Shown piece by piece: positions 1-64,000 of a stretch of 64,000 bases of DNA. The position numbers were made by a program, and so were the translations under genes. Position 1 is the stretch's first letter, and each line of letters opens with the position of its first letter. Origin of the DNA: Candidatus Bathyarchaeota archaeon (GTDB lineage Archaea > Thermoproteota > Bathyarchaeia > Bathyarchaeales > DTEX01); the NCBI GenBank assembly GCA_018396635.1, contig JAGTQE010000004.1, positions 3,797-67,796 on the forward strand. Direction: 5' to 3'. A model generated the notes under the pieces. It made no database searches. It was not told where the DNA came from and was given only the letters and a program-made list of their open reading frames with translations.

Positions 1-1
1 T

Positions 2-712
2 CATGGCTTCGTCTGGAGGGATAAGCCAGCCGGTTCAATAGGAGACATGGGATGCTTCAGCTTCCAGCAGGGTAAGTTTATGACTGCCGGCGAAGGAGGC
101 ATAATAATTACTAACGATGAGACTTACGCCTACAGATGCTATGCGATAAAGGATTGCGGTCGGTTGAGGGCGGGAGGCATACCCGGAGAAGGCATAAAGC
201 CCCATGAAGTGTTAAACTGGTATAATTATAGGATGACTCAAATTCAGGCAGCCATACTCCTAGTTCAGCTTGAGAGGCTCTGGGAGCAGGTTAATGTTAG
301 GCAGAGGAACCAAGTCTATTTAGATAAGAGGCTTAGGGAGATCGATGGCATAGAGCCAGTTAAGGTGGATGAGAGGCTTACAAAGCATCAGCCCTGGCCA
401 TACTGCTTTAAATACGATTCGAAATCATTTGGTGGGGTTTCACGAGACAAGTTTATTATGGCCTTGAGGGCTGAAGGCATACCATGCGGTAAGCCCCACC
501 CGCCATTACACGTAGCCCTACACTTCCCGAAGTGGAGCGAAGCCTACAAACGTTATGTTGAGTCTAAGCCTAGCTATCCGATCTCTGAGAAGGCATATTA
601 TGAGGAGGCTGTTGAGCTACCCCAATACCTATTCCTTGGGACAAGTGAAGACATTGACGATATAGTCGAAGCAATCCTGAAGATAAAGAGACATATCGAT
701 GAGATCGCTTAA
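2..712 (+). CDS. DegT/DnrJ/EryC1/StrS-family PLP-dependent sugar aminotransferase, C-terminal part (5' end lies outside the window)
   Basis: The frame is open from nt 2 (HGFVWRDKPAGSIGDMGCFSFQQGKFMTAGEGG...). FSFxxxK followed by GEGG is the PLP-lysine region typical of this family. Stop at 710-712. Confidence 0.75.
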   Translation, partial: HGFVWRDKPAGSIGDMGCFSFQQGKFMTAGEGGIIITNDETYAYRCYAIKDCGRLRAGGIPGEGIKPHEVLNWYNYRMTQIQAAILLVQLERLWEQVNVRQRNQVYLDKRLREIDGIEPVKVDERLTKHQPWPYCFKYDSKSFGGVSRDKFIMALRAEGIPCGKPHPPLHVALHFPKWSEAYKRYVESKPSYPISEKAYYEEAVELPQYLFLGTSEDIDDIVEAILKIKRHIDEIA

Positions 713-834
713 GCTCGCAGTTTGCTCTATTTTTTGCTGATAAGTAAAGGTTTTGTTTTGAATTTAATGCAGCAAATCTAAGTATACCCTCTCCCTCTCT
801 AGAAGCTCCAACATCACATGGAAAAATAGGTTGG

Positions 835-969
835 TGGCGGGCCCGCTGGGATTTGAACCCAGGATCTCCGGCTTTCATCAGCGCCCTGATTTTTATGGGC
901 TTTAGAAGGCCGACGCGTTATCCATGCTACGCTTCCCGAATTGGGCTTTAGGCCCAATTTCACGGGCCC
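835..969 (-). tRNA. tRNA-Arg (anticodon UCU) with two introns and a genomically encoded CCA
   Basis: Manual fold of the reverse complement. Acceptor GGGCCCG (969-963) / CGGGCCC (845-839), discriminator G, CCA 837-835. D arm GCGU-AGCAUGGAUA-ACGC. Anticodon stem UCGGC/GCCGG with loop CUUCUA..A (U33, UCU, A37). Variable loop AGAUC. T arm CUGGG-UUCAAAU-CCCAG. Mature length is 75 nt. There is a 28-nt insert after nt 9 and a 29-nt insert at the canonical 37/38 site. Confidence 0.85.
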
Positions 970-991
970 ATCTCGCATCCCAGCGGCCCAT

Positions 992-1001
992 CTTATTTTT
1001 T
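992..1001 (-). promoter_or_regulatory. TATA-box-like element for the tRNA-Arg gene
   Basis: The minus-strand sequence AAAAAATAAG lies about 23-32 nt upstream of the tRNA 5' end (969), which is the spacing expected for archaeal TATA boxes. Confidence 0.4.
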
Positions 1002-1113
1002 GTAGTTGTAGGATTTAAACTTTGATGTGTCCCTGATATTTTCTGGGTATATATATGCGTATCGGGTAAGGTTTTAAATTCACTTTAAATTCTTCAGTTA
1101 TTGTGGATGGGGA

Positions 1114-1635
1114 ATGTGTATACTTGGCAGAGATGAGCTACTTAAGCTGATAGAGAAGTATAAGTGCATTTATCCATTTGACTTAAATCTCCTTGATGGC
1201 GATGGCTACGTTCTAACCGTTAAGGAGGAGACGACATTACAGTATCTTGAGCATAAGAATCTGATTTCTAACGAGATCGTGTTCACGCCGCCGAACATTG
1301 TTGCACATTTGACAGCGAAGAGCAAGTATGGTAGGATGGGGCTATCTTTCCTAAACGCTGCAAAGGTTCACAGCGGCTTCGTTGGTAGATTAGCGCTTGA
1401 GGTTGTCAACTTGAATAACGATAGGACTCCGATAACAATTAAGCGTGGAGACCCATTTATGCATATAGAGTTCATAACGAGGATAGGTGAGCCGTCGCCA
1501 TACATTGGCGAATATCAATTCCAATATATGACTGATGAGGAGATAAAGATGTATATTCCGATTTTAAGGGAAGTCTTCAAAAACTATGATGCGCTGGCTA
1601 AGATATGGTTTAGGAATAGGAGAATAGAATTTTAA
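1114..1635 (+). CDS. dcd: dCTP deaminase / dUTPase-fold protein
   Basis: 173 aa. GRLALEVVNLNNDRTPITIKRGDPFMHIEF resembles the C-terminal beta-barrel motif of the dCTP deaminase/dUTPase superfamily. A TTTAAA-type promoter element lies upstream. Confidence 0.65.
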   Translation: MCILGRDELLKLIEKYKCIYPFDLNLLDGDGYVLTVKEETTLQYLEHKNLISNEIVFTPPNIVAHLTAKSKYGRMGLSFLNAAKVHSGFVGRLALEVVNLNNDRTPITIKRGDPFMHIEFITRIGEPSPYIGEYQFQYMTDEEIKMYIPILREVFKNYDALAKIWFRNRRIEF

Positions 1636-1748
1636 TTAGTGGCAAAAATGTTTACTCTCTAGCCTAACGGAAGCGTTATTCCCAGCCTTCCATCTTCCTA
1701 ATAAGGTTTAAATATTTCTGTTCTTCTTAATGCTAAAAGGGACTTGCG

Positions 1749-2273
1749 ATGAAGGCTCGAAACTATCGTGAAGTTAAGGGTATGCCATATACGAGACATG
1801 AGTATATTCATGGAGCCCCTCAGCCTAAAATAACCAAGTTTACATTTGGGAAACCCTCAGAGAATTATACTTATCAAGTTTCATTGGTCTCGGAGGAAAG
1901 GGTTCAGATCAGACATAACGCCCTTGAGGCAGCTCGTATTGCAGCTAATAGGTACTTGCAGAAGATGTTAGGCGAAAGATTTTTCATGAGGGTCCTCATT
2001 TTTCCACATGTAGTTTTGAGGGAGAATAAAATGATATTTGGCGCGCATGCAGATAGGCTTCAGGAGGGCATGCGTAGGGCTTTTGGTAAGCCTATTGGTA
2101 GGGCTGCTCGTGTTGAGCCCAACCAAGAGATCATTATTGTTCAGGTTGATGAGAGCGGTTTGGAGGCTGCAAAAGAGGCTCTTAGGAGGGCCTCAGCCAA
2201 GTTGCCTACGCCATGCAGAATAATTGTTGAGAAAATATCGCCCCAAATGACTCAAGTTCAATCTAAATCATAG
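1749..2273 (+). CDS. rpl10e: 50S ribosomal protein uL16 (L10e)
   Basis: The N-terminus MKARNYREVKGMPYTRHEYIHGAPQPKITKF and the ...FPHVVLRENKM... segment are characteristic of archaeal/eukaryotic L10e. Confidence 0.9.
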   Translation: MKARNYREVKGMPYTRHEYIHGAPQPKITKFTFGKPSENYTYQVSLVSEERVQIRHNALEAARIAANRYLQKMLGERFFMRVLIFPHVVLRENKMIFGAHADRLQEGMRRAFGKPIGRAARVEPNQEIIIVQVDESGLEAAKEALRRASAKLPTPCRIIVEKISPQMTQVQSKS

Positions 2274-2292
2274 GATATGAAGGGTGAGGGAA

Positions 2293-4698
2293 ATGTCTGA
2301 GAAAAAGGGAAAATATGTACTATGGTTTGATGAAATAGGCATGGAGGACGTGCCGCTAGTCGGAGGCAAAAGCGCAAGCCTAGGTGAGATGACTAGGAGA
2401 ACCGGCGTCCCAGTGCCCTATGGATTCGCGACGACGGCGGAGGCATACAGATACTATATAAGGGCAAATAAGCTTGACGAGAAGATAGCTGAAATACTCA
2501 AGGATCTTAAGGATCCGAATGACACGCAGACCCTGCAGAGGGTCGGCGCTAGAATAAGGAGCCTAATAGCTTCTGCTGAAATGCCTAAAGATTTAGAGGA
2601 GGAGATCGTTAAGGCTTATGAGGAGCTGGCCAGAAGAATTGGTGAGAGGGATCCATTCGTAGCGGTCCGCAGCTCCGCCACAGCCGAGGACCTGCCGGAT
2701 GCCAGCTTCGCCGGCCAGCAGGAAACCTACCTTAATGTCCACACCGCTAAGGAGGTTGTTGAGAAGATAAAGCACTGCTATGCAAGCCTATTCACTGACA
2801 GAGCCATATTCTATAGGACTCAGAAGGGTTTTGACCACATGGCTGTGGCGCTTAGCGCAGTAGTGCAGTTAATGGTTTATAGTAAGGCTAGCGGAGTCGC
2901 ATTCACGCTCGACGTAGCCACTGGCGACAGGAGCGTTGTTCTGATAGAGGCTGGCTACGGTTTAGGAGAGTATGTGGTTCAGGGGAAGATAACGCCAGAC
3001 GAATATTACGTGAGGAAGTCGGACTTAGAGATCGTGAAGAAGACTGTCTCTAGAAAGACTGTTCAGCTAGTTAGGTCTCCAACGGGTGGAACAGTAGAGA
3101 TGCCAGTTCCACCTGAGCTGCAAGATAAGCAGGTTCTGACAGATGAGCAGATCAAGGAGCTAGCGAGATACGCTATAGAGATAGAGAGACATTACGGTAA
3201 GCCGATGGATATCGAGTGGGCTCTCGATGAGAGAACAAACAAGCTATTCATACTGCAGGCCAGGCCTGAAACGGTCTGGGCCCTTAAGAAGGCTGAGGTT
3301 GTTGAGGAGAAGCCGCCTGTAACCAAGGAGCGGAAGATCCTGGTTCAAGGCTTACCTGCCTCACCGGGCATAGCTATTGGGAAAGTTCACATTATACCGA
3401 CGGTCGACAGGATCAATGAGTTCCAGAAGGGTGAGATACTCGTCACAGAAATGACTGCGCCAGACTGGGTTCCTGCGATGCGTAAGGCTGCAGCCATAAT
3501 AACCAATTCGGGCGGAATGACATGCCACGCCGCAATAGTCTCTAGGGAGCTTGGCATACCATGCATCGTTGGGACCGCTTCACGCGGTACACCCGCAACA
3601 GAGGTCCTTAAAGATGGCATGATGGTGACTGTTGACGCCAAGACGGGCGTTGTATATGAGGGTGTTGTTGAGGACCTCGTTGAGAAGGTTGCTGAAAAGG
3701 TTGAGGCTAAGCCTACAGCAGTCGTCGCGGCTGAGCCTTACATAGTTACTGGAACGAAGATATATGTTAATCTCGGCGAGCCGGAGCTCGCTGAGAAGGT
3801 TGCTGCCCTACCAGCCGATGGCGTTGGATTGCTTAGGCAGGAGTTTGTCTGGTCGAGTGAGATAGGTGAGCATCCGCTCTACATGATTGAGACTGGCAGG
3901 GCTGAGGAGTTCGTTAATAAGCTCGCTGAGGCATTCCGCAAGATCTGCGCAGCATTCTATCCAAGACCCGTTGTTATGCGCTTCAGCGACTTCAAGTCCT
4001 CAGAGTATAGGGAACTTAAGGGCGGAGAGAAATACGAGCCCGTTGAGCCCTCGGCGCTATTGGGCTGGAGGGGAGCTTCAAGATACTATGATCCAAAGTA
4101 TATTGAGGCATTCAAGCTCGAGATCAAAGCCGTCAAGAAGGTTAGGGAGGAGTACGGCCTTAAGAACCTATGGGTCATGATACCATTCTGTAGGCGCGTC
4201 GATGAGCTGGAGAAGATTATTAAGATAATGGAGGAGGAGGGGCTGCGCAGAGGACCGGACTTTAAGGTCTGGCTTATGGCTGAGATACCGAGCAACTGTC
4301 TGCTGGCAGATAAATTCAATAAGTATATTGATGGCTATAGCATCGGAAGCAATGATTTGACGATGACGATTCTAGGCTGCGATAGAGACAATGAGACTGT
4401 CGCGCACCTCTTCGATGAAAGGGACCTAGCAGTTAAGAGGGCTATCCGGCTGCTCATTAAACTGGCCCATCGCGACGGTAAGACAGTCAGTATATGTGGG
4501 CAGGCTCCAAGCGTCTATCCAGAGTTCACAGAGTTCCTTGTTAGAAGTGGAATAGACAGCATATCAGTTAACCCAGATGTTGTTGTACAGACAAGGAAGC
4601 TAGTAGCATCGATTGAGCAGCGCATATTGATTGAGAAGGCAACCGGCAAGGGAATACATGAAGACCCAGACCTCGATATTCCTCTAGATAACGAGTAG
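2293..4698 (+). CDS. ppsA: Phosphoenolpyruvate synthase (pyruvate, water dikinase)
   Basis: About 800 aa with all three expected domains. ATP-grasp N-terminal domain (VPLVGGKSASLGEM). Phosphohistidine swivel domain (GGMTCHAAIVSRELGIPCIVG). C-terminal PEP-utilising TIM barrel (GSNDLTMTILG). ATG 2293 is preceded by the SD-like GGTGAGGG; GTG 2284 is an alternative start. Confidence 0.92.
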   Translation: MSEKKGKYVLWFDEIGMEDVPLVGGKSASLGEMTRRTGVPVPYGFATTAEAYRYYIRANKLDEKIAEILKDLKDPNDTQTLQRVGARIRSLIASAEMPKDLEEEIVKAYEELARRIGERDPFVAVRSSATAEDLPDASFAGQQETYLNVHTAKEVVEKIKHCYASLFTDRAIFYRTQKGFDHMAVALSAVVQLMVYSKASGVAFTLDVATGDRSVVLIEAGYGLGEYVVQGKITPDEYYVRKSDLEIVKKTVSRKTVQLVRSPTGGTVEMPVPPELQDKQVLTDEQIKELARYAIEIERHYGKPMDIEWALDERTNKLFILQARPETVWALKKAEVVEEKPPVTKERKILVQGLPASPGIAIGKVHIIPTVDRINEFQKGEILVTEMTAPDWVPAMRKAAAIITNSGGMTCHAAIVSRELGIPCIVGTASRGTPATEVLKDGMMVTVDAKTGVVYEGVVEDLVEKVAEKVEAKPTAVVAAEPYIVTGTKIYVNLGEPELAEKVAALPADGVGLLRQEFVWSSEIGEHPLYMIETGRAEEFVNKLAEAFRKICAAFYPRPVVMRFSDFKSSEYRELKGGEKYEPVEPSALLGWRGASRYYDPKYIEAFKLEIKAVKKVREEYGLKNLWVMIPFCRRVDELEKIIKIMEEEGLRRGPDFKVWLMAEIPSNCLLADKFNKYIDGYSIGSNDLTMTILGCDRDNETVAHLFDERDLAVKRAIRLLIKLAHRDGKTVSICGQAPSVYPEFTEFLVRSGIDSISVNPDVVVQTRKLVASIEQRILIEKATGKGIHEDPDLDIPLDNE

Positions 4699-4737
4699 CC
4701 CTGAATAATCTTATTAAATCCTCCCCTATTTTTTATT

Positions 4738-5754
4738 TTGGTTGAATTGTCAACGTTATTTGATTTAGAGGAGAGAAGGGTAAGGGACGAAATCGTTAAG
4801 CGCGGTGTAAGTAGGGTTCTAATTCAGCTGCCTGAGGGGCTTAGGTCTGAAGCCGTGCGTATTTCATCTATTGTGGAGGAGGCGGGGGCGCTGGCGATAG
4901 TCTCAGCTGACCCGTGCTATGGGGCATGCGACTTAGCATTAAACGAGGCTCTAATCTTGTCAGCCGACCTCATAATCCACTATGGGCACTCAGAGTTGGA
5001 GCGCCTTAAGTGGCGGGTTAATGTACCAGTAATATACATTGAGGCTAAGGCGAACATTGATATTAAAAGCCTTGTTGAGGAGGCCATACGACAGCTCAGC
5101 CCCTGGGAGAAGATTGGCTTAGCGACAGTCGTCCAACACACGCACATCCTAAGCGATGTGGAAGAGACGCTTAAGAGGGCTGGTAAAAAGGTTTATGTGG
5201 GAAGCGAAGCAGGCTTAAAGTATCCGGGCCAGGTGCTCGGATGCGACTATCGAAACGCTAAGGCTATCTCAAAGCACGTTGAGGCATTCCTATTCATCGG
5301 TGGAGGATTATTCCACGCCACTGGACTATACTTGGCCACAATGAAGCCTGTCATCGCAGTTGATCCGTTTGAGAGAAAAGTTTATAGGGTTGATGATGAG
5401 GCTAAACGCATAATTAATAGGCGGTGGATGAGCATATCTGAAGCCTCCGATGCGAGAACATGGGGCGTGATTATAGGCCTTAAGATTGGTCAGATGGACT
5501 TTGAAACTTCGCTTAAAGTTAAAAGGGATATAGAGGGTGCTGGTAGGAGGGCGGTGCTGCTGGCAATGAGGGAGGTCACACCAGAGATCCTAATGAACTT
5601 CCCAACGATAGAAGCATACGTTAACACGGCGTGTCCAAGGATCTCACTCTACGAAGCCCAAAAATTCCATAGGCCAGTTCTAACCCCTAAAGAGTTATAT
5701 GTTGCCATTGGGAGAGTATCGTGGGAGGAATACCTTCAGTCCGGTTTACTTTAG
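4738..5754 (+). CDS. dph2: Diphthamide biosynthesis protein Dph2 (2-(3-amino-3-carboxypropyl)histidine synthase)
   Basis: 338 aa. LQLPEGL-type N-terminus (VLIQLPEGLRSEA), ...SADPCYGACDL... and C-terminal ...VNTACPRIS... match the Dph2 pattern. The archaeal Dph2 / methylase / Csl4 / RpoL gene order is conserved. Confidence 0.85.
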   Translation: MVELSTLFDLEERRVRDEIVKRGVSRVLIQLPEGLRSEAVRISSIVEEAGALAIVSADPCYGACDLALNEALILSADLIIHYGHSELERLKWRVNVPVIYIEAKANIDIKSLVEEAIRQLSPWEKIGLATVVQHTHILSDVEETLKRAGKKVYVGSEAGLKYPGQVLGCDYRNAKAISKHVEAFLFIGGGLFHATGLYLATMKPVIAVDPFERKVYRVDDEAKRIINRRWMSISEASDARTWGVIIGLKIGQMDFETSLKVKRDIEGAGRRAVLLAMREVTPEILMNFPTIEAYVNTACPRISLYEAQKFHRPVLTPKELYVAIGRVSWEEYLQSGLL

Positions 5755-5770
5755 GCCTTGGATTGTAAGG

Positions 5771-6412
5771 GTGCCCCCATTGCTGAGGAGAAAGCACCTC
5801 GCCCTCCTATTATCACAGATAGAGCCTCCGCCAAAACCAAAACTGAAGTGGGAAAGCTATATGCTTGACGCTGAAAGCGCAGCGAACATTGTTTACACGG
5901 CGGAGTGGATATATGGGGACATATGTGGCAAAAGAGTTATTGATTTAGGTTGCGGATCCGGGATCCTCTCCATTGCTGCAGCAATACTTGGCGCTGAATG
6001 GGTTGTTGGAGTTGATATAGATAGGGACGCCATAATGGCCGCTGTTAAGAATTCTGAAAAAGTTGGGGCTGAGGTCGACTTTATAATAGGCGATATAGAT
6101 TGCGTTAGCGGCCACTTTCACACAACGCTAATGAATCCGCCATTTGGAAGCTGGCATAAGGGGGCGGATGTGAGGTTTCTAGAAAAGGCCCTTAAGATAT
6201 CAGACATCATATATTCCCTCCATAAGAGAAGCCCGCTCGTCAGAGAGTTTCTGAGTAGGCGTATCCCGCAGTTAGGCGGCCTAATAGACCATATCTATGA
6301 GGTGGACATAATCATAAACCGAACCTACGAATTCCATAGAAAGAGGCGTTATATCGTTAAGGCTGACTTATACAGAATCCTCCGCTTAAGGGAGGGGGAG
6401 AAGAAAGAATAG
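5771..6412 (+). CDS. Class I SAM-dependent N6-type (NPPF) methyltransferase, COG2263/METTL5-like predicted RNA methylase
   Basis: VIDLGCGSGILS (SAM motif I) and TTLMNPPFG (motif IV). The track ORF starts at 5699 inside dph2. The in-frame GTG 5771 (or TTG 5780) just after the dph2 stop is the more plausible start. Confidence 0.75.
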   Translation: MPPLLRRKHLALLLSQIEPPPKPKLKWESYMLDAESAANIVYTAEWIYGDICGKRVIDLGCGSGILSIAAAILGAEWVVGVDIDRDAIMAAVKNSEKVGAEVDFIIGDIDCVSGHFHTTLMNPPFGSWHKGADVRFLEKALKISDIIYSLHKRSPLVREFLSRRIPQLGGLIDHIYEVDIIINRTYEFHRKRRYIVKADLYRILRLREGEKKE

Positions 6413-6472
6413 CAAAACTAATATTGCCCTTCATCCCGGTAATTTTAGAGCAAAGATAAGCGGTATGTAGAT

Positions 6473-7060
6473 ATGGTGGAAAAGAAGAGCGGGATGTTTG
6501 TGGTTCCGGGAGAAAGGATCGGCGTTATAGAGGAGTTCATTCCTGATAGAGGAACCTATGTTGAAAATGGAGTGATATATGCTAGCAACGTAGGATACCT
6601 GCTAATAGATCAAGTCAGCAGGAAGGTCTCAGTCCACCCTGTGACACGCGAGGCCTGTGTTCCAAGGGTTGGAAGCATAGTCGTAGGACATGTTGTCAAC
6701 GTTCAGAGCGCTATGGCCTTTATACGCATAATAAAGGTTGGAAAGAGATTTCTTTCAGGCTTCTTTACAGGTGTGCTACATATATCGGATATAGAGGAGA
6801 AGTTTACTGAAGATATCTTTGACGCAATTAAGCTTGGCGACCTCGTGCGGGCTAAAGTCATAAGTGAGGCCAATAGAACCTATCATCTAACCACGAGGGG
6901 CGAGAGGTTAGGTGTAATATTTGCGCTATGCTCCAAATGTGGCGGAGTGTTAAAGCTTAGGGGGAAGAGCAAAAAGGAAGGCAAAAACTTATATTGCGAA
7001 GACTGCGGAAATATTGAGTCCAGGAAAATAGCATCTGATTACGGTCTAGGAAACCTGTAG
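6473..7060 (+). CDS. csl4: Exosome complex RNA-binding subunit Csl4
   Basis: N-terminal VVPGERIGVIEEF, a central S1 domain, and a C-terminal zinc ribbon (CSKCGG...CEDCG). It lies adjacent to rpoL, as in other archaea. Confidence 0.85.
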   Translation: MVEKKSGMFVVPGERIGVIEEFIPDRGTYVENGVIYASNVGYLLIDQVSRKVSVHPVTREACVPRVGSIVVGHVVNVQSAMAFIRIIKVGKRFLSGFFTGVLHISDIEEKFTEDIFDAIKLGDLVRAKVISEANRTYHLTTRGERLGVIFALCSKCGGVLKLRGKSKKEGKNLYCEDCGNIESRKIASDYGLGNL

Positions 7061-7068
7061 GGGGATTA

Positions 7069-7356
7069 TTGGGGATGCAGTTAACAGTATTAGAGAGGGG
7101 GCCGAACAAAATAGTTATTGAGGTTGATGGGGAGGGGCATACTTTATGCAATCTCCTAGAGGCAGTTCTCTTAGAGGATGATGATGTGGAGATAGCCAGC
7201 TACAACATATCACATCCACTGGTCTCTAAGCCAATAATAACGGTTAAGACAAGGGGGAATAAGAGCCCGGAGGCCGCTTTAAAGGAGGCCGTTAAGAAGA
7301 TCCTTGAGAGGGGAAGTCTCCTAAGGAAGGAGTTTGAGAAAGCCTTTAAAGGCTGA
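7069..7356 (+). CDS. rpoL: DNA-directed RNA polymerase subunit L (Rpo11)
   Basis: 95 aa. ...IEVDGEGHTLCNLLEAVLLEDDDVEIASYNISHPL... is the RpoL/Rpb11 signature. Confidence 0.88.
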   Translation: MGMQLTVLERGPNKIVIEVDGEGHTLCNLLEAVLLEDDDVEIASYNISHPLVSKPIITVKTRGNKSPEAALKEAVKKILERGSLLRKEFEKAFKG

Positions 7357-7368
7357 GTTAAATCGCCC

Positions 7369-7788
7369 CTAAGGGATCTTAATCCTCTCTAATATCAACT
7401 TCAATATCGCGCTTATATTGTCCACTAGATCACCTTCTTTAGTCAATATGCTGACTGTTTCTTCAATAGATATTGCGCCTGAAAGCCAGCCGAAAATCAT
7501 AAGAGCCTCAGTAGCATCAGCCTGCTTATGTTTATCCGTCCTTTGAGGTAGCAGAGCTCTTATTCCAGCCCTCTTTAAAGCTAAGGAGAGGGTATTGCTA
7601 TCGAGTTTACGTCCAATAGGCTTACCGGCAACCTTAGATAATGCCAGCGAATAAACAAAGTTGATGTAGGCATCTCCTAGTGAGGCTAAATCCTTATCGC
7701 TTAAAATATCTAGGAGCCTAGAATACTTCTTTATAAATGGAAAATGCTCCCTCAAATCTCCTTCAGCCAACCAATGTTCACCAAACAA
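7369..7788 (-). CDS. RNase III-like domain protein (mini-RNase-III-like)
   Basis: LASLGDAYINFVYSLAL and KQADATEALMIFGW resemble the two RNase III catalytic motifs (xLGDA and DxxEAL). The first ~42 codons of the track ORF (up to 7914) are low complexity and antisense to sua5. An in-frame TTG at 7788 is a more plausible start, but this is uncertain. Confidence 0.5.
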   Translation of the reverse strand: MFGEHWLAEGDLREHFPFIKKYSRLLDILSDKDLASLGDAYINFVYSLALSKVAGKPIGRKLDSNTLSLALKRAGIRALLPQRTDKHKQADATEALMIFGWLSGAISIEETVSILTKEGDLVDNISAILKLILERIKIP

Positions 7789-7835
7789 AATATTAAGAAA
7801 GGTCTTAGCTGTTAATACTTTTTGAAGGATTAAAG

Positions 7836-8909
7836 ATGTCGGCGATAAAGAAGACGATTGTCTTAAAGGTTGATTGTGAGAATCCTGAGAGAGAGAAGAT
7901 AACGTTGGCTGCAAATGTGATACGTGAAGGAGGCTTGGTAGCTTTTCCCACGGAGACGGTTTATGGATTGGGTGCGGATGCGCTAAACCCAGAAGCCGTC
8001 AGGAACATTTACCTAGTTAAAATGCGGCCCCCAGATAACCCAATAATAGTTCATGTTGCGAGGAAGGAGGATGTTTATAGGCTAGCTGCCGAGGTCCCGG
8101 AAAGTGCGGAAAAACTCATGAGTAGGTTCTGGCCGGGCCCATTAACTTTAGTCCTTAGGGCTTCGGATATTGTTCCCAGAGTGACAACTGGTGGATTAGA
8201 TACCGTAGCTATAAGGATGCCTAGACATAAGGTTGCCCTGGCCCTAATAGAGGCTTCTGGAACACCTATAGCTGCTCCAAGCGCCAACCTGGCGGGTAGG
8301 CCGAGCCCAACAATAGCTGAGCATGTGATTCAGGATCTCTATGGCAAAATAGATATTATACTTGACGCCGGACCAACAAATATAGGCGTTGAATCAACAG
8401 TTTTGGATTTGACGTCTAATCCTCCGCAGATCCTTAGGCCAGGCGGGCTAACATATGAGGAGCTGAGAAAAGTTTTAGGCAGGGTAAGCATACACCCGGC
8501 AGCGGTCTCAAAGAAGGAGTTTCACATTAAACATGCACGTTCACCTGGGCTTAAACATAAGCACTACGCACCGAGGGCTGAGATGATAGTTGTTGAAGGA
8601 GAATTTAATGCTATTATCAGAAAGGTTGCCGAATTGGCGGAGAAATATCTCGGGGATGGTAAAAAGGTCGGCATCCTCGCCACAGATGAAAGTATACGAA
8701 GATATAATATTGGGATAGTGAAGTCTATGGGGAGCCGCTCAAACCTATCATCAATAGCGAAAAATCTATTCAGATTGCTTAGAGAGCTCGATGATGAGGG
8801 GGTCGATGTAATAATTGCTGAGGGCGTTCCGCAGAAAGGTTTAGGGTTAGCAGTAATGAATAGGCTTAGGAGGGCGGCTGGCTACAATATTATTGAGGCT
8901 GGCAGCTAA
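7836..8909 (+). CDS. sua5: L-threonylcarbamoyladenylate synthase Sua5/TsaC (YrdC domain plus Sua5 C-terminal domain)
   Basis: ...[14 protein letters not shown]..., ...[15 protein letters not shown]..., and a C-terminal Sua5 domain. 357 aa. Confidence 0.9.
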
Positions 8910-9853
8910 TCTTCTCCCTCAACGTCGGCTATACCCTTCTCAGTTATAATGAAGTTGGCCTCCCTCTCCGGCAGATATGGGCTGTCGATTATCTTTGCAA
9001 CCCTAACGTTCTTCGAACCCTTCCTCAAATAGACTCTATGAGTGCAGGCATGCGCCATAATATTTCCGCCAGCAGGCCTATTTGGATCAGTGAAGAACGC
9101 AGCCGGATTCGCTTGAACCTGATTCGTTATAACTACGGCCAAATTATATGCCTCCGCAAGCCTAAGCAATTTGTGTAAGTATTGATTTAGCTTCTGCTGT
9201 CTCTCCGAGAGGGTTTCCCGCCCGATATATTCGCCTCTAAAGTGGCTTATCATGCTATCGACGACGACAAGCTTAACGTTATTTTCCGGGCACAGCGTAA
9301 AAAGCCTATCTATTAGCAGGCATTGGTGGCTGCTATTATAGGCTCTGGCAACAAAAATATTGTTTGCAACCTCGTTCGGGTTTAAGCCTAGACCTGAGGC
9401 TATTTGATATATCCGCTCAGGCATAAATGTCCCCTCAGTATCTATAAATGCAACTTTACCCTCCAACCCACCCCTATCGTAGGGTAGCTGGGCTGTAACC
9501 GAAAGCATTAAGCACAGCTGGGTCTTTCCAGAACCATACTCGCCTATGAGCTCGGTTATCGCTTGAGTCTCTATCCCGCCTCCAAGTATTTCATCAAGCT
9601 TCTTACTTCCAGTTGTGCAACGCCTCATACTTTTTCTGTGCTCATAATATTCCCGCGCAGTCTTAAAGTCTGCTGAGAGCATTTTCCTCGCAGACTCTTG
9701 AATTTTAAGTACTGTTCCCAAGCCTATTCCAGTCCTCTCAACTATCTCCATTGGCGGAGTGACGGCTACAGCCTCTATCGTAGTGTAGCCTGCAGCCCTC
9801 AGCTTAGAAGCTATTGATGGACCAACACCATCTAGAGATTCTAAATCCTCCAT
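8906..9853 (-). CDS. radA: DNA repair and recombination protein RadA
   Basis: N-terminal HhH ([15 protein letters not shown]), Walker [10 protein letters not shown], Walker B KLVVVDS, and the RecA/Rad51 core. ATG 9853 (MEDLESL...) overlaps the stop of the upstream small ORF. ATG 9868 is an alternative start. Confidence 0.93.
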
Positions 9854-10056
9854 CAATACGCCTCCCACACGATATCACTTTTCGAGATCTTTTTCCAACA
9901 CTTCCAGCATAAAGGGATTCTTCTCCCCTTATACATAATATATATGGCTATGTTAGTATTTTTACAATTTTTATCCCATGGATTTAGACATTGCTCCACA
10001 TTTACTTTGCTCAGGTTATCCTTAATTTTAGTTTGAGTATTACTTCTTCTCTCCAT
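9853..10056 (-). CDS. Small hypothetical protein with a possible zinc ribbon (Cx7C...CxxC)
   Basis: 67 aa. Cysteines are arranged CLNPWDKNC ... CWKC. Its TGA shares the A with the radA ATG at 9853 (TGATG), which suggests translational coupling. It is AT-rich and I recognise no homology. Confidence 0.35.
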
Positions 10057-10110
10057 TTACATAACCATAGTATTCTCATGCCCAGAGTTATTTAAGGAGT
10101 CTGTGAAATA

Positions 10111-10437
10111 TTAGGTGGGGGGAGGGGGTATAGCCTTTAATCGCCTCCTAAGGGTTGAGAGGAAATCTAGAAACGCTTTAACAGTCTCATTCTCAAGGTT
10201 TATCTGATATGTTTTCGGCTTAAACTCGTTCTCCTTAACCCAACCTAACTCCACCAAGGTTCTAAGCCGCCTATCAACCGACGGGGTTCTGAGACCCGTA
10301 TACTTAGCGAGGGCATACTTAGTGAAGGCTTTATCTGGATTTAGCGCTAAGTGAATCAATATTTTAAGTCTCTTCCCTCCGCCTAAACCCAGCTCAAGCT
10401 CTTCCCATATATTTTCAATCTTCTTTTCCACCCTCAC
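10111..10437 (-). CDS. Winged-helix DNA-binding protein (ArsR/MarR-like)
   Basis: 108 aa. KRLKILIHLALNPDKAFTKYALAKYTGLRTPSVDRRLRTLVELGWVKE has the helix-turn-helix-wing pattern. Confidence 0.6.
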   Translation of the reverse strand: MRVEKKIENIWEELELGLGGGKRLKILIHLALNPDKAFTKYALAKYTGLRTPSVDRRLRTLVELGWVKENEFKPKTYQINLENETVKAFLDFLSTLRRRLKAIPPPPT

Positions 10438-10450
10438 ATCCCAATACCTC

Positions 10451-11617
10451 TCAAGATTCTAGCTGCCTTAATAGGTTATCTAGGAATCTTTCCAGGTCCA
10501 CTAATGTCGCACCGGATATGCCGATCTCCATTAACGACTTCATGTCTATTATCCCCCGATAGATCAAGTCTTGGACATGCTCCTCAAAATTCTCAACAGG
10601 CTTCACATCATACTCCTCACAAACAATACCGTAAAATCTCCGTAGATCCCTTAAGCTTATATACGCGGACTTATTCGCCTTCAGCCCTCTAACGAGGGCT
10701 AAAAGTATTAATCTGCCATTCTTATCGAGGCTCATTATATCCTCAGTAGTTATAGTTGGATTTATCTCGCTGTAGACTCTGCGAACATGCTCAGGTAGGA
10801 CTCTACTTGAGCCGAGGTTTTCAGCAAGTACTCCAGAATAATAAAGGATCTCAAGCCCAATCCTCGCATCACCGTTAACTGGAGGATTAGCCGTTATATC
10901 ACTTATCAGGTCAAGCGTCTCATCTAAAACAACACCCGGCTGAAAAGCCTCCTCAACCCTATCCTCAAGTATATCTCTAATCTGCCCGCTCGTGTATCTT
11001 GGAAACTCTATTATACCTATGCCAAGAGTCGACTTCTCGCCAGGCTCAAGAAGATCATGCCATTTAAGCGACCTAGCAATAAAAATCTCCCCGATTACAG
11101 GTATAGGCTCTCCAGGATAAATTTCCGGCATGCGTGTTAAATCGTATATGACGCGCTCCCTAGGGTTCATTTGAACAAAGTAGTCGATTTCATCAAAAGT
11201 TATTATTAGGAAGGTCTCCTCAAACCTTAAGTAGTCGATGAGCTGCCTAATCATCTCTTCTGGGCTCAAGCTCTTTGTCGATATCTTCTGCGTTACCTTC
11301 CTAACAAGGTTGCTGAAGAGAACATAGCGTGTCGCCCCGTCAACCTTACAGTTCATGTAAATGTGTTTGAGGTTAATGCCTTCCCTACGCGCCATGTCAA
11401 CGATAATTTCACCAAACTTTAGTGCTGTGCAAGTCTTTCCAGTCCCAGCCGCCCCAACTATCTGGATAAAGCGTGGGTAGGCGCTCCAAATATTCTTTAA
11501 CATATCGCCGTAGATTGAGAGAAGCATGTTTATCTGCTTCTCTCTATGTGGGAGGCGTTTCGGAACATAGTAGGGCGACAGCTTATTCTTATCCTTAAAT
11601 ATATGCGATTTAAACAA
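10451..11617 (-). CDS. cdc6: Orc1/Cdc6 replication initiator (AAA+ plus C-terminal winged helix)
   Basis: N-terminus ...LSPYYVPKRLPHREKQI, Walker A GAAGTGKT, Walker B ITFDEID, and a C-terminal wH domain. Confidence 0.92.
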   Translation of the reverse strand: MFKSHIFKDKNKLSPYYVPKRLPHREKQINMLLSIYGDMLKNIWSAYPRFIQIVGAAGTGKTCTALKFGEIIVDMARREGINLKHIYMNCKVDGATRYVLFSNLVRKVTQKISTKSLSPEEMIRQLIDYLRFEETFLIITFDEIDYFVQMNPRERVIYDLTRMPEIYPGEPIPVIGEIFIARSLKWHDLLEPGEKSTLGIGIIEFPRYTSGQIRDILEDRVEEAFQPGVVLDETLDLISDITANPPVNGDARIGLEILYYSGVLAENLGSSRVLPEHVRRVYSEINPTITTEDIMSLDKNGRLILLALVRGLKANKSAYISLRDLRRFYGIVCEEYDVKPVENFEEHVQDLIYRGIIDMKSLMEIGISGATLVDLERFLDNLLRQLES

Positions 11618-11675
11618 ACCTCAACCCAAGACTATAATTTAAAAAGGGAGAATATAAGTGATATATGCAGTCTAG

Positions 11676-12410
11676 CTATAGGGGTTCAAGCGGCTTCACA
11701 TTTCCCATGACGGGTTTAGGTCTCCTAACCGGAGCACACCATCTGACGGCATTACCTATAACCCTTAACACGTCGGGATTATAGTAGGTTGGGTAAGTTT
11801 CATGGCCCGGTCTGAAGTAAAATATTTTCCCCGCCCCCCTGTAAAAACAGCATCCGCTGCGAAATACTTCGCCGCCCTTAAACCAGCTTATGAATACCAG
11901 TTCATCTGGAGGCGGTATATCGAACGGCTCACCGTACATTTCTTCATGCTCAATCTCAAAATAATCTCCTAGACCCTCCGCTATAGGATGCCATCTTGCG
12001 ACAACCCATATTCTCTCCTTCTCACCAGCCTCCCTCCATTTAAGGTTGCATGAAGTTCCAAGCAGACGTTTGAATATTTTTGAGAAGTGCCCCGAATGTA
12101 AGACTATTAGTCCCATACCGTCCGACGTCACACGATTATATATTCTATTAACGACGACGTCGCTTACCTTATCATGTGCGACATGCCCCCACCATATTAG
12201 TACATCAGTGTTGTTTAGAACTTCTTCTGTTAAGCCGTGCTCGGGCTCGTCGAATGTCGCTGTCCGTACGTTGAAGCCCTGCTCACGTAGATATCTGGCG
12301 ATGACCGCATGAATCCCTTCCGGATATATTTTGGCAACCCTCTCATCCCTTCTCTCGTGAATAAACTCATTCCACACAGTCACATTTATACTGCCGCCCA
12401 TATTGATCAC
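11676..12410 (-). CDS. ThuA-like (trehalose-utilisation) domain protein, class I glutamine-amidotransferase-like fold
   Basis: [13 protein letters not shown]...IYPEGIH...[14 protein letters not shown]...[13 protein letters not shown] matches the ThuA family pattern. Confidence 0.7.
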
Positions 12411-12536
12411 ATTGTAAAATTTAGGATCTCAACAAAAATAAATCTTTGGGAAACGCCAAAATTTATAGCGCTGAGCACTAAGATACTTTTGGCTTAGCAC
12501 TGCTAAGTATTTAGGTTTCGGTTGGGGTGCTGGAGG

Positions 12537-13619
12537 ATGAATGTGAGTGAAAGGGTTAATGCTGTATTAAATGGGAAGATGCCTGATGTAGTTCCAATGC
12601 TAATTTACTCGAATCACCTCCCTAGGGGTGAGTTTGAGCGTAACATGAGAAACATGGGTTTGGGTCTGGATGTTAGATGTAGCGTCTATAGGGTCTATAT
12701 GCCCAACGTCAAAGTCGAGGAAAGAAGAGCGGGCAACTATCTTTACACAACCTATATTACGCCTCGCGGCAAGCTCTCGATGGTCACTAGAGTCAACTTA
12801 AGGTTTCAGCTTCCCGGAGGGAGCTGGATTGTTGAGCATCCGGTTAAAAATCTCGATGATATTGACGCCTTAAAGTTCACTATTAAGGATGCTGTTTACG
12901 AGGCTAATTATGAGGAGTATATTCAGCTCAAGAGGGATTTAGGAGGAGATGGCGTAGTTACGGTAGGTTCAGATTATACGCCGCTTATGAAAATAATCTT
13001 AAGATATATGGGCTTCAGGAACTTTACCATAATGTTTAGGAAGAGGCCAGATGTTATAGATGATCTTATTTCGGTAATTGACGAGAAGTATGCTGAAATG
13101 TATAGGGTTATAGCCGATTCTCCAGCGGAGATCGTGAGAATCGGAGATAATATAGATGGAGTCATGATCTCGCCCAACCTCTTTGAAAAATACTGCCTAC
13201 CGTTCTACAACAAATACTGCAAAATCCTCAAGTCTAAGGGGAAGAAAGCCATATCACATATGGATGGAAGGCTCAGAACCCTCAAAGACCTTATATCTAA
13301 AACTGAGTTAGACGCCATTGAAGCCTTCACGCCACCTCCTGGAGGAGACCTACCGCTTAAAGAGGCTAGAGAAGCTTGGAAGGACAAGATCATATGGATG
13401 AACTTTCCGGAAGCTGTTCTCTTGGAGAGCCCGGGGAGGATAAGAAATTATACAATAAGTCTTTTGAGGGAGGCAGCTCCGGGGGATAGGCTGATAATAA
13501 GCATAACCGAGGATATTCATCCAGACTACCTGAAGACGGGGCTTAAGGCATTAGTGGAGACGGTATATGAGTATGGGAGGCTGCCAATAGAGATTCCAAA
13601 CCAAAAATTTAACAATTAA
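12537..13619 (+). CDS. Uroporphyrinogen-decarboxylase-like (URO-D/MtaA-like TIM barrel) protein
   Basis: ...ISPNLFEKYCLPFYNKYCKILKSKGKKAISHMDG...AIEAFTPPPGGD... is typical of URO-D-like family members. ATG 12537 is preceded by GGAGG. Confidence 0.5.
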   Translation: MNVSERVNAVLNGKMPDVVPMLIYSNHLPRGEFERNMRNMGLGLDVRCSVYRVYMPNVKVEERRAGNYLYTTYITPRGKLSMVTRVNLRFQLPGGSWIVEHPVKNLDDIDALKFTIKDAVYEANYEEYIQLKRDLGGDGVVTVGSDYTPLMKIILRYMGFRNFTIMFRKRPDVIDDLISVIDEKYAEMYRVIADSPAEIVRIGDNIDGVMISPNLFEKYCLPFYNKYCKILKSKGKKAISHMDGRLRTLKDLISKTELDAIEAFTPPPGGDLPLKEAREAWKDKIIWMNFPEAVLLESPGRIRNYTISLLREAAPGDRLIISITEDIHPDYLKTGLKALVETVYEYGRLPIEIPNQKFNN

Positions 13620-13665
13620 GCTTTAACTTTCATGAGACTATTATTTTCATTATGGTGATGGCTAC

Positions 13666-14721
13666 ATGGTTGAGATAATTGATGCCCCCCAAATCACAGA
13701 CAACTTCATTCTAAAGCTCTATAAGAGGATAAAACCGTCAATGTCCTTTAAGGCGACATCGAAAGAGGAATTTGAGGAGTGGAAGGTTAAAGTTAAGAGT
13801 AAGATCCTGGAGCTTTTGGGGGAATTCCCTGAACCTGCCCCGCTAAACCCACGTTTACTCTCATCTGAGGAGACGGAAAAATTTGTGAGGGAGAAGTGGC
13901 TAATTCAGACTGAGGAGGACTGCTATGTCCCGCTTTACCTGCTGATACCGAAAGGTGGTGGGGTAAAGAAGCCGGCGATACTCTGCGCTCATGGGCATGG
14001 ACCATATGGAAAAGACTCGGTTGCCGGGGTTCACTTTAACGATCCAGACAGGAAGGCTGACATCCTAAGACATAATTACAATTATGGGGAGCAGATGGCG
14101 GCAGCAGGGTTCGTGACAATCGTGCCAGATTGGAGGAGCTTTGGAGAGCGGATAGGCTATCGTAACCCGTATCCTGGAAGGGACATATGCAATGTCCATT
14201 TTCTCCAGCATCTGATTTTGGGTAGAACCCTGCTTGGGGCGAATATATTTGACGGTATGCGTGTAATAGACTTCCTCTTAACAAGAGACTATGTTGATTC
14301 TGAAAGAATAGGCTGCATGGGGCTCTCATTTGGGGGCACAATGACCACTTTTCTAGCCCTGCTGGATGATAGAATAAAGGCAGCCGACATAATATGCTAT
14401 GCGACGATAGTTGAGCATTACGCCATTCATAGGCCTAATTTCTGCGGCTCTCAAATAGTACCCTACTTATATAAGTATATGGATGTGCCTGACGTGATAG
14501 CGGCGATAGCGCCTAAACCACTACTAATAGAGAGCGGAGCATCAGACACCTGCTTCTGGATACATTCGGCGCTAAAAGCTCACGAAACTATTAAAAGGGC
14601 TTATGAGGTTAGCGGGCACCCTGAAAACCTCTGGATAGAGGTTTTTCCAGGCGAGCATAGCTTTTCTGGGCGAAGGGCTTTTGACTTCTTTAAAAAATTC
14701 TTAGTGGAGAGAAACATGTAA
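13666..14721 (+). CDS. Alpha/beta-hydrolase (putative carbohydrate/acetyl esterase)
   Basis: Nucleophile elbow GLSFGG (GxSxG) and ...ILCAHGHGPYGKD.... The C-terminal ...FPGEHSF may carry the catalytic His. Confidence 0.6.
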   Translation: MVEIIDAPQITDNFILKLYKRIKPSMSFKATSKEEFEEWKVKVKSKILELLGEFPEPAPLNPRLLSSEETEKFVREKWLIQTEEDCYVPLYLLIPKGGGVKKPAILCAHGHGPYGKDSVAGVHFNDPDRKADILRHNYNYGEQMAAAGFVTIVPDWRSFGERIGYRNPYPGRDICNVHFLQHLILGRTLLGANIFDGMRVIDFLLTRDYVDSERIGCMGLSFGGTMTTFLALLDDRIKAADIICYATIVEHYAIHRPNFCGSQIVPYLYKYMDVPDVIAAIAPKPLLIESGASDTCFWIHSALKAHETIKRAYEVSGHPENLWIEVFPGEHSFSGRRAFDFFKKFLVERNM

Positions 14722-14735
14722 AGTGTGGTCTCACT

Positions 14736-14948
14736 TTAGGTTATCTCGGCGATAATCATTAATAGCCCAAGAATAATTAGCACTACGCTGATAACCATGA
14801 AAAATATGCCAGCCCCCTCCAAGTAACCCATATTTATGTTTGTCTGATGCGCCAGTATTATGCCCACTATCAACAGTGCTAAGCCTGAGATTTTCTCCAT
14901 AAATACTAGGCTTAGAGAACTCTCTCTTCTTTCCTTGCTCAATATCAT
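14736..14948 (-). CDS. Small membrane protein (two predicted TM helices)
   Basis: 70 aa with two hydrophobic stretches (GLALLIVGIILA, IFFMVISVVLIILGLLMII). I recognise no family. Confidence 0.4.
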   Translation of the reverse strand: MILSKERRESSLSLVFMEKISGLALLIVGIILAHQTNINMGYLEGAGIFFMVISVVLIILGLLMIIAEIT

Positions 14949-14966
14949 CCCTCCAAAGTAGGTATC

Positions 14967-16055
14967 TTATTCCCCAAGATCTTTTAACCTCTGCGGCAAA
15001 TACTTGTCCACAATATGTGTTAACCCATACCTTGAGAATGCTTCCAGCTCACACTTCTTCTGAATTCTCATAAAGGTGTTTATCTCCCTCTGCCATGGCT
15101 CCCCCTTATATCTTGGGTCACGTAGAAGTTCATGTAGGCGCTTAACATCTATGTCCTCGAGCTTATCGCTGGGCAGCTTATAGCTCACTATATCAGATGC
15201 CCAAACTCCAGCCCACTTGGCGTCTGGCGTAGTCAATTCTTTAACGTGGGCTGCATTTGCCGAGCCTGAAATAATCACCATGGCGATATGCATACCCCAT
15301 GGATCGGCATCAGTAAACACGTAGACTGGTAAGCCCAGCTCCTGATTCAACCTACGGATAAAGTATCTTGTTGAGCGTGGAGCTTGGCCGCCCAGAAAGA
15401 CTAGGATGGCTTTAAATCTCTCATGAACCCTCTCCTCAATAAACCTCGTGAATAAGCCGCCCTTCTCAATAGCTATAACCTTATCGGCATTCGTCTCTAT
15501 GAATTCCGCTGAGGTCAATGCTGGGCCAATCATGACGCCGTCTGGGTGTGATGTTAAGTTTAGGCGCTTCCCCTCATAATTTGGTATAGTATATTCTATT
15601 GTTAGGTCTCCGAAGACAGCCGACCTCTCTTCAGGGAAAACGTTGAAGTCTTCCCTTGTACATCCAAGTATCGTTTCCAGGTCGGTTATTATGTCATCGG
15701 ATTCATCTTGATTTTTGAATGGTATATCATATGCTTGGGCTGAGTAAAAGACATCTCTTAGCGTTGAAGTTTTTTGGCTCGCTGTCAGTTCATGAACGAA
15801 ATATGCCATCCAAACCAGCTGCGCAATGGGTCTTAAATGCCTAATGTTGCTGGCGCTTCTCCTAATCTTCTTGTCTCCCAAAGTATATTGTCTGAGTTCT
15901 GGACTGTAATATATGTTATCTATAGACCTACTGGGCATAATTATATCTGGCAAAATTCCCCTCTCAAGCTGATCATATAAATCATATCCAAACTTTTCAA
16001 GCTTGGCGAGAACCTCTCTCCTCTTCTCTTTGGCTGTAAGGCTAACTCTCCTCAA
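14967..16055 (-). CDS. top6A: DNA topoisomerase VI subunit A (Spo11-like)
   Basis: 362 aa. Toprim region ...VIAIEKGGLF...ILVFLGGQAPRSTR...VYVFTDADPWGMHI. It overlaps top6B by 14 nt. Confidence 0.93.
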   Translation of the reverse strand: MRRVSLTAKEKRREVLAKLEKFGYDLYDQLERGILPDIIMPSRSIDNIYYSPELRQYTLGDKKIRRSASNIRHLRPIAQLVWMAYFVHELTASQKTSTLRDVFYSAQAYDIPFKNQDESDDIITDLETILGCTREDFNVFPEERSAVFGDLTIEYTIPNYEGKRLNLTSHPDGVMIGPALTSAEFIETNADKVIAIEKGGLFTRFIEERVHERFKAILVFLGGQAPRSTRYFIRRLNQELGLPVYVFTDADPWGMHIAMVIISGSANAAHVKELTTPDAKWAGVWASDIVSYKLPSDKLEDIDVKRLHELLRDPRYKGEPWQREINTFMRIQKKCELEAFSRYGLTHIVDKYLPQRLKDLGE

Positions 16056-17568
16056 ACCTTCTAGCCCTCCTCAAAAGATCCTCTATATTAGGTATTTTCT
16101 CCTTACCGGCCAGTTTCGCCGAAAACTCTGCTATTTTAGGAAGATACTTCACGAAGAATGAGATGCGAGCCTTCTCACGCTTAATCCTCTCTTTCCTTGA
16201 CAAATAGGTCCCAAGCTTACGCGCAACCTCCCTAACGCCATTCAAAATCTCTCTACTAACCTCTGGTCTATCGGCGATCATCTCCTTGCCGACGGTTTTC
16301 CAAGGGATCTTAGTGCTACATATATGGATTAGGATTGCAACCGGCATCCCAGGCATTAATCCATACTTCCTCCAGTTAATTGACTTAATAATTCTCCAGC
16401 ATACATCGCCCGATTCATCGTAGACTAGAGGTATTTTATTTGCAAACCTATATAATAGCACATCCTCCGCAGGCGGAACCTTTCCACCATAGGCTATTCC
16501 AACCTCAACGATAAATGGGTGTCCTGAGTACGCTGACGGCTTACGCTGGGTAACCGCCACAAACTCCGGTTCAAGCTCCTTTAATATTCCAGCCCTAAGA
16601 ATCTCTTCGCCTAGAGGAGATAGGCAGCTGGCGTCAGGCGGAAAAAAGCCATTAAAATTCTTCATTGCCTGAACAAGCTTAACTACTTCTTCCGGCTTGA
16701 GCTTTTTAGGGTCGGCGTCTTCGGGGAAACCGGCAAAATCTAGGAAGCGTTTGGCTGTATGTCTGCCAACTCTATGGAAGTGCTCCTGCATAAAGTCGAG
16801 TAAAGTTTTGCATCGTGTTACGCGTATGATGCGGGATAACGTCTCAACATCTACTCCATGAGGGTGGGGAAGAGTCTCTTTTGGTGGAGGAGGTAGATTC
16901 GAGACAGCTCTCTCAAACTTATATAGCCGCCCTCTCGGGTCTACAAATGTAATGTTGGCGTACGGGTTTGCAATGGCAGTTTGCTTTAAATACTCAAGAA
17001 CCTTCGGCATAGCCTTAGCATAGTCGCCCTCAAGGCTTAACTCAACTATTGTCCCATGCCACCGCGCATCATTCTCATATATTTTCCTGTCTAAAATTAT
17101 TGGGCGGTTCCGCTCAATATCTATCATGAGGGTGTACTCGTATATTTTTTGGGATCCCGTACTTGAGATTACTTTTACAGGCTTATTCGTCGTTATCTGC
17201 CCATAAAGGATCGCCATAGTTCCACCTAAACCGAATGTCCCCCTAGACTGCTTCAACCTATATTTTGAGCTAAATAGGAACTGGCAGAAGGCTAGCGGTA
17301 TGTAGTCGGCTGGTATACCCGACCCGTTATCTCTAACCCTTAATACGTAGATTTTTTCGCCCTCTTCGCCCTCATTATTGGATGAAAGCCGTATATAGAT
17401 ATCTGGCAGAATACCTAGAGGCTCGGTTGCATCAAAAGAGTTCTCCACAAGTTCCCTTATAGCTGAAAATATGGCCCTAGCAGGGTTTGCAAATCCCGCT
17501 ATCTCCCTATTCCTATAGAAGAAGTCGGCTGGGCTTATCTCCTGGAATACTTGGCTTATTATCTCCAC
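16042..17568 (-). CDS. top6B: DNA topoisomerase VI subunit B (GHKL ATPase)
   Basis: Bergerat-fold motifs ELVENSFDA, DNGSGI and GTFGLGG, plus a transducer domain. 508 aa. Confidence 0.93.
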   Translation of the reverse strand: MEIISQVFQEISPADFFYRNREIAGFANPARAIFSAIRELVENSFDATEPLGILPDIYIRLSSNNEGEEGEKIYVLRVRDNGSGIPADYIPLAFCQFLFSSKYRLKQSRGTFGLGGTMAILYGQITTNKPVKVISSTGSQKIYEYTLMIDIERNRPIILDRKIYENDARWHGTIVELSLEGDYAKAMPKVLEYLKQTAIANPYANITFVDPRGRLYKFERAVSNLPPPPKETLPHPHGVDVETLSRIIRVTRCKTLLDFMQEHFHRVGRHTAKRFLDFAGFPEDADPKKLKPEEVVKLVQAMKNFNGFFPPDASCLSPLGEEILRAGILKELEPEFVAVTQRKPSAYSGHPFIVEVGIAYGGKVPPAEDVLLYRFANKIPLVYDESGDVCWRIIKSINWRKYGLMPGMPVAILIHICSTKIPWKTVGKEMIADRPEVSREILNGVREVARKLGTYLSRKERIKREKARISFFVKYLPKIAEFSAKLAGKEKIPNIEDLLRRARRFEES

Positions 17569-17620
17569 ACCCCTTATCTAAAAGGTGATGACTAAACCAT
17601 GATATTAGTTTTTATTATGC

Positions 17621-18205
17621 TCATCTAGATTCTGGTAATAGCGTCCCACCCTCCCAAAGTTCAAGTCTCCTCCTCTTAAGCTCCTGCTTCTTCCTCTGTA
17701 GGAATCTGTAGACTGTTGAATGTTGGCTGCCGTCTATTAGCATATTTATTGCTTCCCGAGCTACATTGACCTGCTCAACGTCGCCTATTATCGCAACGGT
17801 GTGTCCGTAAACAGATACCGAGGCGCCGCTAAGCTCTTCAATCATCTCCCTCGCCTTACCATCCCTTCCAATTATCCTACCTTTAATTCTTCTAATCTCA
17901 GACTCAGATTTACCAAGAATCTCTCTTAAGTCAATTATGTCAAGCATGCAATCCTCGCTTTCCAGAAGCTTGAACGCTCTCTCAGGGGAAAACCCTCTCC
18001 CTATCGCTAAAACAACATCCTTAGCCCTGAATAGTAATGATGGATCTTCAGCATCCTCTCTTAAGGTGATAGTTACGTCTCCGCTCTCACTATCAATATC
18101 AAGTTTAACTGGCAGCTTCTTCTGTATGTAATCCTTAACGCTGCCGTTTTGACCTATCAGCACACCAATTCTTTCCCTAGGTATCTTAACGAACAGCTGC
18201 TTCAT
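17621..18205 (-). CDS. KH-domain RNA-binding protein (Dim2/Pno1-like)
   Basis: Two KH motifs (IGVLIGQNGSVK and KGRIIGRDGKAREMIE). ATG 18205 (MKQLFVKIP...) is preferred over the track start 18250, which lies inside rio1. Confidence 0.8.
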   Translation of the reverse strand: MKQLFVKIPRERIGVLIGQNGSVKDYIQKKLPVKLDIDSESGDVTITLREDAEDPSLLFRAKDVVLAIGRGFSPERAFKLLESEDCMLDIIDLREILGKSESEIRRIKGRIIGRDGKAREMIEELSGASVSVYGHTVAIIGDVEQVNVAREAINMLIDGSQHSTVYRFLQRKKQELKRRRLELWEGGTLLPESR

Positions 18206-18992
18206 GCTCCCCAGCCACCATCCTATATAGATCCCCAATATCAACAACATTTACTCCGATCTTAGAGAAAAATCTATTTATATTCTCTAAATCTCTCATG
18301 AGAAATTGCTCTGAGCTTGGATGCTCAATTGGAACTGCTTGTGAAAAATCAAACAGAACTGGTCTACCCCTCCAAACCATAACATTATATTCACTTAAAT
18401 CCCCATGCACTAAACCAGCACCCCTATAAAGTCTCTTAACATGTAAGATAATCAGATGGTACATCCTCTCCGGATTCTTAAGTTCAACCTCCTTCAGGAG
18501 CGGTGCGCTCACGCCATTCCTGCCTATAAACTCCATGATTAAAACGTTATTCTTTATGGCTATGGGCCGTGGAACCCTAACCTTGGCATCATACGCTAAG
18601 CTCAAATTTTTGTATTCTTTCTGAGCCCATAAGAAGACTAGGCTCCTCAAATTCTTTCTAACGTTCTTGAATCTTGGATCCCCAATAATATATGGGAGCC
18701 TACCCTTCCTAAATTCCGCTGAAACTGTCAGAAATATTTTTATCGCTATCTCCTCATTGTTTGGGCCTATACCCCAATATATCCGCGACTCCTTCCCCGA
18801 ATTCACAACGCCATAAATCTCCTTTATTACGCCGTCATTCATGAAGTCATATATTGTCATGAGGGTTGATTTATCGAAAACCTCTTCAAGAACCTCATAT
18901 TCTTCACTTCTTTTCTCCTTCATCAGCTGCTCAGTCTCGTAGGTCTTCTCTTCACGCTCAAGCTTTTTCCTCAGCCTATCCTTTAGCGACAT
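18186..18992 (-). CDS. rio1: RIO-type serine/threonine protein kinase (Rio1)
   Basis: GVVNSGKESRIY (the flexible-loop STGKEA equivalent), ...LVHGDLSEYNVM... catalytic loop, and ...FDFSQAV. 268 aa. Confidence 0.88.
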   Translation of the reverse strand: MSLKDRLRKKLEREEKTYETEQLMKEKRSEEYEVLEEVFDKSTLMTIYDFMNDGVIKEIYGVVNSGKESRIYWGIGPNNEEIAIKIFLTVSAEFRKGRLPYIIGDPRFKNVRKNLRSLVFLWAQKEYKNLSLAYDAKVRVPRPIAIKNNVLIMEFIGRNGVSAPLLKEVELKNPERMYHLIILHVKRLYRGAGLVHGDLSEYNVMVWRGRPVLFDFSQAVPIEHPSSEQFLMRDLENINRFFSKIGVNVVDIGDLYRMVAGEHEAAVR

Positions 18993-19150
18993 ATATTAGC
19001 CTCCGCACTAAGCGAATAGCCAAGCTCCTGTAACTCTCCCATAGGCAACATCCTTTCTTAGATGAACTACCAATACTATTGAGGAAGATGCTTAAATAGT
19101 ATTTTAATGGTTATTCGCCATGAGAGCTAAACAAAACATTTTTCTTTACC

Positions 19151-19183
19151 GCTACATTTTTATGTAGCGCTACATAAAAATAT
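19151..19183. promoter_or_regulatory. Palindromic operator overlapping a TATA-like box upstream of the ArsR-family regulator / ABC exporter operon
   Basis: GCTACAT-TTTT-ATGTAGC-GCTACAT-AAAAATAT. There are three GCTACAT half-sites and a perfect 26-bp palindrome at 19156-19181 (ATTTTTATGTAGC|GCTACATAAAAAT). The A/T tracts resemble TATA boxes 10-30 nt upstream of the ATGs at 19194 and 19206. Confidence 0.6.
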
Positions 19184-19193
19184 ATGATGCCTA

Positions 19194-19784
19194 ATGAGAG
19201 AATTCATGGTAATTAAGGATCCTGAGGTAGCAAAGCTGCTCGCAGATGAGACCCGTAGAAGCATACTGCATAATCTTAGACATTTCGAGATGACCCCCTG
19301 CCAGCTGGCTAAACTTTTGAATAAGAGCGTCTCCTCAATAATGCATCACTTAAATGCCTTAGAGAAAGCTGGCTTGGTCGAGCAAACAAGGAGCGTGGTT
19401 AAGGGGAACTTAGTTGAGCGGTACTATAGGGCTTCAGCTAAAATCTTCGTCATTTCATATGTTCTTAGCGAGGGGCTTGTGCCGGGATCTGAAGAGATCG
19501 CCCAATGGACAAGAGAAATCTGCAGGAATGCTGTCAAAGGGCTGGAGGCTTTTGGCTTCAAGTTAAGTGAGGGAGACGCTGAGGAGCTACTTAACCTAGT
19601 TGAGAGATACTCGCATCTTGAGCAAGCTGCCCGTGAAGAGGCTATTTCCAGATACTCCTCACCGATGCAGATAGATAAACCGGCGCTTAAGCTTATACTC
19701 TCAATTTTGACAGATTTACGCTTATATAATGACAGGGAGTTTCTAGAGGTTCTTAATAATATCAAAAGAAAATTGGAGGGGTAG
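19194..19784 (+). CDS. ArsR/SmtB-family winged-helix transcriptional regulator with a C-terminal helical extension
   Basis: LADETRRSILHNLRHFEMTPCQLAKLLNKSVSSIMHHLNALEKAGLVE is a canonical ArsR HTH. A start at ATG 19206 is also possible. The stop lies 3 nt before the first ABC gene. Confidence 0.82.
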   Translation: MREFMVIKDPEVAKLLADETRRSILHNLRHFEMTPCQLAKLLNKSVSSIMHHLNALEKAGLVEQTRSVVKGNLVERYYRASAKIFVISYVLSEGLVPGSEEIAQWTREICRNAVKGLEAFGFKLSEGDAEELLNLVERYSHLEQAAREEAISRYSSPMQIDKPALKLILSILTDLRLYNDREFLEVLNNIKRKLEG

Positions 19785-19786
19785 GC

Positions 19787-21571
19787 ATGCGCTTACTTCA
19801 TAGACTCTCAAAATACATTTTTAAGAACTGGCATGCCCTGTCCTTAAGCGTATTATGCATGCTGCTCTCAACGTATCTTCAAGTCTACATACCCCGTATT
19901 TCTGGAGCCGTGATAAAGAGCATATTGGAGAGGGGCGGCCTTAACGAGATATTATACCTTGTAGCTCAGTCAATAGCTCTAACATGCATTCTTGGCGTTC
20001 TAACTTTCTTCCAGCGTTACCTGAACAGCTACTTCTCCCAGAGGGTCGTATATGATGTGAGGAATGATCTTTATAAGGCGATTCAAAGGCAGTCATTTGC
20101 ATTCTTCGATAGAATTGAGACAGGGCAGATAATGTCGAGGGCTACAACCGACATTGATAGGATTAGGGGTTTTCTAGGCTTCCAGATAACAGCGCTTATA
20201 GGATCAATATTTCTCATAGCTGGGATTATGATGTCCATGTTTTCAATTAACTTGGAGCTTACGCTCTTCTGTCTATCTATTACGCCGCCACTAATAGTCA
20301 CTTTTGCCCTCTTCGGAAAGAGAATAAGGGATATTGTGCATAAGGCTAGGGAGCAGTATGGCATTTTAACATCGATCTTATGGGAGAATGTTTCAGGCGT
20401 GAGGGCTATCCGTTCTATCGCAGTGGAAGACTATGAGAAACAGAAGTTCAATGGCCAAAATTACCAATATTATCAAAGCATGCTTCAAGCAGTTAAACTA
20501 AGGTCAATATTTATTCCTTTATCTGCGCTGATAAGCGGCTCAATAACAGCCTTCGTTTACTGGTATGGTGGACTACAGGTTATAGGTGGGCGCCTTACAA
20601 TAGATCAGCTATTCGTCTTCAGCGCATATACGGCCATGTTAACACAGCCGATTTCAAGGATAGGTGACGTTTGGAGCAGCTATCAGAGGATGGTTGCTGC
20701 CGGAGAAAGAATATTTGAAATTATTGATGCCGCCCCAGACGTGAAAGAGAAGCCTAACGCTGTGGAGATGCCGCCAATCAAGGGACACGTGGTATTTGAA
20801 AACGTCTCCTTCGGTTACGACAATAACCACCCAATTCTTAAAGACGTAAGCTTTGAAGTTAAGCCAGGGGAAACAGTAGCCCTAGTCGGCCCTACAGGTT
20901 CGGGTAAGAGCACAATAATACGCTTAATACCTAGATTCTACGACCCCACGAGCGGAAGGATATTGATTGATGGGTATGACATCAGAGATGTAAAAATCGA
21001 GTCTCTTAGAAGGCAGATAGGCATAGTTTCGCAGGAGATCTTCCTATTTAACGCCACCGTAAAAGAGAATATAGCATTTGGAAAGCCAGACGCAACAATG
21101 GATGAGATAATAAACGCGGCTAAAATTGCCAAGGCATATGACTTCATAATGGAGCTTCCTCAAGGCTTTAACACAATTGTAGGCGAGGGTGGTGTGACAC
21201 TTTCAGGCGGACAGAGGCAGAGAATAGCTATAGCCAGGGCCTTACTTATGAACCCGAGAATCCTGATACTTGACGATTCAACTTCCAGCGTTGATGTAGA
21301 TACTGAATATGAAATACAGCAGGCGCTGAGCGCACTAATAAAAAATAGAACAACTTTTATCATCTCGCAGAGACTCTCAACGATTAGGAATGCCGATAAA
21401 ATAATAGTTTTAGATAATGGGAGGATTGTTGAGGAAGGCACCCATGAAGAACTTATTAAAAAGAGAGGTCTCTACTATAAGATTTACCAGTCTCTTTTTG
21501 AAGCCCAGAAAGAATTCCTACCTCCCAAGATTAAGGAAGAAGATATGGGGATTATGATGGAGGGACGTTAG
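19787..21571 (+). CDS. ABC exporter half-transporter (TMD-NBD), subunit A of a heterodimer, with a degenerate catalytic base
   Basis: Six-TM exporter domain plus an NBD. Walker A GPTGSGKST, signature LSGGQRQR, Walker B ILILDD followed by S (Asp replaces the catalytic Glu). Confidence 0.9.
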   Translation: MRLLHRLSKYIFKNWHALSLSVLCMLLSTYLQVYIPRISGAVIKSILERGGLNEILYLVAQSIALTCILGVLTFFQRYLNSYFSQRVVYDVRNDLYKAIQRQSFAFFDRIETGQIMSRATTDIDRIRGFLGFQITALIGSIFLIAGIMMSMFSINLELTLFCLSITPPLIVTFALFGKRIRDIVHKAREQYGILTSILWENVSGVRAIRSIAVEDYEKQKFNGQNYQYYQSMLQAVKLRSIFIPLSALISGSITAFVYWYGGLQVIGGRLTIDQLFVFSAYTAMLTQPISRIGDVWSSYQRMVAAGERIFEIIDAAPDVKEKPNAVEMPPIKGHVVFENVSFGYDNNHPILKDVSFEVKPGETVALVGPTGSGKSTIIRLIPRFYDPTSGRILIDGYDIRDVKIESLRRQIGIVSQEIFLFNATVKENIAFGKPDATMDEIINAAKIAKAYDFIMELPQGFNTIVGEGGVTLSGGQRQRIAIARALLMNPRILILDDSTSSVDVDTEYEIQQALSALIKNRTTFIISQRLSTIRNADKIIVLDNGRIVEEGTHEELIKKRGLYYKIYQSLFEAQKEFLPPKIKEEDMGIMMEGR

Positions 21572-21572
21572 G

Positions 21573-23444
21573 ATGGCTTTATGGCATAGGGGTATGCCTT
21601 TCCATGTTGAGGAGGTTAAGGCGGAGAGAAAGACCCCAACTTTAACTCTACTCATAAGACTGTTAAAATACATTGCGCCATACAAGAAGGAGATTGCTGT
21701 AATACTATTGGCCCTGGCAGCCACATCCATCTCAAATATGATAAGCCCCTATATACTGGGAAGAGAGATTATAGCGAAGTATATTCTCCGAGCAGACTTC
21801 GCTGGTTTACAGTCGGTTATACTAATTTTCCTAGGATTCTTGATTTTGAGTTGGATTGCAAATACTGTACGCACGTATCTCGTGGGTAAGATTGGCGAAA
21901 GCATGCTCTTTAAGATACGGTCAGATCTCTTCAACCACCTCCAGACTCTCTCAATAAGCTTTTTCGATCGGAGCAATGTCGGCGATATAGTTTCACGTGT
22001 AACTAATGATACCGACTCCATAGGAGAAGCATTCACCGAAGGGGTTATACATGTTATAAGCGACGTGATGAGCTTAACGCTGGTTATCGGAATGATGTTT
22101 ACGATAAACGTCCAGCTAACTCTGGCTTCAATGACGGTTATTCCCCTTCTCCTCCTAACCACGATAATATTTCAATCAAAGTTTAGAGAAGCCTTTAGAA
22201 GGACCAGAGAAAAAATATCCCAGGTAACGTCTAAGCTTGAAGAAAGCCTCTCAGGCATAAGAGAGATAAAAGCTTTCACTAAAGAGCGGGACTTCGTGAG
22301 CGATTTCCAGAGGATCAATCTAGAAAACTTGAGGGCAAACGTAGAGGCAGCAAAGATTATGGGCGCCTTCTTCCCAACGGTTCAAGTTATTCAGGCTGTT
22401 GGAAGCGGCGTCGTAATGATTTACGGTAGCATACTAGCGCTTAATGGGACGCTAGGCCCAATTGAGGACGCTGTGGGAACGCTGGTAACGTTCCTGCTAT
22501 ATGTTCAAACGTTCTTTAGACCCATACAAGAGCTAACGAATTTCTATTCAATTGTCCAATCAGCTTTAGCGGCAGCGGAGAGAATATTTGAGCTGCTTGA
22601 TGTTCAACCAGAGATAAAAGACTCTGAAAACGCAATCGAAATGCCGCCCATAAAAGGCGAGATAGAGTTCGAGAACGTAACGTTTGGCTACGACCCCAAC
22701 TACCCGGTGATACACAACATTAGCTTTAGAATTAAGCCGAAGGAAACGGTAGCCCTCGTTGGTCCAACAGGTGCTGGCAAGAGCACTATAGTAAAGCTAC
22801 TATGCAGATTCTATGATCCCCAGCAGGGCTCAATAAAAATAGATGGATACGATATAAAGATGTTTACACAAAAATCTCTGCGTAAGCAGATGGGGATAAT
22901 CCTTCAGGAGACGCTGCTTTTCTCCGGAACAGTTAAGGAGAACATCCGATACGGTAAGCCAGATGCAACGGATGAAGAAGTAATAAATGCTGCAAAGGTT
23001 GTAGGCGCACATGACTTTATAATGCAGCTTCCAGAGGGTTACGAGACTAAAGTTGGAGAGAAGGGTCTCAGGCTCTCAATGGGTCAAAGGCAGCTCATCG
23101 CATTTGCACGGGCAATACTTAAAGACCCAGCCATCTTCATTCTAGACGAGGCCACATCAAGCCTCGATCCTTACACCGATTTTCTGATTAAAGAGGCTAT
23201 GAAGAGTCTCTTGAAGAATAGGACGGCTATAATAATTGCGCATAGACTCTCAACTGTTCAAAATGTTGACAGAATCCTTGTAATAGATGATGGGAGGATT
23301 GTTGAGGAAGGCACCCATGAAGAACTTATTAGGAAGAGGGGGCTTTACTACCACTTATATCATATGCAATTTAAGGATATTGAACCCGTCAAAGGAGCGA
23401 CAATAAAAGCAGGCAGCACCATGGGGAAAGCTGACCTTCACTGA
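21573..23444 (+). CDS. ABC exporter half-transporter (TMD-NBD), subunit B of a heterodimer
   Basis: Walker A GPTGAGKST, a deviant signature LSMGQRQL, and a canonical Walker B with catalytic Glu (IFILDEATS). It starts 2 nt after subunit A. Confidence 0.9.
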   Translation: MALWHRGMPFHVEEVKAERKTPTLTLLIRLLKYIAPYKKEIAVILLALAATSISNMISPYILGREIIAKYILRADFAGLQSVILIFLGFLILSWIANTVRTYLVGKIGESMLFKIRSDLFNHLQTLSISFFDRSNVGDIVSRVTNDTDSIGEAFTEGVIHVISDVMSLTLVIGMMFTINVQLTLASMTVIPLLLLTTIIFQSKFREAFRRTREKISQVTSKLEESLSGIREIKAFTKERDFVSDFQRINLENLRANVEAAKIMGAFFPTVQVIQAVGSGVVMIYGSILALNGTLGPIEDAVGTLVTFLLYVQTFFRPIQELTNFYSIVQSALAAAERIFELLDVQPEIKDSENAIEMPPIKGEIEFENVTFGYDPNYPVIHNISFRIKPKETVALVGPTGAGKSTIVKLLCRFYDPQQGSIKIDGYDIKMFTQKSLRKQMGIILQETLLFSGTVKENIRYGKPDATDEEVINAAKVVGAHDFIMQLPEGYETKVGEKGLRLSMGQRQLIAFARAILKDPAIFILDEATSSLDPYTDFLIKEAMKSLLKNRTAIIIAHRLSTVQNVDRILVIDDGRIVEEGTHEELIRKRGLYYHLYHMQFKDIEPVKGATIKAGSTMGKADLH

Positions 23445-23749
23445 ATTGTTAAGAGACCCATTTTTCGCAGATGCTCCGCCTGACCCTTCGTATAACGCCA
23501 GATTATATCTCCCCGGGTCTCATATTGGAAGTCCCATGGTGAAACAAGGACCACATCTCCTACTCTTATCCAAAACCTACGCTTAAGCTTCCCCCTTATA
23601 CGGCATATACGCTCATGACCATCCTGACACTTAACCAACACACGATCATAACCAAGCAGCTTTACAGCTATGCCTAAAACATCGGTTCCGGAGGGAAGCA
23701 CAAGCTCCTCCTCAAGCTCCTCCTCGCTAACAACCTTCTTTTTACCCAA
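23438..23749 (-). CDS. eif1a: Translation initiation factor aIF1A
   Basis: ...VLVKCQDGHERICRIRGKLKRRFWIRVGDVVLVSPWDFQ...GDIIWRY... is the S1-like OB fold of eIF1A. 103 aa. Confidence 0.9.
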   Translation of the reverse strand: MGKKKVVSEEELEEELVLPSGTDVLGIAVKLLGYDRVLVKCQDGHERICRIRGKLKRRFWIRVGDVVLVSPWDFQYETRGDIIWRYTKGQAEHLRKMGLLTIQ

Positions 23750-23926
23750 GTACCCTCCTCATTAATATGATTTTATTTAACCCTATAAAAATACAGCCTT
23801 GCTTAAATACATTACACTCGTCATTTATTTCGCTCTCTAAATCTCCTGTAAAATCAAAATAACCCGCAAGTCACACTTTATATCTTCCGACTTTCAAAGA
23901 TAGCTTTAGAGAGCGAGGCTAACATA

Positions 23927-24700
23927 TTGCGTAAAATAGAGTTGACAACTCTAGAAGACTTACCCATAAAAATTGAAAGTATTAAATCCAGCCTTGAGAG
24001 GATTTATGGCGTAAAATTGGGACTTGAGTTTAAGACTCTGCCCGTTAAATCGCTTTGCCCAACAGAAGATTTTCTGGAAAAGGATAAGCTGGCCGTTATT
24101 CTTATGAAGATTATAGATGAGGGTTATAATGTCCCCATAATAACCGTTAGGAAAGGCGGAGAGTATTATATTGTAGACGGACACCATAGAGCCTATATCT
24201 TAACAAAAATGATGAGAGAAATGGTGGAGTCCTACATACTGCGTTTTCCAGAGGAAGTGAGCTATCGAGCTCCACCAAAGCGTGAAATGGAGGCACTACC
24301 CATGATTGAGCCAGCGCCCATCGATGATCCAATTTTAAAGGCGTGGAGCCAAATAATTACGCTATTGAAGTATTATGAGGCGATATACAATTTGCCGTTT
24401 TATATGGTGGTCGAAAATGTACCCTTAGATAAACTTGTTCCTACTCAGCCACAAGTTAGCATCGAGCAGATAAAGGCAATAGAAAGACTGCTTGTCCCAA
24501 TAGTATGCATTAAACATGATGGAAAGTATTACATTCTTGATGGGCACGCGAGAGCCTTGAAAGCTAGAGGATTGGGCTTAAAAACTATTAGAGCTATCCT
24601 TTTAACTCCTAAAAAGGATATAGAATATGGAATCGTCAAAACAATTGATAAGTTTGGTCTTAAAGGAATTGATGACATAAGAGTATGGGAGAGCGGGTAA
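23927..24700 (+). CDS. Protein with two tandem ParB/Srx-fold (ParB-like N-terminal) domains; possibly related to archaeal free serine kinase (SerK)-type enzymes
   Basis: The module is seen twice: SLCPTEDF...GGEYYIVDGHHRAYIL and KLVPTQPQ...DGKYYILDGHARALKA (the DGH(H/A)RA motif corresponds to ParB box II GxRRxxA). The TTG start is uncertain. Confidence 0.6.
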   Translation: MRKIELTTLEDLPIKIESIKSSLERIYGVKLGLEFKTLPVKSLCPTEDFLEKDKLAVILMKIIDEGYNVPIITVRKGGEYYIVDGHHRAYILTKMMREMVESYILRFPEEVSYRAPPKREMEALPMIEPAPIDDPILKAWSQIITLLKYYEAIYNLPFYMVVENVPLDKLVPTQPQVSIEQIKAIERLLVPIVCIKHDGKYYILDGHARALKARGLGLKTIRAILLTPKKDIEYGIVKTIDKFGLKGIDDIRVWESG

Positions 24701-24704
24701 AACC

Positions 24705-27700
24705 ATGCGCATGAAATGTTTCATATCTGCTCTCTTCACAATAGTTCTTCTATATTGCTGTTTAGCTTTATCAAGCGTTGCTAGCTGCGCTTCTCCCTAC
24801 AGCCCCACTCAGGCAATCGATATAACAGAACTGGCATACGCCTCACCATCGATACATGTGAAGGTGATGGATGCTTTATCAGGTCAAGCTGTGCAGAATG
24901 CGACAATAATATTGTGGGATACGCCACAGCTTACCGCATATAAATATTTTACTGATGAAAACGGAGAATACATAATATCGGGAGGACATATTAGGCTTAG
25001 AACCACATACTGGTTGTACGTCTTTAGGGGCGATTTCCGTGCAAGAATCGTTGACTATGTTCCCGTGAAGACAACAGTATACTTTGAGAGAGCAGAAACA
25101 AAAAACGTAACTTTGATGCTGCTTCCAGGAGCATTGATTGAGATTGAGGGCATTCCTTATATTGCTCAGTCGCCAAGCGTGGAAAAGCGTCGTATGAATA
25201 TAAAGGTTGTGTTGGAGACTAAACCCCCCTATTATTCGTTTATTGATGAGTATGGATCCTCCTTAGACGCTTTCTACTTGGGTCTGCCAGATAATATTGT
25301 GGTTGTTCCTGCGAACCTTTCATTCTTCCTTGAAGTGAAAGTTTTTTATGTACGAAGGGAGTTTTCGCGAGTATCATTTGAGAGGGAGATCTTCCGCATA
25401 TATAATGGCTCTTTGCCGTTTATAGTTTCTCAAGGAGAGCGCCTTCCACCAATCAAGATCTCAGCCTACAGCCTTAAGAGGGGTGTAGAGTATACTAGAA
25501 ATCTATTCGCAGAGATTTCCCGCACAATTGATGAGGCGCAAGCCATAGGGTTTACAGTCTTCGACGAGAGAAGAATGCTAGGCCACGTAAGTCAAAATAT
25601 TGTTGAAGCAGAAATGCTTTTGCAAAGCGCCCAAAAAGACGAGGATTTCAGAAAGGTTTGGCTAACCCTTAGAAAAGCCATTGACGAAATAGACAGCATC
25701 AATAGAATAATTAAAGAAAAACTGTTTTTCGCTGAAAGCCAGGCCGTTTATCTCCCAGCTGTTATTTCGATCTTCAGCATTACAGTATCCTCCTTTTTCT
25801 TTGAGAGTGAAAGAAAGAAGGTATTATCAAATATTGTCCTCTATATCCTGTTCTTAACGATCCTATACTATACTCATCCAGGCACACATATAATAGTTAA
25901 CAGGAACATTGTACTCTTCATATGCGCTGCCATAGCATCATTCATAGTTTTCTCATCTTTAGTTTTCATAATACCGCGAGTTTGGAGGGAACGATCTATC
26001 GAGGGAGAAGTTGTTTGGAGAAGCGCGATTGTATTACTTTTCTCCATGGGTAAACGCCAAATAAAACGCAAAAAGATACGTGGTTTCTTCACAATATTTT
26101 CAGTTGGGATCCTTATTTTAGTGTTTGTTTCGCTTACATCTTTTGGGACCGTTTTTGGGGTGGTTTCTGAGAGAGTCAGCTCTGCTTCGCCATCAGATGG
26201 CATTTTAGTGAGGAGAATGATTAACGGCTCCTCAGCGTTCTTTTCACCACTAGGCTATGGTGACATAGTTACTATCTCGGAAATTATCTCTATAACTAAT
26301 GTTGCGCAGAGATGGAGAAATCTTCCCCAAGCAAACCCGATAGCCCTACTTGTAAACCCGAGAACAATGGAGAGTCAACCCGTTTACGGCATAATTGCCA
26401 TATCGCCCAACATTGAAGCGTCTTATACTAGAATAAAGGAAACTATCGCCAGTGGCGAATATTTAAGAGAAGATGCCTGTGGCGAGATTCTTATGAGTTT
26501 GAGTGTGGCTAAAAAGCTGAATATTAGGGAGAACAGTAATGTGACTTTAAGAGTAGCAGACGTCTTAGTAGAGAATTTTGTTGTGAGGGGGCTCATTAAT
26601 GATGAGGAATATGATGTTTTAAGAGATGTTGACGGCTCATTTTTCGGTCCATATCGTCTGCTCGAGGGCGGTAGACTAAGAAGATGTAACGCTACAGAGA
26701 TTATAGTGGTTAATTTAAAGACTGCGGAAAAAATTCTCGACAAGGTTCCAAACCTCCTTTTACTATCAGAAATTGTTTTTCAACCAGCCCCCATCAACGA
26801 TATAGAGTCAAGCATCAGAAACCTTGTTCTCACATATGGCTACGATGTTTTTGTTTCATTAAATAATGTTGTGACGTATTACCATGTTAGCTCTTATGTT
26901 GAATTTAAGGGAGTTTTAGAGCTCCTGATTCCAATGATTATGGTGATCCTCAATGTTAGCATGGTGATGATTAACAGCGCCTATGAGAGGGAAAAGGAGA
27001 TTAGGGTTTTATCGGCAGTTGGATTAAACCCAACACATATAGGATTAACGTTTGTGGCTGAAGCTACGGTCATAGGTATGGTTGGCGGCAGCTTAGGTTA
27101 TCTAGCTGGCCTAGGCTTTTATAGGACCATAGTGCTCTTCGGCCATGATCTAATGGTTAGAGAGAAGCTCGAATGGTGGTGGAGCGCCTTAGGCTTCGCT
27201 TTGGCCATCTTAGTCTCAGTGCTATCCGCTATGAGGCCGGCGGCTATGGCCGTCAGCGCATATACGCCGTCAAAAATAAAGAAGATCAAGAGACCTGAAG
27301 AGGAGGAGAGAAAACGCAGAGAGGCGATATTTAGGGTGTATCAGGCCAGAGAGCTGAGCATGCCAATAAAAGTATTGATTAATGAAGTGGAGTTCTTTGT
27401 AGGCCATGTTTTAAGCTGCCTAAGTGACTTAAGGTATGGATACATTGAGAGGATTGAAAATATTGAAGAGCTGCCGGAAGTTGAGAGCGTTAGGGGTGAA
27501 ATAATGAAAACTATTAAGTTTACGTATCTATTTGGTCCTCCAGAGAATAGGCGTGGCACAAATAATACTTTAATCCTAGTAAAGAGGCCGGATGAGGAAT
27601 ATTATCGGGTCAAATTGGTTTCTGAGCCAATTTCGCTTGGAATGCCTGAAAGCGCCATAGAGAGAACTGCTGATTTTGTCCATGAAATATTAATAAGGTG

Positions 27701-27737
27701 GATTAAAGAGAAAAGGAGAATCATGGGGGCATCTTAA
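24705..27737 (+). CDS. Giant (1010 aa) membrane protein with a C-terminal FtsX/MacB-type permease module, an N-terminal secreted domain and a cytoplasmic tail
   Basis: Signal peptide (MRMKCFISALFTIVLLYCCLALSSVASC). The region ATIILWDTPQLTAYKYFTDENGEYII looks like a CarboxypepD_reg-type beta-sandwich. There are multiple TM helices around aa 340-480. FtsX motif ...EREKEIRVLSAVGLNPTHIGLTFVAEATVIGMVGGSLGYLAGLGF.... It starts 4 nt after the ParB-like gene. Confidence 0.7.
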   Translation: MRMKCFISALFTIVLLYCCLALSSVASCASPYSPTQAIDITELAYASPSIHVKVMDALSGQAVQNATIILWDTPQLTAYKYFTDENGEYIISGGHIRLRTTYWLYVFRGDFRARIVDYVPVKTTVYFERAETKNVTLMLLPGALIEIEGIPYIAQSPSVEKRRMNIKVVLETKPPYYSFIDEYGSSLDAFYLGLPDNIVVVPANLSFFLEVKVFYVRREFSRVSFEREIFRIYNGSLPFIVSQGERLPPIKISAYSLKRGVEYTRNLFAEISRTIDEAQAIGFTVFDERRMLGHVSQNIVEAEMLLQSAQKDEDFRKVWLTLRKAIDEIDSINRIIKEKLFFAESQAVYLPAVISIFSITVSSFFFESERKKVLSNIVLYILFLTILYYTHPGTHIIVNRNIVLFICAAIASFIVFSSLVFIIPRVWRERSIEGEVVWRSAIVLLFSMGKRQIKRKKIRGFFTIFSVGILILVFVSLTSFGTVFGVVSERVSSASPSDGILVRRMINGSSAFFSPLGYGDIVTISEIISITNVAQRWRNLPQANPIALLVNPRTMESQPVYGIIAISPNIEASYTRIKETIASGEYLREDACGEILMSLSVAKKLNIRENSNVTLRVADVLVENFVVRGLINDEEYDVLRDVDGSFFGPYRLLEGGRLRRCNATEIIVVNLKTAEKILDKVPNLLLLSEIVFQPAPINDIESSIRNLVLTYGYDVFVSLNNVVTYYHVSSYVEFKGVLELLIPMIMVILNVSMVMINSAYEREKEIRVLSAVGLNPTHIGLTFVAEATVIGMVGGSLGYLAGLGFYRTIVLFGHDLMVREKLEWWWSALGFALAILVSVLSAMRPAAMAVSAYTPSKIKKIKRPEEEERKRREAIFRVYQARELSMPIKVLINEVEFFVGHVLSCLSDLRYGYIERIENIEELPEVESVRGEIMKTIKFTYLFGPPENRRGTNNTLILVKRPDEEYYRVKLVSEPISLGMPESAIERTADFVHEILIRWIKEKRRIMGAS

Positions 27738-27838
27738 AAGCAGCCTTTTTTTATTAAACCTGTTAAAAGATCGCTTAGTATAAATAAAATTAATAAAAGG
27801 AGAATGTTAAAATTACATTGTTAAAGAGAGTTGGGTTT

Positions 27839-28870
27839 ATGGGTGTTGATTTAGGTGATTTGGTTCCAAGAGTGTCAACGGACCTAAGCAGTCTCAGTGG
27901 TAAGATTGTGGCGATAGATGCGTATAACGCGTTATACCAGTTTCTCGCAATAATTAGGCAGCCCAATGGAACACCGCTCATGGATCACTCTGGCAGAATT
28001 ACGAGCCACTTAAGCGGCCTATTCTATAGAACATGTAACTTGCTTGAGCTAGGAATAAAGCCTGTCTATGTTTTCGATGGGAAGCCGCCGGATCTCAAGG
28101 AGGCTGAAATCAAGAGTAGGATGAAGGTTAAAGAGGAGGCTATAAAAAAGTATGAGGCGGCATTGAGGGAAGGTAGAATAGAGGAGGCCCGTAAATATGC
28201 GCAGATGACATCACATCTAAAGGATTATATGGCTGAGGATGCTAAGCGCCTGCTAATACTTATGGGTGTGCCTTGGGTTCAAGCTCCCTCAGAGGGTGAA
28301 GCCCAAGCAGCGCATATAGCTAAGAGGGGAGATGCTAACTTTTGCGCGAGCCAGGACTATGATAGCTTGCTCTTCGGGGCGCCCTGTCTACTGAGAAACC
28401 TTACAATATCTGGGAGGAGAAAGCTTCCGAGAAAAAATGTCTACGTTGAAGTTGTCCCTGAAGTAATTGAGTTGGAGCGGGTTCTTAAGGAGCTAGGTAT
28501 CACTCGTGAGCAGCTGATTGATATAGGCATACTTATTGGAACCGACTATAATCCTGATGGCGTGAAAGGGATTGGCCCGAAGACTGCTCTTAAACTTATA
28601 AAGACTTATGGAAGCCTGGAGAGAGCTCTGCCAGTAATAAAGGGTGCCGAGTTTCCTGTCGAGCCATCTAAGATAAGGGAGATTTTCCTACATCCGAATG
28701 TTACGGATAATTATAGAATTGAGTGGAGGGAGCCGGATATTGAGGGTGTTGTAAAATTCCTTTGTGATGAGAAAGATTTCTCAGAAGAGCGGGTGCGTAA
28801 GGCTTTGAGCGAGGCTGTTAAGGGCATGAAGAAGGCTAGGGCAAAGAGAACTCTTGAATCATGGTTTTAG
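27839..28870 (+). CDS. fen1: Flap endonuclease 1
   Basis: MGVDLGDLV...[11 protein letters not shown]...VYVFDGKPP...[10 protein letters not shown]...[10 protein letters not shown]...[16 protein letters not shown] are canonical XPG-N/XPG-I/H3TH motifs. Confidence 0.93.
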
Positions 28871-28942
28871 GCTAGGATGTCAACCCTCCATCTAAGCGAA
28901 AAAAATATGAGAGAATAATGCTCTAAGGAAGCAAAGAAAAAG

Positions 28943-30460
28943 GTGAGAGTTTTGAATCTACGCGAAAATGAGGCGAAGGTGCTTATAGCGTTAAGGGATC
29001 TTGGCGGAAAAGCGACGATTGAGAGTCTCACGAAAACCACTAGGCTTGCAGATGCAGCTGTTATGCGTGCAGCCCTGTCGCTGGAGGCGAAGAACCTCAT
29101 TAGGGTAAGCGAAAGATCTGTGACAAAGTTTTCACTTAATGAGGAGGGAAGGAGGTATGCTGAGGATAAGCTGCCGGAGAGGCAGCTTGTTGAAATGCTG
29201 ATTAAGATGGGTGGTGAAGCATCGGTAGACGATGTCTTCAGGGCTGCGTCAATGGATAGTGGTTTGGCGACTATAGCATTAGGCTGGCTTATACGTAAGG
29301 GCTGGGCGAGAATGGAAAGTAGGGAAAGAAGAATCAGGGTTTTAGGGAACCCTGAAATTGGGTCAGATGAGAGACTTTTATCCATGCTTAAAGTGGCTGG
29401 AAGCTTAATTCTTGAGAACCTGGATGATAGTTTAAAGGAGGCGTTTAAGACCCTTAAAGGAAGAAAGCTGCTCATTGTTCGTGAGGAGTCAACTAAGGAG
29501 TTTGAGCTGACCGATGAGGGGTGGGCCCTTCTTAACAGGGGTATTGAAATTGTTGAGGAGGTGACGCAGTTAACGCCAGAGCTTATAGTGACCGGCAAAT
29601 GGCGTGAAAAGAAGATTCTAAAATACGATATTGAGGCTCCTGCGCCGAGGGTTTGGCCTGGAAAGAAGCATCCGTATCTGCGCTTCCTAGATGAGGTTCG
29701 AGAAAAGCTTGTTGCTTTAGGCTTTAAGGAGATGAATGGCCCGATCGTTGAAATAAGCTTCTTCAACTGTGATGGGCTTTATATGCCTCAGGATCATCCG
29801 GCTAGGGAAATTCATGACATGTACCTTATTAAGGATCCGGAGTATGGAGATTTAAGCCCATACATGGCTTTTCTTGAGCGGGTTAAGGAGACCCATGAGA
29901 ATGGATGGAAGACTGGCTCGAAGGGTTGGGGGTATAAGTTTTCGCTCCTTATGGCTGCAAGATTAATTTTACGCAGCCACACAACGTCTGTAAGCGTGAG
30001 AACGCTGATAAGCGACGATCTTGAGATACCTGGAAAATATTTTGCTATAGCCCGCTGCTATAGACCCGAGTTAATGGATAGAACCCATCTAAGCGAGTTC
30101 AATCAGGTTGAGGGTATAGTTGTCGGCGAGGACTTAACGCTCCGCGATTTACTGGGCATACTTGAGCGCTTTGCAATAGATATAGCTGGGGCAGATAAGG
30201 TCAAGTTCAGGCCGGATTACTTCCCCTTCACTGAACCCAGCGTTGAGCTATCAGCCTATAAGGAGGGATATGGTTGGATGGAGTTCGGTGGCTCCGGGAT
30301 ATTTCGGCCAGAGGTAACGCTTCCGCTCGGCATAGATGTTCCTGTATTAGCGTGGGGTCTGGGCGTTGATAGGCTTTTCATGATGAGGGCCGGGATAAAC
30401 GATATACGATATCTCTTTACACATGATCTCGACTGGCTTAGGGGGAAGGAGATGATATAA
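28943..30460 (+). CDS. pheS: Phenylalanine-tRNA ligase alpha subunit (archaeal type)
   Basis: N-terminal winged-helix repeats followed by the class II core (...HPYLRFLDEVREKLVALGF..., ...RSHTTSVS..., ...FRPDYFPFTEPS..., ...GSGIFRPEV...AWGLGVDRL). Confidence 0.92.
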   Translation: MRVLNLRENEAKVLIALRDLGGKATIESLTKTTRLADAAVMRAALSLEAKNLIRVSERSVTKFSLNEEGRRYAEDKLPERQLVEMLIKMGGEASVDDVFRAASMDSGLATIALGWLIRKGWARMESRERRIRVLGNPEIGSDERLLSMLKVAGSLILENLDDSLKEAFKTLKGRKLLIVREESTKEFELTDEGWALLNRGIEIVEEVTQLTPELIVTGKWREKKILKYDIEAPAPRVWPGKKHPYLRFLDEVREKLVALGFKEMNGPIVEISFFNCDGLYMPQDHPAREIHDMYLIKDPEYGDLSPYMAFLERVKETHENGWKTGSKGWGYKFSLLMAARLILRSHTTSVSVRTLISDDLEIPGKYFAIARCYRPELMDRTHLSEFNQVEGIVVGEDLTLRDLLGILERFAIDIAGADKVKFRPDYFPFTEPSVELSAYKEGYGWMEFGGSGIFRPEVTLPLGIDVPVLAWGLGVDRLFMMRAGINDIRYLFTHDLDWLRGKEMI

Positions 30461-30461
30461 T

Positions 30462-32159
30462 ATGCCGACAATCGAGGTTGAGCGGGAAGATCTAGAGCTG
30501 CTCTTAGGAATGAAACTGCCCGAAAGCATCGAGGAGATAGATGAGATCCTATCGTTCATAAAGGGAGAAGCGAAGCACATCGATGAGAAAGAAATCCATA
30601 TAGATGTTAAAGATAGCAATCGGGCAGACATATGGGGGGTTGAGGGGATAGCGCGTGCCCTAAAAGGGATACTTGGCATAGAGAGGGGCCTTAAACGCTA
30701 CAGTGTTGTTGGCGGGTCAGGGGTTACAGTTTATGTTGACCCACGCCTAAGAGATATACGGCCATATATCGCTTGCGCGGTCGTTAGGGATGTTAATTTG
30801 AGCGATGCTGCGATACGCCATATAATGCGCTTCCAGGATAAAATGGATCAAACTTATGGTCGTGGTAGGCGGAGGACGTCGATAGGACTATACGATTTTG
30901 ATTTAGTTAAGCCTCCGCTAAGATATACTGTCTCTAAGCCTGATGAGATAAGCTTCGTTCCATTGGGCTTCGAGCAAGAGATGACATTAGCCGAAATACT
31001 TGAGAAGCATCCGAAAGGGATAGAGTATGGGCATATAGTTAGGCAATTTGATGTCTGGCCGATCTTCATAGATTCTAGGGGTAAAGTTCTATCTTTCCCG
31101 CCAATAATTAATTCAAATGATCTGGGTAGGGTTACTATTGAAACGAGGAATATCCTCGTTGAAGTTACCGGCACATCATATAAAACAGTTCTCTACACCC
31201 TAACTAACATTACTCTGGCCCTAGCGGATAGGGGAGGAAAAATATATTCGGCTATAATAAATTATCCGTATGAGGATCTGGGTGAAGTTATAACGCCCAA
31301 CCTTGAAACAGAGAAGATTTGCGTGAACATTAATTATGTGAGGAAGATTATAGGCATGCCGCTAGGCATCGATGAGATAATAGACCTTTTAGAGAGATCT
31401 AGATATGGGGTTTCGGAAATAGTGGGTGATGATATAGTTGTCGAGATACCGTGTTACCGCCCAGATGTAATGCATCCCATAGATGTAGTTGAGGATATAG
31501 CTATAGCGTATGATTTGAATAAGATTAAACCGAGGTGGCCTCAGATATCAACTATCGGCGGCTTATTGCCCGAATCCCGCTTACGTAGTCTCATTAGAGA
31601 GTTGATGATCGGCTTAGGATATCAAGAGGTCTTAACGTTCACCCTAACAAATAAAACAGTCCTATTTGAGAAGATGAATATTCCGCCCGAAAGAGTAATT
31701 GAGGTTGCGAATCCAAAGGTTCTCTCAATGACGTGTCTAAGAAGCTGGCTACTACCGAGCTTAATGGAGCTTCTAAGCCATAATACCCATGTGGAGTATC
31801 CTCAAAGAATCTTTGAGGTGGGCTATTGCGTTTTGCCTGATGAGAAGCAGCCAAATAGGGCTAGGGATGTCGAGAAATTGGCGTGCGTCACAATACATTC
31901 CGAGGCAAGCTTCTCTGAGATTAAGTCAGCTCTCGACGCGCTACTGTCTAATCTCGGTCTTAAGTATAGGTTAGAGGAAACAGTGCATGGGAGTTTTATT
32001 GAGGGGCGTGTTGGGAAGATAATTGTAGGCGGGTTGGAGGAGGTTGGTCTAATAGGTGAGATAAACCCGCAAGTGCTAGAGAACTGGGGACTGGAGAATC
32101 CAGCTGCAGCCTTTGAGATAGACCTCAGCAAAATATGGAAACTTATAAAAATTAAGTGA
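30462..32159 (+). CDS. pheT: Phenylalanine-tRNA ligase beta subunit (archaeal type)
   Basis: MPTIEVEREDLELLLG..., B3/4 and B5 domains. 565 aa. It starts 2 nt after pheS. Confidence 0.9.
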   Translation: MPTIEVEREDLELLLGMKLPESIEEIDEILSFIKGEAKHIDEKEIHIDVKDSNRADIWGVEGIARALKGILGIERGLKRYSVVGGSGVTVYVDPRLRDIRPYIACAVVRDVNLSDAAIRHIMRFQDKMDQTYGRGRRRTSIGLYDFDLVKPPLRYTVSKPDEISFVPLGFEQEMTLAEILEKHPKGIEYGHIVRQFDVWPIFIDSRGKVLSFPPIINSNDLGRVTIETRNILVEVTGTSYKTVLYTLTNITLALADRGGKIYSAIINYPYEDLGEVITPNLETEKICVNINYVRKIIGMPLGIDEIIDLLERSRYGVSEIVGDDIVVEIPCYRPDVMHPIDVVEDIAIAYDLNKIKPRWPQISTIGGLLPESRLRSLIRELMIGLGYQEVLTFTLTNKTVLFEKMNIPPERVIEVANPKVLSMTCLRSWLLPSLMELLSHNTHVEYPQRIFEVGYCVLPDEKQPNRARDVEKLACVTIHSEASFSEIKSALDALLSNLGLKYRLEETVHGSFIEGRVGKIIVGGLEEVGLIGEINPQVLENWGLENPAAAFEIDLSKIWKLIKIK

Positions 32160-32366
32160 ATTCTGAATTCTAAATCAGAATTCTGGCTTAATCTTAACGG
32201 CTAATGTTCTACTATTTTTGTTGATATCTAACATGCTTTCCGGGATAGCCTCTCTCCCTTCCAGCCTCCCCTTACGAGGATAGCGGAATCTGTTCGGCTA
32301 TTAGATGTCTCCAGAAAGTTTATTAGATTCCACACGTTTATTTCTGGGCGCGGTGAATTACGTCAA

Positions 32367-33206
32367 TTGTCATTTGAAATACAAGATTTAGTAGACATTT
32401 TAAGAATCCTCACTCTTGTAGAGCTTGGTGAGAAACCTATTTTAAAGCGTAGTTTAGAGCGTAAAATATGCCGCATTTGCAAGGGGCGATTTAATATAGA
32501 TGTTGAGGATTTTAATGAGATGTTAAAAAGCATGGTTGAGGAGGGGCTTATATCTGTATCGGGTGATTATGTTAAGTTGACTGATAAAGGGGCTGGGATA
32601 GGTAGAGAGTGGAGAAAATTCCTTTTTAAGGGTGAGCCAATTCTGGAGATCATAGCTGGCATAGCGGATGGAACTGTTGCTAGCCTTACATTGATATTAT
32701 CCTCCCTTATAGCTGGCTTATCCATGAAGATGACGCTGATAGCATCAATATTAAGCCTAATAATAGTTTCAATAACAAACTTCTCAAGTTTTCTTCTTGG
32801 CGGGATAACCGAGAACCTTGCAGATTTAACGACATTGCAGAACTTAATAATTTATAGTTTAAGCGATATCCCAGACAGCGTGGAGAGAACTAAGGCGATT
32901 CATTTAGCCAGGGAATTACTAAATCTGCTGCGTAGGGAGAGGAGTAAAATGAGCATTTTGTCGGCCTTAGCATGCGGGGGAGCAACGTTTGCATCAGCTG
33001 CAGTGCCGCTAGCCATATACCTATCTCTACCCCAGCCGATTGACATGATTCTCTCGCTATCAATAATTCTTGCGATGGCCGGCATATTCCTAGTCTACTA
33101 TCGCGCCCTTAAAATGAGAATACATTGGAAAATAACACTCCTTCAAACAATAACGGTCATAGCTGGAGTGCTAATTATGTCGCTTTTATTGAGCACCAAT
33201 ATTTGA
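32367..33206 (+). CDS. Membrane protein: N-terminal winged-helix-like domain fused to a VIT1/CCC1-like transmembrane domain
   Basis: The N-terminal ~85 aa are soluble (...FNEMLKSMVEEGLISVSGDYVKLTDKG...). They are followed by IIAGIADGTVASLTLILSSLIAG (VIT-family GxxDGxxS motif) and about 5 TM segments. Confidence 0.45.
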   Translation: MSFEIQDLVDILRILTLVELGEKPILKRSLERKICRICKGRFNIDVEDFNEMLKSMVEEGLISVSGDYVKLTDKGAGIGREWRKFLFKGEPILEIIAGIADGTVASLTLILSSLIAGLSMKMTLIASILSLIIVSITNFSSFLLGGITENLADLTTLQNLIIYSLSDIPDSVERTKAIHLARELLNLLRRERSKMSILSALACGGATFASAAVPLAIYLSLPQPIDMILSLSIILAMAGIFLVYYRALKMRIHWKITLLQTITVIAGVLIMSLLLSTNI

Positions 33207-33369
33207 GGGCTTGGTCTTAGAAGGCTCCGCCAAATATAATTTTATGGGTTAATTGGGGAAGCTACAGTCCTTAATAACATTTTAGAGGTTATGAGCAGCA
33301 GAGTGCTGAAGAAAAACTTATTTCTTCCTTTCTCTTTTACATGATTTTGGCGATGATATGAGCCTTAAT

Positions 33370-33579
33370 CCCGCCGGAACCCCTATCTGGGGCCCGCAGA
33401 GACGGACTTGACTGAGAGAGGTGTCGCATCACCTTTCGATGAGGGAGAGTTTACCCAGATGCGGGACACGGCGGGCGTGGGCGCTAAAATTCCACGTGTG
33501 AGAGAGCCCGGCTGAGAGGAGCGAAGCCCGCTCGTCTGTGAGGCTGGGTGTTAGTCACGTGGAACACAAAGCGCCCACG
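33370..33579 (+). ncRNA. GC-rich structured small RNA: two K-turn-containing hairpins, each followed by ACA (double box H/ACA-type guide RNA candidate)
   Basis: No ORF, and a sharp GC rise relative to the flanks. The two units are built identically: lower stem, internal loop, upper stem, U-GA//NNN-GA-G K-turn, apical hairpin. ACA lies at 33466-33468 and 33566-33568. G-U pairs are valid only on the + strand. Full coordinates are in the findings. Confidence 0.55.
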
Positions 33580-33580
33580 A

Positions 33581-33607
33581 AAAATTCTCCTACATTGTGA
33601 GAATTTT
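33581..33607 (+). terminator. AT-rich hairpin (9-bp stem) just 3' of the structured RNA; possible sRNA 3' end or terminator, or a regulatory hairpin of the downstream gene
   Basis: AAAATTCTC (33581-33589) / GAGAATTTT (33599-33607) with loop CTACATTGT, followed by a T-run. Confidence 0.3.
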
Positions 33608-33621
33608 CGGGATCATAAGGC

Positions 33622-33629
33622 TTATAAAA
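33622..33629 (+). promoter_or_regulatory. TATA-box-like element for the glycosidase gene
   Basis: TTATAAAA lies about 34 nt upstream of the TTG start at 33663, consistent with a short-leader or leaderless archaeal mRNA. Confidence 0.4.
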
Positions 33630-33662
33630 TGTCCTTATTTAAGATAGACTGGTGGGATCCAC

Positions 33663-36659
33663 TTGATAAACTATGAATTGTTTAGGGATCCGCCTAAGGA
33701 ATATAGGGGTGTGCCATTCTGGTCCATAAATGATTACCTTGACCCCAAAGAAATAGTCCGCCAAGTCGCCCTGCTGGATGATGGTGGATATGGCGGCGCC
33801 TTCTTTCATGCCAGGGAAGGCTTGGTCACACCATTCTTAGGCGAAGAGTGGTTTAAATCCTTTGAGGCAGCGTTAAATGAGGCAAAAAGACGCGGAATGT
33901 TCATATGGATATATGATGAGCTTTGGTGGCCTTCGGGTTTCGCCGGTGGGATAGTTCCAGCCCTTGGACCGAAATATAGGGCTAAAGCTCTGGCTGCAGT
34001 TATAGGTGAGAGGGCTTATGGCGGCGGCGAGATCATAGCCAACTTTAAGTGCAAGTTGAATGATGAGGGTTTACCATGCGAGTATATGCCTGCTAAGCCG
34101 GGTGAGGAGGGCGGCGGATACCTATATCTATCCTTTATAACCTACACTGCGCCTCCAGGTGAGACATGGTTCAGCGGCATGAGCTATGTCGACCTACTGA
34201 GCGCTGAAGTTGTAAAGAAATTCCTTGAGGTTGCATACGCTCCCTACATCGAGAGATTTAAGGATGATGCTGGTAAGAGCATGCCTGGAGTATTCACTGA
34301 CGAGCCAAATATATCGAGTAGTAGGCCTAGGGTATCCGGGTTTGGCGAGACTGTTCTGGTCCCGCCTAGGGGGCCTAGGTTCCCAGTTTTCGCCTTACCA
34401 TGGACTGATAGGCTTGTTGAGCGCTTTAAGGAGATGAACGGCTACAATATATTGGATAGGCTGCCGGAGCTCCTCTTCAACATCGGAAACTATAGGAGGA
34501 CTAGGTATGACTTCTGGAAGACGGTGACAATGCTCTTCCTAGAAGCTTTTTCAAGGCAGATATATGAGTGGTGTGATAGAAATGGATTAAAGTTCACTGG
34601 CCACTACCTGGCTGAGGATAGCCTCTTAAGCCAGTTGATATGTGGTGGCGCGGTAATGCCCCACTACGAATACCAGCATGTTCCGGGCATAGATCATTTG
34701 GGCATGCATATTTGGGGTAGCCTGCTAACAGCTAAGCAGGTTTCAAGTGTAGCAAATCAGCTTGGGAAGAAAAGAGTTTTATGTGAGACATACGGCTGCA
34801 CAGGCAACTATCCATCCTTCGCAGATAGAAAGTGGATTGGGGATTGGCTATACGCTATGGGCGTTAACCTGCTAAACCACCATCTAGTTCCATACTCTAT
34901 GCGCGGTAGGAGAAAGCGGGATTATGGGCTTAATTTCCATTGGAGCCAACCTTGGTGGAAGTATAACAGGATCATAGAGGATTACTTCGCTAGGCTGAGC
35001 TATATTCTTTCTATAGGGAAGCGTATAGTTAACGTCTTAGTTATACATCCTATTGGGAGCGCTTGGGCGTCATTCTCGCCCCTAAACGTATCTGAGGTCA
35101 AAGAGCTAGATAGTCTTTTGACAACGCTGCTGAGAACTCTGCTCTCACTCCACATAGACTTTGACTTGGGAGATGAAATGTTGATGGCTAAGTATGGCAG
35201 CGTTAAAGATGGGAAGATCTCGATTGGAAGGATGTCCTATGATGTCGTTGTGGTTCCGCCTAGCTTAACTCTAGAAGAAAGCACAGTTAAGATGCTTGAA
35301 GAGTTTGTTAAGGTCGGCGGTAGGCTAATAGCTATATCACCTAAGCCTTCCCTAGTGAGGGGCGAAAAGAGTGAGAGGATCGTTGAAGTGCTGAATAAAG
35401 CCGTAAACGTTGATAGGGTGGATAGGAAGTCGATAAGTAAGGCTTTAGAAGATATTCCTAAACCCATCCTGATAGATGGAGATGAAGAGGGCGAAGTCCT
35501 CTACCACTTAAGGCTAGATGAGGAGAGCGGCAGCATTATACTCTTCCTGGCTAACACTAGTAGGGAGAACTCTCATGATTTAAGGCTTTCCATGCATGGA
35601 TCGTTTAAAGTCGAGGTTTGGGATGCAATAAGCGGAGAGAGGAGAGAGTATCCAGCGGAATTCACCTCAGGAAAAACCTTCTGGCAGATAAGACTCGAAC
35701 CAATCGGCTCAGCAACGTTCATTTTGAGACCAGGCACACCAGTAGCGGAGAAGATGGAGGGATGGATTAAGGTTCGAGAGGAGACCGTGGATGGAGTGTG
35801 GAGGGTCAGGAGAATTAACCCAAACATACTTGTACTAGACTACTGTAGATATAGGGTTAAGGGAGCTTGGAGCGAGCTGATGCCCCTCTGGAGGGCACAT
35901 AACCTTATAGTGCGGAACGGGTTGGGAACAAGGTTCTCGCTGAGATTTGAGTTTGAGTCAGAAATAGATCTTAGAGGTAAAAGAATATATTTGGTTGTCG
36001 AGAGACCTGAATGCTTCAAAATATATGTTAATGGGTCTGAGGTTAAGGCAAGGCCCAGCGGATACTGGATCGATTGGAACTTCCCAATGATAGATATCTC
36101 AGAGCTGGTCAGCAGAGGATTAAACACTATAGAGTTGGAGGGGGTTGTGGGGCTAGAGCCTGAACTTGAGAACATTTACCTGCTCGGCGACTTTGGAGTA
36201 AAAGCAGGAGCTAAGGGCTCCTCAAAGATTGTTGAGGAACCACCCTTTGTTGAATTAGGCGATCTATGCCAGATGGGATATCCATTCTACGCTGGTGAGA
36301 TCGAGTTAAGTAAGAATGTAAATCTGGGTGTACCTGAAGATGCGAGGCTTTCTCTCAGGCTTGAGGGGCTTAACTCATCGCTGGCCATAGTGTATATTAA
36401 TGGTAAAAAGGCTGGGGAAACAATATTGCCACCATACGAGGTTGATGCTACAGGGCTCCTAAAACCAGGAGAAAATGAGATAAGGGTGCTGCTTGTTGGG
36501 ACGCTCAGAAATGCTTTGGGGCCGCTTCACTATAAGGGCGACCCAGCCTTTATAGGTCCAGAAACATTTAGGGATCAGACAAACTGGACTGATGAGTATG
36601 TTCTAAGACCCTTCGGCGTGAAGAACATCAAAATATCAGTGTTTAGGAGGCGCCTTTAA
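33663..36659 (+). CDS. Large (998 aa) putative glycoside hydrolase (N-terminal catalytic barrel-like region, C-terminal beta-sandwich / sugar-binding-like domains)
   Basis: The N-terminus F.DPPKEYRGVPFWSINDYLDPKEIVRQVALLDDGGYGGAFFHAREGL...EEWF resembles the start of large bacterial glycosidases, GH106-like by recollection. The C-terminus ...LRLEGLNSSLAIVYINGKKAGE... resembles GH2-type sugar-binding jelly-rolls. Confidence 0.5.
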   Translation: MINYELFRDPPKEYRGVPFWSINDYLDPKEIVRQVALLDDGGYGGAFFHAREGLVTPFLGEEWFKSFEAALNEAKRRGMFIWIYDELWWPSGFAGGIVPALGPKYRAKALAAVIGERAYGGGEIIANFKCKLNDEGLPCEYMPAKPGEEGGGYLYLSFITYTAPPGETWFSGMSYVDLLSAEVVKKFLEVAYAPYIERFKDDAGKSMPGVFTDEPNISSSRPRVSGFGETVLVPPRGPRFPVFALPWTDRLVERFKEMNGYNILDRLPELLFNIGNYRRTRYDFWKTVTMLFLEAFSRQIYEWCDRNGLKFTGHYLAEDSLLSQLICGGAVMPHYEYQHVPGIDHLGMHIWGSLLTAKQVSSVANQLGKKRVLCETYGCTGNYPSFADRKWIGDWLYAMGVNLLNHHLVPYSMRGRRKRDYGLNFHWSQPWWKYNRIIEDYFARLSYILSIGKRIVNVLVIHPIGSAWASFSPLNVSEVKELDSLLTTLLRTLLSLHIDFDLGDEMLMAKYGSVKDGKISIGRMSYDVVVVPPSLTLEESTVKMLEEFVKVGGRLIAISPKPSLVRGEKSERIVEVLNKAVNVDRVDRKSISKALEDIPKPILIDGDEEGEVLYHLRLDEESGSIILFLANTSRENSHDLRLSMHGSFKVEVWDAISGERREYPAEFTSGKTFWQIRLEPIGSATFILRPGTPVAEKMEGWIKVREETVDGVWRVRRINPNILVLDYCRYRVKGAWSELMPLWRAHNLIVRNGLGTRFSLRFEFESEIDLRGKRIYLVVERPECFKIYVNGSEVKARPSGYWIDWNFPMIDISELVSRGLNTIELEGVVGLEPELENIYLLGDFGVKAGAKGSSKIVEEPPFVELGDLCQMGYPFYAGEIELSKNVNLGVPEDARLSLRLEGLNSSLAIVYINGKKAGETILPPYEVDATGLLKPGENEIRVLLVGTLRNALGPLHYKGDPAFIGPETFRDQTNWTDEYVLRPFGVKNIKISVFRRRL

Positions 36660-36666
36660 AGAGGAG

Positions 36667-37749
36667 CTAGCGGCTTATCTCAACACCAAATCTATTCTCC
36701 AATTCTCTAGAAATCCTCTCCATTTCTTCCTTGGTCCTAAAGCTAGTCCTTAAGGCGACTCCTCTAGGTGATATCTGGCTCAATAGATGGGCGATCTTCT
36801 CGGGCGGTACGTAGGGTATTTGGATAAGCTTTCCTCTCTCCTGAATCTTTCTATATAGTGGAATCCAGCAGTCGTCTCCACAATCGGGATTTCCCTCTCC
36901 AGGCACCCACTGTATACAATTCAAATTCTTTATGCTTAACAAATCATCTAAATGCTTCAATTCTAGTGGTCCGTCCAGGTGCCATATTGTCCTCTCAAAA
37001 TAATCACATTCTTCCACAATAAGCGGATAAACTATTTCTCTGAACATTTTCGGCGACAGATAAACTATAGTATCGCATTGCAGAACAAAATGCTTCCTGC
37101 CGCTCCATATATTGGCCCAAGTAGAATAACCATTCTCTGAAACATCTATCAGTCTACATGATTCTTCAAAGTACCTGAAGAATAAGCTTTGTAGCCTGAT
37201 CAACGCCTTCCTCAACCTCTGCTTTTCAAGGAACATGTCCCTCAGAAGCCTTGTCGGATACTGGCCTCTAAGCTGTCCTAAAACAGTCACTGGATCCAGT
37301 AGATCTGTGAATGCGACTATCGCTTTATTTCTGCACATCTCCCTAGCAGCCTCATACGCTAAGCAAGTATACCTCCACCACCTATTCTCTGGGTTAAACT
37401 CAACCTTAAGCACATTATCTAAGCTCATGTTCCCCTCAAACCACGCGGTATTAACCTTCTCATCAAACTTTAACTCCGCCCCCAGATAAGCCGATAGAGA
37501 GCCTGGACCCAAATTAATCCAAACATTTGGGTAAGCCTCCATCAGAAACTCTGTATCTGAGATTTGGCTGAGCATCCTATTTAGAGCCTCATTGACATTA
37601 GGGTAGTATCTTAGGAAGGCCCACGAGTCTATGGAGCCGTTTCCCTCACGCTTTGGTAGAGTAATTTGTATTAGTGGGCGATTAAGCTCATACTCCCACC
37701 ACTCCTCATATATGCCTTTAACGTTCTGCCAATCCCTTTTATAGAGCAT
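36667..37749 (-). CDS. Hypothetical protein, possibly a URO-D-like TIM barrel (distant paralogue of 12537-13619)
   Basis: ...TIWHLDGPLELKHLDDLLSIKNLNCIQWVPGEGN... parallels ...ISHMDGRLRTLKDLISKTELDAIEAFTPPPGGD... in the other protein. Confidence 0.35.
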   Translation of the reverse strand: MLYKRDWQNVKGIYEEWWEYELNRPLIQITLPKREGNGSIDSWAFLRYYPNVNEALNRMLSQISDTEFLMEAYPNVWINLGPGSLSAYLGAELKFDEKVNTAWFEGNMSLDNVLKVEFNPENRWWRYTCLAYEAAREMCRNKAIVAFTDLLDPVTVLGQLRGQYPTRLLRDMFLEKQRLRKALIRLQSLFFRYFEESCRLIDVSENGYSTWANIWSGRKHFVLQCDTIVYLSPKMFREIVYPLIVEECDYFERTIWHLDGPLELKHLDDLLSIKNLNCIQWVPGEGNPDCGDDCWIPLYRKIQERGKLIQIPYVPPEKIAHLLSQISPRGVALRTSFRTKEEMERISRELENRFGVEISR

Positions 37750-37856
37750 AAGCCCACCCTTCTGAGATAAAATTCCATATAGACTAAACAGTATTAATTT
37801 TAAATTTCTTTTTAGGAAAAAATATGGAGTTTAGCAGCTAAAATAGGTGAGTTAGA

Positions 37857-38417
37857 GTGGAGTGTACTAGGGGAGAGAAGGTTTTCGCATATCTCGGGAT
37901 AATAGGGCCTGCCATCGCATTTGTCTCCATATTCCTGTCAATAAGTTTGTCCCCGTCCTTCAGCTGGTATAGGAATGCTTTAAGTGATTTAGGGCATGCT
38001 CAGAGGAGTAATGTAGCCCCAATATTTAATTCTGGGCTACTTTTATCCGGCTTTCTAACAGCCATATATGCCATTAAATCCCTATTAAACCACGCTAAAT
38101 ATACGGGCTTCTCAGTGGCTTTCTCCGCCCTCATGTTGCAGTTTATAGCAACGTTTGACGAGATATACGGCACCCTACACTTTATCGTATCCCTATTATT
38201 CTTCGCTTCAGCCGGCGTATCCTGCATAATCTACTTTATAGAGAGCAGGAAAGTATTGGCAATAGTGGCGTTTTTAGTGGGCTTACTTGCCTGGCTGCTA
38301 TATTGGGCCAACATATATGAGATGGGTGTTGCCGTTCCAGAAATAATTTCAGCAGCATCAATCACAACATGTCTCATCTATTCATCGCTAAGTATACTCA
38401 GAGGAAAGGAATTTTAA
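37857..38417 (+). CDS. Polytopic membrane protein (DUF998-like)
   Basis: 186 aa with about 6 hydrophobic helices. ...SWYRNALSDLGH... resembles the DUF998 motif. GTG start. Confidence 0.4.
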   Translation: MECTRGEKVFAYLGIIGPAIAFVSIFLSISLSPSFSWYRNALSDLGHAQRSNVAPIFNSGLLLSGFLTAIYAIKSLLNHAKYTGFSVAFSALMLQFIATFDEIYGTLHFIVSLLFFASAGVSCIIYFIESRKVLAIVAFLVGLLAWLLYWANIYEMGVAVPEIISAASITTCLIYSSLSILRGKEF

Positions 38418-38453
38418 CTCCAAATCTTAAGTGTAAGTGTGAGGTGCTCTCGC

Positions 38454-39392
38454 ATGGTTGATATTGCCAGCTTCGGCGAACCTATGGTTGAATTCTGCGC
38501 TACAGAAATAGGTAAACTTAAGGATGTGCAATTATTTAAGAGGGGTTGGGGCGGAGACACATCAAACTTCATCGTTGCTGTTGCAAGGCTTGGCGGAAAA
38601 GCTGGCTACATATGCCGCATTGGAGATGACGAATTTGGCGAATCGTTTCTGGATCTTTGGCGTAGGGAGGGCGTGGATACCTCTCAAGTCATAATTGAGA
38701 AGGGGGGTTTCACCGCCGTCTACTTCATATCTCTTCTGCCAGGCGGCGGGCACGACTTCACCTATTTTAGGAAGGGTTCAGCTGCAAGCCACTACTCGCC
38801 CTCAGATCTAAACCCGGAGTACTTGAGCAAATTGAAAGTATTCCATTCGAGCGGGATCTCAATGGCTATAAGCGAGAGCTGCAGGGAAACGGTTTTAAAA
38901 GCAGCTGATATAGTTAAAGAGCACGGGGGGCTTTTCAGTTTTGACGTTAATTTCAGACCTAAATTGTGGCCGCCCAATTACGCTAGACCCTTCATCGAGG
39001 AGGCTATGCGGAGAGCAGACGTCATATTTGTGAGCAAAGAGGACATAGCCCTACTTTATAATGAAGATGCAGATAGGGTTATTGAGAGGATACGTGGCCT
39101 CGCTAAACCGATAACTATTGTTGTAAAAATGGGTGGGGAAGGTTGCATCATATTCGATGGGGAGAAGAAGATCCATATCCCCAGTTTTAAAGTTAATGTA
39201 GTTGACACAACCGGTGCCGGAGATGCTTTTGATGGAGCCTTCATAGTTGGATTACTTGAGGGGAAACCTCTGGAAGAAGTTGGAGTATTTGCTAACGCTG
39301 TAGGCGCCTTAACTACGACTGGTCTAGGAGCCGTTGCACCAATTCCAAAAAGAAGAGAGGTTGAAGATTTTCTGAGGAAAACTAAACTCTAG
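38454..39392 (+). CDS. kdgK: PfkB-family sugar kinase, 2-dehydro-3-deoxygluconate (KDG) kinase-like
   Basis: ...WGGDTSNF..., ...DVNFRPKLW..., and C-terminal DTTGAGDAFDGAFIVGLL (PfkB signature 2). Confidence 0.8.
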   Translation: MVDIASFGEPMVEFCATEIGKLKDVQLFKRGWGGDTSNFIVAVARLGGKAGYICRIGDDEFGESFLDLWRREGVDTSQVIIEKGGFTAVYFISLLPGGGHDFTYFRKGSAASHYSPSDLNPEYLSKLKVFHSSGISMAISESCRETVLKAADIVKEHGGLFSFDVNFRPKLWPPNYARPFIEEAMRRADVIFVSKEDIALLYNEDADRVIERIRGLAKPITIVVKMGGEGCIIFDGEKKIHIPSFKVNVVDTTGAGDAFDGAFIVGLLEGKPLEEVGVFANAVGALTTTGLGAVAPIPKRREVEDFLRKTKL

Positions 39393-40032
39393 CGTACTCC
39401 CTTATAACCTGAGAGAATGGTCTACCCTTCTTTATTTCTTCAGACTCTTTCCTTTCCAGCTCATCAATTCGCTTAGCTCTCTCTATAACCTCCACCACCT
39501 TATCTTTCGGTATCACGACGATTCCATCATCATCGCCTACAACAATGTCGCCTGGATTTATTATTACACCACCATACTTCAGCGGAGCATTCACGGCTTT
39601 TATCTCGGTTCTCCCAACCGAAGTGTTGGGTGAAAGAAACCTATAGAAGACTTGAAACCTCATCTCCTTAATCTCCCTAAGATCCCTTATCGCGCCACAC
39701 ATAACAGCTCCCTCAAGACCCCTAACCTTAGATGCGAGGGACATTAAGCCGCCAAAGAGCGCTATATCTTCTGCCTCGCCACCCTCTATGGCCGCCACGA
39801 TAACAGAGCCCTTCTCAGCACTGTCTATCGCATCTATAGCTTCTATAGGGATAACCCGCCTAGTTGAATAAGAATGCAATATAGTGACAGCTGGCCCGGC
39901 AATCCTAACACCCTCTAAGGTGGGGTGAAAAGTAACGTTCAATGTCCCATTTATGCCGATCTGGTTTAGCGCATCCGACAAAGATGCTGTCGGAGTTTTC
40001 TTAAGTTCCTCAATATATTTTTCTAAGGACAT
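39382..40032 (-). CDS. RraA-family protein (4-hydroxy-4-methyl-2-oxoglutarate / 4-hydroxy-2-oxoacid aldolase-like) with a C-terminal helical extension
   Basis: ...SLSDALNQIGING..., ...GGLMSLASKVRGLEGAVMCGAIRDLREI..., ...INPGDIVVGDDDGIVVIP... match the RraA/HMG-aldolase family. Confidence 0.7.
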   Translation of the reverse strand: MSLEKYIEELKKTPTASLSDALNQIGINGTLNVTFHPTLEGVRIAGPAVTILHSYSTRRVIPIEAIDAIDSAEKGSVIVAAIEGGEAEDIALFGGLMSLASKVRGLEGAVMCGAIRDLREIKEMRFQVFYRFLSPNTSVGRTEIKAVNAPLKYGGVIINPGDIVVGDDDGIVVIPKDKVVEVIERAKRIDELERKESEEIKKGRPFSQVIREYARV

Positions 40033-40188
40033 AATGTAAATCCTCCAGCTTTAAGCATTACCCTTTACATATATTGATTTCAAGTTTTAAATCTTGCCGA
40101 AAATAAGGCTTTAATATTATTGGCGGAGTACTTTTATTTTGAAGCGCCTTTAAAGCGCAGTTTACATCCAGGTAGGGGGAGGTATTAG

Positions 40189-41388
40189 TTGAAGATAAAG
40201 GATTTAAAGGTGGCGGTTGTCAATGTTCCAGGTTTAGGAAGGATTGGGATTGTACGCGTCGATACAGATGAAGGCGTATATGGATATGGGGAGGCACATT
40301 GCCCAAGAGACCATGTACTACGCCTAAGAAACTTCTTAGTTGGCCAGGATCCAACCAATATTAGTAAAATTATGTTGCATGTTCAACATATGGGCGGCTT
40401 TAAACCCTGGGGGTCAGCGGTTAGCGCTGTTGAAATGGCTCTATGGGATATAACTGGAAAGGTATTCGGCCTCCCAGTTTACAGGTTTCTGGGCGGTAAA
40501 AACCGTGAAAAGGTTAGGGTTTACTGTGATTGTGGGGTAGGGGTGCCGCTAGATCCAAGCGATCCAGCATCAATGTTCACTCCGGAAGCCTATGCTGAGA
40601 AAGCTAAACGTATGAAATCGCTGCCAGAAGGCTTCACAATCCTGAAATTCGATATAGGTTTTCACGGCAGACAGCTTCTAAGCGTTAAGAGTGGATCTTT
40701 GGAAGCGGAGCCAATCTATCCAACTAAAGGCCATGTAACTGAGCGGGGGCTTAAATCCGAGATAGCCATAGTGAAAGCCCTAAAAGAGGTTTTAGGCGAT
40801 GAGGTTGGCTTAGCGCTAGATTGCGGGCCGGGGCAAAGTTTCCCCTCAGCCTTAAAACTGGCGAAGGCCCTTGAACCATATAATTTGATGTGGGCTGAGG
40901 ATCTGCTTACTGGAGATTACTCGCCGTATACTGAAGTCTACCTCTACGGCCTCCTTTCTAGGAGAACCACTACACCCATACTTACTGGCGAGCAGATTTA
41001 TTTGAGGTATGGTTTTAGGGATTTAGTGGGTAAACATGCTGTTGACATAGTGGCTCCAGATGTCTCTGATGTCGGCGGCATATATGAGCTTAAATGGATA
41101 TCTGAGTTTGCCGACCTCTATGGCGTTCTCATAGCTCCACACAATTACGGGCTGCCGATAGCGTTCATGGCAAACGTTCATGCCGCCGCAGCTATGCCAA
41201 AGAATTTCATAGCTTTCGAACACCACGCTACACATGTAGCTCAATGGGAGGACTTCGTTAAAGGGTTGGAAAAACCATTAATTAGGGATGGTTTTGTGAA
41301 TGTCCCGGAGAAGCCGGGGCTGGGCATAGAAGTTAACGAGGATACCGTAAGAAAGTATTTGGTTGAGGGCGAGGACTTCTTTGAGTAG
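40189..41388 (+). CDS. Enolase-superfamily (mandelate racemase/muconate lactonizing enzyme family) sugar-acid dehydratase
   Basis: ...GYGEA..., ...AVSAVEMALWDITGKVFGLPVYRFLGG..., ...WAEDLL..., ...GEQIY..., ...DIVAPDVSDVGGI.... Confidence 0.8.
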   Translation: MKIKDLKVAVVNVPGLGRIGIVRVDTDEGVYGYGEAHCPRDHVLRLRNFLVGQDPTNISKIMLHVQHMGGFKPWGSAVSAVEMALWDITGKVFGLPVYRFLGGKNREKVRVYCDCGVGVPLDPSDPASMFTPEAYAEKAKRMKSLPEGFTILKFDIGFHGRQLLSVKSGSLEAEPIYPTKGHVTERGLKSEIAIVKALKEVLGDEVGLALDCGPGQSFPSALKLAKALEPYNLMWAEDLLTGDYSPYTEVYLYGLLSRRTTTPILTGEQIYLRYGFRDLVGKHAVDIVAPDVSDVGGIYELKWISEFADLYGVLIAPHNYGLPIAFMANVHAAAAMPKNFIAFEHHATHVAQWEDFVKGLEKPLIRDGFVNVPEKPGLGIEVNEDTVRKYLVEGEDFFE

Positions 41389-41465
41389 ATCTAACCAGTC
41401 CTAAATCTTTAATTTAAATTCTGAAGGATAGTTTGGAAAGACTTTTAAGGGAATGAAGTTGGGCG

Positions 41466-42344
41466 GTGACTAGAATGAGAGTATTAGAAAGATTATGTGT
41501 GTTTCTAATGTTAATGGTGTTTTCCGTCAATTTTCTCCTCCCTTTATGTGCTCAGGGAGCATATGTGGTTCAAAAGGCTACATTAACAGTTTATAGGGAT
41601 GGTGTTGTTCATGTCAATATTGTGCTGTTGGTCGATGAATATGAGCCATTAATAGTGGTTCCACTATTATCTCCTATGGAGAGGGTTAGCGGTATAATAG
41701 TTCTAGGCGAAAATGACAGCCTGCTAGACTATGATTTGAGCGGGAATAATATAACCATCTATTCTTTAGGCTCCGCGAAGATAACCCTGGAATACAGTAC
41801 AGACGGGCTAACACACAAGGCGTTTGGTCTTTGGACAATCAATTTCACAGCACCCTTCGAGCTAACATTAATTCTCCCAGAGAACGCAACAATAATGTAT
41901 CTTAGTGGTGTTCCATCAGCCATAAGAGTGGTCGAAAGCCGGCTTGAAATGGACTTAAGCCCCGGAGACTGGGAAATAAAATATGAGTTACCTATACAGC
42001 TGCCAATGCCGCCTTCCTCGCGGCCACCAAGCCAGCAACAGCCATCTATAACACGGATCTTGCCAATAGAATACATGATAATCACAATAGTCACTATATG
42101 TGCAATCGCTACAACAATCGTTTATTTAAAGCGAAGGAGGGTTAAAGAGGCCTTAAGCGACGAGGAAGCCGAGATTATTCGCTTCATTAGGAGGAGAGGT
42201 GGTAGGGTGCTGGAAGCCGAGTTGAGGGAGAATTTTCCACATATACCGAGAACAAGCATGTGGCGGCTGATAAAGCGCCTAGAAAAACAGGGCGTCGTTC
42301 GCGTCAGAAAGGTTGGGCTTCAAAATGTTGTCGAATTAAAATAG
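41466..42344 (+). CDS. Membrane-anchored winged-helix regulator (extracytoplasmic domain, one TM helix, cytoplasmic wHTH)
   Basis: Signal/anchor, a ~190-aa beta-rich exodomain with N-glycosylation sequons (NIT, NFT, NAT), a Pro/Ser/Gln linker, TM helix IEYMIITIVTICAIATTIVYL, then EEAEIIRFIRRRGGRVLEAELRENFPHIPRTSMWRLIKRLEKQGVVRVRKVG. Confidence 0.65.
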   Translation: MTRMRVLERLCVFLMLMVFSVNFLLPLCAQGAYVVQKATLTVYRDGVVHVNIVLLVDEYEPLIVVPLLSPMERVSGIIVLGENDSLLDYDLSGNNITIYSLGSAKITLEYSTDGLTHKAFGLWTINFTAPFELTLILPENATIMYLSGVPSAIRVVESRLEMDLSPGDWEIKYELPIQLPMPPSSRPPSQQQPSITRILPIEYMIITIVTICAIATTIVYLKRRRVKEALSDEEAEIIRFIRRRGGRVLEAELRENFPHIPRTSMWRLIKRLEKQGVVRVRKVGLQNVVELK

Positions 42345-42371
42345 TTGAGGTAAATGTATGAAAGTTCTTTT

Positions 42372-43691
42372 TTACGGTAACTCGAAATCTTTTGTGGCTA
42401 TGGTTTGAAGCCCCTCCCTACTTAACGCGCGCACCACTATTCTATAGTTGCCGGGCTCGGCTGCCACAAGCCTTATCTCAACCCATCCGACTTCTTTGGG
42501 TTTAAGATCCCGAAGCACCTGCGCTGATATTGGTGAAGCATAGAGCTCCCACCTTCCATTCCTCTCCCTCTCAATCACGATTCCAAACGCTGAGTCCGGG
42601 AATGTTACCGTGACATTGCCGACGTTTCTAATAGATATATTTAAGGTTACGGTCACTTTTCGTCTGACGCTAACCTCAACAGTCTTTTCCACATCCACTT
42701 CAATCTTAATGTTTCCTCCTTCACGCTCCCTAAGCCTGAGCTCGAGCTCTAGGCAGACTTCACGCATCCTCCTACCCACAACCTCCAGTTCTGTCGCATT
42801 AACCCCTTCTCTTATTCGCTCTCTAACCCTCTCCAGTACCTCTATTTGCCTTCTCCAGAACTCTTCAGCGTCAGTAAAGTTCCAACGCCTGAAGAATTCA
42901 TGCTCAGCCACGTTCATTTCCCTGAGCTTCTCCTTAACTCTCTCACGCAATTCCTTAATCTTCTCTTTGAAGTGTTCTATCTTTTCGCTGAGATTTTCCC
43001 TAATCGAGGATTTCAGCTCTTTGAAGGCTTCGCTGATCAGTTTATTGGCTTCAGCGAGCATATGTGCGACATCTGAAACGTTGCCCTGTTGGAGTAGCTC
43101 CATAGCCTTAGTAACATTTAGAATGGTCTTCGCTTCATTTAGCTTAGCCGCCGCATTAGTTATATCTATGTCGGCCTTCTTCGCTATTCTCTCAAAGGCC
43201 TTATTGGTGTTTTCTATCCTCTCTAATGCGCACTGGATGGCTATGAGCAAACCCTGCCCCTCAATAACTTCGTCCTTTAAGACGCCCGCCTCGCATAGAA
43301 TACTATTGAGCTCCTTATAGGCGTCGTGGAAATATCTCATAGCCTCTATTGCAAGCGATATTGCGCCAGTATAATTTCTATCATTGTAAGCTCTATTTGC
43401 GTATTCGAGGGTTTCTACACCCAAATTAAAAATCTTGTTTACCCCATCTAAAGTATATGTCAAGTTTTCAATCATTGTGACCAGCGTTTTGTTTGCGAGA
43501 ACAGCGCTCAGTAGGGCCTCAACTCTCACCTTAGCCTTGTCCGCTAAGGAGAGCATAGCCTCCGCCCTCCCCTCTAGAGAGGAGTCGTATATTCCCGCAA
43601 CTCTAACCTGCTCAGTAGCCGCCAGCATAGGTGTTAACGCTAAAGATAGAAGTAGCATCGTTATTGCGATCCTTTTATGCCCACACCTCAT
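42372..43691 (-). CDS. Secreted coiled-coil protein with a C-terminal beta-sandwich (CARDB-like) domain
   Basis: Signal peptide (IAITMLLLSLALTPMLAA), about 300 aa of heptad-rich helical sequence, then ...VTVTLNISIRNVGNVTVTFP...YRIVVRALS.... Confidence 0.5.
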   Translation of the reverse strand: MRCGHKRIAITMLLLSLALTPMLAATEQVRVAGIYDSSLEGRAEAMLSLADKAKVRVEALLSAVLANKTLVTMIENLTYTLDGVNKIFNLGVETLEYANRAYNDRNYTGAISLAIEAMRYFHDAYKELNSILCEAGVLKDEVIEGQGLLIAIQCALERIENTNKAFERIAKKADIDITNAAAKLNEAKTILNVTKAMELLQQGNVSDVAHMLAEANKLISEAFKELKSSIRENLSEKIEHFKEKIKELRERVKEKLREMNVAEHEFFRRWNFTDAEEFWRRQIEVLERVRERIREGVNATELEVVGRRMREVCLELELRLREREGGNIKIEVDVEKTVEVSVRRKVTVTLNISIRNVGNVTVTFPDSAFGIVIERERNGRWELYASPISAQVLRDLKPKEVGWVEIRLVAAEPGNYRIVVRALSREGLQTIATKDFELP

Positions 43692-43796
43692 TCTCGATCA
43701 CCACACTATATTTCTGTAAAAGGTTTTAGTTAAGGAACGCTGTGAAACGCCGCGTTTCAAAATCTTGAAACGCCTTAACCCTGTAAACATCCCCCT

Positions 43797-46700
43797 TTAT
43801 TGGCCCCAGAATTTTAGTGGTAGGCTGTCCATATACTCGTTCAATGATCGTATTATAACCTCGTTTTTACGCCTATACTTTAAAACTTTAGTTATCGCTG
43901 AGGCTAGCTCAAGTGTTGTGACTATTGGAATATTGTATTCGACTGCCAGTCTACGGATAATATATTCGTCTCTGAGTATGTCGGCTAGCTCGCCATTAGG
44001 ATTAGCTGCGGGAATGTTAATAACAAGATCTATTTTACGTTGCAGTATATAGTCCATTATGTTTGGCTTCCTAGAATACTCGCTAACCTTATATAAGACT
44101 GTAATATCTTTCAATCCAGCTTTGCGGAGTGCGTCGGCAGTATGCTCTGTTGCGTAAATCTTGAAGCCTAAGTCGTTTAGGCTCTTGGCTAATGGGATTA
44201 TTTTACGCTTCATCTCCTCGCCGCCGACTGTTATCAGAACCGCCCCGTTATCATTTGGGAACGTGAACTCGACAGCCTGTAGAGCCTTGAGAAGTGCGTC
44301 GGCGAAATTTTCGCCTATACATGCGGCTTCCCCAGTGCTCATCATCTCGACGCCTAAAACTGGATCTGCACCGCTCAGTCGCATGAAACTGAATTGCGGA
44401 ACCTTAACTGAAACATATGGTATTGGTGGAAGCTCAAGTAACCCCATCTCCCTAAGGGTTTTGCCGAACATGATGGCTGTTGAAACCTCTATAAGGTTTA
44501 CACCCCTACTCTTGCTTACATATGGCAGGGATCTTGACGCCCTAAGATTACACTCTATAACCGAGACCTCGCCATTCTTAACGAGAAACTGTATGTTGAA
44601 TGGCCCCTTAATTTTAAGGGCTTTAGCGATCATGCGTGAGTAATCTTCAATCTTCTTTATGACATCGCTGCTTAGAGATTGCGGCGGGATACACATGACA
44701 GCGTCCCCGCTGTGTACGCCAGCCTGCTCAACGTGCTCTATAACCGCACCTATCAAAACATCCTCTCCATCTGAGACTCCGTCAACCTCAACTTCCTTGG
44801 CGCCCTCAATGAACTTCGATATTACAACCGGATGCTCTTTTGAGACTTTAGCAGCTAGCTCAAGGTAGTCTCTGAGCTCCTCTCTGCTATATGCAACCCT
44901 CATGGCTTCCCCGGATAAGACGTAGCTCGGCCTAACTAAGACTGGGTAACCTATCTCCTCAGCGAACCTCTCAGCCTCCTCAATCGTCGTCAGCCTACTC
45001 CACTTAGGCTGTGGTATGCCGAGTTTATCTAGCAGGGCGCTGAACTTCGATCTGTCCTCCGCTGTATCGATACTATCGCTCGATGTGCCAATTATATTGG
45101 CTCCAGCCCTAGAGAGTTTTAAGGCCAGGTTGTTCGGGATCTGCCCACCTACGCTAACTATTACCCCTAGGGGTTTTTCCTTCTCATATATGTCTAGTAT
45201 CCTTTCCAGGGTTAGCTCCTCGAAATAAAGCTTGTCTGATATGTCGTAGTCCGTTGAGACTGTTTCCGGATTATAATTGACTACTATGGCTTCATCCACG
45301 CCATGCTTCTTCAGAGCCCAGACTGTATTAACGCAGCTCCAGTCGAACTCGACGCTTGAACCTATCCTGAAGACCCCTGCGCCGAGAACAATAACCTTTC
45401 TCTTTCCAGTATCAAATTTTATATCGTCTTCATCGCCATTATAGGTCATGTAAAGGTAGTTTGTTTTGGCAGGCCACTCAGCCGCCAATGTGTCAATCTG
45501 CTTTACAACTGGAATTATCCCATGCTTTTTCCTAAAGCGCCTTATGTCCTCCTCACTTAAACCCATGCACCTAGCTATCTGCGCATCTGAGAACCCTAAG
45601 CGCTTAGCTTCTCTAATAACCTCAGGCGCATCCACCTCATCTATCCTTAGTTTCTTGAGCATCTTCTCCATATCGATAATATTCTTGATCTTATAGAGGA
45701 ACCATGGATCTATTCCGCTTAGGCGGTAGATCTCTCTTATGGGCATCCCCATCTTTATCGCTTTAACTATCTTGAATAGCCTCTCATCTGTCGGATTCCT
45801 TAGACAGTCTTTTATGGCTTCCAGCGGCTCCGGCTCATCATCATCGGCGTTCGCAACCAGACCAACCTTACCTATATCAAGCATCCTAACAGCCTTTTGG
45901 AGAGCCTCCTCAAATGTTCTGCCAATAGCCATAACCTCGCCAACGGACTTCATCTGCGTGCCTATATGGCGATCAGCGTTTCTAAACTTCTTTAGGTCCC
46001 AGCGTGGGATCTTGACGACAATGTAGTCTAGAGCTGGCTCGAAACAAGCCGTTGTTATGCCAGTAACCTTATTGATCAGTTCTGGAAGCGTGTAGCCTAT
46101 GGCCAGCTTAGCGGCAATGTAGGCCAGCGGGTAGCCCGTAGCCTTACTGGCCAGAGCTGAGCTCCTAGACATCCTTGGATTAACCTCTATAGCCCTAAAC
46201 TCCTCTGAGGATGGGTGAAGGGCCCATTGGATGTTGCATTCTCCAACAACGCCTAGAGCTTGAACAGCCCTTATGGATGCTGAGCGTAGAATATGATACT
46301 CACGGTTCGTCAATGTTTGTGAGGGGGCGACGACTATTGAGTCCCCGGTGTGAACCCCCATTGGATCAAAATTCTCCATGTTACAGACGGTTATACAGTT
46401 GTCTTTGTAGTCCCTCATAACTTCATACTCGACTTCCTTCCAATGTCCAATATACTCCTCAACTAAGACTTGTCTAATCATGCTGTGGGTTAAACCCCTA
46501 CTCACAATCTCAATTAACTCACGCCTATTCCGAGCAACACCAGTACCCTTGCCGCCTAGAGTGTAGGCAACCCTAATCATAACTGGGTAGCCTATCTCCT
46601 CAGCTGCCTGTACCGCTTCTTCAACCGACGTCGCAGATTTACTCCTCGGAACAGGCACGCCGGCGTTAAGCATTGTCTGCCTAAATAGCTCCCTGTTAGA

Positions 46701-47078
46701 GGCTCTCTCAATGGCATCGATCGATGTCCCTAAGACTTTTACGCCATACTTCTCTAGGACGCCCATCTTAGCCAGCTGAACACCGCAGTTGAGGGCAGTC
46801 TGCCCGCCGAATCCAAGCATTATACCATCGGGCCGCTCCCTTTCAATAATTTTCTCAACGTATTCTGGGATCACTGGCAGCAAGTAGACTTTACCAGCTA
46901 AACGTGGATCCGTTTGGATCGTCGCTATATTTGGGTTAACTAAGACAGTCTCTATGCCTTCCTCTCTCAGCGCCTTGAGGCACTGGCTTCCCGAATAGTC
47001 GAATTCTGCCGCCTCACCGATCTTTATAGCACCGCTGCCCAATATTAGGACTTTCCGCACCCACTCAAACTTCGGCAT
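43797..47078 (-). CDS. carB: Carbamoyl-phosphate synthase large subunit
   Basis: 1093 aa. Duplicated ATP-grasp halves (MPKFEWVRKVLILGSGAIKIGEAAEFDYSGSQ... and ...KVIVLGAGVFRIGSSVEFDWS...) plus an MGS-like C-terminal domain. Confidence 0.95.
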   Translation of the reverse strand: MPKFEWVRKVLILGSGAIKIGEAAEFDYSGSQCLKALREEGIETVLVNPNIATIQTDPRLAGKVYLLPVIPEYVEKIIERERPDGIMLGFGGQTALNCGVQLAKMGVLEKYGVKVLGTSIDAIERASNRELFRQTMLNAGVPVPRSKSATSVEEAVQAAEEIGYPVMIRVAYTLGGKGTGVARNRRELIEIVSRGLTHSMIRQVLVEEYIGHWKEVEYEVMRDYKDNCITVCNMENFDPMGVHTGDSIVVAPSQTLTNREYHILRSASIRAVQALGVVGECNIQWALHPSSEEFRAIEVNPRMSRSSALASKATGYPLAYIAAKLAIGYTLPELINKVTGITTACFEPALDYIVVKIPRWDLKKFRNADRHIGTQMKSVGEVMAIGRTFEEALQKAVRMLDIGKVGLVANADDDEPEPLEAIKDCLRNPTDERLFKIVKAIKMGMPIREIYRLSGIDPWFLYKIKNIIDMEKMLKKLRIDEVDAPEVIREAKRLGFSDAQIARCMGLSEEDIRRFRKKHGIIPVVKQIDTLAAEWPAKTNYLYMTYNGDEDDIKFDTGKRKVIVLGAGVFRIGSSVEFDWSCVNTVWALKKHGVDEAIVVNYNPETVSTDYDISDKLYFEELTLERILDIYEKEKPLGVIVSVGGQIPNNLALKLSRAGANIIGTSSDSIDTAEDRSKFSALLDKLGIPQPKWSRLTTIEEAERFAEEIGYPVLVRPSYVLSGEAMRVAYSREELRDYLELAAKVSKEHPVVISKFIEGAKEVEVDGVSDGEDVLIGAVIEHVEQAGVHSGDAVMCIPPQSLSSDVIKKIEDYSRMIAKALKIKGPFNIQFLVKNGEVSVIECNLRASRSLPYVSKSRGVNLIEVSTAIMFGKTLREMGLLELPPIPYVSVKVPQFSFMRLSGADPVLGVEMMSTGEAACIGENFADALLKALQAVEFTFPNDNGAVLITVGGEEMKRKIIPLAKSLNDLGFKIYATEHTADALRKAGLKDITVLYKVSEYSRKPNIMDYILQRKIDLVINIPAANPNGELADILRDEYIIRRLAVEYNIPIVTTLELASAITKVLKYRRKNEVIIRSLNEYMDSLPLKFWGQ

Positions 47079-47084
47079 AATCCA

Positions 47085-48242
47085 TCACCCGGCCCTCTCA
47101 GCCCTTTTAAGGAACTCATCAAAGAGAAATTCTGTGTCATATGGCCCTGGGGATGCTTCGGGGTGCCATTGGACGGCGAATGACGGCCCATTCTTGAACT
47201 TTACGCCCTCAACGGTTTTGTCGTTAGCGTTTATGAACCAGCACTTTAATCTAGTCTTTTCGAGAGATTCAGCTCTAACAGCGTAGCCGTGGTTTTGTAT
47301 TGTTATGTAGCAGCGTCCCGTCTCAAGATCGTAGGCCGGCTGATTCTGGGATCTATGACCATACTTCAGCTTATATGTATCGCCCCCCATTGCCAGCGAG
47401 AGAATTTGGTTGCCTAGACATATGCCCATAATAGGCACGCTCTCCTCGGCTAGGGTCCTAACAGCTTCTATGGTTACAACGCATTTCTTTGGGTCTCCAG
47501 GCCCATTGCTTATTAGAACCCCATTCGGCTTATATTCCAAGATCTCTTCAGCTGAAAAGTTATACGGGACTCTTATAACGTCTACGCGGCGCTTAAGTAG
47601 GCACCTTATTATTCCGGCCTTCACACCGCAGTCTATCAGCACGATCCTGATTCCACCGCCAAGACTATAGTAAATTGGCTCTTTAATAGTGACCTCGCCG
47701 ACTAGGTCACGTTCATTGGGATCTGGAACGCTCTTAACCTCCTCTAGAAGCCTATCTATGTTCGGCTCCTCACCCTCCTCGCAAACCTGAAGTATGCCAA
47801 GCATGACTCCCTTCTCACGGAGCTTCTTAGTCAGACGCCTAGTGTCTATGCCGTATATTCCAGGAACCCCCTCGCTCCTAAGCCACTCATCTAGCGTCCT
47901 TCTAGAAGCCCAGTGGTAGGGCTTTTCACATAGCTCTTGAATCACGAGCCCAGTAACCTTGATCCCCACAGACTCAAAGCTCAGTGGGACTCCGAGTTCA
48001 TCTTGATCGTAGGCTGGGACGCCGTAATTTCCAATGAGCGGATATGTTAAAGTTAGTATCTGCCCATAATATGATGGATCTGTTAAGGATTCGGGATAGC
48101 CAACCATACCCGTTGAGAAGACAACCTCACCCGAAACCTTCCTCACAGCCCCAAAACCCTTACCGATGAAGAATGACCCATCCTCAAGAACTAGAACCGC
48201 CTTACCGGCCTTCGCTCTTTCAGGGGTCTTTTTGCGCTTCAA
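47085..48242 (-). CDS. carA: Carbamoyl-phosphate synthase small (glutaminase) subunit
   Basis: ...AVLVLEDGSFFIGKGFGA..., ...LTDPSY.GQILTLTYPLIGNYG..., and the catalytic ...GICLGNQ...HGY...VQWHPE.... The track start 48365 lies inside argH. In-frame TTG 48242 is proposed, but the start is uncertain. Confidence 0.88.
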   Translation of the reverse strand: MKRKKTPERAKAGKAVLVLEDGSFFIGKGFGAVRKVSGEVVFSTGMVGYPESLTDPSYYGQILTLTYPLIGNYGVPAYDQDELGVPLSFESVGIKVTGLVIQELCEKPYHWASRRTLDEWLRSEGVPGIYGIDTRRLTKKLREKGVMLGILQVCEEGEEPNIDRLLEEVKSVPDPNERDLVGEVTIKEPIYYSLGGGIRIVLIDCGVKAGIIRCLLKRRVDVIRVPYNFSAEEILEYKPNGVLISNGPGDPKKCVVTIEAVRTLAEESVPIMGICLGNQILSLAMGGDTYKLKYGHRSQNQPAYDLETGRCYITIQNHGYAVRAESLEKTRLKCWFINANDKTVEGVKFKNGPSFAVQWHPEASPGPYDTEFLFDEFLKRAERAG

Positions 48243-48276
48243 TGAACCCTTCCTCAGAAGAGGTGAAAACGGAAAT

Positions 48277-49785
48277 TTAAACTTTATGGTACTGAGAATT
48301 TGAGTATAACGCTTGTGCAGCGTATTGTCTAGATATTTCATTGAGTGTGTTAAGTGCTTTCTCAACGTGCCTTCTCAACGATGACACAAAGTCTCTATGC
48401 TTGTTGAGCAGATCTCTCCTCGCCGAAATCATCCTCTCAACTTCCCCCTTAGAGGGCCCTCCCCTAGCATTATGGGACTCCACAAAACACGTGGGGTTGA
48501 TAGCCCTCCTCAGCTCCTCATCTGGGATATATATTGGCGTGCCGAGGACTTCCATCGTAATTTTTGCCAGCATATCTGGCGTGGCATCTGAAAGGGTCTT
48601 CCCATCATCTATGAGAGTCTTCACTAATGCCCCAACGATCCTATGTGATAGTCTAAATGGAACACCATATTTCCTTGTTAATATGTTTGCGAGCTCCGTT
48701 GCAGTTAAAAAGCTTAGAGCCGGCTTCTTTATGGCTTCAGCTTTAACCCTTATGTTTTGTATTAGGTCTGAAAGTATCTCTAATGATTTGCGCATTATGT
48801 CGCATGCGTCCCAGAGCTTGGGTGTAGCCTCCTGAAAGTCTAGGTTGTATGTTGATGGAAGCCCCTTTAGAATTGCTGAGGCCGCCATGAAGTCGCCTAT
48901 AATTGAGCCTGCCCTAGCCCTCATAACCTCAAGAACCTCGGGGTTCTTCTTCTGCGGCATTATACTACTCGTTGAAGTATACTCGTCTGGAAGATCTATA
49001 AGGCCAAACTCCATGGAGGCCCATAAAATTAAATCTTCAGCCAAACGGCTTACATCAACCGCCATGATCGATAGTGCCGCCAAGCTCTCAAGTAAGAAAT
49101 CTCTCGAGCTAACAGCGTCAATCGAGTTCTCAACAATGCCGCTGAAGCCAAGTAGCTCGGCAACCCTCTCCCGGCTAATCGGGAAGCTTGTCGTCGCTAG
49201 GGCTCCGGCGCCCATTGGACATAGGTTAACCCTGTTATAGGCGTCGAGCAGCCTATTTAGGCTTCTCCCAAAGATATCGAATTGAGCCAGCAGATAATGG
49301 GCGAGGGTTGTCGGCTGAGCTGGCTGTAGGTGCGTGTATCCCGGAATTATGGACTCCATATTCTTTTCAGCTAGGCTGAGAAGTGCTTCCTGAAGGCTGA
49401 TAATTAGCTCCATTATGCCAATTAGCTCCTCTCTTAAAGCCATCCTTATAGCCGTTGCAACTTGATCATTACGGCTCTTCGCCAAGTTAAGATTCCCGCC
49501 AATCTCCATCCCCACCCTCCTTATAACCTCCTCTTCGACGAGCATGTGGGCGTCCTCGATATCAGGCCTAAGGATCAGCTTGTTCTCTAAGTCGATTAGA
49601 GCCCCGAGGATCTTTGAGCCTTCTTCAGCGCGGATTATCCTATTCTCCATAAGCATTATTGAATGTGCCTTATTAATGCTCACAATATGCTTGATTATTC
49701 TAGTATCATGCTTGATTGATGAGGTGAACTCGATAATCTCCCTCTTAAACCCTGAAAGCCTACCGCCCCTTAGCAGCTCAGACAT
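48277..49785 (-). CDS. argH: Argininosuccinate lyase
   Basis: ...SRNDQVATA..., ...GYTHLQPAQPTT..., ...GSSIMPQKKNPEVLE... (fumarate-lyase signature). ATG 49785 lies 7 nt after the argG stop. The track start 49893 overlaps argG. Confidence 0.93.
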   Translation of the reverse strand: MSELLRGGRLSGFKREIIEFTSSIKHDTRIIKHIVSINKAHSIMLMENRIIRAEEGSKILGALIDLENKLILRPDIEDAHMLVEEEVIRRVGMEIGGNLNLAKSRNDQVATAIRMALREELIGIMELIISLQEALLSLAEKNMESIIPGYTHLQPAQPTTLAHYLLAQFDIFGRSLNRLLDAYNRVNLCPMGAGALATTSFPISRERVAELLGFSGIVENSIDAVSSRDFLLESLAALSIMAVDVSRLAEDLILWASMEFGLIDLPDEYTSTSSIMPQKKNPEVLEVMRARAGSIIGDFMAASAILKGLPSTYNLDFQEATPKLWDACDIMRKSLEILSDLIQNIRVKAEAIKKPALSFLTATELANILTRKYGVPFRLSHRIVGALVKTLIDDGKTLSDATPDMLAKITMEVLGTPIYIPDEELRRAINPTCFVESHNARGGPSKGEVERMISARRDLLNKHRDFVSSLRRHVEKALNTLNEISRQYAAQALYSNSQYHKV

Positions 49786-49792
49786 CAGCCCT

Positions 49793-51022
49793 TCAATCCT
49801 TCCTAGCCCTCTTAAGAGCTCTGGCAACCCTGGTTGGCAAACCCCAGAGCTCGATGAAGCCGGCTGAGGAGGATTGATCGAATGTCGTATCAATATTATA
49901 TGTGGCTAAATGTATGTCATATAGCGAGTTTGGTGAGGAGCGACCGACAACCTGCGCATTACCCTTAAAGAGCTTAACTCTAACCTCACCACTAACCCTC
50001 TCCTGAGTCTTATTGATGAAGGCATCTAAATCCTCCTTCAGCGGATCCATCCATAATCCAGCGTATACCAGGTAAGCCCATTCGGCATCAATATGCTGTT
50101 TAAAGAGAACTTCATGTCTTGTGAGAACAATCTTCTCAAGGTCTTTATGCGCCTCTATGAGCACCGTTGCCGCTGGGCACTCGTATACTTCCCGTGACTT
50201 TATTCCAACTAGGCGGTCCTCGATGTGGTCTATTCGCCCAACCCCATGTTTACCCGCAATATTATTGAGACTTTCAATTAGCTCGACTGGCTCCATGCTC
50301 CTTCCATTCAGGGCGACCGGAACCCCACACTCAAATTCTATGCTTAAATACTCTGGCTTATCGGGTGCCTTTTCAGGTGGAACAGTCCACTCGAATGCAT
50401 CTTCAGGCGGCTCCTTCTCCGGATACTCGAGCACACCGCATTCTATTGAGCGCCCCCACAGGTTCTGGTCTACGCTATATGGCTTGCCCCTATCGACCGG
50501 GATTGGTATACCGTGCTTCTTCGCAAATTCTATCTCGGCATCTCTAGTTAGGTTCCATTCTCTAATGGGTGCGATAACCTTTAGGTTTGGGTTTAATGCC
50601 TTAACCGAGACCTCTATGCGTACTTGATCGTTGCCCTTACCTGTGCAGCCATGCGCAACGGCATCCGCATTCTCCTTCTCAGCAACCTCGGCGAGCTTTG
50701 AAGCTATTAATGGTCTTGATAGGGCTGTGCTGACGGGATATTTCCCCTCATATAGGGCGTTGGCTTTAATCGCTGGGAAAACATATTCTCTTGCGAATTC
50801 ATCCTTTGCGTCAATTGAGTAATGTCTCAAAACGCCAAGCTTATAGGCTTTCTCCTCAATAGCCTTCAGATCCTCCTTTTGGCCAACATCCAGCGTTACA
50901 GTTATAACCTCTGCATCATACTTCTGCTGAAGCCACTTTATGAGCACAGATGTGTCTAAGCCGCCTGAGTAGGCTAGGACTATTCTCTTCACCAACTTAA
51001 GATCCTCCGAGCACTCAACCAT
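49793..51022 (-). CDS. argG: Argininosuccinate synthase
   Basis: ...VLAYSGGLDTSV..., ...AHGCTGKGNDQVR..., ...YSVDQNLWGRS.... Confidence 0.95.
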   Translation of the reverse strand: MVECSEDLKLVKRIVLAYSGGLDTSVLIKWLQQKYDAEVITVTLDVGQKEDLKAIEEKAYKLGVLRHYSIDAKDEFAREYVFPAIKANALYEGKYPVSTALSRPLIASKLAEVAEKENADAVAHGCTGKGNDQVRIEVSVKALNPNLKVIAPIREWNLTRDAEIEFAKKHGIPIPVDRGKPYSVDQNLWGRSIECGVLEYPEKEPPEDAFEWTVPPEKAPDKPEYLSIEFECGVPVALNGRSMEPVELIESLNNIAGKHGVGRIDHIEDRLVGIKSREVYECPAATVLIEAHKDLEKIVLTRHEVLFKQHIDAEWAYLVYAGLWMDPLKEDLDAFINKTQERVSGEVRVKLFKGNAQVVGRSSPNSLYDIHLATYNIDTTFDQSSSAGFIELWGLPTRVARALKRARKD

Positions 51023-51092
51023 GAAAGAAGGTAAGGGTTAAATATGTTTTTTGACTGAAAAGATGACTTAAATATGTTATAAGTGACCAAAA

Positions 51093-51782
51093 TTGGTCGA
51101 ATTATCTCTAGCTAAGACTGTTCAGTACCTAATTGAGAATGATCCGCCAATACAGGATGCCATTGAGAGAGGTTACGCCAACTTAAGTGCTATCGCCCGC
51201 CTATTGAAGCCGAAAGCTGAGGAGATATTGGGGAAAAGGGTCACGCTGGAGGGCATGATAACCTCCGTTAAGCGTGCTAAGGTAAAGTTTAAGCCGTTAA
51301 AGGAGCAGTTGAAGATTATAGCGGATAGCATTATAACCATTAGGACGAGCCTAGCGAAAATATCCCTTGAAAAGACTAGAAGAAACCTTGAGAGAGCTAG
51401 ATTAATATCAGCGGAATTTCCAGAAGCCTTTTTCCAGGTCCTTGAAGGCGCAACAACACTAACATTAATAACCGATCAGAGAATCTTTAACAGTGTTCGC
51501 ATGAGACTTGAAAGCTCCGAGATACTTGAGGAGAAAAAGGATTTAGCAGCCATAATAATCCAGAGCCCAAAAGAAATAGTTGATACGCCCGGTTGCATAT
51601 CTATGTTCTATAATGCTATATCTAGGAGAGGAATAAATATTGAGGAGACGATAAGCTGCTACACTGAAACTGTAATAGTCGTTAAGATGGAAGATTCGAC
51701 AAGAGTTTATAGCATACTTGCCGATTTAATATCAAAATGCCAGAAAAACCTGAGTTTTTCAAATACTAGGATGCTACGATAA
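51093..51782 (+). CDS. ACT-domain-containing predicted regulator of amino-acid metabolism (COG2150-like)
   Basis: 229 aa. The C-terminal ...PGCISMFYNAISRRGINIEETISCYTETVIVVKMED... has an ACT-like beta-alpha-beta-beta-alpha-beta pattern. It is divergent from the arg operon. TTG start. Confidence 0.5.
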   Translation: MVELSLAKTVQYLIENDPPIQDAIERGYANLSAIARLLKPKAEEILGKRVTLEGMITSVKRAKVKFKPLKEQLKIIADSIITIRTSLAKISLEKTRRNLERARLISAEFPEAFFQVLEGATTLTLITDQRIFNSVRMRLESSEILEEKKDLAAIIIQSPKEIVDTPGCISMFYNAISRRGINIEETISCYTETVIVVKMEDSTRVYSILADLISKCQKNLSFSNTRMLR

Positions 51783-51830
51783 TGGCTCAAAAGATTTTAA
51801 GATCGCACCTATCAATAGTCGGCTAATCAA

Positions 51831-52820
51831 CTAATTCTCGCCACTTAGAATTCTTCTAAGATAGCTCTTAAATGATTCGAGGAGGAGTTTAACATCTTTG
51901 GATTTAGTGCGTCTTCTAAATTCTTTAAACATGAATGCTATTAATCCTGGACGTGAAACAGCCTCTAAGATCGCTAGGAGCTTCAGTGCCGCCATCTTCC
52001 TATAAAACTGAAAGTCTGTGATAATCCCTCCATACTTCTCATAAGATTCTATGAAGGCATCAGATAGTTTCCCATCGGTTCTTCCAGACATTTTATCGTT
52101 AAAGTCTAGAAGATTGAAGATATATGCTACGTCAAATGTGGGCTCCGCCGCATCTGCGCTCTCCCAGTCGATTATGTAGGCTTTGCCATCACTATAAATT
52201 ATGTTGTCGAAGCTGTAGTCGCCATGCGTCAGCTTCAACCCAGATTTAACGAATACACCTTCAAGATCTCTTGCATAATTAAAAAGATCCACGAAAACCG
52301 CCGGTTTTCCTAAGGTTGTTAGCATTGATATGAAAGCTAATGCTTTGGTTTTCTTTAAATCGCACAGGGGATAATCCTTCTCAGTCTCTATTACGTCTCT
52401 AATCTCGCTTAGAGCCACGCTATGAATTTTAGTTAACGATTCGGCCGCCGCATCAACGAGCATATATTCATTCATTATGAGATCTTGCCGAATTTTTTCC
52501 ATAATTATAAACGGTTTACCCAAAACATCCCTGTCTATGTTAGAAGCGTAAACCTTAGGTACAGGCACCCCTCTCTTATACAATACGTTTAAAATCTTAG
52601 ATTCTTTAAGGGCCTCTTTATCTCCATGTTGATAGACTTTAAGGATAAATTCTTTAGTGAAGCCATCGTCAATCTCAATCTTGAGGAGGTATATCGTATT
52701 ACTTAGCCCTTGCTTCTCATAAAGTTTTAAATCCAAAACTTTAACATGATTCGTGGTCTTTTCAAAATCAATTGAGTTTAAGTAATCTTGCAATTTAAAG
52801 AGCTGCTTTGAGCTGAGCAT
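51831..52820 (-). CDS. Aminoglycoside-phosphotransferase / choline-kinase-family small-molecule kinase
   Basis: Brenner motif LTHGDYSFDNIIY and metal-binding IIDWESA. Confidence 0.75.
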   Translation of the reverse strand: MLSSKQLFKLQDYLNSIDFEKTTNHVKVLDLKLYEKQGLSNTIYLLKIEIDDGFTKEFILKVYQHGDKEALKESKILNVLYKRGVPVPKVYASNIDRDVLGKPFIIMEKIRQDLIMNEYMLVDAAAESLTKIHSVALSEIRDVIETEKDYPLCDLKKTKALAFISMLTTLGKPAVFVDLFNYARDLEGVFVKSGLKLTHGDYSFDNIIYSDGKAYIIDWESADAAEPTFDVAYIFNLLDFNDKMSGRTDGKLSDAFIESYEKYGGIITDFQFYRKMAALKLLAILEAVSRPGLIAFMFKEFRRRTKSKDVKLLLESFKSYLRRILSGEN

Positions 52821-52942
52821 TTTTGGTCCTCAATCATAAAAACTGCATTATTTTGCTTGATTTATGAAGTGTCTCGGGAAAACTGAGGCCTTAAGCACAA
52901 CGATCCAATCATCTCCTCTCATTCGTTAATCACGTTCTGAAC

Positions 52943-53788
52943 CTATCCGTTAGATAAGAAGAACTCAAGAAATTTTCTGCCATTAATTAGGCCGTCTTCT
53001 GGGCTGAAGAATGGATCTTCATGCTCTATGCTGAGCACGTAGTCGTAGCCTACTTCCTTAAGAGCAGTAATATATGAGCGCCAGTTTATCCCACCCCAAC
53101 CCGGTATCCGGTATCTCCACCAGCCCCTACCTAAAACACCAACATATCTTAGCTTAAAGGGTAGTATCTCAGTGTCTTTTGCATGCGTGTGATGGATTCT
53201 GTCGCCGAACCTGTGGACGGCTTCAATATAATCTATCTGCTGCCAGAAGAGATGTGATGGATCAAAGTTTAAGCCTAAAGTTTTATCCGGGATACTCTCA
53301 AAGGCGGCTTGGAAGTGATCTAAACCTTGAAGATTTGTTGCGTACCAGTTTTCCAACGCTATTTTCACGCCGTGCTCTTTAGCGGCGTCAACGATTGGGC
53401 TAAATACTTTCGGAAAATCCTCTCTTAGAGTCTGCATCTTATCCTTGCCTTTAACTGGGCCGCCAGCTAAGGTGCAAACTACGTTTACGTCGAGGAGTGA
53501 GGCGGCTTCGATAACCTTTAGCAGATACTTTTGCTCATTTTCATCTTCAAGTATCCTTATGCTGTAAAATGCTAAGCTCGATATTTTCAGGTCTCTGTTA
53601 GAGAATAGGCGCTTAACATCGCCAGCTCCACCAGCTAATACTCTATCGATGTCTATCTGCTTTAAGGCTGGCGAGACTAAGACCTCCAGACCCTTAAATC
53701 TATTTACTGAAGCCCAATCAACTATCTTCTCAAGACTCCAGCCCCTTAGAGGCGCTGTAAGGAAGCCTATGAACATATATCTCACCAA
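52943..53788 (-). CDS. Sugar-phosphate isomerase/epimerase (xylose-isomerase-like TIM barrel, AP endonuclease 2 family)
   Basis: ...IALENW..., ...GLNFDPSHLF..., ...HTHAKD..., ...LSIEHED.... Confidence 0.75.
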   Translation of the reverse strand: MVRYMFIGFLTAPLRGWSLEKIVDWASVNRFKGLEVLVSPALKQIDIDRVLAGGAGDVKRLFSNRDLKISSLAFYSIRILEDENEQKYLLKVIEAASLLDVNVVCTLAGGPVKGKDKMQTLREDFPKVFSPIVDAAKEHGVKIALENWYATNLQGLDHFQAAFESIPDKTLGLNFDPSHLFWQQIDYIEAVHRFGDRIHHTHAKDTEILPFKLRYVGVLGRGWWRYRIPGWGGINWRSYITALKEVGYDYVLSIEHEDPFFSPEDGLINGRKFLEFFLSNG

Positions 53789-53856
53789 TTAATCTCAAGT
53801 AGCTAAGGATGATATAACGCTTTAGCGTAGACGAGAATTGAATGCTCAATCTAATT

Positions 53857-54462
53857 TTACAGTTGTAAGTCTGCCTTAATCTTTCCAACGAGCATTATTA
53901 CGCTCCTAATATCATCCTTTAGGCGCGCATTATACAGGGCCGCTGCAGGATGATAGGATGGGATTATATATGTCTTCGCTTCCCAAAACTCCACAGTAAA
54001 TACTTTGCCTTGAACATCACTTATGGATTTAAACGGCACACCGGCCTTAGAAAAAATATATGCTGTAGAGTGCCTGCCGAGCGTCACGATGACTCTCGGC
54101 CTAATTATATCCAGCTGCCTATCTAGGTAAACCCTGCACGCATCGACCTCATCTGGGTGTGGATCCCTATTACCCGGCGGCCTACATTTAATAACGTTAG
54201 TTATATAGATGCTCTCCCTCGGTAAGTCAGCTTCCCTGAGAAGTTCGTTGAGCAGCTTTCCCGCTGAGCCTACGAAGGGTTTCCCAGCAACGTCCTCCCA
54301 GTAACCCGGAGCCTCACCAATTAGGACTATTTTAGCGTTTATGTCTCCATCTCCTACAACTGGGTTTTTGCGCTTCTTTGAGAGTATGCATCTATTACAT
54401 TTACTTATCTCCTCAGCCAGCTGCCTGAAGGCCTCAAGCTTAAAGGATTGATCATTATTCAT
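53857..54462 (-). CDS. udg: Family 4 uracil-DNA glycosylase (Fe-S type)
   Basis: CNRCILSKKRKNPVVGDGDINAKIVLIGEAPGYWEDVAGKPFVGSAGKLL... and ...HPAAALYN.... Confidence 0.88.
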   Translation of the reverse strand: MNNDQSFKLEAFRQLAEEISKCNRCILSKKRKNPVVGDGDINAKIVLIGEAPGYWEDVAGKPFVGSAGKLLNELLREADLPRESIYITNVIKCRPPGNRDPHPDEVDACRVYLDRQLDIIRPRVIVTLGRHSTAYIFSKAGVPFKSISDVQGKVFTVEFWEAKTYIIPSYHPAAALYNARLKDDIRSVIMLVGKIKADLQL

Positions 54463-54492
54463 GGTTCATCAGCCCATAATTGCTGGCTGCGG

Positions 54493-56064
54493 CTACACCT
54501 CTATGAACAGTATATTGCTATTAATTAGATTCAAGAAGATCTTTGTGATGAACGCTGAGTAAGCTGAGGAGCCCAATAGCATCGCTATGTCTAAGGCTAT
54601 ACTCGGGCTGAAGATGTAGGGTAACATGGCTAAAATATATACTGGTAATAGGAGGAGCGATGTGATCAGCATCGAGAGCCAACCAATGAGGAATGAAGGA
54701 GATCCGGTTCGCCTACCCCTGAGAAACTTAACTGCGAAATATAGGTTTACTGAGCAACCTATTAAGGATGTTGAGATTAAGATCACTAATGCCTGAATTA
54801 TATTGATTTTAAGCGCTATTGATACTGGAAGTATTATCGCCAGGGGGATTGTTATCGACACTATTACGAAGCCATAGAACGTTGCCCTGGCGATTAAGCG
54901 GAGATCCGCTCCTGATGAGATTGGTAGCCAGAGATTCTTCGCCTCCAGTATCCTCCAATTGCTCGCCAACATCACCGGTATTATTATTGAGTATGTGCCG
55001 AGGAGGATGAGTAGAGGAGAGGGAATAGAGCCAGCTCCATCCATCTGTCGGAATCCCCCGGCGATGAAGATTAAGGAGATTACCGCATACATCAGGGTTA
55101 TTGTGAATAGGCTTCCCTCACGCGCCAGTCTAGCAACCTCCTTCTTCACTAAGAAGCTTAGCAGGGATTCTGATTCAAGGTTTAGGCGAATAGGTATTCT
55201 CATCCTATAGAAGAATCGGATGTTGCTCTCCATCTTAAACGCCTGGGTCCTTGCAGAGGCGTCGAAAGGCGATACCAATGGGACTTGGGTTGTGAATGGG
55301 AAGAAATTCCTCTTAGACATTATGGAGAAGAAGGCTAATGAAGCTAGAAAGAAGAGCACAAGCCCTAAGAGGTCAATGAGCGGGATTCCATTTAGGATTA
55401 CATAGATTAGGGTTCTTGCGAGGAGGGATGATGGATATGGTAATATACTGTACTTGATTGGTAATGGCATAAATATGCTGGTTGCAGGAAACATTAAGAT
55501 GAAGGCGGATATGAGCATCAAGGCGTTGATCCATACTCCGCCGTATAGGGCTTTTACTAGAGAGAGGGATGTTTTTAAGAGGATGGCGGATAGGGCGAAG
55601 AGGATGGAAGATATGAGGATAACGGCTGCTTGAGGCGGTGGGAGGCTGAGTAAGGAAACTATAAGGGCACATAACATGAAGAGTGGGAATGCAAAGATAA
55701 GTAAGTAAGTCAGGTTCACGAGGAGGCTAGCCGCAAGAAACTCAGATGGGCGTAGCGGTGATGTAAAAACGATGTTCTGCTCATACTCGAAGACTGTGAC
55801 GCCCCTAAGAGAAAATAGTATTGCCGCTACTACTATAACGCTGGCCGCAGCCGACAGAATATCCACAAATAATTCGGCATCAGCGCCACCCTGTCTCAGG
55901 GAACTCAAAGCGCTAGTAACAGTAAATGAGAGGCCAATCGTTCCCGGAAGAAAGCTAAAGATGTAAACAGCCAGCAGGATTATATTAGCCTTAGACGCCC
56001 TAATTGCTCCAAAAAATACCTTAACTTTAAGGGCATATAAGCTTAATATCATGCCTAGTCTCAT
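54493..56064 (-). CDS. Polytopic (12 or more TM) membrane protein, putative permease partner of the adjacent ABC-2-type ATPase
   Basis: 523 aa and almost entirely hydrophobic helices. It starts 18 nt downstream of the ATPase stop. I recognise no specific family motif. Confidence 0.5.
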   Translation of the reverse strand: MRLGMILSLYALKVKVFFGAIRASKANIILLAVYIFSFLPGTIGLSFTVTSALSSLRQGGADAELFVDILSAAASVIVVAAILFSLRGVTVFEYEQNIVFTSPLRPSEFLAASLLVNLTYLLIFAFPLFMLCALIVSLLSLPPPQAAVILISSILFALSAILLKTSLSLVKALYGGVWINALMLISAFILMFPATSIFMPLPIKYSILPYPSSLLARTLIYVILNGIPLIDLLGLVLFFLASLAFFSIMSKRNFFPFTTQVPLVSPFDASARTQAFKMESNIRFFYRMRIPIRLNLESESLLSFLVKKEVARLAREGSLFTITLMYAVISLIFIAGGFRQMDGAGSIPSPLLILLGTYSIIIPVMLASNWRILEAKNLWLPISSGADLRLIARATFYGFVIVSITIPLAIILPVSIALKINIIQALVILISTSLIGCSVNLYFAVKFLRGRRTGSPSFLIGWLSMLITSLLLLPVYILAMLPYIFSPSIALDIAMLLGSSAYSAFITKIFLNLINSNILFIEV

Positions 56065-56082
56065 GCATCATCCGCTCCGCTT

Positions 56083-56847
56083 TCAAGAGCCCTCCCTAGA
56101 CAGGTGCTCTCTTGTCTCCTCAGTTAGTTTAAGGAAGACTTCCTCTAGGGTTGCATCTTCACCGGATTTAGAAAGCCTTCTAAGGCTCTCTATGTTGCCT
56201 GACGCTATATTCTGCCCCCTATAGATTATCGCAACCCTGTCACATATCCTCTCAGCAGTGTCTAGAAGATGCGTAGATATGAAGACAGATCCACCCATCT
56301 TAACCCTCTCAGTAAAAATATCTTTTATGACGCGCTGCCCAGCTGGATCTATGCCGATGAAGGGTTCATCTAGAATCAGTATCTCCGGGTCGTGGATGAG
56401 GGCTGATGTTAGAGCAGCTTTCTGCCGCATACCACGCGATAGCGATAATAGTAGAGCCCTTCGCTTCTCCTCCAGCTCAAATAGCCTAATATAATAGTTC
56501 ATTCTCTCCCTAATCTGATCCCTCGGAATACCACGTATCTTTCCAGAATATATGAGGAACTCCTCGAGCGTGAGGTATTCTGGTAGGGAGAGGCTTTCAG
56601 GGACGTAGCCGATGAACCTTTTGTACTCATAGGGATTCTCGTTTATATCGATTCCCTTAATCCTGACTACACCCTTATCCATTTTGAGGAGGCCAACGAT
56701 TATTTTAAGGGTTGTTGTCTTGCCGGCGCCATTTGGGCCTAGAAGTCCAAATATCTCCCCACTATTAACCTCCAGGTTTAGGCCCCTGAGCGCCTGAAAG
56801 CCATTATATGACTTCCATAGATTGATTAGCTCAATAACTGGGGCCAT
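56083..56847 (-). CDS. ABC transporter ATP-binding protein (ABC-2 / DrrA-CcmA-like)
   Basis: Walker A GPNGAGKTT, signature LSRGMRQK, Walker B ILILDEPF. ATG 56847 (MAPVIELINLWKSY) is preferred to the track start 56967. Confidence 0.88.
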   Translation of the reverse strand: MAPVIELINLWKSYNGFQALRGLNLEVNSGEIFGLLGPNGAGKTTTLKIIVGLLKMDKGVVRIKGIDINENPYEYKRFIGYVPESLSLPEYLTLEEFLIYSGKIRGIPRDQIRERMNYYIRLFELEEKRRALLLSLSRGMRQKAALTSALIHDPEILILDEPFIGIDPAGQRVIKDIFTERVKMGGSVFISTHLLDTAERICDRVAIIYRGQNIASGNIESLRRLSKSGEDATLEEVFLKLTEETREHLSREGS

Positions 56848-56933
56848 TAGTCCTTCAGCCACCCTTTTAATAATCAATCTTTCTTTCTTAATAGATATTT
56901 TGCATATCTTATTAATTCGCACCCTTAAAGAGC

Positions 56934-58367
56934 CTATCCAACAAATATGGCTGGCCGAATAGTCCAAGACTGTAGTAGCGTTAAATCCTCAATAATTTTT
57001 GAGTTGAAGCCTTCTGGAAAGATTATCCACCTCCATTGATCATTAACTCTCTTAGTTAAATTCCATCTGCGCACAACTTCGGGAAGATTTGGGAGACCGT
57101 TTAGCTCAACATATTTCGGTTCTCTCCCATACTCTAAATAATGGAAGACTATTTTAGCCGCCATCTCTAAAAGGGCTCCGGGGCCGTACTTAACATCCCC
57201 CTTAACAGCCATTGGTGGAACCCTGCTACGGCGATCCATAAAGTTTTTGCTAAAGCGCAGCAATTCAAGAGCATCCTTCACGCTGATCTTCCCAGAGCGT
57301 GCCTTCAAGTTAAGCGTTTCTGCTGGGTTATCTATTGGGCCAAGCGTGAAATATATGGGCGTCGTCTCCACACTAAAATTCTCTTGGATGGAATTCACTG
57401 CGACATCCGTCAGTAGCCTAAGGGCTTCGGCTGGCGAGATGGATATGCCGTCGATAATGCACCAGTCATTCCGTTCAGACATTTGCTGCGCTAAGGCTAG
57501 TATTTGATCTGGCCTCAGCCCCCGCTCCCCCGGCTCACGAAAGAGTTTGCCAACCTCTCGAAAGGTTATCACTTTGACATGACTATGCTCTAATATGAAG
57601 CTTAGAAATCTGCTGAAAGTCTCGAGCGACTCTCTAACTTTAGCCTCATCCCTCAACGGCGCCGGCATAAGCCCATCTTTGGGAGGGTTCCTGCCAAGCG
57701 AGAAGTTGACAGCATCCCAAAACTTTTCGGTGACGAACATGCATGGATGCATAACTACAACTATAAGCCCACCTTCAGCCTTAGACCCATATATGCTCTC
57801 AAACTTCAACTTTAGATTTTCAAGGTCGGAGAGGGATGAGTGTTCTGGAAAGTACATTGCCGCTCGAAGGCAGAGGCTTCCGCAAAACCATACTGGATCC
57901 GACTCAAAGATGCCGTCAGCGTAGATTGGCACACCCATCTCTCTTAACGCATATGGGGTTTCCGGAGCCCAGCTCCCACCCGGCTGGATGAAGGCTGAGG
58001 GAACTACACCAAAAACTTTCTTAAGGTGTTCTAGCCCAGGCCCTTCCTTCCTCTTAACCTCCTCAACGCCCTCATCCCACAATTTGTCTTTAAGGTACTC
58101 AGATATTACTGGATGCACTGAGTGTAGGTTTGATTGATAGGCTATATCATGCCTTTTGAGGGCATCTATGACATCAAATCTACCTCGCCTCTCCAAAGAT
58201 CTGAGTTTTTCGGCGACAATACAGAACGAACCCTTAACGCCAAACTGCTCTAAAATGTCTATGAGCCTCAAAATAATGTCGTCGGCTTCTGGGGTTATGA
58301 AGTCCTCTGTGTCAAACTGAAAGACCACATAAACTTTCCTATCTAAATTTGATTTTAAGGATAACAT
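56934..58367 (-). CDS. CE4/NodB-like polysaccharide deacetylase-fold protein with a large C-terminal extension
   Basis: VVFQFDTEDF (NodB motif 1-like Asp pair) and NLHSVHP (H-S-x-x-H, motif 2-like). 477 aa. Confidence 0.5.
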   Translation of the reverse strand: MLSLKSNLDRKVYVVFQFDTEDFITPEADDIILRLIDILEQFGVKGSFCIVAEKLRSLERRGRFDVIDALKRHDIAYQSNLHSVHPVISEYLKDKLWDEGVEEVKRKEGPGLEHLKKVFGVVPSAFIQPGGSWAPETPYALREMGVPIYADGIFESDPVWFCGSLCLRAAMYFPEHSSLSDLENLKLKFESIYGSKAEGGLIVVVMHPCMFVTEKFWDAVNFSLGRNPPKDGLMPAPLRDEAKVRESLETFSRFLSFILEHSHVKVITFREVGKLFREPGERGLRPDQILALAQQMSERNDWCIIDGISISPAEALRLLTDVAVNSIQENFSVETTPIYFTLGPIDNPAETLNLKARSGKISVKDALELLRFSKNFMDRRSRVPPMAVKGDVKYGPGALLEMAAKIVFHYLEYGREPKYVELNGLPNLPEVVRRWNLTKRVNDQWRWIIFPEGFNSKIIEDLTLLQSWTIRPAIFVG

Positions 58368-58464
58368 GGCTCACCCACTTTTCCACAAAAACCCTAACCC
58401 CAAGATCCATCTAGGTTCAAAACAATTTAAAGTAGTGAGCATGATATGGCGTTAGGCTAAGAAT

Positions 58465-58962
58465 TCATCTCTTATAACCCAGCTTTCTCAATAGATCTTT
58501 ACGCCACTTGACGCCTTCCTCATCCTCAATGCCCTGCGGCTTCCATCCATCTATGACGCCAAGTATGCCCCTTCCCTGCTCAGTCTCAGCTACAATGACC
58601 TGCAGTGGATTGGCTGTTGCAGCGTGAATTGAGCAAACCTCTGGGACAGATTTTATGGCATTCAGCACATTTATTGGATAGGCGCCCCGCATAACTATTA
58701 GGAAGGAGTGGCCGCAGCCTAGCTTAAGCATATTTTCCGCCGCTATCCTCTTAAGCTCTTCATCCGTGCCTTCAACCCTAACCAACCTTTCGCCGCTAGC
58801 TTCACAGAAGGCTAAGCCGAACTTTACTCCGGGAACAGAGTTAACCATTGCCTCATAGATGTCCTCAACAGTCTTTATGAAGTGTGATGACCCAAGAATA
58901 ATATTACAGTCCTTTGGAAAATCTATGCTCACAACTTTAATCTCAACCATAATGTTCACCAA
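58465..58962 (-). CDS. PF04008-like protein (PAE2307-type, annotated in databases as 'adenosine-specific kinase')
   Basis: ...SHFIKTVEDIYEAMVNSVPGVKFGLAFCEASGERLVR...GHSFLIVMRGAYPINVLNAIK.VPEV..IHAATANPLQVIVAET.QGRGILGVIDG matches my recollection of this conserved archaeal family. Confidence 0.55.
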   Translation of the reverse strand: MVNIMVEIKVVSIDFPKDCNIILGSSHFIKTVEDIYEAMVNSVPGVKFGLAFCEASGERLVRVEGTDEELKRIAAENMLKLGCGHSFLIVMRGAYPINVLNAIKSVPEVCSIHAATANPLQVIVAETEQGRGILGVIDGWKPQGIEDEEGVKWRKDLLRKLGYKR

Positions 58963-59011
58963 TCTAGAATAAAAACTTCCTAAACTATTTAACTATTAAC
59001 TGAATTTAAGA

Positions 59012-60043
59012 TCACTTCCCCAAGTAGTCTTTAACGCTCTCCCATTGATCAAAGATTATCTCTAATAGTCCCGGGAGGCCCTTATGTACTGAGTAAAATA
59101 TGTAGCATAGGTATATGCAGTTTCTGCATTGGCTATACTCCATTCTAAGTTTCTTCATCCACTCGCTTCTCCAAACCTTTGGCAAATCGAATATTGAGGT
59201 TAAAGGCTCCCTGCAGTGGCAGCCTGAAACCCTGCCCAGATGATCTACAACCAGAAAGCTTTTTAGGGCTCCGCACCTCCATATTCTTCGGCCTGTTAGG
59301 GCCAGTTGCTTTACAGCCTCAAGCGTCTTCCTAGTTATATAAATATACTTATTGCTCTTCTTCATTTCCATTAGCTCATCGCATACGTTTGCCAAGGTCT
59401 TCATATCGGTTATTTCATGTTCATCGCTTCTTCTGCCTACCGAAAAGACGCCCTTATCAGGCTGGTAGTCATAGGTGTATAGGCAGTACCAGACTGGAAT
59501 ATTACGTTTGGTAAAATATTTTGTGAAGTCTATTATCTCGTAAAGGTTTATCTGCGATATTGTAGGCGAGACCCCGACATTAATCCCCTCCCTCTTTAGA
59601 GCCTCAATAGTCTCCATAGCCCTTCTCCATGAGCCGCTCAGACCCTTAAGGTAGTCGTTCTTCTTCTCATCAAGCGTGTCTAGCGATATGGCCACGAAGT
59701 CAACGCATCTCAGCTCCTCAACCTTGTTCGCCGCAATGCTCCCATTATCATAAATGGTTGTGATAAAGTATTTAGAGGAATATTCCAGTATTTCCCCTAT
59801 ATCATCACGGAGAAGCGGGTTTCCGCCGGAGAACACTATTTCCAAGACGCCTATATCGCGTAGAATATCTAGTCCGCGCTTCACATCCTTCGTTGATAGC
59901 TCCTCAGAATCTTGGTTCATCCAAACAGTGCAACCCCTACAACGATAATTGCATTTCCTAGTCAAAAACCATTGGGCATGATATGTTCCGGGAGACTTTA
60001 GCGCCCGCCTAGCCAAGCTTAAAATCTTCGATGTTGAAATCAT
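59012..60043 (-). CDS. Radical SAM enzyme with a Cys-rich C-terminal SPASM/twitch-like domain
   Basis: CNYRCRGC (CxxxCxxC) at the N-terminus, the GGNPLL glycine-rich SAM motif, and C-terminal cysteines CGALK...GCHC...CRNCIYLC. Confidence 0.8.
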   Translation of the reverse strand: MISTSKILSLARRALKSPGTYHAQWFLTRKCNYRCRGCTVWMNQDSEELSTKDVKRGLDILRDIGVLEIVFSGGNPLLRDDIGEILEYSSKYFITTIYDNGSIAANKVEELRCVDFVAISLDTLDEKKNDYLKGLSGSWRRAMETIEALKREGINVGVSPTISQINLYEIIDFTKYFTKRNIPVWYCLYTYDYQPDKGVFSVGRRSDEHEITDMKTLANVCDELMEMKKSNKYIYITRKTLEAVKQLALTGRRIWRCGALKSFLVVDHLGRVSGCHCREPLTSIFDLPKVWRSEWMKKLRMEYSQCRNCIYLCYIFYSVHKGLPGLLEIIFDQWESVKDYLGK

Positions 60044-60056
60044 AGCAGCCTCTCTC

Positions 60057-60872
60057 CTACCGCACCGGCTCCCAGGATCTTGAAATTGTCCTATTGAGTA
60101 GCATTAGCGAGATATAATTGCTCACCCATAAATTGAGCACCTTTAAGAAGCCCATACGCTTAAACCGTCTCATCGACTCATAGACAGTTAGGTTCCTAAG
60201 AAAGATCACTTTGCCGATTTTTGAGAGGCGGAAGGCTAAATCATGATCTTCTAGACATGGAAGCCTCTCATTGAAGCCTCCAACCATAAGAAAAGCCTTC
60301 CGCCTAACGGCTAAAAACTCCCCCCTTGAATGCGGCTTAAAGTAAGAGAACAGCCATATGAGAAGATTGTAGAAGCGGAAAAAGGCTACGAGAAGGGGGC
60401 TTGACCCCTTCGGCATAATGTTACATGTTGCTCCAACAACCCTTTCATCCTTAAAGGCTGAAAGAACCTTCTCAATAAAGTCTTTTTGGGGCTCAACATC
60501 AGCATCCATAAAAATAATTATATCGCCGCTCGCATTAAAGGCCCCATAATTCCTCGCCCTACCTATCCCCCGCTTGTTAAGCACATAAACCTTATCCGTA
60601 AACTTCTTGGCAACTTCAATAGTCCCGTCTGTGCTGCCGCCATCAACAACTATTATCTCCAAGCTCTGATCCACGCTAATTATCTTGGCAAGTAAGCTGC
60701 CAATATACTTCCCTTCCTGGAGCGTTGGGATAACGATAGAAACCTTTGGCGAGCATAGCTCAACATTACATTTTTTCTCTTCCACAATTACTAGATAAAA
60801 ATTAGATCTATAAAGAATTTCCCGAACATGGGAAATATTTAATGATAAAAATCGATTTTCTTTAAGGAGCAC
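60057..60872 (-). CDS. Family 2 glycosyltransferase
   Basis: VSIVIPTLQE...IIVVDGGSTDGT...ARNYGA...IIIFMDADV (DxD). The true start may lie downstream of 60872. Confidence 0.82.
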   Translation of the reverse strand: MLLKENRFLSLNISHVREILYRSNFYLVIVEEKKCNVELCSPKVSIVIPTLQEGKYIGSLLAKIISVDQSLEIIVVDGGSTDGTIEVAKKFTDKVYVLNKRGIGRARNYGAFNASGDIIIFMDADVEPQKDFIEKVLSAFKDERVVGATCNIMPKGSSPLLVAFFRFYNLLIWLFSYFKPHSRGEFLAVRRKAFLMVGGFNERLPCLEDHDLAFRLSKIGKVIFLRNLTVYESMRRFKRMGFLKVLNLWVSNYISLMLLNRTISRSWEPVR

Positions 60873-60895
60873 AAATTAACTAGAAAACTTGGAGT

Positions 60896-61060
60896 TTAGA
60901 GTATCCAGTTTTGTCCGGGCTTCCTCTGTAATAGTATCCTCTTCTCATAGTTTCTCCTAGCCCTTATTCTAGGAGGCTTACTTGTCTTCGGCAAGGGCTC
61001 GATTTTAGGGGTTTGTGAGCGAACCTTTCCGGCTTTTGAAAGACTGCCGTGAGTTGGCAT
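60896..61060 (-). CDS. rps30e: 30S ribosomal protein eS30 (S30e); 54 aa, below the ORF-track cutoff
   Basis: Manual translation gives MPTHGSLSKAGKVRSQTPKIEPLPKTSKPPRIRARRNYEKRILLQRKPGQNWIL*. HGSL.KAGKVR.QTPK is the eS30 signature. ATG at 61060-61058, TAA at 60898-60896. Confidence 0.85.
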   Translation of the reverse strand: MPTHGSLSKAGKVRSQTPKIEPLPKTSKPPRIRARRNYEKRILLQRKPGQNWIL

Positions 61061-61064
61061 ACGC

Positions 61065-61697
61065 CTACACCTGCTCAGATACTATTTGCACAGCTCTATT
61101 ATTTATGCTTTTAGCCGGCAGCTCTCTGCTCTTATTGCATATAGATATATGACATTTAACATCCTCTTTAACATTCAGTAGGGAGAATTGTAGCCCAGCC
61201 TCCATAAGCACATTCATGAACACGTCTCTTGTATATATCTTTTTAAGCCCGGTCACAATTATCTCAGAGGAGCCTTTCGCTACTCGCATCATCTCCCTTA
61301 GAGTCAACTGCGGTTCAGGAGAATTCTGAATTAGCGTTATGGCAAATACTTTATCGAATACCTCATCTCTGAAGGGTAAAAAGTCGGCGTCAGCCCTGAT
61401 TAAATGCGCATTCTCTAAGCGCTCTTTCTCAATAAGCCTCTTAGCTCTTTCAAGTGCGCCAAGCGAGATATCAACCCCAACTATCATACTGCCTAAAACG
61501 CCGATATGCTTAAAGAGTATGCCTGTCCCGCAGCCAACATCCAACATGACATCATTTACATTAATACTTATCTTCTTCAAGATCTCCCTAATCTTAAGGC
61601 TCTGCTCATCACCATACAGCGCATCATATACTCTCGCAATTCTATCATAGTATTCGGCCGTCTCACGCTTTATTTTCCAGTGCTCTGAGACAGCCAT
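61065..61697 (-). CDS. Class I SAM-dependent methyltransferase (Methyltransf_11 / UbiE-like)
   Basis: VMLDVGCGTGIL (motif I), ...GVDIS..., ...FDKVFAITLIQN.... The stop lies 4 nt upstream of the eS30 ATG. Confidence 0.8.
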   Translation of the reverse strand: MAVSEHWKIKRETAEYYDRIARVYDALYGDEQSLKIREILKKISINVNDVMLDVGCGTGILFKHIGVLGSMIVGVDISLGALERAKRLIEKERLENAHLIRADADFLPFRDEVFDKVFAITLIQNSPEPQLTLREMMRVAKGSSEIIVTGLKKIYTRDVFMNVLMEAGLQFSLLNVKEDVKCHISICNKSRELPAKSINNRAVQIVSEQV

Positions 61698-61748
61698 ATT
61701 ACTAAATTATTTATTGTCTAAAGAAAATCAAAAATTTTGTGATCTCCG

Positions 61749-62555
61749 TTGCAAAGTAGAAATCCATCTATTGTGAATGAGAAGCCGGGCTTGGAGGAGG
61801 CTGTTAGCATAATTGATAAAGCCTTTAGTGAGCGAAAAACTGTAATTATTGTTGGAAACTGCTGGGTTGATTATCAGGGTAGAGCGAGCTCAAAGCTTGA
61901 GCCAGGCGAGAGAATAGTGATAGTTAAAGAGGATGGATCGGTCTTAGTTCATAGATCCAGGGGGTATGAGCCAGTCAACTGGCAGCCTCCAGGCTGCCTC
62001 ATACAGGCATATATGGAAGGAGGATATTTAACAATCAAATCCGTTAAGAGGAGCCCACGTGAAACAGTGAAAATATTCTTCGACAAGATATTCTTTATTT
62101 CGGTTCTCGACCTTAGAGATGAAGGCGAATTCTCACTCTACGCAAGCGAGGAGGATATGCGTAGGGCGATACTGCTGGAGCCCTCAATTATCGAGGAGGG
62201 CTTTAAGCCAATTGAATATGAGAAGAAGGTTGAGCCGGGATTCATAGATGTCTATGGCATAGATAGGAATGGTTGCATGGTTGTTGTGGAGATAAAGCGT
62301 AGAACCGCTGGAAAAGAAGCGGTCTTACAGCTAGTTAAGTATGTCGAGTCATTGAAGGCTGAGCTGAAACGAGAGGTGAGGGGGATACTAGCAGCCCCAG
62401 ATATATCGAAAGATGCGAAAAACCTCCTAGTCTCTCTGGGGTTAAGCTTTAGGAGGGTTGACCCAAGAAGGTGCTCCCAAATACTATCTAAGATTTGCGG
62501 AAGAGTTGAGGAAAGGAGAATAATGGATTTTCTTAGGGGGCACTCTGGGGGCTAA
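61749..62555 (+). CDS. nucS: Endonuclease NucS / EndoMS (mismatch-specific, RecB-like nuclease)
   Basis: N-terminal half-barrel (...VIIVGNCWVDYQGRASSKLEPGERIVIVKEDGSVLVH...) and a C-terminal PD-(D/E)xK domain (...IDVYGIDRNGCMVVVEIKRR...). TTG start. Confidence 0.88.
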   Translation: MQSRNPSIVNEKPGLEEAVSIIDKAFSERKTVIIVGNCWVDYQGRASSKLEPGERIVIVKEDGSVLVHRSRGYEPVNWQPPGCLIQAYMEGGYLTIKSVKRSPRETVKIFFDKIFFISVLDLRDEGEFSLYASEEDMRRAILLEPSIIEEGFKPIEYEKKVEPGFIDVYGIDRNGCMVVVEIKRRTAGKEAVLQLVKYVESLKAELKREVRGILAAPDISKDAKNLLVSLGLSFRRVDPRRCSQILSKICGRVEERRIMDFLRGHSGG

Positions 62556-62932
62556 TTCTCGATGGAGGTTAGCAGGCTAACTATTTTTGAAGCCATCGAA
62601 ATTATCCTGTCGGTTTCATCTATAACCGCAGCGTCTCCATAAACCTCACGCATATGCTCCAGCCGCTTTATAGTCTCCTCCATATATACTAGAAATCTGA
62701 GTATTGGATTCTTAGGTGGAAGGCCGCCTTCAGTGGTCTCCTCCACTATCCTTTCTATGAGACTAGGTTCACCGAGACTGTAATACACCGCAGCCTGAGC
62801 TTTCCTCAAAGCGTCAACTATGAGACCAAGCGCCCTACTATCCCTCTTCGCCATTTTAACCTCATCGATAGCCTCCCTAAGACATCTTAGAGCCCATCCC
62901 TTCTGATATTCATCCAGCAACAATTCCATCAC
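62552..62932 (-). CDS. Hypothetical all-helical protein
   Basis: 126 aa with a predicted helical bundle and no diagnostic motif (no Rx4-6H HEPN motif seen). It overlaps the nucS stop convergently by 4 nt. Confidence 0.35.
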   Translation of the reverse strand: MMELLLDEYQKGWALRCLREAIDEVKMAKRDSRALGLIVDALRKAQAAVYYSLGEPSLIERIVEETTEGGLPPKNPILRFLVYMEETIKRLEHMREVYGDAAVIDETDRIISMASKIVSLLTSIEN

Positions 62933-62947
62933 GCCACCATTGAGAAT

Positions 62948-63190
62948 TTAACTGTTTTTCTCACTCGTCTCCAATCCTTGGGACTTTAAGGACTCCATCT
63001 GATATATGGAGACTAGCCTAGTTATGTAGCCTGCAATACTGTTTCTAAGCCTATTGGATGGTATAAACGCTATGCTGGACAGTATCTTCTTGTTCTCCTC
63101 AAAATTAGTCGTAAACTTACCCGGATATCTTTTAATCAGTTCACGCGCCATCCTCTTAATCTTTTCTGGACGTACATTCCCCAAGCGCAT
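62948..63190 (-). CDS. rps17e: 30S ribosomal protein eS17 (S17e)
   Basis: MRLGNVRPEKIKRMARELIKRYPGKFTTNFEENKKIL...SNRLRNSIAGYITRL matches the S17e pattern. Confidence 0.88.
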   Translation of the reverse strand: MRLGNVRPEKIKRMARELIKRYPGKFTTNFEENKKILSSIAFIPSNRLRNSIAGYITRLVSIYQMESLKSQGLETSEKNS

Positions 63191-63377
63191 CAGCCTTTCT
63201 ACGCTAGTTCACATTACATAACACTCCAATATATGAAGTTATTGTTAACCTTTCGAAAGAGATAGAGGTAGAGGCTAGTACTGAAAATTAGGGTTAAAGG
63301 TTATAGAAAGGCTTTTCTAATGGAAAAAACAAAAATAATAATTGTATTTGACTTTAAAGTTTAAAAGAGGGAAATAT

Positions 63378-63593
63378 ATGGGCGAATTGGCTATTGCAGC
63401 CATGCATAGAATTTGTAAAAAAGCTGGCGCTGAAAGGGTAAGCGAGTCGGCTGCGATACAGTTGGCTAAAGTGCTTGAGGAGATAGGTATAAAAATTAGT
63501 AAGGAAGCAATAGACTTCGCAATGCATGCTGGTAGAAAAACAGTTAAAGCCGAAGACATAGAGATAGCAGCAAAAAAGGTTTTAAGTAGATAG
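63378..63593 (+). CDS. Archaeal histone (HMf family histone fold)
   Basis: MGELAIAAMHRICKKAGAERVSESAAIQLAKVLEEIGIKISKEAIDFAMHAGRKTVKAEDIEIAAKKV is a canonical histone fold of about 70 aa. ATG 63378 is preferred to the track start 63342. Confidence 0.88.
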   Translation: MGELAIAAMHRICKKAGAERVSESAAIQLAKVLEEIGIKISKEAIDFAMHAGRKTVKAEDIEIAAKKVLSR

Positions 63594-63735
63594 AAGCAGG
63601 AAAATTGCCATACCTCTCCCCCTCCACAATTTACATCCTTTTTTATTGACGACTTAAGGTCGCTATAGCGCTATTATAAGCTGCGGAGGATAACATTAAG
63701 TTTAGCGTAGCTAAATAGTTTATGTAGTTGGGCTG

Positions 63736-64000
63736 GTGGACAAGCTGTCTGTAGCTGTGGTGACTGGCGGCGCAGGCTTTATCGGCAGCCACCTGGTGGG
63801 TAGCCTCCTCCTAGAGGGTTTTAAGGTCATCGTTCTAGACAACTTTTTCACCGGAAGCTTTGAGAATATTCGCACGTACATGGATAATCCAAGGCTCCAA
63901 ATAATTAAGGGAGACGTCAGGAGAAAGAGGGTTGTAAGAGAGATCCTTAGGGAAGCTGACTACGTCTTTCACCTCGCAGCTATTGCCAGCATCCCCCTAT
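63736..64000 (+). CDS. NAD-dependent sugar-nucleotide epimerase/dehydratase (SDR; UDP-glucuronate decarboxylase / dTDP-glucose dehydratase-like), N-terminal part (3' end outside the window)
   Basis: Manual translation from GTG 63736 gives VDKLSVAVVTGGAGFIGSHLVGSLLLEGFKVIVLDNFFTGSFENI...VFHLAAIASIP. This is a Rossmann GxxGxxG, and DNFFTG is typical of UXS-type enzymes. The frame is open to the window end. Confidence 0.8.
   Translation, partial: MDKLSVAVVTGGAGFIGSHLVGSLLLEGFKVIVLDNFFTGSFENIRTYMDNPRLQIIKGDVRRKRVVREILREADYVFHLAAIASIPL

Follow-up and report, generated by a model that had tools for sequence, protein, structure and literature searches.

Among the 64,000 nucleotides of Candidatus Bathyarchaeota archaeon DNA analysed here as one window (contig JAGTQE010000004.1), the gap at positions 33207–33662 raises the question of what is encoded by a conspicuous GC-rich block in which no credible protein can be read. 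The longest open reading frame (ORF) of the gap reaches at most 56 aa, and within it lies the longest stretch of the window with at least 62% GC (33369–33580), compared with a mean of 44.7% GC for the window. A preliminary description, made from the sequence alone, regarded this block as a + strand RNA built of two K-turn units, each with an ACA on its 3' side and an outer helix around it. The lack of a credible ORF was borne out, and all of the elements it had named are present in the DNA: the stems, the GA/GA pairs of the K-turns, ACA at 33466–33468 and 33566–33568, both outer helices (hereafter clamps), a mini-hairpin and the complementary segments 33361–33367 and 33616–33622. From the evidence below, the locus is probably the gene of a box H/ACA guide sRNA with two hairpins, whose + strand transcript of about 235 nt would be initiated at a BRE/TATA promoter of its own. 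A second GC island, at 63727–63821, was also considered as an RNA and rejected, since it is coding sequence.

The block folds with a stability far above chance relative to shuffled sequences, at -133.2 kcal/mol and z = -9.4 on the + strand. The - strand also folds well (z = -7.1), as would be expected of a chance GC-rich palindrome or a functionless repeat remnant, and nothing else favours that explanation. Against it, of the 21 related Bathyarchaeia loci compared, 19 carry a homologue on the same strand downstream of pheT, the gene of PheRS-beta, and PheRS-beta in these loci is only 65–84% identical. In a structure alignment of 18 homologous sequences, 90.6% of cells are paired under the helices first proposed, versus 37–44% when the partners are slid against each other. 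Sixteen pairs show compensatory change on both sides, a count reached by none of 500 shuffles. Covariation backs the lower, upper and apical stems of the hairpins, and an RNAalifold consensus independently yields the same helices, including both clamps. The stems vary, but little or no change is seen in the GA/GA of the K-turns, in either ACA box or in the pocket strands. With conservation at this divergence, compensatory changes and invariant motifs, a chance palindrome is effectively refuted, and the overall architecture of the preliminary description, its outermost helix excepted, holds.

The ends of the RNA and its strand were examined in the same loci. A BRE/TATA-like promoter, AAAAACTTATTTC (33312–33324, + strand; AAAGTTTATnT in relatives), precedes the first CCCGCC by about 46–55 nt, and this distance is the same in 19 loci. 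Because the G.U pairs 33506/33549, 33404/33452 and 33405/33451 are invariant and the promoter is conserved upstream, the RNA can be assigned to the + strand, as had been proposed. Spacing from promoter to start is usually about 26 nt in archaea; from this and the position of the BRE/TATA element, transcription would start at about 33347–33350. Conservation among the aligned homologues stops at about 33582. The predicted transcript would thus be about 235 nt long, running from roughly 33348 to 33582 from its own promoter. The 5' boundary drawn earlier has to be moved upstream to a conserved K-loop-like motif near 33348. The outermost helix of the preliminary description (33361–33367 with 33616–33622) was rejected because its 3' partner, in the sequence 3' of about 33582, falls in unconserved sequence; the helix can be formed in the window only, and the multi-domain RNA of about 260 nt that it was thought to enclose falls with it.

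The constant same-strand position directly 3' of pheT would also suit a cis element of a neighbouring mRNA. On the pheT side this could be a 3' UTR, a terminator or a stabiliser, and for the next gene downstream it could be a 5' leader. However, the RNA has a conserved BRE/TATA element of its own, and the two move together where an ORF has been inserted after pheT (the window and two relatives, L006 and L021). The sequence 3' of the RNA is unconserved, and no riboswitch or leader family in Rfam matches. A cis element is regarded as highly improbable.

The 5'-terminal motif, GCGAUGA-UAU-GAGC (33350–33363, + strand), is a putative K-loop by its sequence pattern. Its putative layout comprises G-C and C-G closing pairs, a GAU bulge, tandem G.A/A.G pairs and a loop of 3–6 nt. 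The GCGAUGA...GAGC type recurs in 16 of the 18 aligned homologues, a few of which differ by single bases, and with a variable loop length; in the other two, L012 and L014, AAUGAUGA...UGAU stands in its place. The stem of this putative K-loop cannot be probed by covariation because its two base pairs are invariant. The motif may recruit an L7Ae molecule in addition to those of the two hairpins, as a third. A box C/D sRNA, in which box C (RUGAUGA) and box D (CUGA) pair as a terminal K-turn and guide regions are present, was rejected as an identity of the RNA, as there is only the C-like GCGAUGA with the local GAGC at the 5' end and no 3' CUGA.

For archaeal H/ACA RNAs, a ruler has been described in which the K-turn lies 10 layers above the pocket and the ACA 14–15 nt below it, and productive folds are designated '10/x/y' (PMC4652768). 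In each unit of the present RNA, covariation and RNAalifold delineate a lower stem, an upper stem and, between the two, the large internal loop that in such guides is the pseudouridylation pocket. After small re-registration, both match the '10/x/y' folds of that study, with 10 layers in each and 15 and 14 nt to the ACA in hairpins 1 and 2, respectively.

Hairpin 1 begins with a lower stem of 33393–33398 paired with 33460–33465, found by alignment pairing and RNAalifold, of which the top pair covaries (A-U in 11 sequences versus U-A in 6). The 5' guide strand GAGACGG (33399–33405) takes its boundary from the 10-layer rule (PMC4652768), and AGACGG is invariant in 18/18. The upper ('GA') stem, K-turn and apical stem-loop that follow (33406–33450) are identified by covariation and invariant K-turn bases. 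In the upper stem, pair 33408/33448 is U-A in nine sequences versus C-G in eight, and an internal tandem G.A is formed by 33410–33411 with 33445–33446. The K-turn consists of sheared G33414.A33442 and A33415.G33441 with a bulge at 33438–33440; A33415, G33441 and A33442 are invariant, and G33414 is replaced by A in L006, L020 and L021. The apical stem pairs 33416–33423 with 33430–33437, and six of its eight pairs covary. The 3' guide strand, UUACCCAGA (33451–33459), includes UUACCCA, invariant or nearly so, and ACA box 1 (33466–33468) is invariant in 18/18. As first drawn, this hairpin had 12 layers and an ACA at 13 nt; it fits the H/ACA spacing only if the G.U pairs 33404/33452 and 33405/33451 are taken as guide nucleotides. 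The pocket-to-ACA distance is then 15 nt (33451–33465), made up of nine guide nucleotides and the 6-bp lower stem, and 10 layers are counted from A33406-U33450, a closing pair that is A.C or A.G in 6 of the 18 sequences. An alternative minimum-free-energy fold of this unit (UCUGGG at 33386–33391 with CCCAGA at 33454–33459) was rejected, its 5' partner lying in the variable mini-hairpin.

Hairpin 2 is built in the same manner. Its lower stem, from alignment pairing (33491–33498 with 33556–33563), has two double-changed pairs (A-U/G-C and A-U/C-G/G-C), and its 5' guide strand UGAGAGA (33499–33505) is invariant in 16/18. The GA stem, K-turn and apical hairpin (33506–33549) again show covariation, at four of the seven upper-stem pairs, and an invariant GA/GA (G33514.A33541 and A33515.G33540, with the bulge at 33537–33539). 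Ten layers are counted from the invariant closing pair G33506.U33549 through the sheared pairs. In the 3' guide strand GUUAGU (33550–33555), GUGUUAGU is invariant, and box 2 reads ACACA (33564–33568) within GGAACAC, which is invariant in 18/18. The ACA proposed earlier, 33566–33568, would lie 16 nt from the pocket; the H/ACA spacing is kept with the ACA at 33564–33566, which leaves 14 nt (33550–33563) between it and the closing pair.

What sets this RNA apart is that each unit is clamped. Clamp 1 pairs CCCGCCG (33370–33376) with CGGCGGG (33469–33475), and clamp 2 pairs CGUGGGCG, plus CU in this window (33476–33485), with AGCGCCCACG (33570–33579), all on the + strand and both by alignment pairing and RNAalifold. 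Six pairs of clamp 1 are invariant and the seventh is G-C, G.U or U.G; in clamp 2 eight pairs are conserved, the eighth being G-C, U-A or U.G. The invariance of the clamp cores leaves covariation little to test there. The three-way junction also holds a mini-hairpin (33380–33392) whose length and sequence vary; it is longer in L006, L020 and L021 and, being missing altogether from L012 and L014, is dispensable. Clamp 2 adjoins clamp 1, and because the outer helices abut without a linker they could stack as a single rod with the guide units at opposite ends. Because a GC-rich outer helix closes each unit, each ACA becomes a bulge or a strand of an internal loop: the three nucleotides of ACA 1 bulge out where the lower stem meets clamp 1, and ACA 2 is located in an internal-loop strand of 6–8 nt. 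In archaeal H/ACA guides the box is expected in a single-stranded 3' tail or linker that the PUA domain of Cbf5 can reach. The helix directly 3' of ACA 1 might impede binding by the PUA domain of Cbf5.

The placement of the ACA boxes within junctions, together with up to three K-turn-type motifs in one RNA, would be compatible with a structured, non-guiding K-turn RNA with L7Ae, and possibly Cbf5, as its protein partners, either as a degenerate H/ACA scaffold, chaperone or decoy or as a new K-turn class. This explanation is unlikely, as both ACA boxes are invariant at the exact ruler distance, 10 layers separate each K-turn from the pocket below it, and conservation is higher in the pocket strands than in the stems, as expected for guides. 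The sole Rfam similarity of the RNA is also to an H/ACA RNA. When the whole window was scanned at gathering thresholds, no family matched the RNA, so that no different family claims it; RNase P and SRP identities were rejected, no such family attaining threshold. The sole match of the window at these thresholds is an intron-containing tRNA at 845–935. A permissive search of 501 nt gave, besides noise, a weak match to RF00064 (HgcG/Pab40) of 14.7 bits (E = 0.067; gathering threshold 77), in which hairpin 2 aligns to motif 3 of HgcG/Pab40. The only C/D match, snoZ194 just upstream, is at chance level (E = 6.4; 17 bits versus a gathering threshold of 50) and was discarded. Our verdict is that the RNA represents a hitherto undescribed H/ACA sRNA family whose clamped architecture is unusual. 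Of the preliminary proposal that it is a non-canonical H/ACA RNA or a new K-turn class, the H/ACA-type build stood; its presumed function as a pseudouridylation guide is inferred.

If the RNA is a guide, it would assemble with Cbf5, Nop10, Gar1 and L7Ae, the last bound to its K-turns, and the invariant pocket strands would base-pair with a substrate RNA in which one uridine is isomerised. Candidate substrates were sought in Bathyarchaeia-like rRNA sequences from other metagenomes, not the host's own. For hairpin 2, a strict canonical scan gave exactly one rRNA match, CUGAC-UC-UCUU in 23S helix 69, with only 5+4 bp; it recurs in four TACK-type rRNAs, and by our estimate about 0.2 such matches are expected by chance in 5.6 kb. 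Hairpin 2 would most plausibly position a U on the 3' side of the helix 69 stem, a residue equivalent to E. coli 1921 that corresponds to Psi2264 of yeast and to Psi3747 of human. For hairpin 1, whose target pattern would be 5'-CUGGGUAA-UN-CCGUCU-3', no canonical match was found whatever the register, either in 16S/23S rRNA or across 267 kb of genomic DNA from related loci, and strict and relaxed bipartite scans of 120 archaeal rRNA loci gave no recurrent canonical site. Among the rRNAs scanned, a candidate for the bipartite complementarity around an unpaired 5'-UN-3' expected of a guide exists only for hairpin 2. A 6+2-bp match of unit 1 that recurs at 16S GGGUAG-UC-CC (around E. coli U804) was rejected: it is too weak, and by our counting it falls elsewhere than yeast Psi999. 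No mRNA or tRNA targets emerged from scans of the window and related loci.

An intermolecular-only scan placed the best-energy sites at helix 69 and at a stretch of the peptidyl-transferase centre, E. coli 2579–2594. Both are non-canonical, leaving 5 or 0 target nucleotides unpaired, and their energies were equalled by 6 of 30 shuffled guides for unit 1 and 4 of 30 for unit 2. These energies, no better than those of shuffled guides, and the lack of a canonical target for hairpin 1 count towards the non-guide K-turn RNA set out above, as does the possibility that the hairpin 1 pocket pairs with itself (G33404/G33405 with U33451/U33452 or C33454/C33455). For the preferred reading as a guide sRNA, hairpin 1 would be an orphan or would pair non-canonically. 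A more specific version of that reading, which we hold only tentatively and consider doubtful as a whole, joins all of these features into a distinct class of clamped H/ACA RNP: a stacked rod with a 5' K-loop cap and ACA boxes read from bulges would form a bipartite particle of fixed geometry that modifies the helix 69 stem with a pseudouridine of eukaryotic type. Hairpin 1 would act non-canonically, either by accommodating a large loop of the substrate or by using just one guide strand; E. coli 2579–2594 would be an example of such a site, and the particle would parallel the eukaryotic two-hairpin snoRNP.

Several known systems resemble parts of this RNA. Pab40/Pf7 of Pyrococcus (RF00064, HgcG) likewise carries several H/ACA hairpins per transcript, with the 10-layer K-turn and the ACA at 14–15 nt. 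Its motif 3, which guides Psi2016 of helix 69 in P. abyssi, shares with hairpin 2 a G.U closing pair and a U-GUUA 3' pocket. However, the score is far under the family threshold (14.7 versus 77 bits), the 5' guide differs, and the Pab40 site is a U of the helix 69 loop, whereas that predicted for hairpin 2 is in the stem. The Rfam consensus of HgcG has no enclosing helices, whereas the present RNA has a clamp around either hairpin and a mini-hairpin of variable form in the junction. Pab21, an H/ACA sRNA with an additional C/D-box motif, is a precedent for a K-turn-type motif appended to an archaeal H/ACA RNA, but the present RNA has only a minimal 14-nt 5' K-loop-like hairpin with no evident box D or guide region.

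In Haloferax volcanii, the double-hairpin H/ACA RNA sR-h45 reportedly guides Psi1940 and Psi1942 of 23S rRNA. It is another two-hairpin archaeal H/ACA RNA aimed at helix 69, compared here by description; we know of no clamps in it, and in the present RNA only one hairpin is complementary to helix 69. According to PMC5029457, Psi1940, Psi1942 and Psi2605 of H. volcanii depend on Cbf5. The H/ACA and atypical H/ACA-like sRNAs of Sulfolobus islandicus and Pyrobaculum (sR148, sR435 and others) come from TACK/Thermoproteota hosts, as here. Helix 69 of Sulfolobus is modified by Cbf5 with H/ACA guides, and a duplex as short as about 6 bp is functional; the sites are equivalents of E. coli 1917 and yeast 2266, whereas that of hairpin 2 is the 2264 equivalent. 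By adding an outer helix, this RNA follows the opposite trend to those atypical sRNAs. Eukaryotic box H/ACA snoRNAs (hairpin-hinge-hairpin-tail) are also bipartite, with one box internal between helices, and yeast snR3, which guides 25S Psi2264, acts at the candidate position of hairpin 2 in helix 69. These snoRNAs have no K-turn and no enclosing helices, and their H box (ANANNA) lies in a single-stranded hinge.

In its core, the locus remains an ordinary kind of gene, that of a modification guide RNA. We found no account of H/ACA guides in Bathyarchaeia in the literature, and the present results add to this major uncultured archaeal lineage a well-supported family of 19 loci that Rfam does not detect, with a clamped design unseen in the guides of Pyrococcus, Pyrobaculum and Sulfolobus. 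If Cbf5 does recognise an ACA that is flanked by helices on both sides, H/ACA RNAs would have to be predicted by looser rules, and the RNA would provide a natural rigid two-hairpin particle for comparison with eukaryotic snoRNPs. The predicted target in the helix 69 stem would bring a eukaryote-type modification site into Thermoproteota-related archaea.

The 456-nt gap between the ORF ending at 33206 and the ORF starting at 33663 contains no credible ORF, as the preliminary description had stated, none being longer than 56 aa, and the sequence described at 33370-33607 agrees base for base with the window. The GC-rich block noticed there was delimited as 33369-33580; no other run with a GC content of 62% or more is as long in the window, whose mean is 44.7% GC. 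Its borders are the outer borders of two proposed closing helices, clamp 1 (33370-33376/33469-33475) and clamp 2 (33476-33485/33570-33579). The folding energy of the + strand is -133.2 kcal/mol; relative to dinucleotide-shuffled sequences, z is -9.4 for this strand and -7.1 for the - strand. A second GC-rich stretch, 63727-63821, is protein-coding: an ORF that extends past the window end begins there, carries a Rossmann GxGxxG motif (VTGGAGFIGSHL) and probably encodes an NAD-dependent epimerase or dehydratase.

A homologue of the RNA is found just downstream of pheT, the gene for the beta chain of PheRS, on the same strand in 19 of 21 related Bathyarchaeia loci. In the window, an archaeal-type PheRS beta chain is encoded at 30462-32159, and its nearest relatives (65-84% identity) belong to Bathyarchaeia MAGs from hot springs and sediment. 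An intron-containing tRNA gene at 845-935 on the - strand, with 31 nt inserted in the anticodon arm, is consistent with an archaeal host; it matches Rfam with 30 bits and is missed by ARAGORN. In an alignment of 18 full-length copies of the RNA, conservation runs from about 33350 up to about 33582 and no further out. Since conservation stops there, the enclosing helix suggested earlier (33361-33367/33616-33622) is not part of the element and is specific to the window. Just 3′ of the conserved RNA, the window has an inverted repeat of its own (33583-33612, + strand; AAAAUUCUC...GAGAAUUUU) followed by a U-run, together a possible hairpin and oligo-U terminator; the relatives instead carry plain T-runs 5-30 nt downstream of the RNA.

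A BRE/TATA-like motif is located about 46-55 nt upstream of clamp 1 in essentially all loci (33312-33324, + strand, AAAAACTTATTTC in the window; AAAGTTTATnT in most relatives). It is kept even where an extra ORF separates pheT from the RNA, as in the window and in two related loci, L006 and L021. The ORF of the window (32367-33206, + strand, 279 aa) has a weak winged-helix match to HTH_45, below the Pfam cutoff, and looks like an insertion because the RNA of most relatives starts about 60-70 nt past the pheT stop; L006 and L021 likewise have about 700 nt inserted there. Regulation in cis of pheT or of the downstream gene is unlikely, given that the RNA has its own promoter and its 3′ flank is unconserved. 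The product of the downstream gene (33663-36659, + strand), 998 aa long, has a GH106 alpha-L-rhamnosidase-like domain; the gene has no relation to the RNA.

The nine helices drawn in the preliminary description hold well in the relatives. Standard pairs occupy 90.6% of their cells in the alignment, against 37-44% after a shift of the 3′ partners by 1-3 columns, and 16 pairs have changes on both sides, a number reached in 0 of 500 shuffles. Most covarying pairs fall in the apical stem of hairpin 1 (six of eight), the upper stem of hairpin 2 (four of seven), the lower stem of hairpin 2 and the top of the lower stem of hairpin 1 (A-U in 11 sequences, U-A in 6). RNAalifold, with no structure supplied, recovers the same lower, upper and apical stems as well as both GC-rich clamps, so that each unit is predicted to lie inside a closing helix, as proposed. 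Covariation is barely informative on the clamps because they are almost invariant; only their innermost pairs differ, compatibly (G-C, G.U or U.G in clamp 1; G-C, U-A or U.G in clamp 2). The mini-hairpin at 33380-33392 is present in the window, varies in length among loci and is missing from two, which makes it an expendable arm in a three-way junction. Within the upper stem of hairpin 1 there is also a second conserved tandem G.A/A.G (or A.A), 33410-33411 with 33445-33446, two pairs below the K-turn, where only one cell across the 18 sequences is a standard pair. With 19 of 21 loci carrying a homologue, and with this conservation and covariation, a chance origin is excluded.

Toffano-Nioche et al. 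(PMC4652768) derived a ruler from every Pyrococcus guide tested: productive folds combine a GA stem of 10 layers, from the pocket-closing pair to the sheared pairs of the K-turn, with an ACA 14-15 nt from the pocket-closing pair. Hairpin 2 fits this ruler directly. Its 10 layers are the closing G33506.U33549, six Watson-Crick pairs, U33513.G33542 and the sheared G33514.A33541 and A33515.G33540, and the 14 nt before the ACA at 33564-33566, within an invariant ACACA, are GUUAGU (6 nt), the 3′ strand of seven pairs (33556-33562) and A33563. Hairpin 1 as originally drawn has 12 layers and 13 nt from pocket to ACA, and fits once re-registered: with the invariant G.U "pairs" 33404/33452 and 33405/33451 taken as pocket, 10 layers start from A33406-U33450, 15 nt ahead of the ACA at 33466-33468. 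The stems drift, whereas little or no variation is seen in the K-turn GA/GA, in the two ACA boxes and in the pocket strands (AGACGG, UUACCCA, UGAGAGA and GUGUUAGU), the pattern expected of guide RNAs. Both hairpins of this conserved RNA with its own promoter thus show the lower stem, pocket, K-turn stem and ACA spacing of archaeal H/ACA guides. It reaches no Rfam gathering threshold; the best permissive match is to the H/ACA family HgcG/Pab40 (14.7 bits, E = 0.067). In that alignment the counterpart of hairpin 2 is Pab40 motif 3, with which it shares the G.U closing pair and the U-GUUA 3′ pocket. Motif 3 guides Ψ2016, a loop position of helix 69 in the 23S rRNA of P. abyssi (PMC2377435).

The rRNA of the host lies outside the window, and targets were sought in 120 archaeal 16S-containing metagenomic loci. 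One of them, L134, contains both 16S and 23S and is Bathyarchaeia-like, matching Bathyarchaeia (MCG) primer sequences with at most two mismatches. Under strict canonical rules (pairing contiguous from the junction, UN unpaired, at least 9 bp), L134 contains a single match to hairpin 2, 5′-CUGAC-UC-UCUU-3′ (5+4 bp) on the 3′ side of the helix 69 stem of 23S rRNA, and this match recurs in three further TACK-type rRNAs; about 0.2 chance matches as large are estimated in 5.6 kb. With the loop U of helix 69 (E. coli 1915 = yeast 2258) as the reference for counting, the candidate target U is equivalent to yeast Ψ2264/human Ψ3747, guided by snR3 (PMC2794176). In Sulfolobus islandicus, Cbf5 and guides target helix 69 at the equivalents of E. 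coli 1917 and yeast 2266, where a 6-bp duplex is enough (PMC11077068). For hairpin 1, no register gave a canonical match, whether to rRNA or to the 267 kb made up of the window and related loci. In an energy-based three-way-junction scan, the best sites were 23S E. coli 2579-2594 (CUGGGU-UUAGA-CCGUC) for hairpin 1 and helix 69 for hairpin 2; they leave 5 or 0 nucleotides unpaired, not 2, and shuffled guides equal their energies in 6 and 4 of 30 trials, respectively. Helix 69 is therefore a plausible target of hairpin 2 that is not statistically secured, and hairpin 1 remains an orphan. The hairpin 2 pocket strands (33499-33505 and 33550-33554) jointly complement 12 contiguous nucleotides of helix 69 in L134 and others (CUGAC-UCUCUUA, E. 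coli 1916-1927) with no unpaired U. This gapless register arises from CUCUCU/GAGAGA repeats, which may permit several pairing registers. The main alternative is a K-turn RNP that is not a guide; the orphan hairpin and the embedded ACA boxes suit it, but it is disfavoured by the exact fit to the ruler and by ACA boxes and pocket strands that do not vary.

As an H/ACA guide, the RNA would bind L7Ae at both K-turns and Cbf5-Nop10-Gar1 at the lower stems and ACA boxes, and its pockets would base-pair with the substrate. L7Ae might also bind at the 5′ end, where a conserved GCGAUGA-(3-6 nt)-GAGC motif (33350-33363, + strand) could form two closing G-C pairs, a GAU bulge, tandem G.A/A.G and a loop of varying length. 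This is a K-loop pattern; the putative K-loop is assigned from the motif itself, because the two closing pairs never vary and so cannot covary. Transcription should start at about 33347-33350, judging from the usual TATA-to-start distance in archaea, which puts the motif at the extreme 5′ end of the RNA.

The RNA is probably of a known kind, with the closing helix around each hairpin as its unusual feature: no other H/ACA RNA is known to be built in this way, and the hairpins of the HgcG/Pab40 consensus in Rfam lack enclosing helices. A literature search gave nothing on H/ACA RNAs in Bathyarchaeia. With the clamps closed, ACA 1 is confined to a bulge of 3 nt that separates the lower stem from clamp 1, and ACA 2 lies in an internal loop of 6-8 nt. 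Clamp 1 has a 3′ strand that ends at 33475 and the 5′ strand of clamp 2 begins at 33476 with no linker; because these positions adjoin, we infer that the clamps could stack as a single, uninterrupted rod some 15-17 bp long that carries a guide hairpin at each end. The clamps might serve thermostability, shield the ends of the RNA or fix the geometry of the two sites.
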